Shown here piece by piece: positions 1 to 31,000 of a stretch of DNA of 31,000 nucleotides. The notes beneath the pieces are model-generated. The model was not told the origin of the DNA, did not search any database, and saw only the letters and a program-made list of their open reading frames with translations. The translations under genes and the position numbers were made by a program. The number at the start of each line of letters is the position of its first letter. The first letter of the stretch is position 1. Source of the stretch: a virus (taxonomy: Duplodnaviria > Caudoviricetes); IMG/VR virus record IMGVR_UViG_3300044477_000109, positions 1 to 31,000 of that record; one strand, 5' to 3'.

Positions 1-121
1 GTAGATCCTCGCCCCTAGCCGCATGGAGCCCACGCGAAGGAAAACCGTATAGGGTGTCAGCCTGTCGCCCCGGCGTAGCATCTCTAGGATGCGGGCCTCT
101 TGCGTTGCGGTTGTCATGGTT
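1..121. repeat. Terminal direct repeat (assembly overlap), left copy
   Basis: Bases 1-121 are identical to 30880-31000, and the ORF interrupted at position 1 is complete at 30772-30996. Confidence 0.97.
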
Positions 122-377
122 GCCTAGCCGCGCCGAGCATTTCGGTCACATGCCGGTATCCAAGTAGCGAATAGGCCCGCTTCGGCTTAGGCTCATCCGG
201 CTTCTTTTCGATCTTCTCGCCTGGCACTAGATAGCGGACGCGGTGCCCAAAGTACAGCGGGTGCCCATTTTGGAGCGTCCAACGTAGCTCTTCCTTTGTG
301 CCGCCGTATCGCTTGACTACAGCCGGAGCCGTCTTGAAAATCTGATCATCGACTACGATAGGGCGGACTCTAGGCAT
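114..377 (-). CDS. Hypothetical basic protein, possibly DNA-binding
   Basis: 87 aa ORF with AAGGGG RBS; its stop overlaps (ATGA) the start of the HTH gene that wraps around the circle. Confidence 0.7.
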   Translation of the reverse strand: MPRVRPIVVDDQIFKTAPAVVKRYGGTKEELRWTLQNGHPLYFGHRVRYLVPGEKIEKKPDEPKPKRAYSLLGYRHVTEMLGAARQP

Positions 378-522
378 GTTCTTCCCCTTTCTGTTTCTCG
401 CGGATACTCCGCATCAGCCAGTACATTGCAGGGCTGGAGTTGGCTAGCTCCCGCTCGATCTTGCGGAAGGCTTCTAGGCGCTCCGCTAGGCGTTGCTCAT
501 CGATGGGCTGGAAGTCGCTCAT
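370..522 (-). CDS. Small hypothetical protein (50 aa, MSDFQPIDEQRLAERLEAF...)
   Basis: Translated by hand; GGAGG RBS; ATGA overlap with the upstream gene; fills the gap in the operon. Confidence 0.7.
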   Translation of the reverse strand: MSDFQPIDEQRLAERLEAFRKIERELANSSPAMYWLMRSIREKQKGEEHA

Positions 523-551
523 GCCTTCCCTCCCGTCGCTTCATGGGCGAG
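517..551. repeat. 35-bp perfect repeat, inverted copy at 9168-9202
   Basis: CTCGCCCATGAAGCGACGGGAGGGAAGGCATGAGC on the minus strand; encodes LAHEATGGKA* plus the RBS and start of the next gene. Confidence 0.95.
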
Positions 552-767
552 GTATTCTGCGACCGCGTGATGGGCCTTTATGATGTTATTATGCTCGATC
601 GCATCAGGGTGCTTGCACTCGATGAGTGTTTCGTATTGCCTGTCGATCCATTGCGATAGATGTTCACAAACCTTGCATTCGGAACTTCCAATTTTGCGCC
701 CCTCGACGTGGGGACATCGCACGGTCGGCTTGTCGTATTCGTTCCACTGCGGCTTATAGATTTTCAC
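519..767 (-). CDS. Cys/His-rich hypothetical protein
   Basis: 82 aa; CPH..C..C.H..C.H pattern; GGAG RBS; ends LAHEATGGKA. Confidence 0.7.
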   Translation of the reverse strand: MKIYKPQWNEYDKPTVRCPHVEGRKIGSSECKVCEHLSQWIDRQYETLIECKHPDAIEHNNIIKAHHAVAEYLAHEATGGKA

Positions 768-1434
768 CGCACTCCCCCTCCCGTGTCGTCCCCTCGGCGG
801 GAGTGGAGAGGGCTTCCTCGAGGCTGGGTATAATCGACTGCACTAGCTCTTTATCGCCCGAGCAAATACCAACATACGCCTTGAGCTTGCGGAGCGCCTT
901 CGTAGCCGCCGCCCTCATCTCCTCGCCCTGCTTGGCTTTTGCTTCCAGGCTTGCCCATGTTTCCTTGAGGCCGTGATTACAATGCGGGCAGGTCGCCGCG
1001 TTGTGATGATTGTCCCAGCCCTTGAGCATCCATTCGCGCTCGATCTCATCCTTGATAGATTCCTCCCCCTGGGCGCGGGCCGAGGCGAGACGGGCCTGGA
1101 CGTAGCGCTCGATCATTTCAGCGCGATTCCTTAGCTTTGTGTTATGGAAAGCCTGCGTCATTTCCGCGCTGATCTCGGGCCGGTCCTTGTAGAATTCGCG
1201 GATGAGCTGGTCCTCGTCTTCGGCCATGTGCTGACAAAGCTCCCGCGCGTCCTTCGCTTCGGGCTTGGGGCGGGGGGCGAATAATCGGCGCAGACTTTGG
1301 TATCCATCGTCTCGCATGGCGTCGTTTAGGATCGCGTGGCCGATATCGTCGTCTGTCGGCATCTCCCCCTGTTCAGCCGGGGCGGGCGTGTCGATTCCGG
1401 GCAGGCCGTCGTCCTTGTGTCTTTCGTCCATCAT
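754..1434 (-). CDS. Mosaic accessory (early) protein
   Basis: 226 aa; GGAGG RBS; shares peptide and DNA segments with 8201-8503 and 8508-9200. Confidence 0.8.
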   Translation of the reverse strand: MMDERHKDDGLPGIDTPAPAEQGEMPTDDDIGHAILNDAMRDDGYQSLRRLFAPRPKPEAKDARELCQHMAEDEDQLIREFYKDRPEISAEMTQAFHNTKLRNRAEMIERYVQARLASARAQGEESIKDEIEREWMLKGWDNHHNAATCPHCNHGLKETWASLEAKAKQGEEMRAAATKALRKLKAYVGICSGDKELVQSIIPSLEEALSTPAEGTTREGECGENL

Positions 1435-1748
1435 TCACCTCCAAATAGTTCCGCGCCGTCAATCTTCGCCCTGATCGAGCGGGCGAGCCTTTCGCGTTCG
1501 ACAGGCTTATTCGTAATCTGGGCAAGGTCATTGCATGCGCCTGGATGCGTGGTGGCCTTGTTGTCCTTATGCTCGATCACGTCAGCGCCGTAGAGCTTGA
1601 TTGCCCACTTAACGCGAGCGATTAGGTGCGCAACCTGAAAGCTATTGATATCGACAGGCTTGCCGCAATATCGGCATATACCACGATCCCGCTCGTATAT
1701 CGCTAGCCGTTGCTCATGCGTCTCTAAGCGCTCGCGTTCATAGCTCAT
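1431..1748 (-). CDS. HNH endonuclease family protein
   Basis: IYERDRGICRYCGK...VAHLIAR...DN...H..CN pattern. Confidence 0.8.
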   Translation of the reverse strand: MSYERERLETHEQRLAIYERDRGICRYCGKPVDINSFQVAHLIARVKWAIKLYGADVIEHKDNKATTHPGACNDLAQITNKPVERERLARSIRAKIDGAELFGGE

Positions 1749-1749
1749 G

Positions 1750-1929
1750 CTATCCCCATATTGCCACTAGTCCCCCGCCTATAACCCCCGCAATAGCAAG
1801 GATAGTAAGCAGGGTTACAGGGACAAAAAACAAAGGCTTATCTTCTATGGCCCTGCCTTTTGTCATAGTAACAAGGATGGCAAGGCAGAAATATACAATC
1901 ATCGATGTTAACAGTATTTTAATTCCCAT
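1750..1929 (-). CDS. Small two-TM membrane protein (59 aa)
   Basis: Hand translation MGIKILLTSMIVYFCLAILVTM...FFVPVTLLTILAIAGVIGGGLVAIWG; AGGGG RBS; fills the operon gap. Confidence 0.65.
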   Translation of the reverse strand: MGIKILLTSMIVYFCLAILVTMTKGRAIEDKPLFFVPVTLLTILAIAGVIGGGLVAIWG

Positions 1930-2582
1930 ATGACCCCCTTGTATGCCCTTACTCTCGCCTCAAGCTCGTCTAGCTCGGCGAGAAACTTGATAACTTCGGC
2001 CCGCATGTCGCAAAGAAGCGACGGCCACGGTAAGTATCTTTCTTGAAAATACCCCGCGTTTGACGGCAGCCTGGCATCATATGAAACGAAGTCAACCCAA
2101 TAACCTTCGGGCAAGCATTCGTATTCCCACGCCATTTGATAGAGATAATCCTCGTCGTAGGTGCCTTCAAGGATAGTATCAAGATGCGTGTTGGTCGTCG
2201 GGTCTTTGATCTCAAGTATTCCGTGAGCGCCGATAAGCCTATCAGGTGAAGCCCCAGACATAGGTATAAAAGGATGATCAAAAAAACCGCACGTTTCGAC
2301 GATCACTCCATTCTTGGCTTCATATGCTGCCGCCGCCATTTCTTCCATTTCGGCGCCATACTCCATTGCGGCGCTGACAAAGTGCGCTTGGTCTACGCCG
2401 GTTAATCGCTCGACAAGAAGCTCTCGCATGTATTTTTTACGCCGAGCACTATAGCCGTTCGGGTTATCCTTCGATGGCTTTACGCGGGCCATAATATCGC
2501 CCATTCGAGAGGCAGTAGCCTTGCCAAGCCTGCAAGCATGCCAAGCGGCCGAACCTTGCTCGACTTCGCTAGGATCAAGCAT
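1908..2582 (-). CDS. YqaJ-like / lambda-type exonuclease
   Basis: EQGSAAWHACRLGKATAS, GASPD, LEIKDP and YLYQM motifs; adjacent to the ERF gene; start reassigned to MLDPSEV. Confidence 0.92.
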   Translation of the reverse strand: MLDPSEVEQGSAAWHACRLGKATASRMGDIMARVKPSKDNPNGYSARRKKYMRELLVERLTGVDQAHFVSAAMEYGAEMEEMAAAAYEAKNGVIVETCGFFDHPFIPMSGASPDRLIGAHGILEIKDPTTNTHLDTILEGTYDEDYLYQMAWEYECLPEGYWVDFVSYDARLPSNAGYFQERYLPWPSLLCDMRAEVIKFLAELDELEARVRAYKGVIWELKYC

Positions 2583-3348
2583 TGTTCGGCCTCCGCGCGA
2601 TAGCCTGCTTAGCAAGGTTGTACTCGCCGACTATTAACCTAAGCTGATTCGCGTTTGCCTCATATCGTTTGTAGGCTATTTGGTATATGTCCATGAGCTT
2701 TTGCAGATCAGGGGCCTTCTCGATCTTGTCGAGCGTAGAGACAAGCTCTGGGTCAAGCTCGATTGTCGCGCCGTCCGTATCCTCGCCCTTTAGCACGATT
2801 CCGAAAGCCGCCTTGTAGGTATATCGCTGGCCGTAGGTGCTTTGTATCCCTGCCCCCTGCAATGGGTTTATCGCCCGGTTGCCGTCGAAGTGTGGGGCCT
2901 CCCAACGGAAAGACCGCGTATGCCCATAGCCGAAGACGTACATAATAATGCATTTCCGGCCCTCGGCGAGCGCTTCCTCGTCCCAGGAATAGGAAAAACC
3001 ATGTTCGAAGATGATCGGATCGCACGGGCCTTGAAGATCTTCCAGCGCGGCAAACTTTGAACTGGTGCCGGTATTCACTCGCGTCTTGACAACCGGGCCT
3101 AACGCCTTCCGAAGCTCCGCGAAGTGCGTATCAAAGTTCTCCTTGCAAACCCGTTCGCGCTCCGCATTCTGCATAGCGATCAGCTCGCGCAAAAGCTGAA
3201 CCTTTTCCGCGCTGTCGGGTTGAGAGAGTACCGTAGCGATGAAGTCGCCCGAGGTCATAGGGATACTTTCAGGCCGCGCCGCTACTTGCGTCCCCGGATC
3301 GCCTGCGCCCTCTACGGATGCGAATAGCCCTTTATTTTTGTCTTCCAT
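2575..3348 (-). CDS. ERF-family single-strand annealing recombinase
   Basis: KFAALED and QGAGIQSTYGQRYTYKAAFGI...EDTDG ERF signature. Confidence 0.9.
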   Translation of the reverse strand: MEDKNKGLFASVEGAGDPGTQVAARPESIPMTSGDFIATVLSQPDSAEKVQLLRELIAMQNAERERVCKENFDTHFAELRKALGPVVKTRVNTGTSSKFAALEDLQGPCDPIIFEHGFSYSWDEEALAEGRKCIIMYVFGYGHTRSFRWEAPHFDGNRAINPLQGAGIQSTYGQRYTYKAAFGIVLKGEDTDGATIELDPELVSTLDKIEKAPDLQKLMDIYQIAYKRYEANANQLRLIVGEYNLAKQAIARRPNNA

Positions 3349-3366
3349 TCATTCCCCCTTGCTAAG

Positions 3367-3395
3367 ATTATAATACAATGCGCCAAGGATTGCAA
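3367..3395 (-). promoter_or_regulatory. Sigma70-type promoter for the recombination operon
   Basis: TTGCAA-17-TATAAT; both boxes overlap ATTRYAATAC motifs. Confidence 0.75.
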
Positions 3396-3397
3396 TA

Positions 3398-3610
3398 CTA
3401 ATACTCTCCCCTCGCATGCTTTTTATCCGTGAGCGGCTGGCTAGTAAGGTGCCAGAGCTTGCAGAGCGCGCAGTAGTATTTTCGCTTTGGTATGTGCTTC
3501 ATATGGTTGAAGTGGTTGCGGGCCTTCGCGTCCGCTATGGCCTGGTTAGCCTCGCGCTCGCTTAGGCTCCGCTTTCCGCATGCGCAGAGGGCGTATTCTT
3601 GCTCACTCAT
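3398..3610 (-). CDS. Small Zn-binding phage protein
   Basis: C.CGK...RKYYCALCKLWHLTS motif; ATGA-coupled start at 3610. Confidence 0.75.
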   Translation of the reverse strand: MSEQEYALCACGKRSLSEREANQAIADAKARNHFNHMKHIPKRKYYCALCKLWHLTSQPLTDKKHARGEY

Positions 3611-4197
3611 TTTACGCGCTTGAACTCGACCACCCATACCCAGGGGTTGGCGTCCCATCCGTAGCCGAGCTTGGCGTTGATCGAGTCCCAGAGGTCCTCG
3701 AAGAAGGACCGCGCGGGAATGTCGAAATAGCCATCTGTCAAATCGTCGTTGGACGCTATACAGCCCTCGGCGATAGCGTCCGCCTCGCTTATATCCTGCA
3801 CGCGCTCGACGCGGACGGAGGTTATTTCAAGCGTGATGCGTGAGAGGGCGCGAGGCATAAAAATAGAAGGGCGCCACTTATGCGAAAGGTCATATTTATC
3901 GCCGTCGACTAGTGCGGTTATTTTTTTCCCATCGGCCCGATAGTAGGTCGCATCTTTGGCGGCGAAGTCTTCAAGCGTCTGGAACGTCTCCCGCACCCAT
4001 AGCCGGTCGCCGGGCTGGCCGTAGGGGCAGGCAACTAGTCGGCCCCGCTCATCTATGGGCCAGCCGCAGTCATGACCGCCAGCACGCCCGTTAAATAATG
4101 TCGGATGAGGTTTTATCACCCGCCGCGTCATCGTCTTGCGCCCCTCGAGGATCGCGCGCACCATCGGCGCAGAAAATAGAATCGGCCTTTCTTTCAT
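3607..4197 (-). CDS. ASCH/PUA-like phage protein
   Basis: KERPILFSAPMVRAILEGRKTMTRR, CPYGQPGDRLWVRET, WRPSIFMPR and NPWVWVVEF match a widespread phage family. Confidence 0.85.
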   Translation of the reverse strand: MKERPILFSAPMVRAILEGRKTMTRRVIKPHPTLFNGRAGGHDCGWPIDERGRLVACPYGQPGDRLWVRETFQTLEDFAAKDATYYRADGKKITALVDGDKYDLSHKWRPSIFMPRALSRITLEITSVRVERVQDISEADAIAEGCIASNDDLTDGYFDIPARSFFEDLWDSINAKLGYGWDANPWVWVVEFKRVK

Positions 4198-4610
4198 CTT
4201 CCCCATCCTTTCACTTTCGCAAGATATTCGCGGTCAACGCCGTTGCGCCTAGTCCAACCTGCCCCGCGCTTGTGGGCGGTTACAGCCTTGTTGACGCTTC
4301 CGAGTGCCGCGAAGTTTTTGGAAAATAGCTTAACCGCGTGGCGCGTGGCCTCAACCGGATCGAATGGATTGACTAGCCCGCGCTCGGCGTCGTATAGGTC
4401 GCGGAACTGCCATAGCCCCCGATCGTGCCCATCGGGACTAACCGCGTCCGCCTGGAAGCTTGACTCGGCCCCCGCGATGCCCCAAAAGTAAGCCAGTGGA
4501 AGCGATGCGTTTGAATGCCCTAGCGCTACCGGATGGCTAGGCCGGTAGAGTCTCGCCCCCGATGTCAGAGCGACAAAGAGGGCAAGCGCTAGGAGCATCC
4601 CGCGCTTCAT
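4194..4610 (-). CDS. Secreted SLT-type lytic transglycosylase
   Basis: N-terminal signal or anchor; AESSFQADAVS (catalytic Glu), GLWQF, NPFDP; AHKRG in place of AYNAG. Confidence 0.82.
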   Translation of the reverse strand: MKRGMLLALALFVALTSGARLYRPSHPVALGHSNASLPLAYFWGIAGAESSFQADAVSPDGHDRGLWQFRDLYDAERGLVNPFDPVEATRHAVKLFSKNFAALGSVNKAVTAHKRGAGWTRRNGVDREYLAKVKGWGR

Positions 4611-4687
4611 CGCAATATCCACGCCCCGAGAAGGAATAGCGCCGCAATGAATAGGAGCACTAGGCCGAGAAGCGTTGACGGGTTCAT
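4607..4687 (-). CDS. 26-aa single-TM peptide
   Basis: MNPSTLLGLVLLFIAALFLLGAWILR; ATGA overlaps at both ends. Confidence 0.65.
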   Translation of the reverse strand: MNPSTLLGLVLLFIAALFLLGAWILR

Positions 4688-4797
4688 GTGCGAGCCTTAT
4701 CCCGAATAGCCAGCCCCAGGCGGATAATCGCCGCGCATCCGAGGCTTTCCCCGCGATCCTTGAGCCAGACGCCTAGCCGGTAGATAGTGCCGCTCAT
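4684..4797 (-). CDS. 37-aa microprotein
   Basis: MSGTIYRLGVWLKDRGESLG...; GAGG RBS; ATGA overlaps at both ends. Confidence 0.65.
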   Translation of the reverse strand: MSGTIYRLGVWLKDRGESLGCAAIIRLGLAIRDKART

Positions 4798-4892
4798 TTC
4801 GCATACCTCGCTTCCGAACGCGAGTCAATGCCGTAGAGCGTCCAGTAGACCGCCTTCGCAAACTCGACGATAGCTTCCGCGATTCGCTTCAT
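4794..4892 (-). CDS. 32-aa microprotein
   Basis: MKRIAEAIVEFAKAVYWTLYG...; GAGGGGG RBS downstream of a promoter. Confidence 0.65.
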   Translation of the reverse strand: MKRIAEAIVEFAKAVYWTLYGIDSRSEARYAK

Positions 4893-4922
4893 TTCTGCCC
4901 CCTCAACAATTAATCTATGGCA

Positions 4923-4951
4923 ATACTACTATTGCATTATAATACTGTCAA
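4923..4951 (-). promoter_or_regulatory. Sigma70-type promoter
   Basis: TTGACA-17-TAGTAT; spacer holds CATTATAATAC; inverted repeat GCAATA-N4-TATTGC at 4920-4935. Confidence 0.7.
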
Positions 4952-5340
4952 GCGATAATCGCCCAGCCTTTTACGATTTCTTGCGCTTCCTCGAATGAGC
5001 GGGCAATAGCATATTCCGCCCCTACATAGAAGCAATCTGCTTGAAAAGCCGACTGCCTATCGGATTGTACGCCGTCCGGGGTTTTTAGCTCTAGGAAGTA
5101 TACACGGCCCTTGCGGATGATGACTATATCCGCCACGCCGGGACGCAAGCCCATGCGCTTAAGCTTGGCCATGCGCCCAAGCCCTGCGCCGGTCTTCGCC
5201 TCGCCCATGGCTTCCCCTGGAACGCTGAAAAAAATGAAATCGCGGGCCGACTCGTAAAGCCTGAGCCAGTCCGCGAGTTGTATCTGTATGTCGGATTCTT
5301 TAAGGACCGGGAAGAGGCTCGATTTTCTTTGCGAGGGCAT
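4948..5340 (-). CDS. VRR-NUC domain nuclease (possible junction resolvase)
   Basis: ESDIQ...GLRPGVADI...FLELKTPDG..SDRQ..F, a PD-(D/E)xK pattern. Confidence 0.88.
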   Translation of the reverse strand: MPSQRKSSLFPVLKESDIQIQLADWLRLYESARDFIFFSVPGEAMGEAKTGAGLGRMAKLKRMGLRPGVADIVIIRKGRVYFLELKTPDGVQSDRQSAFQADCFYVGAEYAIARSFEEAQEIVKGWAIIA

Positions 5341-5485
5341 GGACAGCCTTCTCTATCGCTAGATTTTGGGCAATAGCTATTTCATATTCGGCAATCAAGA
5401 CAGCGACCGCTTTAGGAAGATTGTCGCCAAAGACCGGGCGCAACTCTTCCCGTGCGCTTTCAATGACTGCCGCGCTCCGGGTCAC
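5300..5485 (-). CDS. Hypothetical protein (61 aa)
   Basis: GTGA overlap with the upstream gene supports a GTG start at 5485. Confidence 0.6.
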   Translation of the reverse strand: MTRSAAVIESAREELRPVFGDNLPKAVAVLIAEYEIAIAQNLAIEKAVHALAKKIEPLPGP

Positions 5486-5646
5486 TTCGCTTTGCTCGCC
5501 TCGTAGAGCGCGACCTCGGCGTTGAAAATCTCTCGGGCATGCTCGCTCGGTATTACCCCGATAGCCTCGCAGTAGTCGAACCATGCCTGTCGCTCCTCGC
5601 TCGACCAGAGAAAGCGGAAAGAATTATCCTTGCGTATCTTTGCCAT
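5482..5646 (-). CDS. Putative ribbon-helix-helix DNA-binding protein (54 aa)
   Basis: AAGGAGG RBS; MAKIRKDNSFRFLWSSEERQAWFDYCEAIGVIPSEHAREIF fits an Arc/CopG-like strand-helix-G-helix pattern; absent from the ORF track. Confidence 0.65.
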   Translation of the reverse strand: MAKIRKDNSFRFLWSSEERQAWFDYCEAIGVIPSEHAREIFNAEVALYEASKAK

Positions 5647-5667
5647 GCAGTAGCCTCCTTGAAAAAT

Positions 5668-5809
5668 TGGAAGCGGCGGGATTTGAACCCGTATGTCGTA
5701 CGGTCCCCCGGCATCCTGTCCTATCCGTACCGTCTAGACAGGTAGCCGCGATATCGTGCGCACTCCTCCGCTATTTGGGGCGAGGGGCACCATTCCCTCG
5801 TACGCTTCC
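5668..5809 (-). ncRNA. tRNA-like structured RNA with a large pseudoknotted insert
   Basis: 7-bp acceptor GGAAGCG/CGCTTCC+A; D-like arm CGAGGG-AATGGTGC-CCCTCG; T arm CGGG-TTCAAAT-CCCG; no canonical anticodon arm. Confidence 0.7.
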
Positions 5810-5815
5810 AATATT

Positions 5816-5844
5816 ATATTACAAGTTGTCATGCAAGCCGTCAA
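5816..5844 (-). promoter_or_regulatory. Promoter for the tRNA-like RNA and RHH operon
   Basis: TTGACG-17-TAATAT, followed 6 nt later by G1 of the acceptor stem. Confidence 0.65.
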
Positions 5845-5849
5845 GCCCA

Positions 5850-5878
5850 TTTACACGCGGGATATGTGGTATTAAAAT
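5850..5878 (+). promoter_or_regulatory. Lysis cassette promoter (probably leaderless transcript)
   Basis: TTTACA-17-TAAAAT, then 6 nt, then the ATG at 5885; no Shine-Dalgarno. Confidence 0.65.
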
Positions 5879-5884
5879 ACAAGC

Positions 5885-6397
5885 ATGAACGAAGCCTTTC
5901 TGCGCAAGTATGGCAACCCGGACGCGAACGGCGACGGCATTATCGATACGGCGTGGTTTAATGAGAATATCCGCGTGTTTGTTTTGCCATATCCTATGCC
6001 GATATCATGGGGAGATCACGCCGAGACAAAGCGCTTTCAAGCGCATAGGCTCGCGGGAGATCGGATTATCGCCGCCCTTGTGAAGATGCGGGAATTTGCG
6101 CAGATCGAAGCCAATGAGGAAAACGAGAAAAAAGATGCCCTCGTTTGGATGCGCGAGAATAAGTACGATGTTTGGGGCGGCTGCTTCGAGTGGCGGGCAA
6201 TGCGTAGCGGCGCCGCGCGCTCAACACACTCTTGGGGCACGTCGGTTGATATAAACCCGGATCGCGGCGGCATGAATAACACCGAGGATAAGAAATACTA
6301 TCCTGCGTGGATCGTGAGGGCCTTCGAGTCCCAGGGTTTTTATTGGGGCGGCAGATTCCCCGTAACCGATCCTATGCATATGGAATTGCAAGACTAA
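5885..6397 (+). CDS. Endolysin, M15-family Zn peptidase
   Basis: R...STHSWGTSVDINP and WGGRF...DPMHME motifs; followed by holin and spanin-like genes. Confidence 0.9.
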   Translation: MNEAFLRKYGNPDANGDGIIDTAWFNENIRVFVLPYPMPISWGDHAETKRFQAHRLAGDRIIAALVKMREFAQIEANEENEKKDALVWMRENKYDVWGGCFEWRAMRSGAARSTHSWGTSVDINPDRGGMNNTEDKKYYPAWIVRAFESQGFYWGGRFPVTDPMHMELQD

Positions 6398-6408
6398 GGA
6401 GGAAGGGT

Positions 6409-6588
6409 ATGAAGTTTATCAAGTCGCTTTTTACTGATGGCGAATGGGACGGCGATCTTGTGAAAGTAGCCGGATTCGCCTTGATTATTGTCGGAGTAGT
6501 CGGCTGGTTCCTGGGCCGCGATCCCGCCTTTATTGTCGGTTTCGGGGCCGCGCTTGCCGCGTCTGGTAAGTTCTCGAAACAGGGCTAG
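6409..6588 (+). CDS. Putative holin (59 aa, two hydrophobic segments)
   Basis: AAGGAGG RBS; MKFIKSLF...; lies between endolysin and spanins. Confidence 0.7.
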   Translation: MKFIKSLFTDGEWDGDLVKVAGFALIIVGVVGWFLGRDPAFIVGFGAALAASGKFSKQG

Positions 6589-6590
6589 GC

Positions 6591-7007
6591 ATGGATGCGC
6601 CGCGCCGCGTTTTGCTTATCGCTGCTTCTTATGTTCTCGCCATGGCTCTCGGAGCAGGCGGCGTCATCCTCATTGCCGGGCATGGAAGCGACGCTCTCAA
6701 GCTCCGAGCTGAACAGGCTGAAAGCGATCTTCGTACAGCTCGAAGAGATCTCAATAGCGCTCGACTCGAAGCTAGCGGACTCCGAGGCCAGCTTGGCGAC
6801 GCTGTCGGACGAGCTACAAGCGCTGAAAGCCGAGCTATCGACGCTGAGGTGCGAGCTGTCCGAGCTAAAGCAGAAGCTGACGCTATCCGAGGAGCAATCG
6901 GCGAAGCTAGAGGAAGCGCTCGCGAAGTCGGAAGCCTCGCTCGCGAAGGCGCAGGCATCCTCGAAAATCTACCAGGCGGAAGCGGAGATAAAAATAAAGG
7001 CCCTTGA
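6591..7007 (+). CDS. Putative i-spanin (Rz-like)
   Basis: N-terminal TM followed by an Ala/Arg-rich coiled coil; in the lysis cassette. Confidence 0.65.
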   Translation: MDAPRRVLLIAASYVLAMALGAGGVILIAGHGSDALKLRAEQAESDLRTARRDLNSARLEASGLRGQLGDAVGRATSAESRAIDAEVRAVRAKAEADAIRGAIGEARGSAREVGSLAREGAGILENLPGGSGDKNKGP

Positions 7008-7092
7008 ATTAAGGGCCTCGGGCTGGCAGATCGCGGGGATCGCTGGCCTAGCTCTTGGCGTCGCTGGCCTTGTCTACGGGCTGACTCGCTAG
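6595..7092 (+). CDS. Putative second spanin subunit in the +1 frame
   Basis: Signal-like N-terminus, long Leu heptad coiled coil, C-terminal TM (WQIAGIAGLALGVAGLVYGL). Confidence 0.7.
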   Translation: MRRAAFCLSLLLMFSPWLSEQAASSSLPGMEATLSSSELNRLKAIFVQLEEISIALDSKLADSEASLATLSDELQALKAELSTLRCELSELKQKLTLSEEQSAKLEEALAKSEASLAKAQASSKIYQAEAEIKIKALELRASGWQIAGIAGLALGVAGLVYGLTR

Positions 7093-7257
7093 CCTCTCCT
7101 CGATAAAGCAGAAAATCTTCATAGTCCCGCCGTCGGCAAGCGTGATTAGCACGTCCCGCGACGACTTGACGTCCTGGCCCGCTTGATAGGGCGTATCCTC
7201 TATGCGCACGTCTTTTACGCCATGCAGCATGGTTGTGCTGTCGAAGCTCATCTGCAT
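7048..7257 (-). CDS. Hypothetical protein
   Basis: 69 aa; GGAGG RBS; convergent overlap with the spanin gene. Confidence 0.6.
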   Translation of the reverse strand: MQMSFDSTTMLHGVKDVRIEDTPYQAGQDVKSSRDVLITLADGGTMKIFCFIEERLASQPVDKASDAKS

Positions 7258-7451
7258 CCCCCTCCCGTTAGCCCATCGCGATAGGCAATCGGCTTGCCAG
7301 CGGCCAGGATTATGCGCGCCTGGCCCTCGTCGTCTTTCTCGGCAGGCATCGTCGCAAGCACGAACCGCTTCTCGCCCGTCGTGAAGACTATCTCCACGCC
7401 CGAGCCCTTTTCTGTAAACCGGACGCCCCGCTTGTTGATGTAGCTTTTCAT
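7248..7451 (-). CDS. Hypothetical protein (67 aa) downstream of the hammerhead
   Basis: GGGGAGG RBS then MKSYINKRG... Confidence 0.7.
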   Translation of the reverse strand: MKSYINKRGVRFTEKGSGVEIVFTTGEKRFVLATMPAEKDDEGQARIILAAGKPIAYRDGLTGGGCR

Positions 7452-7464
7452 AGCCTCCCCTTTA

Positions 7465-7516
7465 AGCCTCATCAGGCCGGGTATCTCCCGGCGACGGCCG
7501 AAAGGCCGTTTCGGCT
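7465..7516 (-). ncRNA. Type II hammerhead ribozyme
   Basis: AGCC-GAAAC-[GGCC TTTC GGCC]-GTC^-[GCCGGG AGATA CCCGGC]-CTGATGA-GGCT has the full catalytic core and three perfect stems. Confidence 0.93.
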
Positions 7517-7901
7517 AGCGTTTCTCGATTGTAGGCAATATCGCTGACGGCTTGAAGATGATCTTATAGCTTTTGTCCGATACGGCGTTCGGCGCGAGGG
7601 CCTCGGAAAAATACGTCACGTTGTCCGCATGGCCGAAATAGTGCTTAAGGTAGAGCCCGTCTTGCGTTTTCACTGTTACTACAAGATCGCCGTCGGAATC
7701 GACGATGATGGCGAGCATCCCCTCTATCTGCATAATGTAATTACCAGTGATCACGTTATAAAAAACGCATCGGCGATAGACTTGGAAGTTTTGCTCTGCT
7801 ACTTCGAGATTGTGCCGTGCCACGCTTGCATCGCTATCGCATCCCGTAAAAGAAACCGCGAGGCCAAGAACCACTAAAAACAAGAGAACAAACCTTTTCA
7901 T
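7515..7901 (-). CDS. Conserved phage lipoprotein (resembles the mycobacteriophage L5/D29 gp64-like family)
   Basis: Lipobox FTGC; NFQVYRRCVFYNVITG, KHYFGHADNVTYF and FKP motifs; family recalled from memory. Confidence 0.8.
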   Translation of the reverse strand: MKRFVLLFLVVLGLAVSFTGCDSDASVARHNLEVAEQNFQVYRRCVFYNVITGNYIMQIEGMLAIIVDSDGDLVVTVKTQDGLYLKHYFGHADNVTYFSEALAPNAVSDKSYKIIFKPSAILPTIEKR

Positions 7902-7950
7902 GGCATCCCCTTTGACCGGCGCTCTATCGTCGCCCGCATCATCTATAGAA

Positions 7951-8030
7951 AGACTATCGGATATTATAACGTTTGTCAAGCGAAACATTGTAATAATTTA
8001 CTTGACGCGGGTATTGTATTGCTATAGACT
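7951..8030. promoter_or_regulatory. Divergent promoter pair
   Basis: Minus strand TTGACA(7979-7974)-17-TAGTCT; plus strand TTGACG(8002-8007)-17-TAGACT. Confidence 0.75.
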
Positions 8031-8049
8031 ATGGGAAACGGAGGGAAGC

Positions 8050-8214
8050 ATGGTCAAGCAAGATTGGAGGATCAGGCCGCAGGAACAGAGCCTTGAGCCG
8101 CCAGACGATGAAGAACCGGACGCGGCGGACGTTGACGCGGAAGACCTTGCGATGTCGAGGCGTGAGGATGAGGAAGTCGAGAGCTTCATGGAGGGTAGAA
8201 ATGAAAAAGCATGA
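8050..8214 (+). CDS. Small acidic protein (54 aa)
   Basis: GGAGG RBS; MVKQDWRIRP...; about one third Asp/Glu. Confidence 0.7.
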   Translation: MVKQDWRIRPQEQSLEPPDDEEPDAADVDAEDLAMSRREDEEVESFMEGRNEKA

Positions 8215-8503
8215 CGAGATAGCGGAGCCCGCCCCAGCCGAACAGGAGAAGGGGCTAGAGCTTGCCCGTAAAATAGCGGGGGTAGTGGGTAATTTTATCC
8301 ACATTGTGAGGGCTGATAATGGGCAGCCTTGCGGGTACGACTACGAGGTAGAGAATGCCGCCCAAGCAATATCCGCCCTCCTCGCCGCCCGCCCCCGGCC
8401 GGAAGCGAAAGTAGTGCCGATGGCCGCATTCGCCGACATCCTCGCTGCGCCTGCGATCGTTCGCCAAGTGCTCGCGGTAGTTGGGTATCGGATAAAGGAG
8501 TAA
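8201..8503 (+). CDS. Mosaic accessory protein (100 aa)
   Basis: GGAGG RBS; contains the PAPAEQ and PRPEAK linkers shared with 754-1434. Confidence 0.75.
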   Translation: MKKHDEIAEPAPAEQEKGLELARKIAGVVGNFIHIVRADNGQPCGYDYEVENAAQAISALLAARPRPEAKVVPMAAFADILAAPAIVRQVLAVVGYRIKE

Positions 8504-8507
8504 AGCG

Positions 8508-9200
8508 ATGGACTACGATACGATAGCGAAAGAAATAATACAGATAGTGCGCGACCAGCAGGGTTATGAGTCGGCCGCATTTAATCCAATGGTCTCCTAC
8601 CTCAAAGCTCATTTTCCTGCCCAGCCCGAAGCGGCGGTAGACGATTTACTCTTGCAGGAGATTTATTCTCTTCGTGAAAAACTGAAAATAGCTATCGCGG
8701 CGATCAAGGCGGATAACCCCGGCTTTGACGATCAGGCATTTATTCATCAACTCAATTCGGTGGACTTCGATCAGCTCATGGAGGAATTATCCGACACCGA
8801 GCCCCAGCCCGAAGCGGCGAAGGACGCGCGGGAGCTGGCGGAGCAGCTTAACGCCGCTCGGAATCGGCGCATTGTCGAAGGTCGAAGAAGCGAAACGGGT
8901 GCCTATGAGTTCTTCGATGAGGACGCCGCGATGATCGAGGCCGGCTTTCAGACCCGTCTCGCCTCGGACCGCGAGCAGGTGGATACGTTGGCAGAATATC
9001 TGCGCGGCGCAAATAGATCGTTAGCCGCGAAGCTGATTGCGGCCGAGACCCGCGCCGAAGCGGCCGAGAGCGAGGCGAAGGCGCTGAGGGAATTTGTCGC
9101 CAAGATAGCAGAGCCGGGGCCGAGGACGGGCGAAGATGCCCGAGACTGGCAACGAGAAGCTGCCGCTCTCGCCCATGAAGCGACGGGAGGGAAGGCATGA
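8508..9200 (+). CDS. Mosaic accessory protein (230 aa)
   Basis: AAGGAG RBS; QPEAA twice, AKDAREL, RLAS and LAHEATGGKA modules. Confidence 0.8.
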   Translation: MDYDTIAKEIIQIVRDQQGYESAAFNPMVSYLKAHFPAQPEAAVDDLLLQEIYSLREKLKIAIAAIKADNPGFDDQAFIHQLNSVDFDQLMEELSDTEPQPEAAKDARELAEQLNAARNRRIVEGRRSETGAYEFFDEDAAMIEAGFQTRLASDREQVDTLAEYLRGANRSLAAKLIAAETRAEAAESEAKALREFVAKIAEPGPRTGEDARDWQREAAALAHEATGGKA

Positions 9201-9202
9201 GC
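9168..9202. repeat. 35-bp perfect repeat, inverted copy at 517-551
   Basis: Exact reverse complement of 517-551. Confidence 0.95.
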
Positions 9203-9367
9203 TGCGACCGGCGATGTTACAAACCGGAAAGCCCTTGGTATGACTTCGAGATATGCAACGAGTGCGAAGGTGCGGACGATGGGCATCGGCCAGGGAGTCG
9301 GCCATTACCAGGAGACTGGAAGCCAACCGCGCCGGAGGCCACGAGCGCCGAGGGGGAGAAAAGCTAA
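9197..9367 (+). CDS. Small Cys-rich protein (56 aa)
   Basis: ATGA-coupled; C...C and C..C; its stop overlaps the convergent gene's stop. Confidence 0.6.
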   Translation: MSCDRRCYKPESPWYDFEICNECEGADDGHRPGSRPLPGDWKPTAPEATSAEGEKS

Positions 9368-9708
9368 TTGCTCGGCTTGGCGGTGCTAGTCTGCATGGTT
9401 GCCATGTTGGCCTGCGCCGCCTTATTTGCATACTGAATGGCGGGCATGGTTATCAAGAGATTAAAAATCAAGAGCATTACGCCGCATGCCGCTATTATCG
9501 TATTCGCCCAGCCAAAGCGCCGGGTTGACATTTTCTCCAGTTTATCAATCAAGCCTGTTAGCCGTTCCGTAAGTTTGCCCATATCCACCGCCTGATTCTT
9601 TTCTCGCTCGCGAGCTGCCGATTGTTCAAGCTTGATTTCCGCAATATCATCGATTACCGTTTCAAGCCTTGCCTCAAGAGCCGCGATCCGCTCATTGTCT
9701 ACGCCCAT
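9364..9708 (-). CDS. Coiled-coil protein with C-terminal TM (holin-accessory/XhlA-like topology)
   Basis: ERIAALEARLE... coiled coil followed by one TM; last gene of the late strand. Confidence 0.7.
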   Translation of the reverse strand: MGVDNERIAALEARLETVIDDIAEIKLEQSAAREREKNQAVDMGKLTERLTGLIDKLEKMSTRRFGWANTIIAACGVMLLIFNLLITMPAIQYANKAAQANMATMQTSTAKPSN

Positions 9709-10249
9709 GGGAAGCGCCCCTTTTAGCAATATTTAAAGCGTCTTGCGCGATTGTAGCAGATTTTTCGAGAGTTTCAATACATTTGTCGGCAAGGGGCTTA
9801 TCCCCTTTCGTATCGAGCGCATAGTGCTGAATGGCTACATATATACAGAAAGCGCATACCGCATAAAGGAGAGCGTTCAATGCTGCGCTAAGGATGCTAT
9901 TTGATACAAAAGCAAGGTTTATATATGCCGAGACGAACACAATTAGGGTTGTGAAATACAGATAGATACGCCGGGCTCGCATCGTGGGCGCGAGCGTGAA
10001 AAACATTACCGCCGATATGATCATGCCTAAGATTCCGATAGCGAGGACTTGGCAGGCCATAATATAGGCCGCCGCCGCCGCTATCCCGAAAACTTCTATT
10101 TTGTATGCTAGCTTGCCCTTTAAGAAAAACGCGACCGCAAAGGGCGCAACGAAAGCTAAATATTGGAATTGGCCGATGAGACAATTATAAAAGGCAACGA
10201 TAATCGCGAATGATAGAAACAAGACTATCGTCGCCTTTCGGGGAATCAT
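9692..10249 (-). CDS. Multi-pass membrane protein
   Basis: About 5-6 hydrophobic segments; AT-rich; GGAG RBS before MIPRK. Confidence 0.75.
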   Translation of the reverse strand: MIPRKATIVLFLSFAIIVAFYNCLIGQFQYLAFVAPFAVAFFLKGKLAYKIEVFGIAAAAAYIMACQVLAIGILGMIISAVMFFTLAPTMRARRIYLYFTTLIVFVSAYINLAFVSNSILSAALNALLYAVCAFCIYVAIQHYALDTKGDKPLADKCIETLEKSATIAQDALNIAKRGASHGRRQ

Positions 10250-10250
10250 T

Positions 10251-10649
10251 TTAGCTCCAACCAGCATCCGCCGCCGCTTGCTGTACGGTCATAACCTCGT
10301 CAATATCGGGATAGTCGCCCTCGATGGTTGAGCCCTCTTCGACAAGAAACTTCATGCGATCTTCGTTGCCCGTTTCGCCATGCTCTTTGGCATAGTGGGC
10401 TAGCACGAATAGCTCGGCCAGAATCTTGCAGTAGTATGCCCGCGCCTCGTCGTGATCGAAGGCGGTGAACCCGAAGGCCGTCTCTAGGCGGTTGAAAGCA
10501 TCCGCCTTGTCGGCCTCGTTGCGGTCGAAGATCGTGCCGCCTGGAAGCTCTGCCTTGAACTGGATGGCGTTAAGCCACGCCCAACGCTCCGCATTCTTGG
10601 CCTTGCAGAGAATCGGAAGCTGGATAAAAAAGTCTTTCGCGGTGCCCAT
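10251..10649 (-). CDS. Hypothetical protein
   Basis: 132 aa; AAGGAG RBS. Confidence 0.8.
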   Translation of the reverse strand: MGTAKDFFIQLPILCKAKNAERWAWLNAIQFKAELPGGTIFDRNEADKADAFNRLETAFGFTAFDHDEARAYYCKILAELFVLAHYAKEHGETGNEDRMKFLVEEGSTIEGDYPDIDEVMTVQQAAADAGWS

Positions 10650-10660
10650 GCTTATGCTCC

Positions 10661-11431
10661 TTAATAGGTCGCTTCTACGTCGCCTAGATATGATGCCCAG
10701 ATATGACCAGGCGCATCTAGTCCATCGTCTATGTCCTGCGTGTTGTATTGCTCAACGGCGGGGTTTATGCCGAACTGTATACGATGCACCGCCTCGGCTT
10801 CCGTCTCAAATCGCTCGGAGTAGTAAACGATTCGGGCCGTCGTATCGAGAAGCGCTACCCATAGCTTGGGAGCCGGGGGGATATACTCGATAACAGGCGG
10901 CGCGTGGTCAACGTAGATAAGGCAAGGTATAAGATTCCCCGCATTGTCTCGAATATCATTCAGCATCGAAGCCTGTTCGGCCTGGGCATACCAGCCCGCC
11001 CGATTTGTCACAAGCTCGCCACGCGGAACATCCATATACGATTCGAGTGTTTCATGCGTGAAGGGATTAACGATATAGCCATCCACCGTTGGCGCTTCGG
11101 ATACAGGGACCTCTGCGCCAAGGTAGGGGCCAAGTATTGCGTCATCGGTATGCGCCGCATTGTAGGCCGCTTGCTCGCCTAAGGCCGCTTCGAGGTCAAC
11201 CGTAGTGCCATCCGTAAGGCTTCGCGCGGAACTTGAGGCGGAGACGCCGAGCCTGGCCTCTGTCCAGTCCGAGTAGTAGAAATGCACCGCGATAGACGGC
11301 GCGGCAGGCGTAGTCGTTGTGGGAGTCGTTGCCACCGTGGGCGTAGCTACCGGCACTTCGGGAGCCGGAGCCTGGGGTTGCGAGCATCCGAAAATCAGGG
11401 CAGTAAGCAGAATAACGACAATCTTTTTCAT
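10661..11431 (-). CDS. Lipoprotein with Pro/Thr linker (moron-like; candidate superinfection exclusion)
   Basis: GGAGG RBS; MKKIVVILLTALIFGC lipobox; own promoter; start is 11431 rather than 11647. Confidence 0.8.
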   Translation of the reverse strand: MKKIVVILLTALIFGCSQPQAPAPEVPVATPTVATTPTTTTPAAPSIAVHFYYSDWTEARLGVSASSSARSLTDGTTVDLEAALGEQAAYNAAHTDDAILGPYLGAEVPVSEAPTVDGYIVNPFTHETLESYMDVPRGELVTNRAGWYAQAEQASMLNDIRDNAGNLIPCLIYVDHAPPVIEYIPPAPKLWVALLDTTARIVYYSERFETEAEAVHRIQFGINPAVEQYNTQDIDDGLDAPGHIWASYLGDVEATY

Positions 11432-11449
11432 TCTGTAGCCTCCGCTTAC

Positions 11450-11482
11450 AATATATCGCGAGTCGGGCAGTATTGCAATACT
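11450..11482 (-). promoter_or_regulatory. Promoter with a 14-bp palindrome over the -35 box
   Basis: TTGCAA-17-TATATT; AGTATTGCAATACT at 11469-11482. Confidence 0.7.
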
Positions 11483-11702
11483 ATTCGACAGGGAAGGCGA
11501 AGGGCTCCTCGGCTGGCCCATAGGCTTGCACGTCGAGCTTTTCGCGCCCGCCCATGCCGAGCTGATACTGCGCCGCCTCGGGCTCCATGCCGAAGTTGAC
11601 GCGGAATATAGCCTCTTCCTTCGTCTTAAAATCAGACTCTTGCGCAATGATCTTCTTATTCGTCCAATCGATCAGCGCAACGTACCATTTCTGCTTAGCC
11701 AT
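11481..11702 (-). CDS. Small tail-fibre-associated protein (chaperone or tip candidate)
   Basis: 73 aa directly after the fibre gene; AGGGGG RBS; paralogous to the C-terminal domain of 10661-11431. Confidence 0.75.
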   Translation of the reverse strand: MAKQKWYVALIDWTNKKIIAQESDFKTKEEAIFRVNFGMEPEAAQYQLGMGGREKLDVQAYGPAEEPFAFPVE

Positions 11703-11711
11703 GCTTCCCCC

Positions 11712-12899
11712 TTAGAGTAATACGCCCGCCCACATGGCGCGGAAGACTGTAGTGCTGTTCGATTCGGTCTCGGGGCCGATTATTGGCGTTCCATTATTGC
11801 CGTCTGTTTTTATCGTAGTTGCATTCGACCCGACCGATGTGTAAGGCGTAGTATCGTAAGGACTAAATGCAGGGTTGGCTTGTGCCCCGCCGCCTGATCC
11901 CGCTCCTGGCCACGTTAGCGCATGCCAATGCCCCTGCATATGGAACCGTCTACGCATGCCATTAATGCGGAGCGTCCCGTCAGGCGACATAGTAGCGCGG
12001 CCCGAGTCCTTGTAGATGCGTACCGTCGTCGTGCTGCCTGCAATGCGATTAGCGTAGAAAATGCACGTCTGCGCGCCGGCGGGGGGCAAATTGACGACGG
12101 TTAATCGATGGTTGAGGGTGTCCACGCTTGCTATGGCGTAGGTAGTTCCCGCGATATCAACGCCACGATAAGCGGAATACCCGCCTTGGACAATTGCGTC
12201 CTCAACAATGGCCGCTAGCTGTGCGTCCCATGCTGTGCCCGAACCAGTAACAAGAGTACCGGCAACTGTTACCGCATGGTCGGTAACGTATACAGACCCG
12301 CTCCATGATTGGCTCTTGACCGCATAGAGCTTAGCAAAAAGTAGCGGGTAATTCGCCTGGGCCAGCACATGGTCGGCGTCCCAAAGTTTGACTATGGGGT
12401 TTTTGGCGGTTGCAGTATCGTCGATAGCGCTTTCGATGAGCGAGCCGACGTTATATCGATCCGCCCACGACATAAGCGTTTTGTTCCACGCCGTGCCATC
12501 CCAGACGAACTCCTGCGACATGCCGGCAGGGATATATTCGATCAATCCTATGCCATAGGTGACGATTGTCTGCCGCGTATCGGGGCCGGATGCGAAAACC
12601 TTAAGGCTATACCCGGCTGATTGTGCGCCCGCCTGGATATCGAGGGCTACGCTCGCGCCCGCTGTATTCATGTTTACGAACACTAGCGAACGCGACCGCT
12701 TGATAATCGGGAGCGGGGCGGGGGCCGCTGTAGTTATGACATTGATTTCTTCCGTCGCGATGAACTTGGCCCCGCCGCCGGTTGTACCCATAACCGGACG
12801 TTCGGTGTCAAGCGTCGAGCCGTATTCGCGGGCCGCTATTTGGGCAACATTCGCCTCAAGGCCCGAGCTATTTAAGATGCGCTCGGTTATCGTCGCCAT
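11712..12899 (-). CDS. Tail fibre / receptor-binding protein
   Basis: N-terminal REYGSTLDTERPVMG resembles Mtd_N; collar-like LAQANYPLLF; C-terminal MQGHWH...GPETE tip motif. Confidence 0.75.
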   Translation of the reverse strand: MATITERILNSSGLEANVAQIAAREYGSTLDTERPVMGTTGGGAKFIATEEINVITTAAPAPLPIIKRSRSLVFVNMNTAGASVALDIQAGAQSAGYSLKVFASGPDTRQTIVTYGIGLIEYIPAGMSQEFVWDGTAWNKTLMSWADRYNVGSLIESAIDDTATAKNPIVKLWDADHVLAQANYPLLFAKLYAVKSQSWSGSVYVTDHAVTVAGTLVTGSGTAWDAQLAAIVEDAIVQGGYSAYRGVDIAGTTYAIASVDTLNHRLTVVNLPPAGAQTCIFYANRIAGSTTTVRIYKDSGRATMSPDGTLRINGMRRRFHMQGHWHALTWPGAGSGGGAQANPAFSPYDTTPYTSVGSNATTIKTDGNNGTPIIGPETESNSTTVFRAMWAGVLL

Positions 12900-12900
12900 C

Positions 12901-13665
12901 TTAGTACCCGCTAGCGCCCTGCCGCTGGAATTGCACGATGATGGAAAGGAAGGCTCCCGCCGTTGCACTTGTTCCGGTTAGGAATACATCCTCCATTGGG
13001 TTCAAGATCATAAGCGGAGCCGGAGGCGCGAGTATCACCGGATTAGCTGGCGTAAAGTCTAGCTTAAGCGAGGGGTAGGCCATGTTTGACACATCGGCTG
13101 GGAACCCATGCCATATTCGCAGCGTTCCCGATTGACCGCGAGCCGAACAAAATATCGAACTGAGGTTGTACGGCTTTTCGTTTCTCGGCACAGTCCAGAG
13201 CCCCGAAAGCCCGTAATTGTCACCAGCAAGGGCCTTTATGGCCGCGCCGGTTAAAGTACCAGGGACACCAGCCGTATACGTTCCGCCTGTCCCGGCCTTT
13301 ACTACATAAATATCGCCAGCGTTCAATAACCCCGTGCCAGCGGTCGCGACGACAATTTCAAATACGCGACGGAAACTTGCTACCGTCGTGACCTTCGTCT
13401 GGCCATTTAGCGCGATGGTTTCTTTAAGCGGCATAAATTGATAATCAAGGCCGTAGACATCTAGCGTCCTCGCGCCCGTTCCTGCCGCCGCATCCGCCGC
13501 ATTCGATGAGGATATATCAAGCTGATATGCCGCATCAAAAACAGAGGCCCATCGAACAAGGAGTGTATTGAACTCCCATATATTAGCCTCAGTTGTCGAA
13601 AGGGCTATATTGCGTCCCCTAAGTCTAGGGTTTGGCCCTCCAAAATTACTGCTAAAATCGGGCAT
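12901..13665 (-). CDS. Virion structural protein
   Basis: ISSSNAADAAAGTGARTLDVYGLD...ETIALNG motif common in phage structural modules; AAGGAGG RBS. Confidence 0.7.
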   Translation of the reverse strand: MPDFSSNFGGPNPRLRGRNIALSTTEANIWEFNTLLVRWASVFDAAYQLDISSSNAADAAAGTGARTLDVYGLDYQFMPLKETIALNGQTKVTTVASFRRVFEIVVATAGTGLLNAGDIYVVKAGTGGTYTAGVPGTLTGAAIKALAGDNYGLSGLWTVPRNEKPYNLSSIFCSARGQSGTLRIWHGFPADVSNMAYPSLKLDFTPANPVILAPPAPLMILNPMEDVFLTGTSATAGAFLSIIVQFQRQGASGY

Positions 13666-13677
13666 GTTCGCGCCTCC

Positions 13678-13815
13678 TTATGGCGTGAGGGCGTTAATCT
13701 GCGCCCTGAGTGCGTCTAATTCTGCGTTGACATCGGCAGTCAACTTTATAAAAGCCTTCCTAACTTCCTCTTGTATGCTTTTGTCTACTAAATCAGGCAT
13801 CGGAGGATTGATCAT
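13678..13815 (-). CDS. Small coiled-coil virion protein (45 aa)
   Basis: ATGA-coupled start MINPPMPD... Confidence 0.6.
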   Translation of the reverse strand: MINPPMPDLVDKSIQEEVRKAFIKLTADVNAELDALRAQINALTP

Positions 13816-14057
13816 TTCGGTTTTCCCCATGCGCCAGTAGGCGTCGGCTGTTTCGCTTGCTGTATCTGCGCTTCTTTTGCTTTCGCCTCGGACGGGTAGA
13901 TACCTTGCGCCCTCTGGACTATGCCGACATCCCATTTTGTCTTACCAACCTTGGGCGGCTGTATAATCATCATGGGCGGGGCGGGAGGAAGCTCATCCTG
14001 AACCGGGGCCTGCGCGGGGCTCGGCGCCGGGGTCGGTATGGTTAATCGATCAAACAC
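13812..14057 (-). CDS. Pro-rich hypothetical protein
   Basis: GGAGG RBS before the GTG at 14057; fills the operon. Confidence 0.6.
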   Translation of the reverse strand: MFDRLTIPTPAPSPAQAPVQDELPPAPPMMIIQPPKVGKTKWDVGIVQRAQGIYPSEAKAKEAQIQQAKQPTPTGAWGKPK

Positions 14058-16137
14058 TGAGGCCAACCCTCCCGAGCGTCGAGAAGTCTATCCCGTAGCT
14101 CTCCATAATATCCTCTATCATCTTCCTCTTTTGCGCCTGCGTGGCCCTGGAATTAAGCGCGGTAGCAAGAAGCTGTTTAGCCTTTGCTTTCGTGCCGCCC
14201 GACTTTTCAGCCGCATCGCCGATAAGTTCAGAGAGCATATCCATAGCCGTGCTTTTTTGCATGACTGCGTTCGGGTCTTGCCCAAGCCCAAGGACGCCAC
14301 CGGAAGACTTGAGCGCCGTTGGGAGATTCTTGGCGATACCGCGCGAAACGTCAAGAGCCCTGATAAACTTTGACCGTTCATCGGGATCAGGGTAGAACAT
14401 CCCGGCAAGTTCTCGAGCGTCGAAGGGGTTGCCATCCGCGCCTATCGTGGCCGCGCCTACCGTCTGTATGAAATCCTTGAAGTCCTGGCTGTCGGGCTCG
14501 ACGCCGTTCGCCTTCGCGTAGTCGGTCAGCTTGGCTAGCACCTGGCTCATATAGTCCGCCTGAGTAGCCTGCCCAAGCTCTGCGCCGTCTTGAGCCGCTA
14601 CCGCTTCGCCTTCGGTCTCGGGCGCCGCTTCTTGAACCGCCCTATTAGTATTGGCCGCCACGCGAGAGCCTACGCCCGCGACAGTCCCGGCCTCTTCCGC
14701 TATCTTAGGCGCTACTTTCTCAGCCAAGCCCGCGAGGGTATCGCCGCTAGAAACCCCCTTGCGGAGGGCCTGCGTCAAGAGTTTGCTACCGCCAAAGCCA
14801 AGCGCGGCACCGAGAGCCGCACGGGAAGCTTTTTCTTTTAGGTCGTCGTCAGGGCCTCCAAGAAGCGAACTACCGCCGCCAAGGAGAGAGGCCGCCGCCG
14901 CCTTCTCGAACGTGGGCGAGCCTAGACCGAACTTCGTAGGGGCTATCTCGCTCCGAACTTCGCCCTTTGCAATCGGCATCAAGAGACCATATTCGCGTTT
15001 GAAGTTCGGGGGAATCTTAACGCCCGACGCTTCCGCCGTCCTCATTACCGCATCATCAAGGTTCGCGCGTATCTTTTTGGATACATCGAACATCGCATCG
15101 GCTATTTCCTGATTTGGCTCTTTCCCCGAGCGAGCATACTTCGCCATATCCTCTAGCTTGCTTCGGATATTGGCCATGCCAGTACGGGAAGAAATGGGCG
15201 ACATTACCTTTCCCATAGCTTCCTTGATTATCTCGGGGTCATACTTCGAGGCCAAGGAATCGAGATCGGCTTGCTTGAGCGATCCCGCGAGAACGTCCGC
15301 GCCTTTCTGGCCGCCCACGGCTTTCTCGTATACGTCGTCAAGCTGTTTCCATATCGCCGATTGTTCGCTGGCCGCCTTCTCGACAGCGCCTTCCTTGTAA
15401 AGTTTCTTGCTCTTGATAAGGTCGGACAGCTCTTGCCGAATATCGTCAACCGTCCGCGCCTGCTTCATAGCGCCCGAGCCCTCGCCCGACATCCGCTGGA
15501 CCGTCTGCAAAAGCTCCCGCGTCCGCGCGTTCGTGAGCCCGATAGTCGCTTTTTCCGTTGCCTTTTTCCCGAGCCGGGCAAGCATGGGCGCATATTTGGC
15601 CAAGGCACCGCCCGCCGCGCCGCCGAGGCCTCCGAATAGGACGCCCTGCGTTACGTCTTTACCGATATCGCCTGCGTCCTCGCCTTTGAAGTATCCTCGC
15701 GCCCCTTGCTCCAAGGCTCCGGCGGCTGCTCCTTTCTCGGCGAGGCGCAGGATGCTAGGCGCGGCCTTTTCAGCGAGCCCGCCTGCTTTCGCGGCAGTAC
15801 CAGCCAGCTCGGCCGCCCGGCCTACGTCCCCAGCTCCTTCGGCAAGCTTGGCGAGGTCAAGAGCCGCTTCAGCGCCCTTCGCCGCTTTTACTGCCTTGAG
15901 CCCCTTCGCCCCTAGTTGGATTCCTTTAGCCAATCCGCCTACCGGGATAAGCGACGAACCGATAAGACCGACAGTTCCGCCGATATCATGGGCCTTTTGG
16001 TATTTCTTGATGTACTCGTCAAGATTCTGCCCGCCGCCTAGCTTGCGTACAAGCCACTCGGGAGCGCCGAAAAGTGCCTCATTCGCGGCACTCTCGCCGC
16101 CTGCGAGCAATTCGTTCCAGTCTATCGGGGTAGCCAT
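14050..16137 (-). CDS. Putative DNA ejection (internal virion) protein
   Basis: 695 aa, Ala/Gly-rich and helical with glycine-zipper hydrophobic stretches; podoviral gene position. Confidence 0.7.
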   Translation of the reverse strand: MATPIDWNELLAGGESAANEALFGAPEWLVRKLGGGQNLDEYIKKYQKAHDIGGTVGLIGSSLIPVGGLAKGIQLGAKGLKAVKAAKGAEAALDLAKLAEGAGDVGRAAELAGTAAKAGGLAEKAAPSILRLAEKGAAAGALEQGARGYFKGEDAGDIGKDVTQGVLFGGLGGAAGGALAKYAPMLARLGKKATEKATIGLTNARTRELLQTVQRMSGEGSGAMKQARTVDDIRQELSDLIKSKKLYKEGAVEKAASEQSAIWKQLDDVYEKAVGGQKGADVLAGSLKQADLDSLASKYDPEIIKEAMGKVMSPISSRTGMANIRSKLEDMAKYARSGKEPNQEIADAMFDVSKKIRANLDDAVMRTAEASGVKIPPNFKREYGLLMPIAKGEVRSEIAPTKFGLGSPTFEKAAAASLLGGGSSLLGGPDDDLKEKASRAALGAALGFGGSKLLTQALRKGVSSGDTLAGLAEKVAPKIAEEAGTVAGVGSRVAANTNRAVQEAAPETEGEAVAAQDGAELGQATQADYMSQVLAKLTDYAKANGVEPDSQDFKDFIQTVGAATIGADGNPFDARELAGMFYPDPDERSKFIRALDVSRGIAKNLPTALKSSGGVLGLGQDPNAVMQKSTAMDMLSELIGDAAEKSGGTKAKAKQLLATALNSRATQAQKRKMIEDIMESYGIDFSTLGRVGLSV

Positions 16138-16138
16138 G

Positions 16139-17224
16139 CTATTTGCCCTTTATCCCCTGGATTAAGCCGATGCCGAGTTGCTGGCCCTTAGTAGAGCCAG
16201 GGATACCGGCAATCGGCTTAAGTCCCGCAAGCTTCAGCGCGTTTTCCTCGCGCATGGTTTCAATTTCCCGCGCGTTGGCCTGCGTGTCTTCTTGGAGCGC
16301 CCGCTCGAATTGCGCGGTTTTCGATAGCTTCTCTATCTCGGCGAGCTTGGCTTGCTTGGCTTTCTTGCGCTCGACATAGGCGGGCGTCTGTAGATTCCAG
16401 CCTGCCGCCGCCGCCTGGATTACGTCCCAAAAGGTCGGCTTGTCATCGTCGCCGGCTCCCGTTTCGGCCTTCATGTCGGCGATGATCTTGTCAACCGCCG
16501 TTTGTTTTTTGGGAGTTAGCTTCGGAGGCTCGACGGCCGGCGCTTCTTGGGGCGTCTCGGTTGGGAAGTCTCGATAGACTGCCGGGCTTTCACCTTTCCC
16601 GAGCGCAGCAAGGCTGCCCTCGGGGTCTAGGTATCCAGTCGCGCCATTGGCCCGCGCCGCCGCGATAGCCTTAGCTGCCTCTTCCTTGCTCGGCAATGGA
16701 GGATTGCCTATCTGCATCTCGGGGGCCGACTTGGTAAGCGCCGAAAGTTCAAGTTTCTCGCCGGGCGTGAGTGTCCCAGCCCTGAGCTTGGCATCAAGCA
16801 CTTTCCACCTGGCCGCCCGTGTATTTTCATCCTGGGCAACGTCAACCGCCGCGCTCGAAACTGGCCGAGGGTCCAGAGGCGCACTTGTGTTCGCGTTAAC
16901 TCGGACCGGCATCGTCCCGGCAGGCGGAGCTTGCTTTACCACGGGAGCCGGCTGAACGGCGGGCGCTATTTTTTGAGGCTGAGGAAGCGTTATCGGGTTT
17001 TTCTTCGCGGTCAATTCATTAAGGCGATCCTTTTCTTTTTGCGTGGCGGTTCCGGCTTGCACCTTGGCGAAAAGTCTTTTTATCTCCTCGTCGTCGTTGC
17101 CGGTCGCGGCAGTTGCTATTTTCTTGGCCGCCTCTTGCTTGGCCTTTTGGCTCTCGATATAGGCATCGGACGCCGCCGTATATGCTTGCGCCGCCTGAGC
17201 TTTCGGGTCTACGGGATCAGGCAT
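16139..17224 (-). CDS. Putative ejection protein
   Basis: AAGGAG RBS before MPDPVDPK; Ala/Lys/Pro-rich. Confidence 0.65.
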   Translation of the reverse strand: MPDPVDPKAQAAQAYTAASDAYIESQKAKQEAAKKIATAATGNDDEEIKRLFAKVQAGTATQKEKDRLNELTAKKNPITLPQPQKIAPAVQPAPVVKQAPPAGTMPVRVNANTSAPLDPRPVSSAAVDVAQDENTRAARWKVLDAKLRAGTLTPGEKLELSALTKSAPEMQIGNPPLPSKEEAAKAIAAARANGATGYLDPEGSLAALGKGESPAVYRDFPTETPQEAPAVEPPKLTPKKQTAVDKIIADMKAETGAGDDDKPTFWDVIQAAAAGWNLQTPAYVERKKAKQAKLAEIEKLSKTAQFERALQEDTQANAREIETMREENALKLAGLKPIAGIPGSTKGQQLGIGLIQGIKGK

Positions 17225-18272
17225 TTTTGACTCCTTTAAGCTCGCGCAAGAGGTTTTCGATATCCTTAATTCGCCGCCCTTGCTCACTTATCGCCGCCGT
17301 GTTGATCGTCGAAAGCCGGCGCGTGTCAATCATTTTGCCCTGGGGCGTATCGATCACGGCAGGGGCCGCTGCTGTCTTTTCGGCATCTTGCGCCATAATG
17401 CCGGCTTCCTGTCGCGGATTGCCTTTGTACTTGTACGCATAGCCTTGTATTTTCGCGAGCGAGTCCGATATGCTCGATTTTTTCTTGACATCTTCCTTTA
17501 GCCTTCGGTCGGAGAAAAGAGATGCAATCCCAGCGATAGCGCCCGCGCCACTCGAAGCCCCTTGCGCGAGCGTTCCCGCCGCCCCTGTCTGCCCTGCGTT
17601 GGCTACCGATGCCGTAGTTTGATTGCCAGCATTGGCGGTCGAGGCGGTAGTTTGATTCGCCGCTGTGGACTCAGAGGCGCTAGTCTTATTCGCCGCCGAG
17701 GCGATAGACGCCTGGGTAGAAAGGCTCGCGTTTGATTGATTGATTGCGGCTTGGAGATTCGCGGCATTTTGCAGGCGCTCATTCATCGATTGCCCGAGCT
17801 GCGCTTGTCGGTTGACGTTTTGCCCGAATTGCTCGACGCCTTGAGCCATGCCAGCGCCATAAGCATTAGCCGCCTGGGCGCTCCCGGCAAGGGCCGCCTG
17901 GCCTCCGAGCATCCCGCTCGTTTTTGCGGCCTTTACCGCCTGAGCTACCGCCTGATCAGATTGGCTTGCGGCTCCCGATCTGGCCGCTTCCTGCGCTCTG
18001 GCCATCGTAGCCGCCGCGCCGCCCGCCGTATCCTGGGCAGTAAGCGCGTCATAGTTGGCCATGAGGCCAGACGCCCCCGCCTTGGCCTGGGCTATCTCTT
18101 CGGGAGTTGCGGCTTGCGCCGCCGTCGCTTCGTATCCGGTCGCCTCGGCTCCGGTCGCCGTGCCAGCGACGGCAGTAGTCCCGGCTCCGCCAAAAAGGAA
18201 ACGCTGCCAATCGTTCACTTCGGTTTCCGTCCCGTTCCCCGTTTCATCTCTGCCTTCCTGTCCGGGTTCCAT
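17217..18272 (-). CDS. Putative ejection/pilot protein with C-terminal peptidase S74-like domain
   Basis: Ala/Gln/Gly-rich body followed by FSDRRLKEDV...YKYK...GIMAQD...V. Confidence 0.75.
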   Translation of the reverse strand: MEPGQEGRDETGNGTETEVNDWQRFLFGGAGTTAVAGTATGAEATGYEATAAQAATPEEIAQAKAGASGLMANYDALTAQDTAGGAAATMARAQEAARSGAASQSDQAVAQAVKAAKTSGMLGGQAALAGSAQAANAYGAGMAQGVEQFGQNVNRQAQLGQSMNERLQNAANLQAAINQSNASLSTQASIASAANKTSASESTAANQTTASTANAGNQTTASVANAGQTGAAGTLAQGASSGAGAIAGIASLFSDRRLKEDVKKKSSISDSLAKIQGYAYKYKGNPRQEAGIMAQDAEKTAAAPAVIDTPQGKMIDTRRLSTINTAAISEQGRRIKDIENLLRELKGVKNA

Positions 18273-18281
18273 ATTTGCCCC

Positions 18282-21023
18282 TTACCTATTCACTACAACG
18301 GTCGTGCCCGCCTTGGTCACTGTCGCAGTCGCCGCAAGCAATACTATTTTTTCGGCGCTCTCCACTCGCAACGAGGCCGAGATACTACGCTTTTGCAGTG
18401 GTACATATTCGATGGATGCGTAGCCCTCGGAATCCCACGGGTTCGCGATATCGCCTATTATGTAATCTCGGGTTTCTAAATACTGGCTGGCTTCGTCGAA
18501 GTATTCGTAAGTAACCGTGACAGTTGCTTGCGCCTTGTCTTCTTTATATACCCGGATTACGAAACGGTCAATCATCTGCAAGGAGCGGTCGGAATAGCCT
18601 ATAAACTTGGATTGCCATAGAAGCGCAGTTATTTGCTCGCCGGCATTTCCCCACGTGCCGCCGTCGAGAATATCGTAGGTGTTCCCCCACGTGCCGCCGT
18701 CAAGCGTGTCGGCATAGGCGACGCCCCACGTGCCGCCATCTATAATGTCTCCGCTCGGAGGCGCTACGGCGCTCATCGCATTGAACATGAATCGTTCAGC
18801 ATAGCCATCCTTCGCGAGCCATATTCCATCGACCGTTGCGAACGGCTTAGGCGAGGATGACCAGGGGAGCGGGCTTTCCGATATAATTCCGTCTCGAATG
18901 AATATGACCGCCGAATCAGCAAGCAAGGCCAGCGTATTCTCAACCACGGAATAGATACCATCGTTTATGGGCTCGCGCCGATTAAATAGCGCCTGCTTGC
19001 CCACCGATTGCCCGCCGTTGAAACTGAATAGCGAATTATCGAATGCGGAAATAAAGTACGCCTCTGTGGGTGAGGCGGTAAGGAACCGGAGCCCGCGTAC
19101 CGGCACTATCTTGGCCGCTGATTGCAGTGCATTCCCGGCAGATACCACTAGCCCCTTTATCCATTCGCTATCGACAAAATAAACATTTGAGTAAAGAACA
19201 AACGAATCATAAAGGCCAGGGATTTCATTGCCAAGCTGATACCCGTCGTAATCTGGCTGTCGAAGAGCTGTAGACTTTATGAGTCTTGCGGATCGCTCCA
19301 CAATCTCCGATTGTATAGGTATTGGGAGTGTTTGATCATCGACATAGATAGTTCCAAGCAGGGAAGGATTAAATGCTTGCCCTAGCCCCGATTGAATACT
19401 TCCGAAGTAATTTAGTGACGAAGGCGGCAACCCAACAAATATATCAATTAGTTCATTATTAGGGCTAAATTGTACTGATTCTGGGATTTCAATAAATGTG
19501 ACAATGCCCGCATGGGTCGCTGTATTGTTTTTATATCCGCCGTCAACACTCCCGCCATATTCTCCGCGATGCCGAGCCGCCCAGGCTCCTTCGGAGGAAA
19601 ACCCAATTACCGCGAAACCATTAAAGGCATTTCCGCCCATCTTGAGGTCGCCAGTAACCGTATCTGCAATATTAAGACCAGATGCGCAGTTTATTTTTAC
19701 TATCCCGGCCTTTATTTCTTGCATCCTAAGATATTCATCATCAGATATTTCTATCATAGCGAAAGCATTATCTCCGCGCTGATAGGTTACAAGACAGGTA
19801 TTAGTATCTATCTTTAACGAATGGGGACAATAGTATGGGTTTAATTCGCCTATCTCTGTTATCGGGCATCCAATCCCATCTCGATCAAAAGAAAACGAAA
19901 TATACGATGCGTTACCCGCTATAGTATGTAATTTAAGGGCAAAATCGGGTAGCTCTGGAAATATATTCCCATAGATTTCGGGAACATCCGTTTGGTTAGT
20001 TACCCATGTTCTCTCATTTTTTAGCGCAGTGAATAAATATGTAGCCGGGGTTGTTAAATTAATGCCCAGCCCTCCGTATGTAACAACCTTTTTTGCCGTC
20101 TGTGGTTGTCCCAACCCAACCAAAGAATATGTCCAGGGGTCTCCGTCTATTGCCGGAGGAGTGAAAATACATTCGTAATTAGTATAAAGGCTTACCAATA
20201 TCCATGTTTTATATACTACTATCCCGGTTGTCGGGTTATATACTTGCATTAAGGCAAGCGTTATCGCCGTGGCTGGCGCTATTTGGCTGCCAATGCCCAG
20301 CGTATTAATCATCCATAGATTTCTAGTTAGGGCATATCCTGTCCATATCCCTATTTCTAAAAGCCAACCATGGCTGTAGAAAGCGTTAATGCTAACGCCA
20401 TTGCTTAACGATGAAACATTTATCGTACCTGAAAAAACGGTTCCTGCTTGATTTAAAATATATGCAGTGACAAGAGGCGTGGGCGTATATACAAAAGAAT
20501 ATGCTGCAATACTTAAAACCGTTGCATAAGTTGGCTGTGTATAGCGGACAAACTTAATATCGGCAAGCCCGGTTGGTATGTTGAATGAACGGATATTGAG
20601 CCGCTCGAATGTATCGCGGTTAACTTCCTCGATTGTCGCAAGCCCCTGCGCGAAATAGAGAAGCAAGAGCGTCCCGGTTATCGTTATTTGAACATCGGCG
20701 ACGTTCGCGCTCAATAGCTTGCGAGACTTCACGCCCCAAAGCGGCACTTTGCCAATGTTGCGGCCATCGGAATAGACCTGGAAGCATTTATTAACTATAT
20801 CGCGCTTAAGCTGCGCCTTCGAGCCATTCGAGCAATAAAAAGTCTCCTCGTAATCTTGATCGAGGCCAATATCTACCGCGAGATTAGTTACGCCGCCCTC
20901 GCGACAAATACCTGTATTTTTGAGGATAAGGCTCTGCGCGTCCCACGTCGTCAAGTCTCGCTCAACCGCTGATGTATCGATTGATTTTTCGAGGAGTAGC
21001 GGGATCAATGCTTGATCGGGCAT
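18282..21023 (-). CDS. Putative tail nozzle/hub protein (positional analogue of P22 gp10 / T7 gp12)
   Basis: 913 aa, beta-rich, directly after the adaptor gene. Confidence 0.65.
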   Translation of the reverse strand: MPDQALIPLLLEKSIDTSAVERDLTTWDAQSLILKNTGICREGGVTNLAVDIGLDQDYEETFYCSNGSKAQLKRDIVNKCFQVYSDGRNIGKVPLWGVKSRKLLSANVADVQITITGTLLLLYFAQGLATIEEVNRDTFERLNIRSFNIPTGLADIKFVRYTQPTYATVLSIAAYSFVYTPTPLVTAYILNQAGTVFSGTINVSSLSNGVSINAFYSHGWLLEIGIWTGYALTRNLWMINTLGIGSQIAPATAITLALMQVYNPTTGIVVYKTWILVSLYTNYECIFTPPAIDGDPWTYSLVGLGQPQTAKKVVTYGGLGINLTTPATYLFTALKNERTWVTNQTDVPEIYGNIFPELPDFALKLHTIAGNASYISFSFDRDGIGCPITEIGELNPYYCPHSLKIDTNTCLVTYQRGDNAFAMIEISDDEYLRMQEIKAGIVKINCASGLNIADTVTGDLKMGGNAFNGFAVIGFSSEGAWAARHRGEYGGSVDGGYKNNTATHAGIVTFIEIPESVQFSPNNELIDIFVGLPPSSLNYFGSIQSGLGQAFNPSLLGTIYVDDQTLPIPIQSEIVERSARLIKSTALRQPDYDGYQLGNEIPGLYDSFVLYSNVYFVDSEWIKGLVVSAGNALQSAAKIVPVRGLRFLTASPTEAYFISAFDNSLFSFNGGQSVGKQALFNRREPINDGIYSVVENTLALLADSAVIFIRDGIISESPLPWSSSPKPFATVDGIWLAKDGYAERFMFNAMSAVAPPSGDIIDGGTWGVAYADTLDGGTWGNTYDILDGGTWGNAGEQITALLWQSKFIGYSDRSLQMIDRFVIRVYKEDKAQATVTVTYEYFDEASQYLETRDYIIGDIANPWDSEGYASIEYVPLQKRSISASLRVESAEKIVLLAATATVTKAGTTVVVNR
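18649..18740 (-). repeat. Three in-frame DGGTWG repeats
   Basis: CCCCACGTGCCGCC at 18649, 18685 and 18724. Confidence 0.9.
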
Positions 21024-21024
21024 G

Positions 21025-21660
21025 TTACCATCCTGAAAGAGTAGATCGGTAAACGTTCGCAGTCTTGACGTGCCGGAGGCTATCGCGGCCCCTGATCGCT
21101 ATTTCAAAGCGGTTCCAAAGCCGTTGGTATTCCGCCGCATGCTTGGTAATGTCGGCATTCTGGATATTTCCTATGTCCATCGCCATTTGATACGCGAGGA
21201 TAAGCGGCTCAAGCGCCGGTGGATATACGATATCCTCGGTAGTCAAAGTATACTCAATCGGCGCAGGGTAGTATTCGAGTCTATACGAATCGTAACCCGT
21301 GCCGATAAACAGCCTAAGCAATGCGTTATGGAAGCGGTAGCCCTCGCCCTGGTTCACGTCTTGCGGGTCCTTGCGGCGAAGCTGATTCTCACTCGTGCCA
21401 GAAACGGCTACCAAATTGCGGAGCCGGTAAAAGTCAGCAGGCAATGTAACATCGTAGACGCGCTCGCGAACGGTCGTAAATGATGCCGGGAGCAAGGTAA
21501 CTTCAGTAACAAAAAACTCGTCATCGGCTTGGAGAATGCGCTCGTAAATATCACGATAGGCCCGGTTAAGCGTTCGAAGCTCATCGCCCGCCGCGAAGAA
21601 ATTGGAATTATTGATCTGAGCGTAAAATCGGGCCGCTGTGATGATTTCGGATACTAGCAT
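21025..21660 (-). CDS. Head-tail adaptor protein
   Basis: MLVSEIITAAR...LRTLNRAYRDIY...YDVTLPADF; follows the major capsid gene. Confidence 0.75.
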   Translation of the reverse strand: MLVSEIITAARFYAQINNSNFFAAGDELRTLNRAYRDIYERILQADDEFFVTEVTLLPASFTTVRERVYDVTLPADFYRLRNLVAVSGTSENQLRRKDPQDVNQGEGYRFHNALLRLFIGTGYDSYRLEYYPAPIEYTLTTEDIVYPPALEPLILAYQMAMDIGNIQNADITKHAAEYQRLWNRFEIAIRGRDSLRHVKTANVYRSTLSGW

Positions 21661-21673
21661 GGCGGGCCTCCGG

Positions 21674-21707
21674 AAAGGGAAAGGGGCGAGCGGGATTGCC
21701 CGCCCCT
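21674..21707 (-). terminator. Intrinsic terminator or attenuator after the capsid gene
   Basis: 10-bp stem AGGGGCGGGC/GCTCGCCCCT followed by TTCCCTTT (weak U tract). Confidence 0.7.
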
Positions 21708-21714
21708 CGGTGAA

Positions 21715-23121
21715 CTACGCTACGAGAGTGACATCAAGCTGGACGACGCAGCAGTGCGCGGGATTGCGCACGAAGAACGCGCCGAAGAACTGAGTCGTGA
21801 CCCTCGCGCCCTGGCCGTCGGTCGTATCCGAGGGAGCCGTGGCGACAAGGTCGTCAATGTTCCACTGGTACTGCATCGGGGGCGCATCCTGGGCCGCGAT
21901 CTTGGGCGCCCCGCCCTCGTTCGTGCTGGGGATATTCGTCTCGATGGGCTTGGGATTCGACAGCATCGCCATGCCGATAGACTCGGTTTCCAGAATGTAG
22001 GCCACGCCCACGGGGCAGTAGGGATCGTCAACCACATACTGTATCCACGTCGAGCTGAAAGCGAACATCATCGAAGTTAGGCCGTTGACGGCCTTCATTT
22101 CCGATCCGGCGGCAGGGCCGTTGATCTGCTGGAAGTAGGTTTGGGCCGCCTTTATCTCGCCGATGATAGTCCCGAAGTCCACGTCGTTGAGGACGATCAT
22201 ATCCGGGACACCGCCGCCGCGCCTGGCGTAGCGAACGCCCTTGACGATGGCGTCGGCATACTTTTCAGCCGCGCCATTGTTGCGGAGGTAGAACTGTCCA
22301 GCCATGCGCGTGACGTGAGTCGAGCGCGTGAGACCGAAGAAGTCCGTGCCGATGTAGGAAGTCCAGGTCGCGCCCGTCCTCGATCCGATGATCGGGAGCC
22401 AGCCGCGCAGGCCCACGAACATGAGGGGCTTGCCGGAGCCGTCTCGGAACCCGTAAATCTCGCACCAGTCGCCGGTCGCGCAGGCCGCGTCGTACTGAGC
22501 CGCCACGGTCACGGTCACGGTATCGTTGCCGTTATCCGCGATCTTCGTGACTACCGAAGGCGTAGCGTTGCGCAGGGTGCCGCCAGGGGTCGGGCCGGTC
22601 GAGAAGAGAATCTTCGATCCGATGTCGATGGCCAGAGCGCCGTTGGACTTCATCGTGAAGATGAGCCGGCCAGCATCCACGGTTACGGGCGCTACCTCGC
22701 AGTATCCCATGCCGAAGATCGCGTTGGCGATAGTCTTGCGAAGGGCCTCCTGCGAAGCATAGAAATACTCGCGCAGGAACTGGATGAAGGCGCCGTTTCC
22801 GCCGCCGTTGTCGGAGGCCAGGTGCTCCTTGGGCGAAATGTCGAAGCGGGAGAAGCACTGCCCATAGGGCACCTTCGCCGCCGTGTTCGCCGCCGCGCTC
22901 GTCGCCGTGAGCAGGGTAAAGTCTCCCGCCACGCCGCCGCCACGCGAATAGAGCATCGGGATCACGTAATACTTTCCGTAGCCGGGGACTTTCTGGATCT
23001 TGGCCAGAGTCGGGCTATTCCTCTCGAGAAGATTCTGGACGTCCTTCTCGTTGTAGGATTCCTTGAGAATCGCAAGAACGCTAGCGGCGCTAAAGCCGGG
23101 CGTTACATCACCGAGAGCCAT
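21715..23121 (-). CDS. Major capsid protein
   Basis: 468 aa; AGGAGG RBS; strongest GC3 codon bias; ILKESY N-terminus and VRNPAHCCV C-terminus; follows the scaffold and precedes a terminator. Confidence 0.85.
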   Translation of the reverse strand: MALGDVTPGFSAASVLAILKESYNEKDVQNLLERNSPTLAKIQKVPGYGKYYVIPMLYSRGGGVAGDFTLLTATSAAANTAAKVPYGQCFSRFDISPKEHLASDNGGGNGAFIQFLREYFYASQEALRKTIANAIFGMGYCEVAPVTVDAGRLIFTMKSNGALAIDIGSKILFSTGPTPGGTLRNATPSVVTKIADNGNDTVTVTVAAQYDAACATGDWCEIYGFRDGSGKPLMFVGLRGWLPIIGSRTGATWTSYIGTDFFGLTRSTHVTRMAGQFYLRNNGAAEKYADAIVKGVRYARRGGGVPDMIVLNDVDFGTIIGEIKAAQTYFQQINGPAAGSEMKAVNGLTSMMFAFSSTWIQYVVDDPYCPVGVAYILETESIGMAMLSNPKPIETNIPSTNEGGAPKIAAQDAPPMQYQWNIDDLVATAPSDTTDGQGARVTTQFFGAFFVRNPAHCCVVQLDVTLVA

Positions 23122-23141
23122 GTTTTGTACCTCCTATGGCT

Positions 23142-23756
23142 TTACGCGGGCTTGCGGCCACGGAATCTCCGGGCCTCTTCCGCTAGTTCAGGCGGGAGAT
23201 CTCCCGTCTTGACTTCTATTTCCAGAGCCTTCCCCTTTGGGGATATCCCCTCCGGGCCAGACTCGGAACCACCAGGCGCGTGTTCCGCGCTCTCTTCGGC
23301 GGGCGACTCCATCGCTTCATGCTCCGGGGTTCCCTCCGCTTGCTCCTCGTCGAGGCGGGCTTTCAGCTCGCTTACGATCTGATCGAGTACGCCAGGAATG
23401 CCTTCCTCGCTCGCTCCCTCTTGCTGAAGGAAGGCAAGGATACATTCCACGGCATCGCCCACGAGGTCAGACTTGAACGTTTTCGCATAGCGCGGAGCGT
23501 AAGCCTTTAAGCCCTCGTGAGCCCCTACCATGTTCGCATAGCGGGCCTTTTTCCGGTCGGCCAGAATGCCGTTGAATCCGCCGATCATTGACCCAAAGTC
23601 GCTTGTAACGGCTTTGAGCTGAGCGGCTAGACTCTCGCTGTTCGAGTCGTCGAGCTGCTTATCGTGCCAGTCAACTTTCTCGGCGATCTGCCCGATTACT
23701 TCGGCGAGCTGTCCTATCGCGTCCTCTATGGCCGCTAGGCGCTCTTCGGGGTCCAT
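23142..23756 (-). CDS. Putative scaffolding protein
   Basis: Acidic helical protein with a basic C-terminal tip, between portal and capsid. Confidence 0.7.
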   Translation of the reverse strand: MDPEERLAAIEDAIGQLAEVIGQIAEKVDWHDKQLDDSNSESLAAQLKAVTSDFGSMIGGFNGILADRKKARYANMVGAHEGLKAYAPRYAKTFKSDLVGDAVECILAFLQQEGASEEGIPGVLDQIVSELKARLDEEQAEGTPEHEAMESPAEESAEHAPGGSESGPEGISPKGKALEIEVKTGDLPPELAEEARRFRGRKPA

Positions 23757-23769
23757 GTGCAGAGCCTCC

Positions 23770-25569
23770 TTACTGAGCCGCGCCCAGAGGGGCGGCCTGT
23801 GGACTTACCGGGGCCGGAGCCACCGGGCCGGGCTGGGGAGCGGGAGCCGGGACCGCTTGCGGGAGCGGAGGCGTTGCCGCATCCGTTTCCGCTTGTATTT
23901 TGTCAATGAGCTTTTTCAGGTTTTTAAGATATTCTTTGTTCGACTCGTCCGCCGAGAGCCGGAGATACCAGCGCACCGCCTCGGTAAACAGCATGTCGAG
24001 CGAAACGATAGGCGCGAAATCGACTTCACCGTCCTCGGCCGCTCGCTCAATGACCGTTTGAATGTAGTCATAGCTTGCAGTCGTCGCCGAATAGGCAGTT
24101 TCAAGATCGGGCATTTCAAGGAGTTGCGGAAGTATGGGGTTGAGATTGATTCCCATGGCTTGCAGTTTCTGAATCTGATCAAGCTTCGTTGCCGGGTCTT
24201 TCGAGAGCGAGGAGCCCGCCGAGAACTGGATTCTGAATAGGTCTTTTTGCTTCTTTACGTCCGACCATTTTATCGACGCGCGGCCCATGATCGGGGGCAG
24301 TATATCCGCATTCTTCGGGAATACCTCGACCGCGATTTCGGCCAGCTCGACAAAGCCATGAATGTACGCCTGCACTGTAACGTTGTGCCGCTCGCTCTCT
24401 ACGTCCTCTAGCGTTTGCAACGCCACGCCCGAGCTAATCCCGGCAGGCTTCTTCGACTGAGCGGAAAGCTGAGAGACGCCGCCGAACTCGTAAGCCTTTT
24501 GAATATAGCTATCGAGTAGTTGCGGGAACATGGGCGATATGGGGGCCGGGGTTGCGACGACAGGCATCCCGCCCTCGGGGCCGGGCATGTACTCGACGAT
24601 TAGCCCGGCCTCGTTTGTCATCATCGTGGGTTTGCCATCGGCGCCGGCAGGCGTGAACACGGTATTGAATGGCGATTGACGCATGGCCTGATCGATACGC
24701 ATCTCTATCTCGTCAATCTGTACCTGGATTGTATAGAGGTCATCGGCCAGGCATGTGGTAGACCATCCGGTAATCGGGGCGTTCCACCACATAGCAGTGA
24801 ACGGGAGGCGGGTATAGTCGATTTTCTTCTTGTAGATTATCTGTTTGTTATAGACATAGTATTTTGTCTTCGCGATGAGATCATAATAAACGATCCACTC
24901 GCCGCGCAGCGTCCGGGGATTTGCTACGGCGGAAACATCGAAATCGGCGTCGGGAAATTGCGCCTTCGCTAGCGCGAACGGGTATTCTTTCCGCCACCGC
25001 ATGCCATAAGTGCACTTGCGAATACCGCCATTATTCGCCTCGTAGGGGTCAACGAATAGCTCCCAATGCGGAACGGGCTCAACGGTCAATTGATCTTCGT
25101 CAACCCACCAATGCCCGCCGTCGAAAAGCAAAGCAGAGCGGGCAACTTCGGGCGCTCGCTCGTAGACTTTTTGGGTGTCGAAGAAAGCATCAAAGAACTT
25201 TTGCGCGGCGCGGGTAGCCTTGATCGTTTGGTAATCGCCCTGGACAGCATCGAAGAACGGCCGCACTCGGGCCTGACTGAGCTTCGAGAGGATTGTATCA
25301 GTTACGGACTTAATAACATTCAGCTTCGTTTGCAAGCTGGAATCGTCGAACATCGCCCGGTTATAGCCGAGCGATTGATAGGCCGCCGTCCAGATAGTCG
25401 CGCGGGCATCAGCAGGCCCATGGCCATTGTTGAAAAACCGATTATAGTTTCGGTTGTACTTTGCATCGCGAGAGGACGAGTAGCCCCATAGCTTGCCTAT
25501 GTTTTCCTGTACTTCTTTCTCTTCGGCAGGCGTCCATTTCTCGGACGGCTCATCCATGGGCTTCACCAT
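23770..25569 (-). CDS. Portal protein
   Basis: 599 aa; LNVIKSVTDT, GVSQLSAQ...SGVALQTLED and a Pro-rich tail; follows the terminase. Confidence 0.85.
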   Translation of the reverse strand: MVKPMDEPSEKWTPAEEKEVQENIGKLWGYSSSRDAKYNRNYNRFFNNGHGPADARATIWTAAYQSLGYNRAMFDDSSLQTKLNVIKSVTDTILSKLSQARVRPFFDAVQGDYQTIKATRAAQKFFDAFFDTQKVYERAPEVARSALLFDGGHWWVDEDQLTVEPVPHWELFVDPYEANNGGIRKCTYGMRWRKEYPFALAKAQFPDADFDVSAVANPRTLRGEWIVYYDLIAKTKYYVYNKQIIYKKKIDYTRLPFTAMWWNAPITGWSTTCLADDLYTIQVQIDEIEMRIDQAMRQSPFNTVFTPAGADGKPTMMTNEAGLIVEYMPGPEGGMPVVATPAPISPMFPQLLDSYIQKAYEFGGVSQLSAQSKKPAGISSGVALQTLEDVESERHNVTVQAYIHGFVELAEIAVEVFPKNADILPPIMGRASIKWSDVKKQKDLFRIQFSAGSSLSKDPATKLDQIQKLQAMGINLNPILPQLLEMPDLETAYSATTASYDYIQTVIERAAEDGEVDFAPIVSLDMLFTEAVRWYLRLSADESNKEYLKNLKKLIDKIQAETDAATPPLPQAVPAPAPQPGPVAPAPVSPQAAPLGAAQ

Positions 25570-25877
25570 CCCGGCCCCCGCTTCTCCCCCGCACTACCTG
25601 AGATAATCACCGTTGCTCCATTAAGGAATGATACCTCGATATGCTTGTCCTGGGGGCAGGTCTGCACAAAGCGCCGGAGCATGGTATCAGTCATATCAGA
25701 CTGCGACAAAACAGCGCCGACCATTTCAGCCTGACGCTTCTCGGGGAGGGCGTTGAATAGATCCTTAATTTCTTTGCGTGTCGCCGCTTCGATAGTCACT
25801 CGGCGCTCTGCCGCTTCGGCGACTCTTATTTCATCTCGCGCTCGGAGATAGGCCCTCAAGAATCGGAATTGCGGCAT
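25563..25877 (-). CDS. Hypothetical protein, first gene of the head operon
   Basis: ORF coupled to the portal; ATG at 25877 (GTG at 25883 is the alternative). Confidence 0.7.
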   Translation of the reverse strand: MPQFRFLRAYLRARDEIRVAEAAERRVTIEAATRKEIKDLFNALPEKRQAEMVGAVLSQSDMTDTMLRRFVQTCPQDKHIEVSFLNGATVIISGSAGEKRGPGW

Positions 25878-25883
25878 GTCCAC

Positions 25884-25934
25884 ATAATCATACGTGTATA
25901 CTTTTTTGTCAAGCGTATGTGTCTATTGTAATAC
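25884..25934 (-). promoter_or_regulatory. Head operon promoter with upstream box
   Basis: TTGACA-17-GATTAT; TATTGTAATAC at 25924-25934. Confidence 0.55.
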
Positions 25935-25942
25935 ACTTAAAT

Positions 25943-25976
25943 AAAAAGCCCGCCCCGCGACGAGCGTAGGACGGGC
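25943..25976 (-). terminator. Intrinsic terminator after the terminase operon
   Basis: GCCCGTCC...GGGCGGGC stem followed by TTTTT. Confidence 0.75.
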
Positions 25977-26142
25977 AGACGAAAGGAACCACGGGGGAAG
26001 CCATGGATACATTCAAGCTACTTCGGTTTGGCCTGTTTGTCAACATGCGGCTTTAGATACTCATCAAGCTCGGCCATTGCGGCGTCAAAGTCGCTCGGCT
26101 TGAATAACTGCGAGGGCTCGCCGGTTAGGACGGGGAGCCAGT

Positions 26143-27513
26143 CTATAGCAAGCCTCCTACCCAAATAGACCGCATGGCATAGAGTATAGCATCCATTATG
26201 TCAGGGTGAAAGGCCTTGTCGTCAATGTCGCGCACTATCTCGCCCGTATCGGGGTCTTTAGTCCACACGATAGCCTCGGACTCTTGCGCGAAAGCTCCGG
26301 CTGCCGGGACGATAAATAGGCCAGATTTAACCTCGTCTTGCAGTAATTCGATTGCCGCCAGCTTGTCGCGCTTGTAGGCCGGGCGAATAGGCAAGTGATG
26401 GATCATGCGGAGGTCGTAGATCATCTTCTTTCCGCCCGCGCCCGTGTCGCCATAAATAAAGCATGACCAGGAACAGCCAAGGGATAGGGCTAGCTTTTCG
26501 GTTGACGCCAGGCCCGAACCTATCGCGGTTGCAAGCTCTGCGAGGCCAGTACGCCGCGCCTTGTATTCGTATATCAAATATCGGTGCTTCAACAACGCGG
26601 CAAGCTCCGGGGCTACGGCGATCCTGGGCTTCGGGCAGTAGGCGACTATCGCAAAGCCGTCAGCGTCATCGAAGCCAATATCTAGCCCGGCGACAAAGCG
26701 CACATTGCCAGCGCCTACCTTGCCTGCCCATTCGGCAAAATCATTGCCAGCATGGAACCCCTCAGGCGGGAAGGGGAACACTAACAGCCCATCATCATCT
26801 GCATACTCGCCAAGATAAAACCGGCGCCGCATGGACTCCGGGGCATGAGCAAGCGAGCGGATATAGTCCTCGTCTATGTTTGCCTTATTGCCGTCCGGGT
26901 TTAGCTGATAATGGGCGTAATTCTCAGGGTTATCTATCGCAACGCGAGAACCCGGCTTTGATCGTACCGGGTCTTCGAGCTTGATATGCTCTTTGAATGT
27001 CCAATGGGCTTTAGTCGTCGGGTTAAGGTCGGCAAGCTCTCGCGCCTGGCATCCTGGCACCTTTTGGGCTAGGCGTGTGCGTACTTTCCAGTTGGTCAAA
27101 TAGGGTATCTGGCTGGCCTCGTTTGCGTAGGTCGTCGCGTATTCCTTGCCTAGCACCGCGTCGGCGTTGCGCGTATCATCGACACCAGAAACCCATATTT
27201 CTGAATGGTTCGGGAAAAAGAGTATATGCCGCGTCTCGTTAAACTTAAGCCGAGAGCCTAGCCCGCTAAACTGCTCAATGACCTTCGGAAGCGTTTCGAG
27301 CCATATCGAGCTAACTACGTCGGTTAGGTGTAGGCGGTAGATTAAATGCCTCGAGCCCCCGTAAATGAGGGCTCGAAGGACAATGACGTAGACAAGTAGG
27401 AAGGTTTTACCCGAACGTGATCCGCCGTAAAGGAGCGTGTGCCGCTTGCCCTGCTGGATGACCTTTAGGGCTTTCTGCTGATCATCGGTTAGGCGGATCG
27501 AGCATTCAATCAT
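26143..27513 (-). CDS. terL: Terminase large subunit
   Basis: Walker A YGGSRSGKT, Walker B-like YANEASQI, DLNP, nuclease GLDIGFDD and HPDIMDAILYA. Confidence 0.93.
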   Translation of the reverse strand: MIECSIRLTDDQQKALKVIQQGKRHTLLYGGSRSGKTFLLVYVIVLRALIYGGSRHLIYRLHLTDVVSSIWLETLPKVIEQFSGLGSRLKFNETRHILFFPNHSEIWVSGVDDTRNADAVLGKEYATTYANEASQIPYLTNWKVRTRLAQKVPGCQARELADLNPTTKAHWTFKEHIKLEDPVRSKPGSRVAIDNPENYAHYQLNPDGNKANIDEDYIRSLAHAPESMRRRFYLGEYADDDGLLVFPFPPEGFHAGNDFAEWAGKVGAGNVRFVAGLDIGFDDADGFAIVAYCPKPRIAVAPELAALLKHRYLIYEYKARRTGLAELATAIGSGLASTEKLALSLGCSWSCFIYGDTGAGGKKMIYDLRMIHHLPIRPAYKRDKLAAIELLQDEVKSGLFIVPAAGAFAQESEAIVWTKDPDTGEIVRDIDDKAFHPDIMDAILYAMRSIWVGGLL

Positions 27514-27802
27514 TCGACGCGGAAGGCGGCCCTATGACGTTCCATATCTCGACGGACTCGCGCTCGGTCTCGCGGGCGTAGGCATCCCCGAAGCGGCAAC
27601 GCTCATCGGCGCAATGCGTCCGATACAGGCCGTGGTTATCAAGCCCGGTCTTAGCCTTGGAGCCGCACACGGGGCAATCTCGCGCCTCAGGGAGCGGGGC
27701 TTCCTCAACCTTGACAGTCGGGGCCTGGCTACCGGGCTCCTCGGCTGATCCTTCGGGGCCGGTCTCGTCTACCTGATCGGGATTCTTTCTCGGTCTACCC
27801 AT
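27506..27802 (-). CDS. Zinc-ribbon protein, Lar-like
   Basis: CPVCGSKA...C....C...ESVEIWN; GGAGG RBS. Confidence 0.6.
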   Translation of the reverse strand: MGRPRKNPDQVDETGPEGSAEEPGSQAPTVKVEEAPLPEARDCPVCGSKAKTGLDNHGLYRTHCADERCRFGDAYARETERESVEIWNVIGPPSASND

Positions 27803-27811
27803 GCTCGCCTC

Positions 27812-28264
27812 CTATGCGAAAATGCCTTTATGCGTCGGCTCGGGTATCGCCTGGGTCGCGCCTAGCTGGGCCATGCGCTTAACCATGGGGTGAGCCGTCT
27901 GATAGTACCATTCTCCGTCATCTTCGTGCTTTTTGATAGCCCCTAGTTTGACCATAGCTGCCTGGATAAGCTCGACGCCATCTAGGGCAGGATCAGCATT
28001 TCCGAACTCTAGGCCCTTGCCGTCCGGGGTCGGAACCGTAAAGTAGCGGAAGTCGGTACGGGGCCAATGAGAAAAGAAATCATGAGCCACGCGCTCGGGC
28101 TCCTTAGGGGCCAGGAAAGAAGCCTGTACGGCCTCCGCTTGCTCCTCGGTAAGCTCAAGCGTCAAAGGACGGCCTAAGGCCTCAGCCGCCTTCTCGGGGT
28201 CGGCCTGGGTCTTGAGCGTCCAGTAGGTTTTCAGGAAGTGGGTGAAGTTGCGGAAGGCTTTCAT
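27812..28264 (-). CDS. Hypothetical protein
   Basis: 150 aa; ATGA-coupled; GAGG RBS. Confidence 0.75.
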   Translation of the reverse strand: MKAFRNFTHFLKTYWTLKTQADPEKAAEALGRPLTLELTEEQAEAVQASFLAPKEPERVAHDFFSHWPRTDFRYFTVPTPDGKGLEFGNADPALDGVELIQAAMVKLGAIKKHEDDGEWYYQTAHPMVKRMAQLGATQAIPEPTHKGIFA

Positions 28265-28626
28265 TTCGCGGCCTCTTTCGCTACCTCGCGCATATTCGAA
28301 ACGGCCTGATTTTTGGTATCAGCTACCTCTTGCGCATGCTCGTCCGCCGCCTGTTGCATGATGCGCTTAAACATAACCATGTCGGGCGAGCCGGGGCGCA
28401 AGTCCATGGCGTAATCGGCTATCTTGCGCCGTTCGCCTTTGGGCATCGTGTAATAGGTCTTCCCGCCCTGGATAAAGAGCGTACCGCCAGCCGCCGTGCC
28501 CAGGGCCTTCGGGTCTTCCGCCCGCTTTTGTGCCACGTGGAACCGGAGCATGTCAAAGCCAATAATAGCCGCCGCGATTAGGGCAACGCCTAAAAGGCAA
28601 AGATAAAACATTCCGAGTCCGTTCAT
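28261..28626 (-). CDS. Membrane-anchored hypothetical protein
   Basis: N-terminal TM; ATGA-coupled to terS. Confidence 0.75.
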   Translation of the reverse strand: MNGLGMFYLCLLGVALIAAAIIGFDMLRFHVAQKRAEDPKALGTAAGGTLFIQGGKTYYTMPKGERRKIADYAMDLRPGSPDMVMFKRIMQQAADEHAQEVADTKNQAVSNMREVAKEAAK

Positions 28627-29099
28627 AATCCCTCCGTGTCGTGCGTGACTTTTATCTCTAGCGGCTTCCCGAGGTTAACGTCTATATCCTGCTTATCCCG
28701 CCACTTCTCGGGCCTGCGATTCTTTAGCCAGAATATCTGCGCGGTAACATCGGGCGGGCAATGCTCCTTGATCGGCACGCGCTCCCAGTGTGACCCCTCG
28801 TCCTTGCCATCGGATACCGTGACTATCTTCTCCGAGTCGAACGTATAGCCAGTCGCGCGAGTGAAAAGGCTTTTCTCTACCAGGTCGTCGGGGGCTTCCT
28901 TGCCCTCCTTTAGGGACTCGGAAAACTCTGGATGGACATGTTTCCATTCCTGGATAGTATCGATATGGATATCAAGCTTTTCGGCTATCTGGGCCTCGGT
29001 CATGCCACATCGGGCCATATATTCGACGGTTAGGCAGTATTCGGGCTTGTATTTTGTCGGCCTTCCTCCGGCATGCTTAGGCTTTGCTTCGTCGCTCAT
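28623..29099 (-). CDS. terS: Terminase small subunit
   Basis: GGRPTKYKPEY, an HTH, and PPDVTAQIFWLKNRRPEKWRDK. Confidence 0.88.
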   Translation of the reverse strand: MSDEAKPKHAGGRPTKYKPEYCLTVEYMARCGMTEAQIAEKLDIHIDTIQEWKHVHPEFSESLKEGKEAPDDLVEKSLFTRATGYTFDSEKIVTVSDGKDEGSHWERVPIKEHCPPDVTAQIFWLKNRRPEKWRDKQDIDVNLGKPLEIKVTHDTEGL

Positions 29100-29293
29100 G
29101 CTCTATCCTCTGGCTTCCGCCAATGCAGGGCGCAGGGCCTAGGCGGAATCGGGCTAGTCTTTATTGGGTGATATTCAACAGCCCCTCCGGGCATATTGCA
29201 AGCTAGTTTAAACTCTTCTAGCCATGCTTTTAATTCTCTGCGAGTCATTTGCCGATAATTTGGCGAAAGTGAACGAATCAAAGCCATGCTCAT
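29096..29293 (-). CDS. Hypothetical protein
   Basis: ATG at 29293 just after the rep stop; ATGA-coupled to terS. Confidence 0.55.
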   Translation of the reverse strand: MSMALIRSLSPNYRQMTRRELKAWLEEFKLACNMPGGAVEYHPIKTSPIPPRPCALHWRKPEDRA

Positions 29294-29297
29294 GTGA

Positions 29298-30338
29298 TTA
29301 TAATACCCCCGCTTCGTCTGTTTTGGCAAGGGCTGGAAGCGGCTCGGGCCTCAACCTGTTTCGCAATGCTTCAAGGCCAGCCGCGTAGTCTTCAGCGCTC
29401 ATGGCTTCTTCCGCAGATTCCGCGTTGTCTTGCGCGATCCTCTCGGGTGTAGTTGCGTCGGGCCGGTCGTCAAGGGCTCCGCCTCTCTCTGGCTTTTGCC
29501 ATGCGGGGGCCTTGATCCTAAACGTCCCGAAGGGGTTTGCCTCGCTGATGAACTTCTCGACGCCTCCCCGGATGAATCCCGCGAAGCTCTGATATGGCGA
29601 CTTTATTTCATGCTCAGGGCTCGCCTTGACTTGCTCGTAGTTTTCGATGGCTTGGAGAATATCCGCATCCGAGTATGCCGACATTATTCTCAAGCAATCG
29701 CTCCGATCCTCCTCTCGGAAGGTTAAGGCATTCAGGCGGCATGGAGGGCCTATCTGTGGGGCCTTGGCGTTCCAAAGGCTCCGGGCTAACTCGATCCTTG
29801 CGCAGCCGTCCCGAGCGTTCTCTGGATTTTGTTGCAATCTTGGCGGAATAAAAACAGGCTCTTCTTCTTCTTTTTTTGGTTGTGGAGATATTGATACTGG
29901 TGAAGATGAAGATGGAGATGGAGATGGAGATGGAGATGAAGAGTATTCAATCGGTATCGATTCCGTATGCCCGTCCGTATTACCACTGTTATACGCCGGT
30001 GTTACGTCCGTATTACTATCCTTATTCCACCGTTTATTAATGTTCGCCTTGGCTGAGTCCGATCTTGCCTTAGCCGCCTTTAATTCCTCATCGGCTCTTT
30101 TGTTTTTATAGTTGCCATCCTCGAGTATGAAAAAGGATTCAAGAATATTTTTAGTCATCTCGATATCGGCTCTGGCTACCATTGCAAGCCTTTTTACATC
30201 AGCGCCCATTTCTCCTTTTTTCTGCCAGTAGTGCATGAGTAAAAGGAAATACACCCCGTGTTCTTCGGCTGTTAGAGCCTGGGTATCGCGTAGATAGTCG
30301 CCGATATAAATCGGCATCCAAATGTCTACCTGAGCCAT
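29298..30338 (-). CDS. Replication initiator, DUF1376/YdaU family
   Basis: WMPIYIGDYLRDTQALTAEEHGVYFLLLMHYW N-terminus, NKRADEE and an SPSPSP linker. Confidence 0.88.
   Translation of the reverse strand: MAQVDIWMPIYIGDYLRDTQALTAEEHGVYFLLLMHYWQKKGEMGADVKRLAMVARADIEMTKNILESFFILEDGNYKNKRADEELKAAKARSDSAKANINKRWNKDSNTDVTPAYNSGNTDGHTESIPIEYSSSPSPSPSPSSSSPVSISPQPKKEEEEPVFIPPRLQQNPENARDGCARIELARSLWNAKAPQIGPPCRLNALTFREEDRSDCLRIMSAYSDADILQAIENYEQVKASPEHEIKSPYQSFAGFIRGGVEKFISEANPFGTFRIKAPAWQKPERGGALDDRPDATTPERIAQDNAESAEEAMSAEDYAAGLEALRNRLRPEPLPALAKTDEAGVL
29860..30030. other. Putative origin of replication inside the rep gene
   Basis: GTAT-core repeats at about 11-bp spacing, CGTCCGTATTAC twice, and an adjacent T-rich strand-biased tract. 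Confidence 0.6.
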
Positions 30339-30480
30339 GCTGTACGTCCTAAAAAGAAAAGCCGCCTACGATACGCCCCGGCAGGGGTTAGGAGTGTAGC
30401 GGCACTCCTCGTATCGTAAACGGCTCTTAGATTATGCCCCCGCTACGGCGCATTGTCGACTGTCTGCCGGTCAGTCAACG
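30339..30480 (-). ncRNA. Structured leader / attenuator of rep (C4/CI-like)
   Basis: Two 5' hairpins whose loops are complementary to two loops of a downstream three-way junction that ends in TTTTCTTTTT. Confidence 0.75.
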
Positions 30481-30485
30481 AGAGA

Positions 30486-30514
30486 ATTATATGCCTAAGC
30501 GTGCCTGCGGTCAA
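30486..30514 (-). promoter_or_regulatory. Promoter for rep
   Basis: TTGACC-17-TATAAT. Confidence 0.85.
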
Positions 30515-30533
30515 GCCAGCTCGCGAAGGCTGA

Positions 30534-30788
30534 TTATCCCCATGGGCTAGATCGCTTGCGTTGGATTTCCTGTGTAAGCTTCACGGCCCCGAAATCCCAT
30601 GCGTACTTGGTTTTATAGAAATCAGTCCCGTCGACATGGAGAACCATCGTTCGAGCGGCCGAGGTGCCGGGCTCTATACCGTGAACAGTTTTCAGGTGTT
30701 CAAGAGCCTGATCCTTCGACATTTCGGGGTACGGCTCGCCACATGTTTCGCAGTAGAAAACGTTGAACTCTTTATCGCCTTTTGACAT
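30534..30788 (-). CDS. C2H2-like zinc-finger protein
   Basis: CETC...EHLKTVH; GGAGG RBS. Confidence 0.7.
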   Translation of the reverse strand: MSKGDKEFNVFYCETCGEPYPEMSKDQALEHLKTVHGIEPGTSAARTMVLHVDGTDFYKTKYAWDFGAVKLTQEIQRKRSSPWG

Positions 30789-30996
30789 TTTGTCCCTCCA
30801 TCCAGTATTCTGCGACGTGTGCCCCGGATTGCACTTTGACGATGCGCTTCTCGATCTTGTAGCCCTTGCGCTTTAGGTCGTAGATCCTCGCCCCTAGCCG
30901 CATGGAGCCCACGCGAAGGAAAACCGTATAGGGTGTCAGCCTGTCGCCCCGGCGTAGCATCTCTAGGATGCGGGCCTCTTGCGTTGCGGTTGTCAT
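30772..30996 (-). CDS. Winged HTH protein (HTH_39-like)
   Basis: QEARILEMLRRGDRLT...RLGARIYDLKRKGYKI...VAEY. Confidence 0.8.
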   Translation of the reverse strand: MTTATQEARILEMLRRGDRLTPYTVFLRVGSMRLGARIYDLKRKGYKIEKRIVKVQSGAHVAEYWMEGQNVKRR

Positions 30997-31000
30997 GGTT
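30880..31000. repeat. Terminal direct repeat, right copy
   Basis: Identical to 1-121. Confidence 0.97.

Follow-up and report, generated by a model that had tools for sequence, protein, structure and literature searches.

A co-starting, dual-frame gene pair without a canonical lipobox in a phage lysis cassette: a candidate spanin analogue

Described spanins and the lysis cassette

In the accessible text of the two sources that we follow, every described spanin reaches the outer membrane by means of a lipid anchor (PMC6139136; 10.1101/2024.01.23.576932). The definition of the two-component class by Kongari et al. 2018, as set out there, requires an outer-membrane lipoprotein, and about 96% of the two-component spanins carry a periplasmic Cys for intermolecular disulfides; the accessible part of that survey raises the possibility of an i-spanin that is a type I inner-membrane protein, an alternative which, like outer-membrane proteins, was not considered there, and it lists 91 of 677 phages without a spanin (PMC6139136). 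Its histograms (Table S4) contain no case among 178 embedded o-spanins that starts in the first 0.1 L, and no case among 226 overlapped ones that shares more than 0.7 L (PMC6139136). The Rz/Rz1 pair of the Shewanella phage LambdaSo is presented as a conventional nested lipoprotein (10.1101/2024.01.23.576932), and the Leptospira spanins, as far as the available account goes, were predicted by lipobox (PMC8705779). A term search of the six supplements of the survey returned no named spirochaete phage (PMC6139136).

The window, by which we mean the whole stretch of 31,000 nucleotides analyzed here, is a complete phage genome with direct terminal repeats. Pfam, PHROG and NCBIfam profiles identify terminase, portal, podovirus-type capsid and recombination genes on the minus strand; the plus-strand unit is made up of the endolysin, the holin, ORF A and ORF B only, with the following features:

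5850..5878, plus strand: sigma-70-like promoter candidate, TTTACA-17-TAAAAT, 10/12 matches, ending 6 nt 5' of the endolysin ATG
5885..6397, plus strand: endolysin, M15 peptidase, 170 aa (Pfam Peptidase_M15_4, E 2e-13; PHROG endolysin, E 5e-14)
6409..6588, plus strand: holin-like protein, 59 aa, two hydrophobic segments, its function suggested by size and position
6578..6597, plus strand: putative shared initiation region, with the holin stop TAG at 6586-6588 followed by ATGGATG at 6591-6597, which holds the starts of A and B, and an AGGG purine run just 5'
6591..7007, plus strand: ORF A, 138 aa, i-spanin-like, predicted type II inner-membrane protein with an N-terminal membrane helix at about 7-28 and a long helix at 33-125
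6595..7092, plus strand: ORF B, 165 aa, +1 frame, with a signal-peptide-like N-terminus that has no lipobox, a heptad helix at 36-143 and a C-terminal hydrophobic helix at about 145-162

Six promoter-like sites occur in this region, compared with 1.9 +/- 1.5 in shuffled sequences. The candidate at 5850..5878 would drive the small plus-strand lysis cassette, and because its -10-like hexamer lies so close ahead of the endolysin ATG (5850-5887) the lysis mRNA may be leaderless. The holin-like protein is highly conserved, with 112 relatives, and matches no Pfam, PHROG or NCBIfam family. Two bases past its stop lies the ATGGATG that had drawn attention to this locus: the claim of two starts 4 nt apart and 413 nt in common was borne out at 6591-7007 and 6595-7092, with B in the +1 frame relative to A. 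As expected for a two-component spanin, the pair stands in the lysis cassette alongside endolysin and holin, in the last slot, which spanins also hold in lambda and T1; a genome-wide detector and a lipoprotein scan gave no second spanin candidate adjoining it. A lysis role of the pair is strongly supported by this context.

Two further features lie close to the cassette. On the minus strand at 5665-5760, adjoining the lysis promoter, is a tRNA-like sequence with a T-arm (GGTTCAAATCCC) and a CCA end; ARAGORN finds no tRNA in it, and Rfam gives only a 15-nt match to a tmRNA end (E 0.03). Outside the cassette, at 4194-4622 on the minus strand, a gene encodes a small SLT transglycosylase whose N-terminus carries a hydrophobic segment.

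Conservation of the pair and selection on both frames

The sequences of A and B change so quickly that direct searches returned no homolog of A among 264 candidates, four of B among 832, and none of either in viral contigs; for this reason the holin was used as the search handle. Loci were gathered by the holin, and 71 were examined, the window included; weak Rhizobium loci (L014, L015) and duplicates (L059, L060, L077-L080) were left out before counting. A detector that allows either frame and takes the closest starts within 12 nt found a co-starting pair beside the holin in 62 of the 71. B is in the +1 frame in 62/62 pairs, with start offsets of -2 (51 loci), +4 (6), -5 (3) and +7 (2), and the overlap covers 0.97-1.00 of the length of A; B is likewise paired with A in 62/62 detected cases, as is to be expected of a detector that seeks pairs. 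The loci are partly redundant, B collapsing to 35 clusters at 90% identity and 22 at 50%, and mean column identity is 22-25%. Among the nine misses, four have 3 nt or less of sequence downstream, and four end or run on inside the pair with both frames open. The one true miss (L072) is a holin without the pair and with an amidase-like gene after it; 1.4 kb of upstream sequence was examined in this case. The original prediction turned on both frames staying open in homologs, and neither was found interrupted (62/71 loci).

In three loci (L001, L007 and L017) the pair is parted from the holin by other DNA and a single GGAGG/GAGG-like purine-rich site precedes both starts; that displaced pairs keep one such site ahead of both starts suggests shared initiation. 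The genome-wide detector returned exactly one co-starting pair per genome in 7/7 holin-family genomes or part-genomes, always at the cassette; neither three Leptospira phages (LE3 gave one antisense false match) nor two stretches of Borrelia plasmid contained a true pair. The gene ahead of the holin varies among M15_4, YkuD, DUF261 and C39-like types (11/17 proteins with such a Pfam match at E < 0.001), and its exchange while the pair stays in place fits an endolysin slot, in which DUF261 would act as an enzyme. The pair could also serve in the virion or in ejection, or act in superinfection or on membrane vesicles, and merely sit beside lysis genes, and the vir526 and L010 records do carry the cassette inside a structural gene run. 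We judge such a role very improbable, because carriers of the cassette differ in their capsid and tail modules; the pair tracks the holin across unrelated virion types, and the plus-strand unit of the window is confined to the four genes listed above.

Some loci of this set show individual peculiarities. One short contig (L052) holds two different dual-frame pairs, at 314-820 and from 1072, before and after a broken holin-like gene, either by duplication or through chimeric assembly. In L007 a 312-aa gene (1216-2100) is inserted between holin and pair, and close relatives such as L038 are without it. A reverse transcriptase gene in G104 (L086, 17968-18960, minus strand) and an Mtd_N protein gene in G107 (L093, 4273-5187, minus strand) are possible parts of diversity-generating retroelements.

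That both frames are under selection was shown by several lines of evidence. When the overlap was recoded with phage codon usage, the other frame remained open in 0/2000 sequences with B kept and in 1/2000 with A kept; the third frame contains 11 stops within the overlap of the window and 3-15 stops in 26/26 pairs. Substitutions were counted in 10 pairs of relatives, one locus entering twice, and in the overlap amounted to 213/1089 at sites that are first in A and third in B codons (A1/B3), 136/1091 at A2/B1 and 196/1091 at A3/B2 (Fisher p 7e-6 and 4e-4). The lowest value at A2/B1 together with high values at A1/B3 and A3/B2 is the signature of two coding frames, unlike the single-frame pattern in the unshared tail of B and in the holin (0.083/0.039/0.300 by codon position), and all four indels in the overlap of the same relatives are multiples of 3. 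A public contig, possibly the source itself, spans the stretch with zero differences, and 6759-7085 is also represented, again with zero differences, by pieces from two further studies; assembly error is ruled out because other contigs carry identical DNA. The opposite explanation, in which a single frame codes and the second is its shadow, results from a frameshift in assembly or belongs to one frameshifted protein, can draw on the vir526 annotation, which calls A alone, and on the want of a close database relative for the A protein of the window; it is largely refuted by the substitutions, the in-frame indels, the recoding null, the closed third frame and the identical contigs, and since each frame has its own start and its own N-terminal signal in 62 loci we regard it as scarcely credible. 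The locus is also a clear example of dual coding over the full length, maintained although protein identity has fallen to about 20%.

Predicted topology and comparison with known systems

The products had been described from the reading frames as two long coiled coils, one with an N-terminal transmembrane segment and the other with a signal-like N-terminus and a C-terminal one, and this description holds. AlphaFold2 models A as helices 3-29 and 33-125 and B as one helix, 36-164 (mean pLDDT 88 and 90), long single helices with heptad patterns visible in both rods; A is hydrophobic near its N-terminus and has no such segment at its C-terminus, and B is hydrophobic at both places, its Gly/Ala-rich C-terminal helix being followed by a 3-residue tail. 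A is thereby predicted to consist of an N-terminal membrane helix and a periplasmic helical domain, as an i-spanin does. At E < 0.001 the A proteins match only Rz-like spanins in PHROG, in 3/22 cases and weakly (E 3e-4 to 6e-4), a match that is partly compositional, and B also matches tape-measure and SMC coils in profile searches. A Foldseek search of the B model against viral structures gave 0 matches at E 0.001 or below, and a profile comparison of A with B found them unrelated (probability 4%). A and B are correlated in length (rho 0.87), which the overlap partly forces; when residues 30-138 of A and 24-165 of B were modeled as a complex, the score was 0.15 against a mark of 0.32, which speaks neither for nor against their pairing.

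The absence of a lipobox in B was examined in 35 distinct proteins with rules of our own for lipobox and signal peptidase I (SPase I) sites, the relaxed version of which caught 4/6 control lipoproteins. The rule-based check found no canonical lipobox in any of the 35, and in the window Cys7, to which attention was first drawn, is the sole N-terminal Cys of B. A crude SPase I-type site is present in 28/35, with the recurring ends LWA-EE, SYA-EV and VYG-QS; in the window the site is less clear than in most relatives because Glu occupies the usual -1 position (WLSE-QAAS), where the homologs P0005-P0007 have Ala or Gly. B might nevertheless be an unusual lipoprotein with a relaxed, spirochaetal lipobox, the pair then being a helical u-spanin plus helper of the kind seen in the Leptospira phages LE1 and LE3: 19/35 B proteins have a Cys at 11-34, 4/35 fit the relaxed rule, this rule missed two of the six controls, and LE1/LE3 show a lipid together with a C-terminal helix in the same slot. 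No Cys lies at 11-34 in the remaining 16/35, which include that of the window, Cys positions in B are not conserved, a Leu, Val or Met codon in A can through the overlap alone create a Cys codon in the B frame, and the SPase I-type ends recur, all of which makes a lipid-anchored B highly unlikely in our estimation. Two lipoprotein-like genes are present elsewhere in the window, at 7515-7901 (SFTG-C, Pfam Phage_VG64) and 10661-11431 (LIFG-C) on the minus strand, both unlinked to the A/B pair in the relatives examined; given these two genes, and given that the lipoprotein scan missed the lysis lipoproteins of LE1 and LE3, a distant o-spanin may exist.

The membrane segments of the two proteins differ in kind. 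The helix of A has a median of 2 charged residues before and 3 after it, like lambda Rz, T7 gp18.5 and P2 LysB. In B, K/R residues are more numerous before the C-terminal helix than after it in 33/35 proteins and the tail has 4 residues or fewer in 28/35; on an approximate scale, the mean insertion score is +0.4 for this helix versus -1.6 for that of A, and the inner-membrane anchor of T1 gp11 scores -5.6 on the same scale, with 1 K/R before and 4 after. The marginal hydrophobicity, the basic residues ahead of the helix and their near absence behind it make the inner face of the outer membrane a more likely place for the B tail than the inner membrane. These sequence features, the sole observation of this kind, are suggestive of a tail that points away from the inner membrane; the route by which an alpha-helical tail would enter the outer membrane is still hypothetical.

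Sec substrates that end in a hydrophobic helix are normally arrested in the inner membrane. This default fate of a protein with a signal and a C-terminal helix favors a reading in which A (type II) and B (type I) both stay in the inner membrane as a periplasmic coiled-coil complex, which either regulates or helps lysis (as an antiholin-like protein, a holin activator or by endolysin positioning) or damages the outer membrane by pushing. The coil of B weakly resembles an NCBIfam SH3-and-anchor family, a type I inner-membrane i-spanin was envisaged in the accessible text of Kongari et al. (PMC6139136), and single-helix lysis helpers are on record in the available accounts of mycobacteriophage LysF1b (PMC13056207) and Lcc6 (10.1101/2024.01.23.576932). 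The tail of B has neither cytoplasmic basic residues nor the hydrophobicity of the T1 gp11 anchor, and the pair fills the spanin slot with no other spanin candidate alongside; on balance we consider that both proteins staying in the inner membrane is a minority prospect, though one to be taken seriously.

Compared with the two-component spanins (lambda Rz/Rz1, embedded; P2 LysB/LysC, overlapped; and those of Shewanella phage LambdaSo), A and B are likewise the last cassette genes, the partner again lies in the +1 frame, and the role of first component falls to a type II helical protein with an equal flanking charge pattern and, in A, the weak PHROG match. B differs in that by our rules it is not a lipoprotein, exceeds the first component in length and consists of a long helix with a hydrophobic C-terminal helix. 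In the two-component class the partner gene begins inside the i-spanin gene or downstream of it (embedded, overlapped or separated), but B starts at 0 L (-5 to +7 nt) and overlaps 0.97-1.00 of A, outside the histograms in the accessible survey tables. The periplasmic Cys conserved in that class is here scattered and unconserved, most of 26 pairs being without any, and Pfam Phage_lysis (PF03245) was found in 0/5 related genomes (the E. coli control was positive) and gave no match for A or B.

T1 gp11 shares with B an N-terminal export signal, a C-terminal hydrophobic helix and the last position in the cassette. It carries a lipobox (Cys22), its body is predicted to be rich in beta structure, and its inner-membrane anchor is strong and bears a basic tail. 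All of this is absent from B, whose C-terminal helix is weaker with its charge flanks reversed; and gp11 is a single gene, whereas B, modeled as one helix, never occurs without A in the loci examined. The original prediction that the topology corresponds neither to Rz/Rz1 nor to T1 gp11 agrees with these differences in gene layout, lipobox and anchor.

A similar arrangement in cultured phages is found in LE3 (L098, 33194-33840) and LE1 (L099, 4938-5662), which infect a saprophyte: there a type II membrane protein gene abuts that of a lipoprotein with a C-terminal hydrophobic helix, both following endolysin- and holin-like genes, and these genes, annotated as hypothetical, are spanin candidates. 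As in the pair, a type II protein comes first and its exported successor has a C-terminal helix lacking a basic tail; they differ from the pair in that the genes abut instead of being nested and in that the second protein has a Cys after the signal, is shorter and lacks a long coil. Lipoprotein-free membrane proteins needed for lysis are described in the accessible parts of the reports on the phiKT gp28 disruptin (10.1101/515445), LysF1b (PMC13056207) and LambdaSo Lcc6 (10.1101/2024.01.23.576932); these are single small proteins, with neither a dual-frame pair nor a rod bearing both a signal and a tail anchor.

The pair is confirmed as real and conserved, and a literature search, in which subscription journals are poorly covered, turned up no description of a co-starting lipid-free pair. 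It falls outside the two-component and u-spanin classes and most likely works like a spanin. We propose that A/B is probably a lipoprotein-free spanin analogue that breaks the outer membrane, A being an inner-membrane protein and B anchored by its tail. Translation of A and B would start from a single initiation region and be coupled to that of the holin; the N-terminal helix of A would anchor it in the inner membrane, its rod extending into the periplasm in the manner of an i-spanin, and B would be exported by its Sec signal, cut by signal peptidase I and retained through its C-terminal helix, perhaps in the inner face of the outer membrane. The matched-length rods may then pair, and after the wall has been removed by the endolysin their antiparallel bundle would place the N-terminal anchor of A beside the C-terminal anchor of B and draw the membranes together. 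A bolder version, which we advance tentatively and hold to be possible but doubtful, is that these proteins constitute a third spanin class, a co-initiated, full-length overlapped pair in which B has a helical tail in the outer membrane with neither lipid nor beta-barrel and the two form an antiparallel fusion hairpin. If true, this class would be a lysis solution for phages of spirochaetes, and perhaps of other diderms beyond the reach of the classical o-spanin.

Hosts and significance

The hosts are likely spirochaetes. All 57 of 57 plasmid matches of DUF261 are from Borrelia or Borreliella, and Spirochaetota is the phylum in which the top Atlas cluster for B occurs most often, as judged from the only 3 members with a phylum given; a bacterial host is also argued by the wall-peptidase gene of the window. 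Host labels on holin-bearing records conflict, reading Omnitrophota, Mesotoga, Gammaproteobacteria and, for vir526, Methanomicrobiales. The holin was found in 1/101 genomes of the phylum of one bin (that bin alone), and in the phylum of another bin one strong match among 201 genomes (that bin itself) was accompanied by three weak ones. Since the phylum samples around them gave no further strong holin match, we read these bins as misassigned phage contigs. Searches of cultured phages with the endolysin and terminase gave distant matches only, and DUF261 was the sole host marker to emerge from a Pfam scan that covered 84/118 listed ORFs of three related genomes.

Spanin annotation relies on lipobox detection. 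The pair provides a cloneable candidate for phages with no recognised spanin, and the co-start gives a search rule for what annotation misses, as in vir526, where A alone is listed. Should the B tail enter the outer membrane, it would represent a route there for helical proteins and a minimal fusion machine.

Two sets of records touch on the host question from the side. The vir526 locus (L059, BK063670.1), labelled Methanomicrobiales, has the cassette with a DUF261-like gene, and its annotation omits ORF B; its host label may be wrong. On the Borrelia plasmids lp28-2 (L061, 2839-4291) and RT1S lp51 (L062, 2809-4398) a DUF261 gene is followed by genes for a 116-124 aa protein and a BBA14-family lipoprotein, and DUF261 may be an unrecognised endolysin of Borrelia prophage-like plasmids.

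Follow-up and report, generated by a model that had tools for sequence, protein, structure and literature searches.

The window analysed here, a stretch of 31,000 nucleotides, is a circular phage contig that is complete: The initial 121 nt recur at 30880-31000, and the record is assigned direct terminal repeats and 100% completeness. Most of the genes in the window are carried by the minus strand. One of them encodes a protein of 346 amino acids with an N-terminal DUF1376 domain and heads a same-strand run that continues into the terminase, portal, and capsid genes. To judge from its family annotation, this DUF1376/YdaU protein is probably the replication initiator. Two 21-nt direct repeats inside the gene are possibly iterons of an origin, a reading modelled on lambda O, where the iterons lie within the gene. 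A promoter-like site (TTGCCA-18-TATTAT, 29300-29329, minus strand) overlaps the end of the initiator gene and precedes the packaging genes; it may uncouple the late genes from the leader of the initiator gene. Two genes upstream of this leader, an HTH_39 protein is encoded that could be a regulator. The features of the gene and its leader are:

29298..30338, minus strand: DUF1376/YdaU gene, 346 aa (Pfam PF07120, E = 2.3e-19; PHROG 'primosomal protein', E = 7.9e-25)
29972..30025, no strand assigned: two 21-nt direct repeats inside the DUF1376 gene (repeat family D2, 81% identical)
30486..30514, minus strand: outer promoter P1, TTGACC-17-TATAAT (11 of 12 consensus matches)
30455..30479, minus strand: hairpin 1, 8-bp stem and 9-nt loop with A (CCGGCAG, 30470-30464), from the lowest-energy fold
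30434..30453, minus strand: hairpin 2, weak stem and 6-nt loop with B (GTAGCGG, 30446-30440), from the fold (-9.6 kcal/mol alone)
30431..30459, minus strand: predicted inner promoter P2, TCGACA-17-CATAAT, from a promoter scan
30410..30424, minus strand: S, the 5' strand of the 15-bp closing stem of a three-way junction, from the lowest-energy fold
30390..30409, minus strand: B' hairpin, 7-bp stem and 6-nt loop with B' (CCGCTAC, 30402-30396), from the folds
30376..30387, minus strand: A' hairpin, 4-bp stem and 4-nt loop, with A' (CTGCCGG, 30384-30378), from the folds
30361..30375, minus strand: S', the 3' strand of the closing stem, from the lowest-energy fold
30351..30360, minus strand: U-run of the predicted intrinsic terminator, from the sequence
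30338..30350, minus strand: ribosome-binding site (AGGA) and start codon, from the sequence

An earlier note on this DNA had described the leader as a two-state RNA switch, and our work bears out most of the anatomy on which this description was built. The two exact 7-nt complements A/A' and B/B' are present on the minus strand (starting at 30470 for A, 30446 for B, 30402 for B', and 30384 for A'), and so is the promoter TTGACC-17-TATAAT upstream of them (30514-30486), the predicted start of which, at about 30479, is the first base of hairpin 1. Among 20,000 dinucleotide shuffles, 25 had a 7-nt match in the A windows, 50 had one in the B windows, and none had both. The proposed succession of two hairpins and a three-way junction is recovered in the lowest-energy fold of 30480-30339, in which the junction closes on the U-run 30360-30351 by a stem that holds two U-G wobbles; the fold of the 161-nt region has a z-score of -4.23, and none of 200 shuffles was equally stable. 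The terminator does stand directly before the initiator gene: The U-run, located 22 nt upstream of the gene, is followed by the ribosome-binding site and the start codon, and the interval 30338..30350 has no space for a further promoter. A simple terminator scan omits this terminator, in keeping with the restriction of the scan to loops of 3-8 nt. The statement that all complementary segments lie in hairpin apices applies fully to A (7 of 7 nt unpaired in the fold) and nearly to B and B' (6 of 7 each), but not to A' (4 of 7), which spans the loop plus three bases of the 4-bp stem.

A second copy of the element was sought in the window, and none was found. A different RNA-like structure was observed at 5663-5810 (minus strand): Behind a promoter-like site (TTGACG-17-TAATAT) lies a putative tRNA-like RNA of about 148 nt with an acceptor-like stem, a D-like hairpin, a long irregular stem, and a T-arm (fold z = -3.0). 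For this stretch, ARAGORN reports nothing, Rfam returns only a match of the T-arm to tmRNA (8.2 bits), and in the fetched loci it is represented only by a 22-nt match to the T-arm. A close capsid relative (L475, about 560-920) has a non-coding stretch that follows a promoter-like site and ends in a U-run and a tRNA-like T-arm.

The leader belongs to a family. Starting from an initiator alignment with 21 relatives, 80 metagenome, 80 viral, and 48 genome loci were retrieved. Copies in L020, L024, L025, L084, and L087 were revealed by blastn and folding of upstream regions, and a structure script gave more. A covariance model built from 15 copies scored above 60 bits at 19 places, window included, in the first 100 sources and at none in 100 more distant loci. 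Our alignment contains 17 distinct full-length copies that are 41-78% identical; L092 and L093, as near-duplicates, and L020, as a truncated copy, were excluded, and one further copy (L599) was found later. Eleven of the 16 non-window copies had been picked by a script that demanded complementarities of at least 5 and at least 4 nt. Six copies were found without this filter: L024 by blastn, L084 and L087b by eye in folds, L019 by the model, L384 by a pattern and the model, and L599 by a loop-free pattern. Loose DNA patterns applied to viral contigs gave strong model matches for 1 of 120, 1 of 120, and 0 of 120 among the loci listed, so that the hits of these patterns are mostly chance; the match from the first of these patterns scores the same as L083 and is probably the same record. 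Moreover, two contigs of low depth in a wetland DNA run match the leader alone (7 differences over 30357-30472 and 11 over 30400-30469) and have unrelated flanks, a hint that the leader may be a mobile cassette. Among the sequencing runs, none from RNA was listed as containing the sequence.

The element is found at the head of replication operons. It stands directly before the DUF1376 gene in the window, L020/L024, L025, L084, and L087b, and one to three genes before it elsewhere. The first downstream gene encodes an ANT/KilAC protein in L005b, L006, L009, and L083, an AntA protein in L089a, a YopX protein in L019 and L087a, and another short protein in the remaining copies; in L384, the RNA precedes a different initiator-like gene and DnaB. 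Among 30 distinct initiator relatives of at least 55% identity, the fetched flank contains the RNA or a variant of it in 15; of the 22 with at least 1.5 kb upstream, 13 have it and nine do not. The RNA is present in phages of differing portal families, and three records (L005, L087, and L089) contain two copies with different loop codes. The DUF1376 relatives from the genome collection are distant and nearly all from Acidobacteriaceae, and none of these 48 loci has the RNA. No copy was seen in the capsid relatives G016 and G009, both of which are fragments, the fetched G016 stretch being one without a rep gene. In annotated phages, the terminase and the initiator have distant matches and the capsid has none; nucleotide searches of annotated phages and plasmids gave no match.

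Several observations concern related arrangements. An ORF of about 55 codons, in most cases preceded by a promoter-like site, separates the RNA-gated gene from the initiator in L001, L003, L004, L005, L009, L012, L017, and L083 (HTH_17-like in L005); located just before the DUF1376 gene, it is a possible second control point. Four leaders are variants that keep the junction terminator: L031:800-932, L060:1215-1347, L016:1823-1956, and L116:about 2090-2230. In L031, L060, and L116, B is located in a single-stranded stretch directly 5' of the closing stem, and the inner TTGAC is missing in L016. Finally, junction terminators behind strong promoters were seen in the unrelated viral contigs L368 (about 1440-1537), L380, and L427. 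In L368, one upstream loop is complementary to one arm loop and the other arm has a GAAA loop, as in a single-kiss form.

The copies differ in their loop sequences and retain the pairings. In the 17 copies, 91% of the helix cells are paired and double-sided changes occur at 30 of 39 pairs, values taken from an alignment that was fitted to the proposed structure and hence leans towards it; none of 500 shuffles reached any of five measures of covariation, and slid controls were much lower. In the closing stem, pairing amounts to 99.4% and 96.6% for the two helices, and 13 of 17 pairs show double-sided changes; such changes affect six of six modelled pairs of the B' hairpin and four of four pairs of the A' hairpin. 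Hairpin 2 is the worst-aligned helix (64.7% of cells paired). For the S:S' duplex, the mean energy is -29.1 kcal/mol with the own partner versus -9.6 kcal/mol with swapped partners.

The compensatory changes that the earlier note had named as a check on double kissing were found, and they are copy-specific. The mean complementarity of A/A' is 6.29 nt for own and 3.64 nt for swapped partners, that of B/B' is 5.82 versus 3.40 nt, and in both cases none of 100,000 permutations reached the own value; the cross controls A/B' (p = 0.52) and B/A' (p = 0.27) are null. Three B/B' values of 4 stem from a narrow window and become 7, 7, and 6 (one G-U) in a wider one. The copies found without the complementarity filter (L024, L084, L087b, L019, L384, and L599) have A matches of 4, 6, 7, 6, 7, and 6 nt and B matches of 6, 7, 6, 6 (one G-U), 7, and 6 nt, respectively, those of L599 having been counted by eye. 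The weak case for A/A' is L024 with 4 nt (5 with a G-U pair), and L083, L087a, and L089a have exact matches of 5 nt. The linker from B to B' measures 33-40 nt in 16 of the 17 copies, and L019 (31 nt) was misassigned by the exact-match rule. There are 14 distinct A and 15 distinct B codes among the 17 copies. In the records with two copies, B matches its own partner over 6-7 nt and the partner in the other copy over 3-5 nt. For A, own versus cross matches are clearly separated in L005 (7 and 7 versus 4 and 4) but not in L087 (5 and 7 versus 6 and 3) and L089 (5 and 8 versus 4 and 7); thus, the orthogonality of cassettes rests mainly on B. Taken as comparative evidence from sequences, these data provide strong support for the two predicted loop-loop pairings.

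The attenuators of pT181 and pIP501 use a dedicated antiterminator helix. The earlier note's alternative to double kissing, a classical switch between two folds, found no support: If A:A' and B:B' are forced into a nested fold, the window RNA reaches -29.2 instead of -64.4 kcal/mol, a cost of about 35 kcal/mol, and in all 17 copies the forced alternative is 15-44 kcal/mol worse than the terminator fold at equilibrium. Moreover, no upstream segment that is specifically complementary to the 3' strand of the terminator (S') was found across the family: Pairing with S' gives -9.5 kcal/mol (own) versus -8.8 kcal/mol (swapped) for hairpin 1 (p = 0.11) and -9.1 versus -9.0 kcal/mol for hairpin 2 (p = 0.45). 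A window-specific antiterminator, in which hairpin 2 pairs with the A' hairpin and the first part of S', appeared in prefix folds but was rejected as its pairing is not conserved. In prefix folding, S pairs with S' in most copies once about 7-13 nt of S' are exposed. Since the terminator fold is favoured at equilibrium, we can conclude that any ON state must be kinetic, i.e. a co-transcriptional kissing trap, the folds computed here being nested equilibrium structures. In all 17 copies, 6-7 T residues occupy the 8 nt 3' of the stem, and the next ATG follows 17-32 nt downstream of the stem. With a U-run and a start codon so close to it, expression of the gene requires read-through.

Within the leader, a second promoter-like site was identified that the earlier note had overlooked: TCGACA-17-CATAAT at 30459-30431. 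The 3' arm of hairpin 1 doubles as its -35 element, and hairpin 2 covers its spacer. In the 17 copies, four of the five columns of the TTGAC in this arm are invariant and the fifth is 88% conserved, and the paired columns of the 5' arm are 71-94% conserved and vary mostly by G-U wobble. The -35 element precedes the first non-U pair of the terminator stem by 33-37 nt (mean 34.7, sd 0.96), a fixed spacing that could also follow from the kissing geometry. A -10 element with A2 and T6 at a spacing of 16-18 nt is present in 15 of 17 copies, with a score of 5.53 as compared to 3.51 +/- 0.29 for shuffled linkers (0 of 20,000 reach it); the inner -10 is weak (scores of 3.5-4) in L009, L006, L087a, and L089b. 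Transcription from P2 is predicted to start at about 30425-30424, 6-7 nt past the -10 element and at the base of the terminator stem, just as P1 would start at the base of hairpin 1. P2 is thus predicted to yield the junction alone, without A and B, a molecule of 74 nt including the U-run (-41.7 kcal/mol). B of the variants L031 and L060 is just 5' of the stem, yet the predicted inner start is still downstream of it; the sequence in L060 is TTGCAT-17-TACAAT. As to P1, all 17 aligned copies have a promoter-like site, chosen as the best one in each copy, that ends 4-9 nt upstream of hairpin 1. The evidence for the nested promoter-like site, which is newly described here, is good at the level of sequence comparison.

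The gene content of these phages is relevant to the function of the leader. No tyrosine integrase, serine recombinase, HTH_3, S24, or ParA-type domain was detected in the complete window genome, and this absence fits the repressor-free control proposed in the earlier note. The four records that are 97-100% complete (the window, G002, G005, and G011) are without tyrosine integrase, serine recombinase, ParA-type, and S24 domains; an HTH_3 match is above the cut-off in G011 only, weak in G002, and absent from the window and G005. With no integrase or ParA in the four genomes, a stable prophage state that would need immunity or copy control is not established. These four complete or near-complete genomes have antirepressor-like or lambda-O-like modules.

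Our observations lead us to lean towards the idea that the leader is a self-antisense attenuator, in which kissing in cis would block closure of the terminator and a short RNA that binds A and B in trans would restore termination. (i) During transcription from P1, hairpins 1 and 2 would fold first, and the emerging B', and then A', would kiss B and A in cis. (ii) The kisses would turn S into a tethered ring and pin the root of S'; the 15-bp stem would thus be unable to wind as the polymerase crosses the U-run, resulting in read-through into the initiator operon. (iii) The predicted promoter P2 would yield a junction-only RNA of about 70 nt that lacks A and B, and would therefore always terminate and leave B' and A' free. 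(iv) Upon accumulation, the P2 RNA would occupy A and B in newly started P1 transcripts ahead of the synthesis of B' and A' in these molecules, and the terminator would close. The outcome would be a dose-dependent shut-off of the replication operon, and of incoming phage sharing the loop code. The earlier note had suggested that the terminated or processed leader gates the initiator gene. The part that concerns gating agrees with a terminator that adjoins the gene; the trans-acting RNA, however, more probably originates from the internal promoter than from processing.

Other explanations have to be weighed against the self-antisense attenuator. The two pairings might simply throttle the operon in cis: Double kissing would set a fraction of read-through, fixed or pause-dependent, without any RNA acting in trans, and the terminated RNA would be a by-product. 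We regard this as fairly unlikely. Both targets and the terminator are indeed part of one cassette in every copy, a second A or B target is absent from the 90 nt 3' of the terminator (best match 2-5 nt in all 17 copies), and the architecture of the guanidine-IV riboswitch acts in cis (PMC7736828); but under a throttle, it is not obvious why the loop codes should have diversified (14 and 15 in 17 copies), why two copies in one record should differ in code, or why a -35/-10 pair should be placed to make the junction alone. A precursor in the manner of C4 or CI, from which RNase P or RNase III would cut the junction RNA as the trans repressor, seems to us quite unlikely; in this case, the P1 transcript would be the precursor, A and B would govern folding or processing, and TTGAC would be kept for a reason at the RNA level. 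The order of elements is that of phage P1 (a1, b1, and then b', a'). The c4-a1b1 motif consists of two tandem hairpins (PMC2864571), RNase P cuts C4 from a larger transcript (PMC5320573), and the long closing stem could be a nuclease substrate. However, the GGW start that represents the C4 cleavage motif (PMC5320573) is not conserved, the stem beginning with AGAG in most copies, there is no a2/b2 target downstream, and processing would not explain why TTGAC is conserved on one side at the -35 position with a -10 element at 16-18 nt.

The polarity of the switch might also be the opposite: Kissing would stabilise or speed termination, or would mask the loops in the terminated RNA; read-through would be granted by an antitermination protein, from phage or host, with the ability to recognise the kissed structure. 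The terminator fold is by far the most stable one, and the HTH_39 protein and an unannotated protein of 84 amino acids are encoded just upstream. Against a protein that reads the loops stands their free variation; moreover, the B-B' kiss and the fully closed stem would, from geometry, compete for the linker of 33-40 nt, so that we deem this polarity improbable. Finally, the leader might have no role as RNA and consist of an ordinary terminator and inverted repeats acting at the DNA level, as an operator or a single-stranded DNA signal, with incidental loop matches. The arms of hairpin 1 do form an inverted repeat over a -35 element. Yet, the G-U-type substitutions in hairpin 1, the variable spacing of its arms (inner length 10-17 nt), and the copy-specific loop complementarity with null cross controls speak against this explanation; the complementarity largely refutes it, and we give it hardly any credence.

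If the self-antisense attenuator holds true, the leader would be a compact natural attenuator. Its intrinsic terminator would be blocked by loop-loop contacts rather than by a competing helix and would itself, when transcribed from the promoter concealed in the leader, be the repressor RNA. This would explain how phages without an integrase or a CI-type repressor limit replication or exclude their kin. It is tempting to go further, even if we are rather more doubtful than convinced here, and to speculate that the leader is a protein-free feedback switch of about 160 bp, in which tandem promoters write the terminator twice: once with two keys, as topologically trapped read-through, and once without, as the repressor. 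Swappable codes of 6-7 nt might make the cassettes orthogonal, and phages that lack an integrase and a CI-type repressor might accumulate several independent switches, with the RNA code as the sole determinant of immunity or incompatibility groups. More than 12 natural code variants are available to study how kissing would block terminator closure. With consensus sigma-70-type promoters and no known protein needed, the cassette could in that case serve as a set of orthogonal transcription regulators.

The leader is a real conserved RNA element that is absent from Rfam. It has no gathering-score match in the window, and the C4 models give no match in 30250-30600 (E <= 10) or in 18 relative loci (E <= 1). 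The covariance-model check against C4 and c4-2 envisaged in the earlier note was thus negative, and the leader is not a member of the C4 family. RF01695 was not matched in five phage records either (E <= 1). A match of the terminator to the SR6 antitoxin was dismissed as being at chance level (16.3 bits versus a cut-off of 55).

By analogy, the element would work like P4 CI and P1 C4, yet it has no downstream target and no match to their models. Elsewhere in the window, no second pair of A and B targets near a gene start was recognised with one mismatch allowed in each. The N15 CA RNA is similar to P4 CI. P4 CI, the precedent for termination forced by such an RNA ahead of replication genes, is described as a same-strand small RNA at the head of the operon leading to the replication genes that causes premature termination by short pairings (PMC4825925), and our leader resembles it as a same-strand RNA at the head of such an operon. 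Whereas CI is processed from the primary transcript and has targets on both sides (seqA upstream, seqC downstream), here the targets are upstream only, and the small RNA would be the terminator itself, predicted from an internal promoter. With the P1/P7 C4 (RF01695), c4-a1b1, and c4-2 RNAs, the leader shares a three-stem junction and two short recognition elements (PMC5320573, PMC8198154) complementary to upstream hairpins, the two tandem upstream hairpins (PMC2864571), and a position often ahead of antirepressor-family genes. Drawing the parallel to P1 C4 and P4 CI was apt, as the element precedes ANT/KilAC genes in four relatives and an AntA gene in one. Cleavage by RNase P releases C4, the b' element of which occludes a ribosome-binding site (PMC5320573); in contrast, both elements are here terminal hairpin loops on a U-run terminator, with no ribosome-binding site as target.

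As to prior descriptions, none of the leader RNA was found in the literature, the c4-2 text of PMC5737381 and the alignments of PMC10690425 being outside this comparison. The entries of PMC10690425 include three candidate viral RNAs within 25 bp upstream of DUF1376/YdaU genes, DNAVirus_187, DNAVirus_230, and DNAVirus_4653. They are listed there with 49, 75, and 124 nt, a 'no' for the terminator, and mostly lake or marine origin; this sets them apart from our leader by description only, and an overlap is possible, above all with the RNA of 124 nt.

In pT181 and pIP501, an RNA induces premature termination ahead of the rep gene (PMC5415839), and termination before a rep gene induced by RNA is what our leader would have in common with them. 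Their regulators are cis-encoded antisense RNAs from the opposite strand, whereas here the RNA is from the same strand, no plus-strand promoter-like site was found in 28960-30782, and there is no conserved antiterminator helix. In the guanidine-IV riboswitch, which provides a precedent for the ON state proposed here, pairing of a loop with the loop of the terminator hairpin permits transcription to continue; read-through was measured, and a steric mechanism was proposed by the authors (PMC7736828). As in guanidine-IV (GGAM-1) and Gd4v, a 5' hairpin loop would pair with the loop of a terminator hairpin, and strain in the linker has been proposed for these RNAs to prevent the outer terminator pairs (PMC7736828, PMC9788692). 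The riboswitch has one kiss and highly conserved ligand-binding nucleotides; our leader has no Rfam match and precedes phage rather than transporter genes, and it would combine two kisses, loop sequences that vary freely, and an inner promoter.
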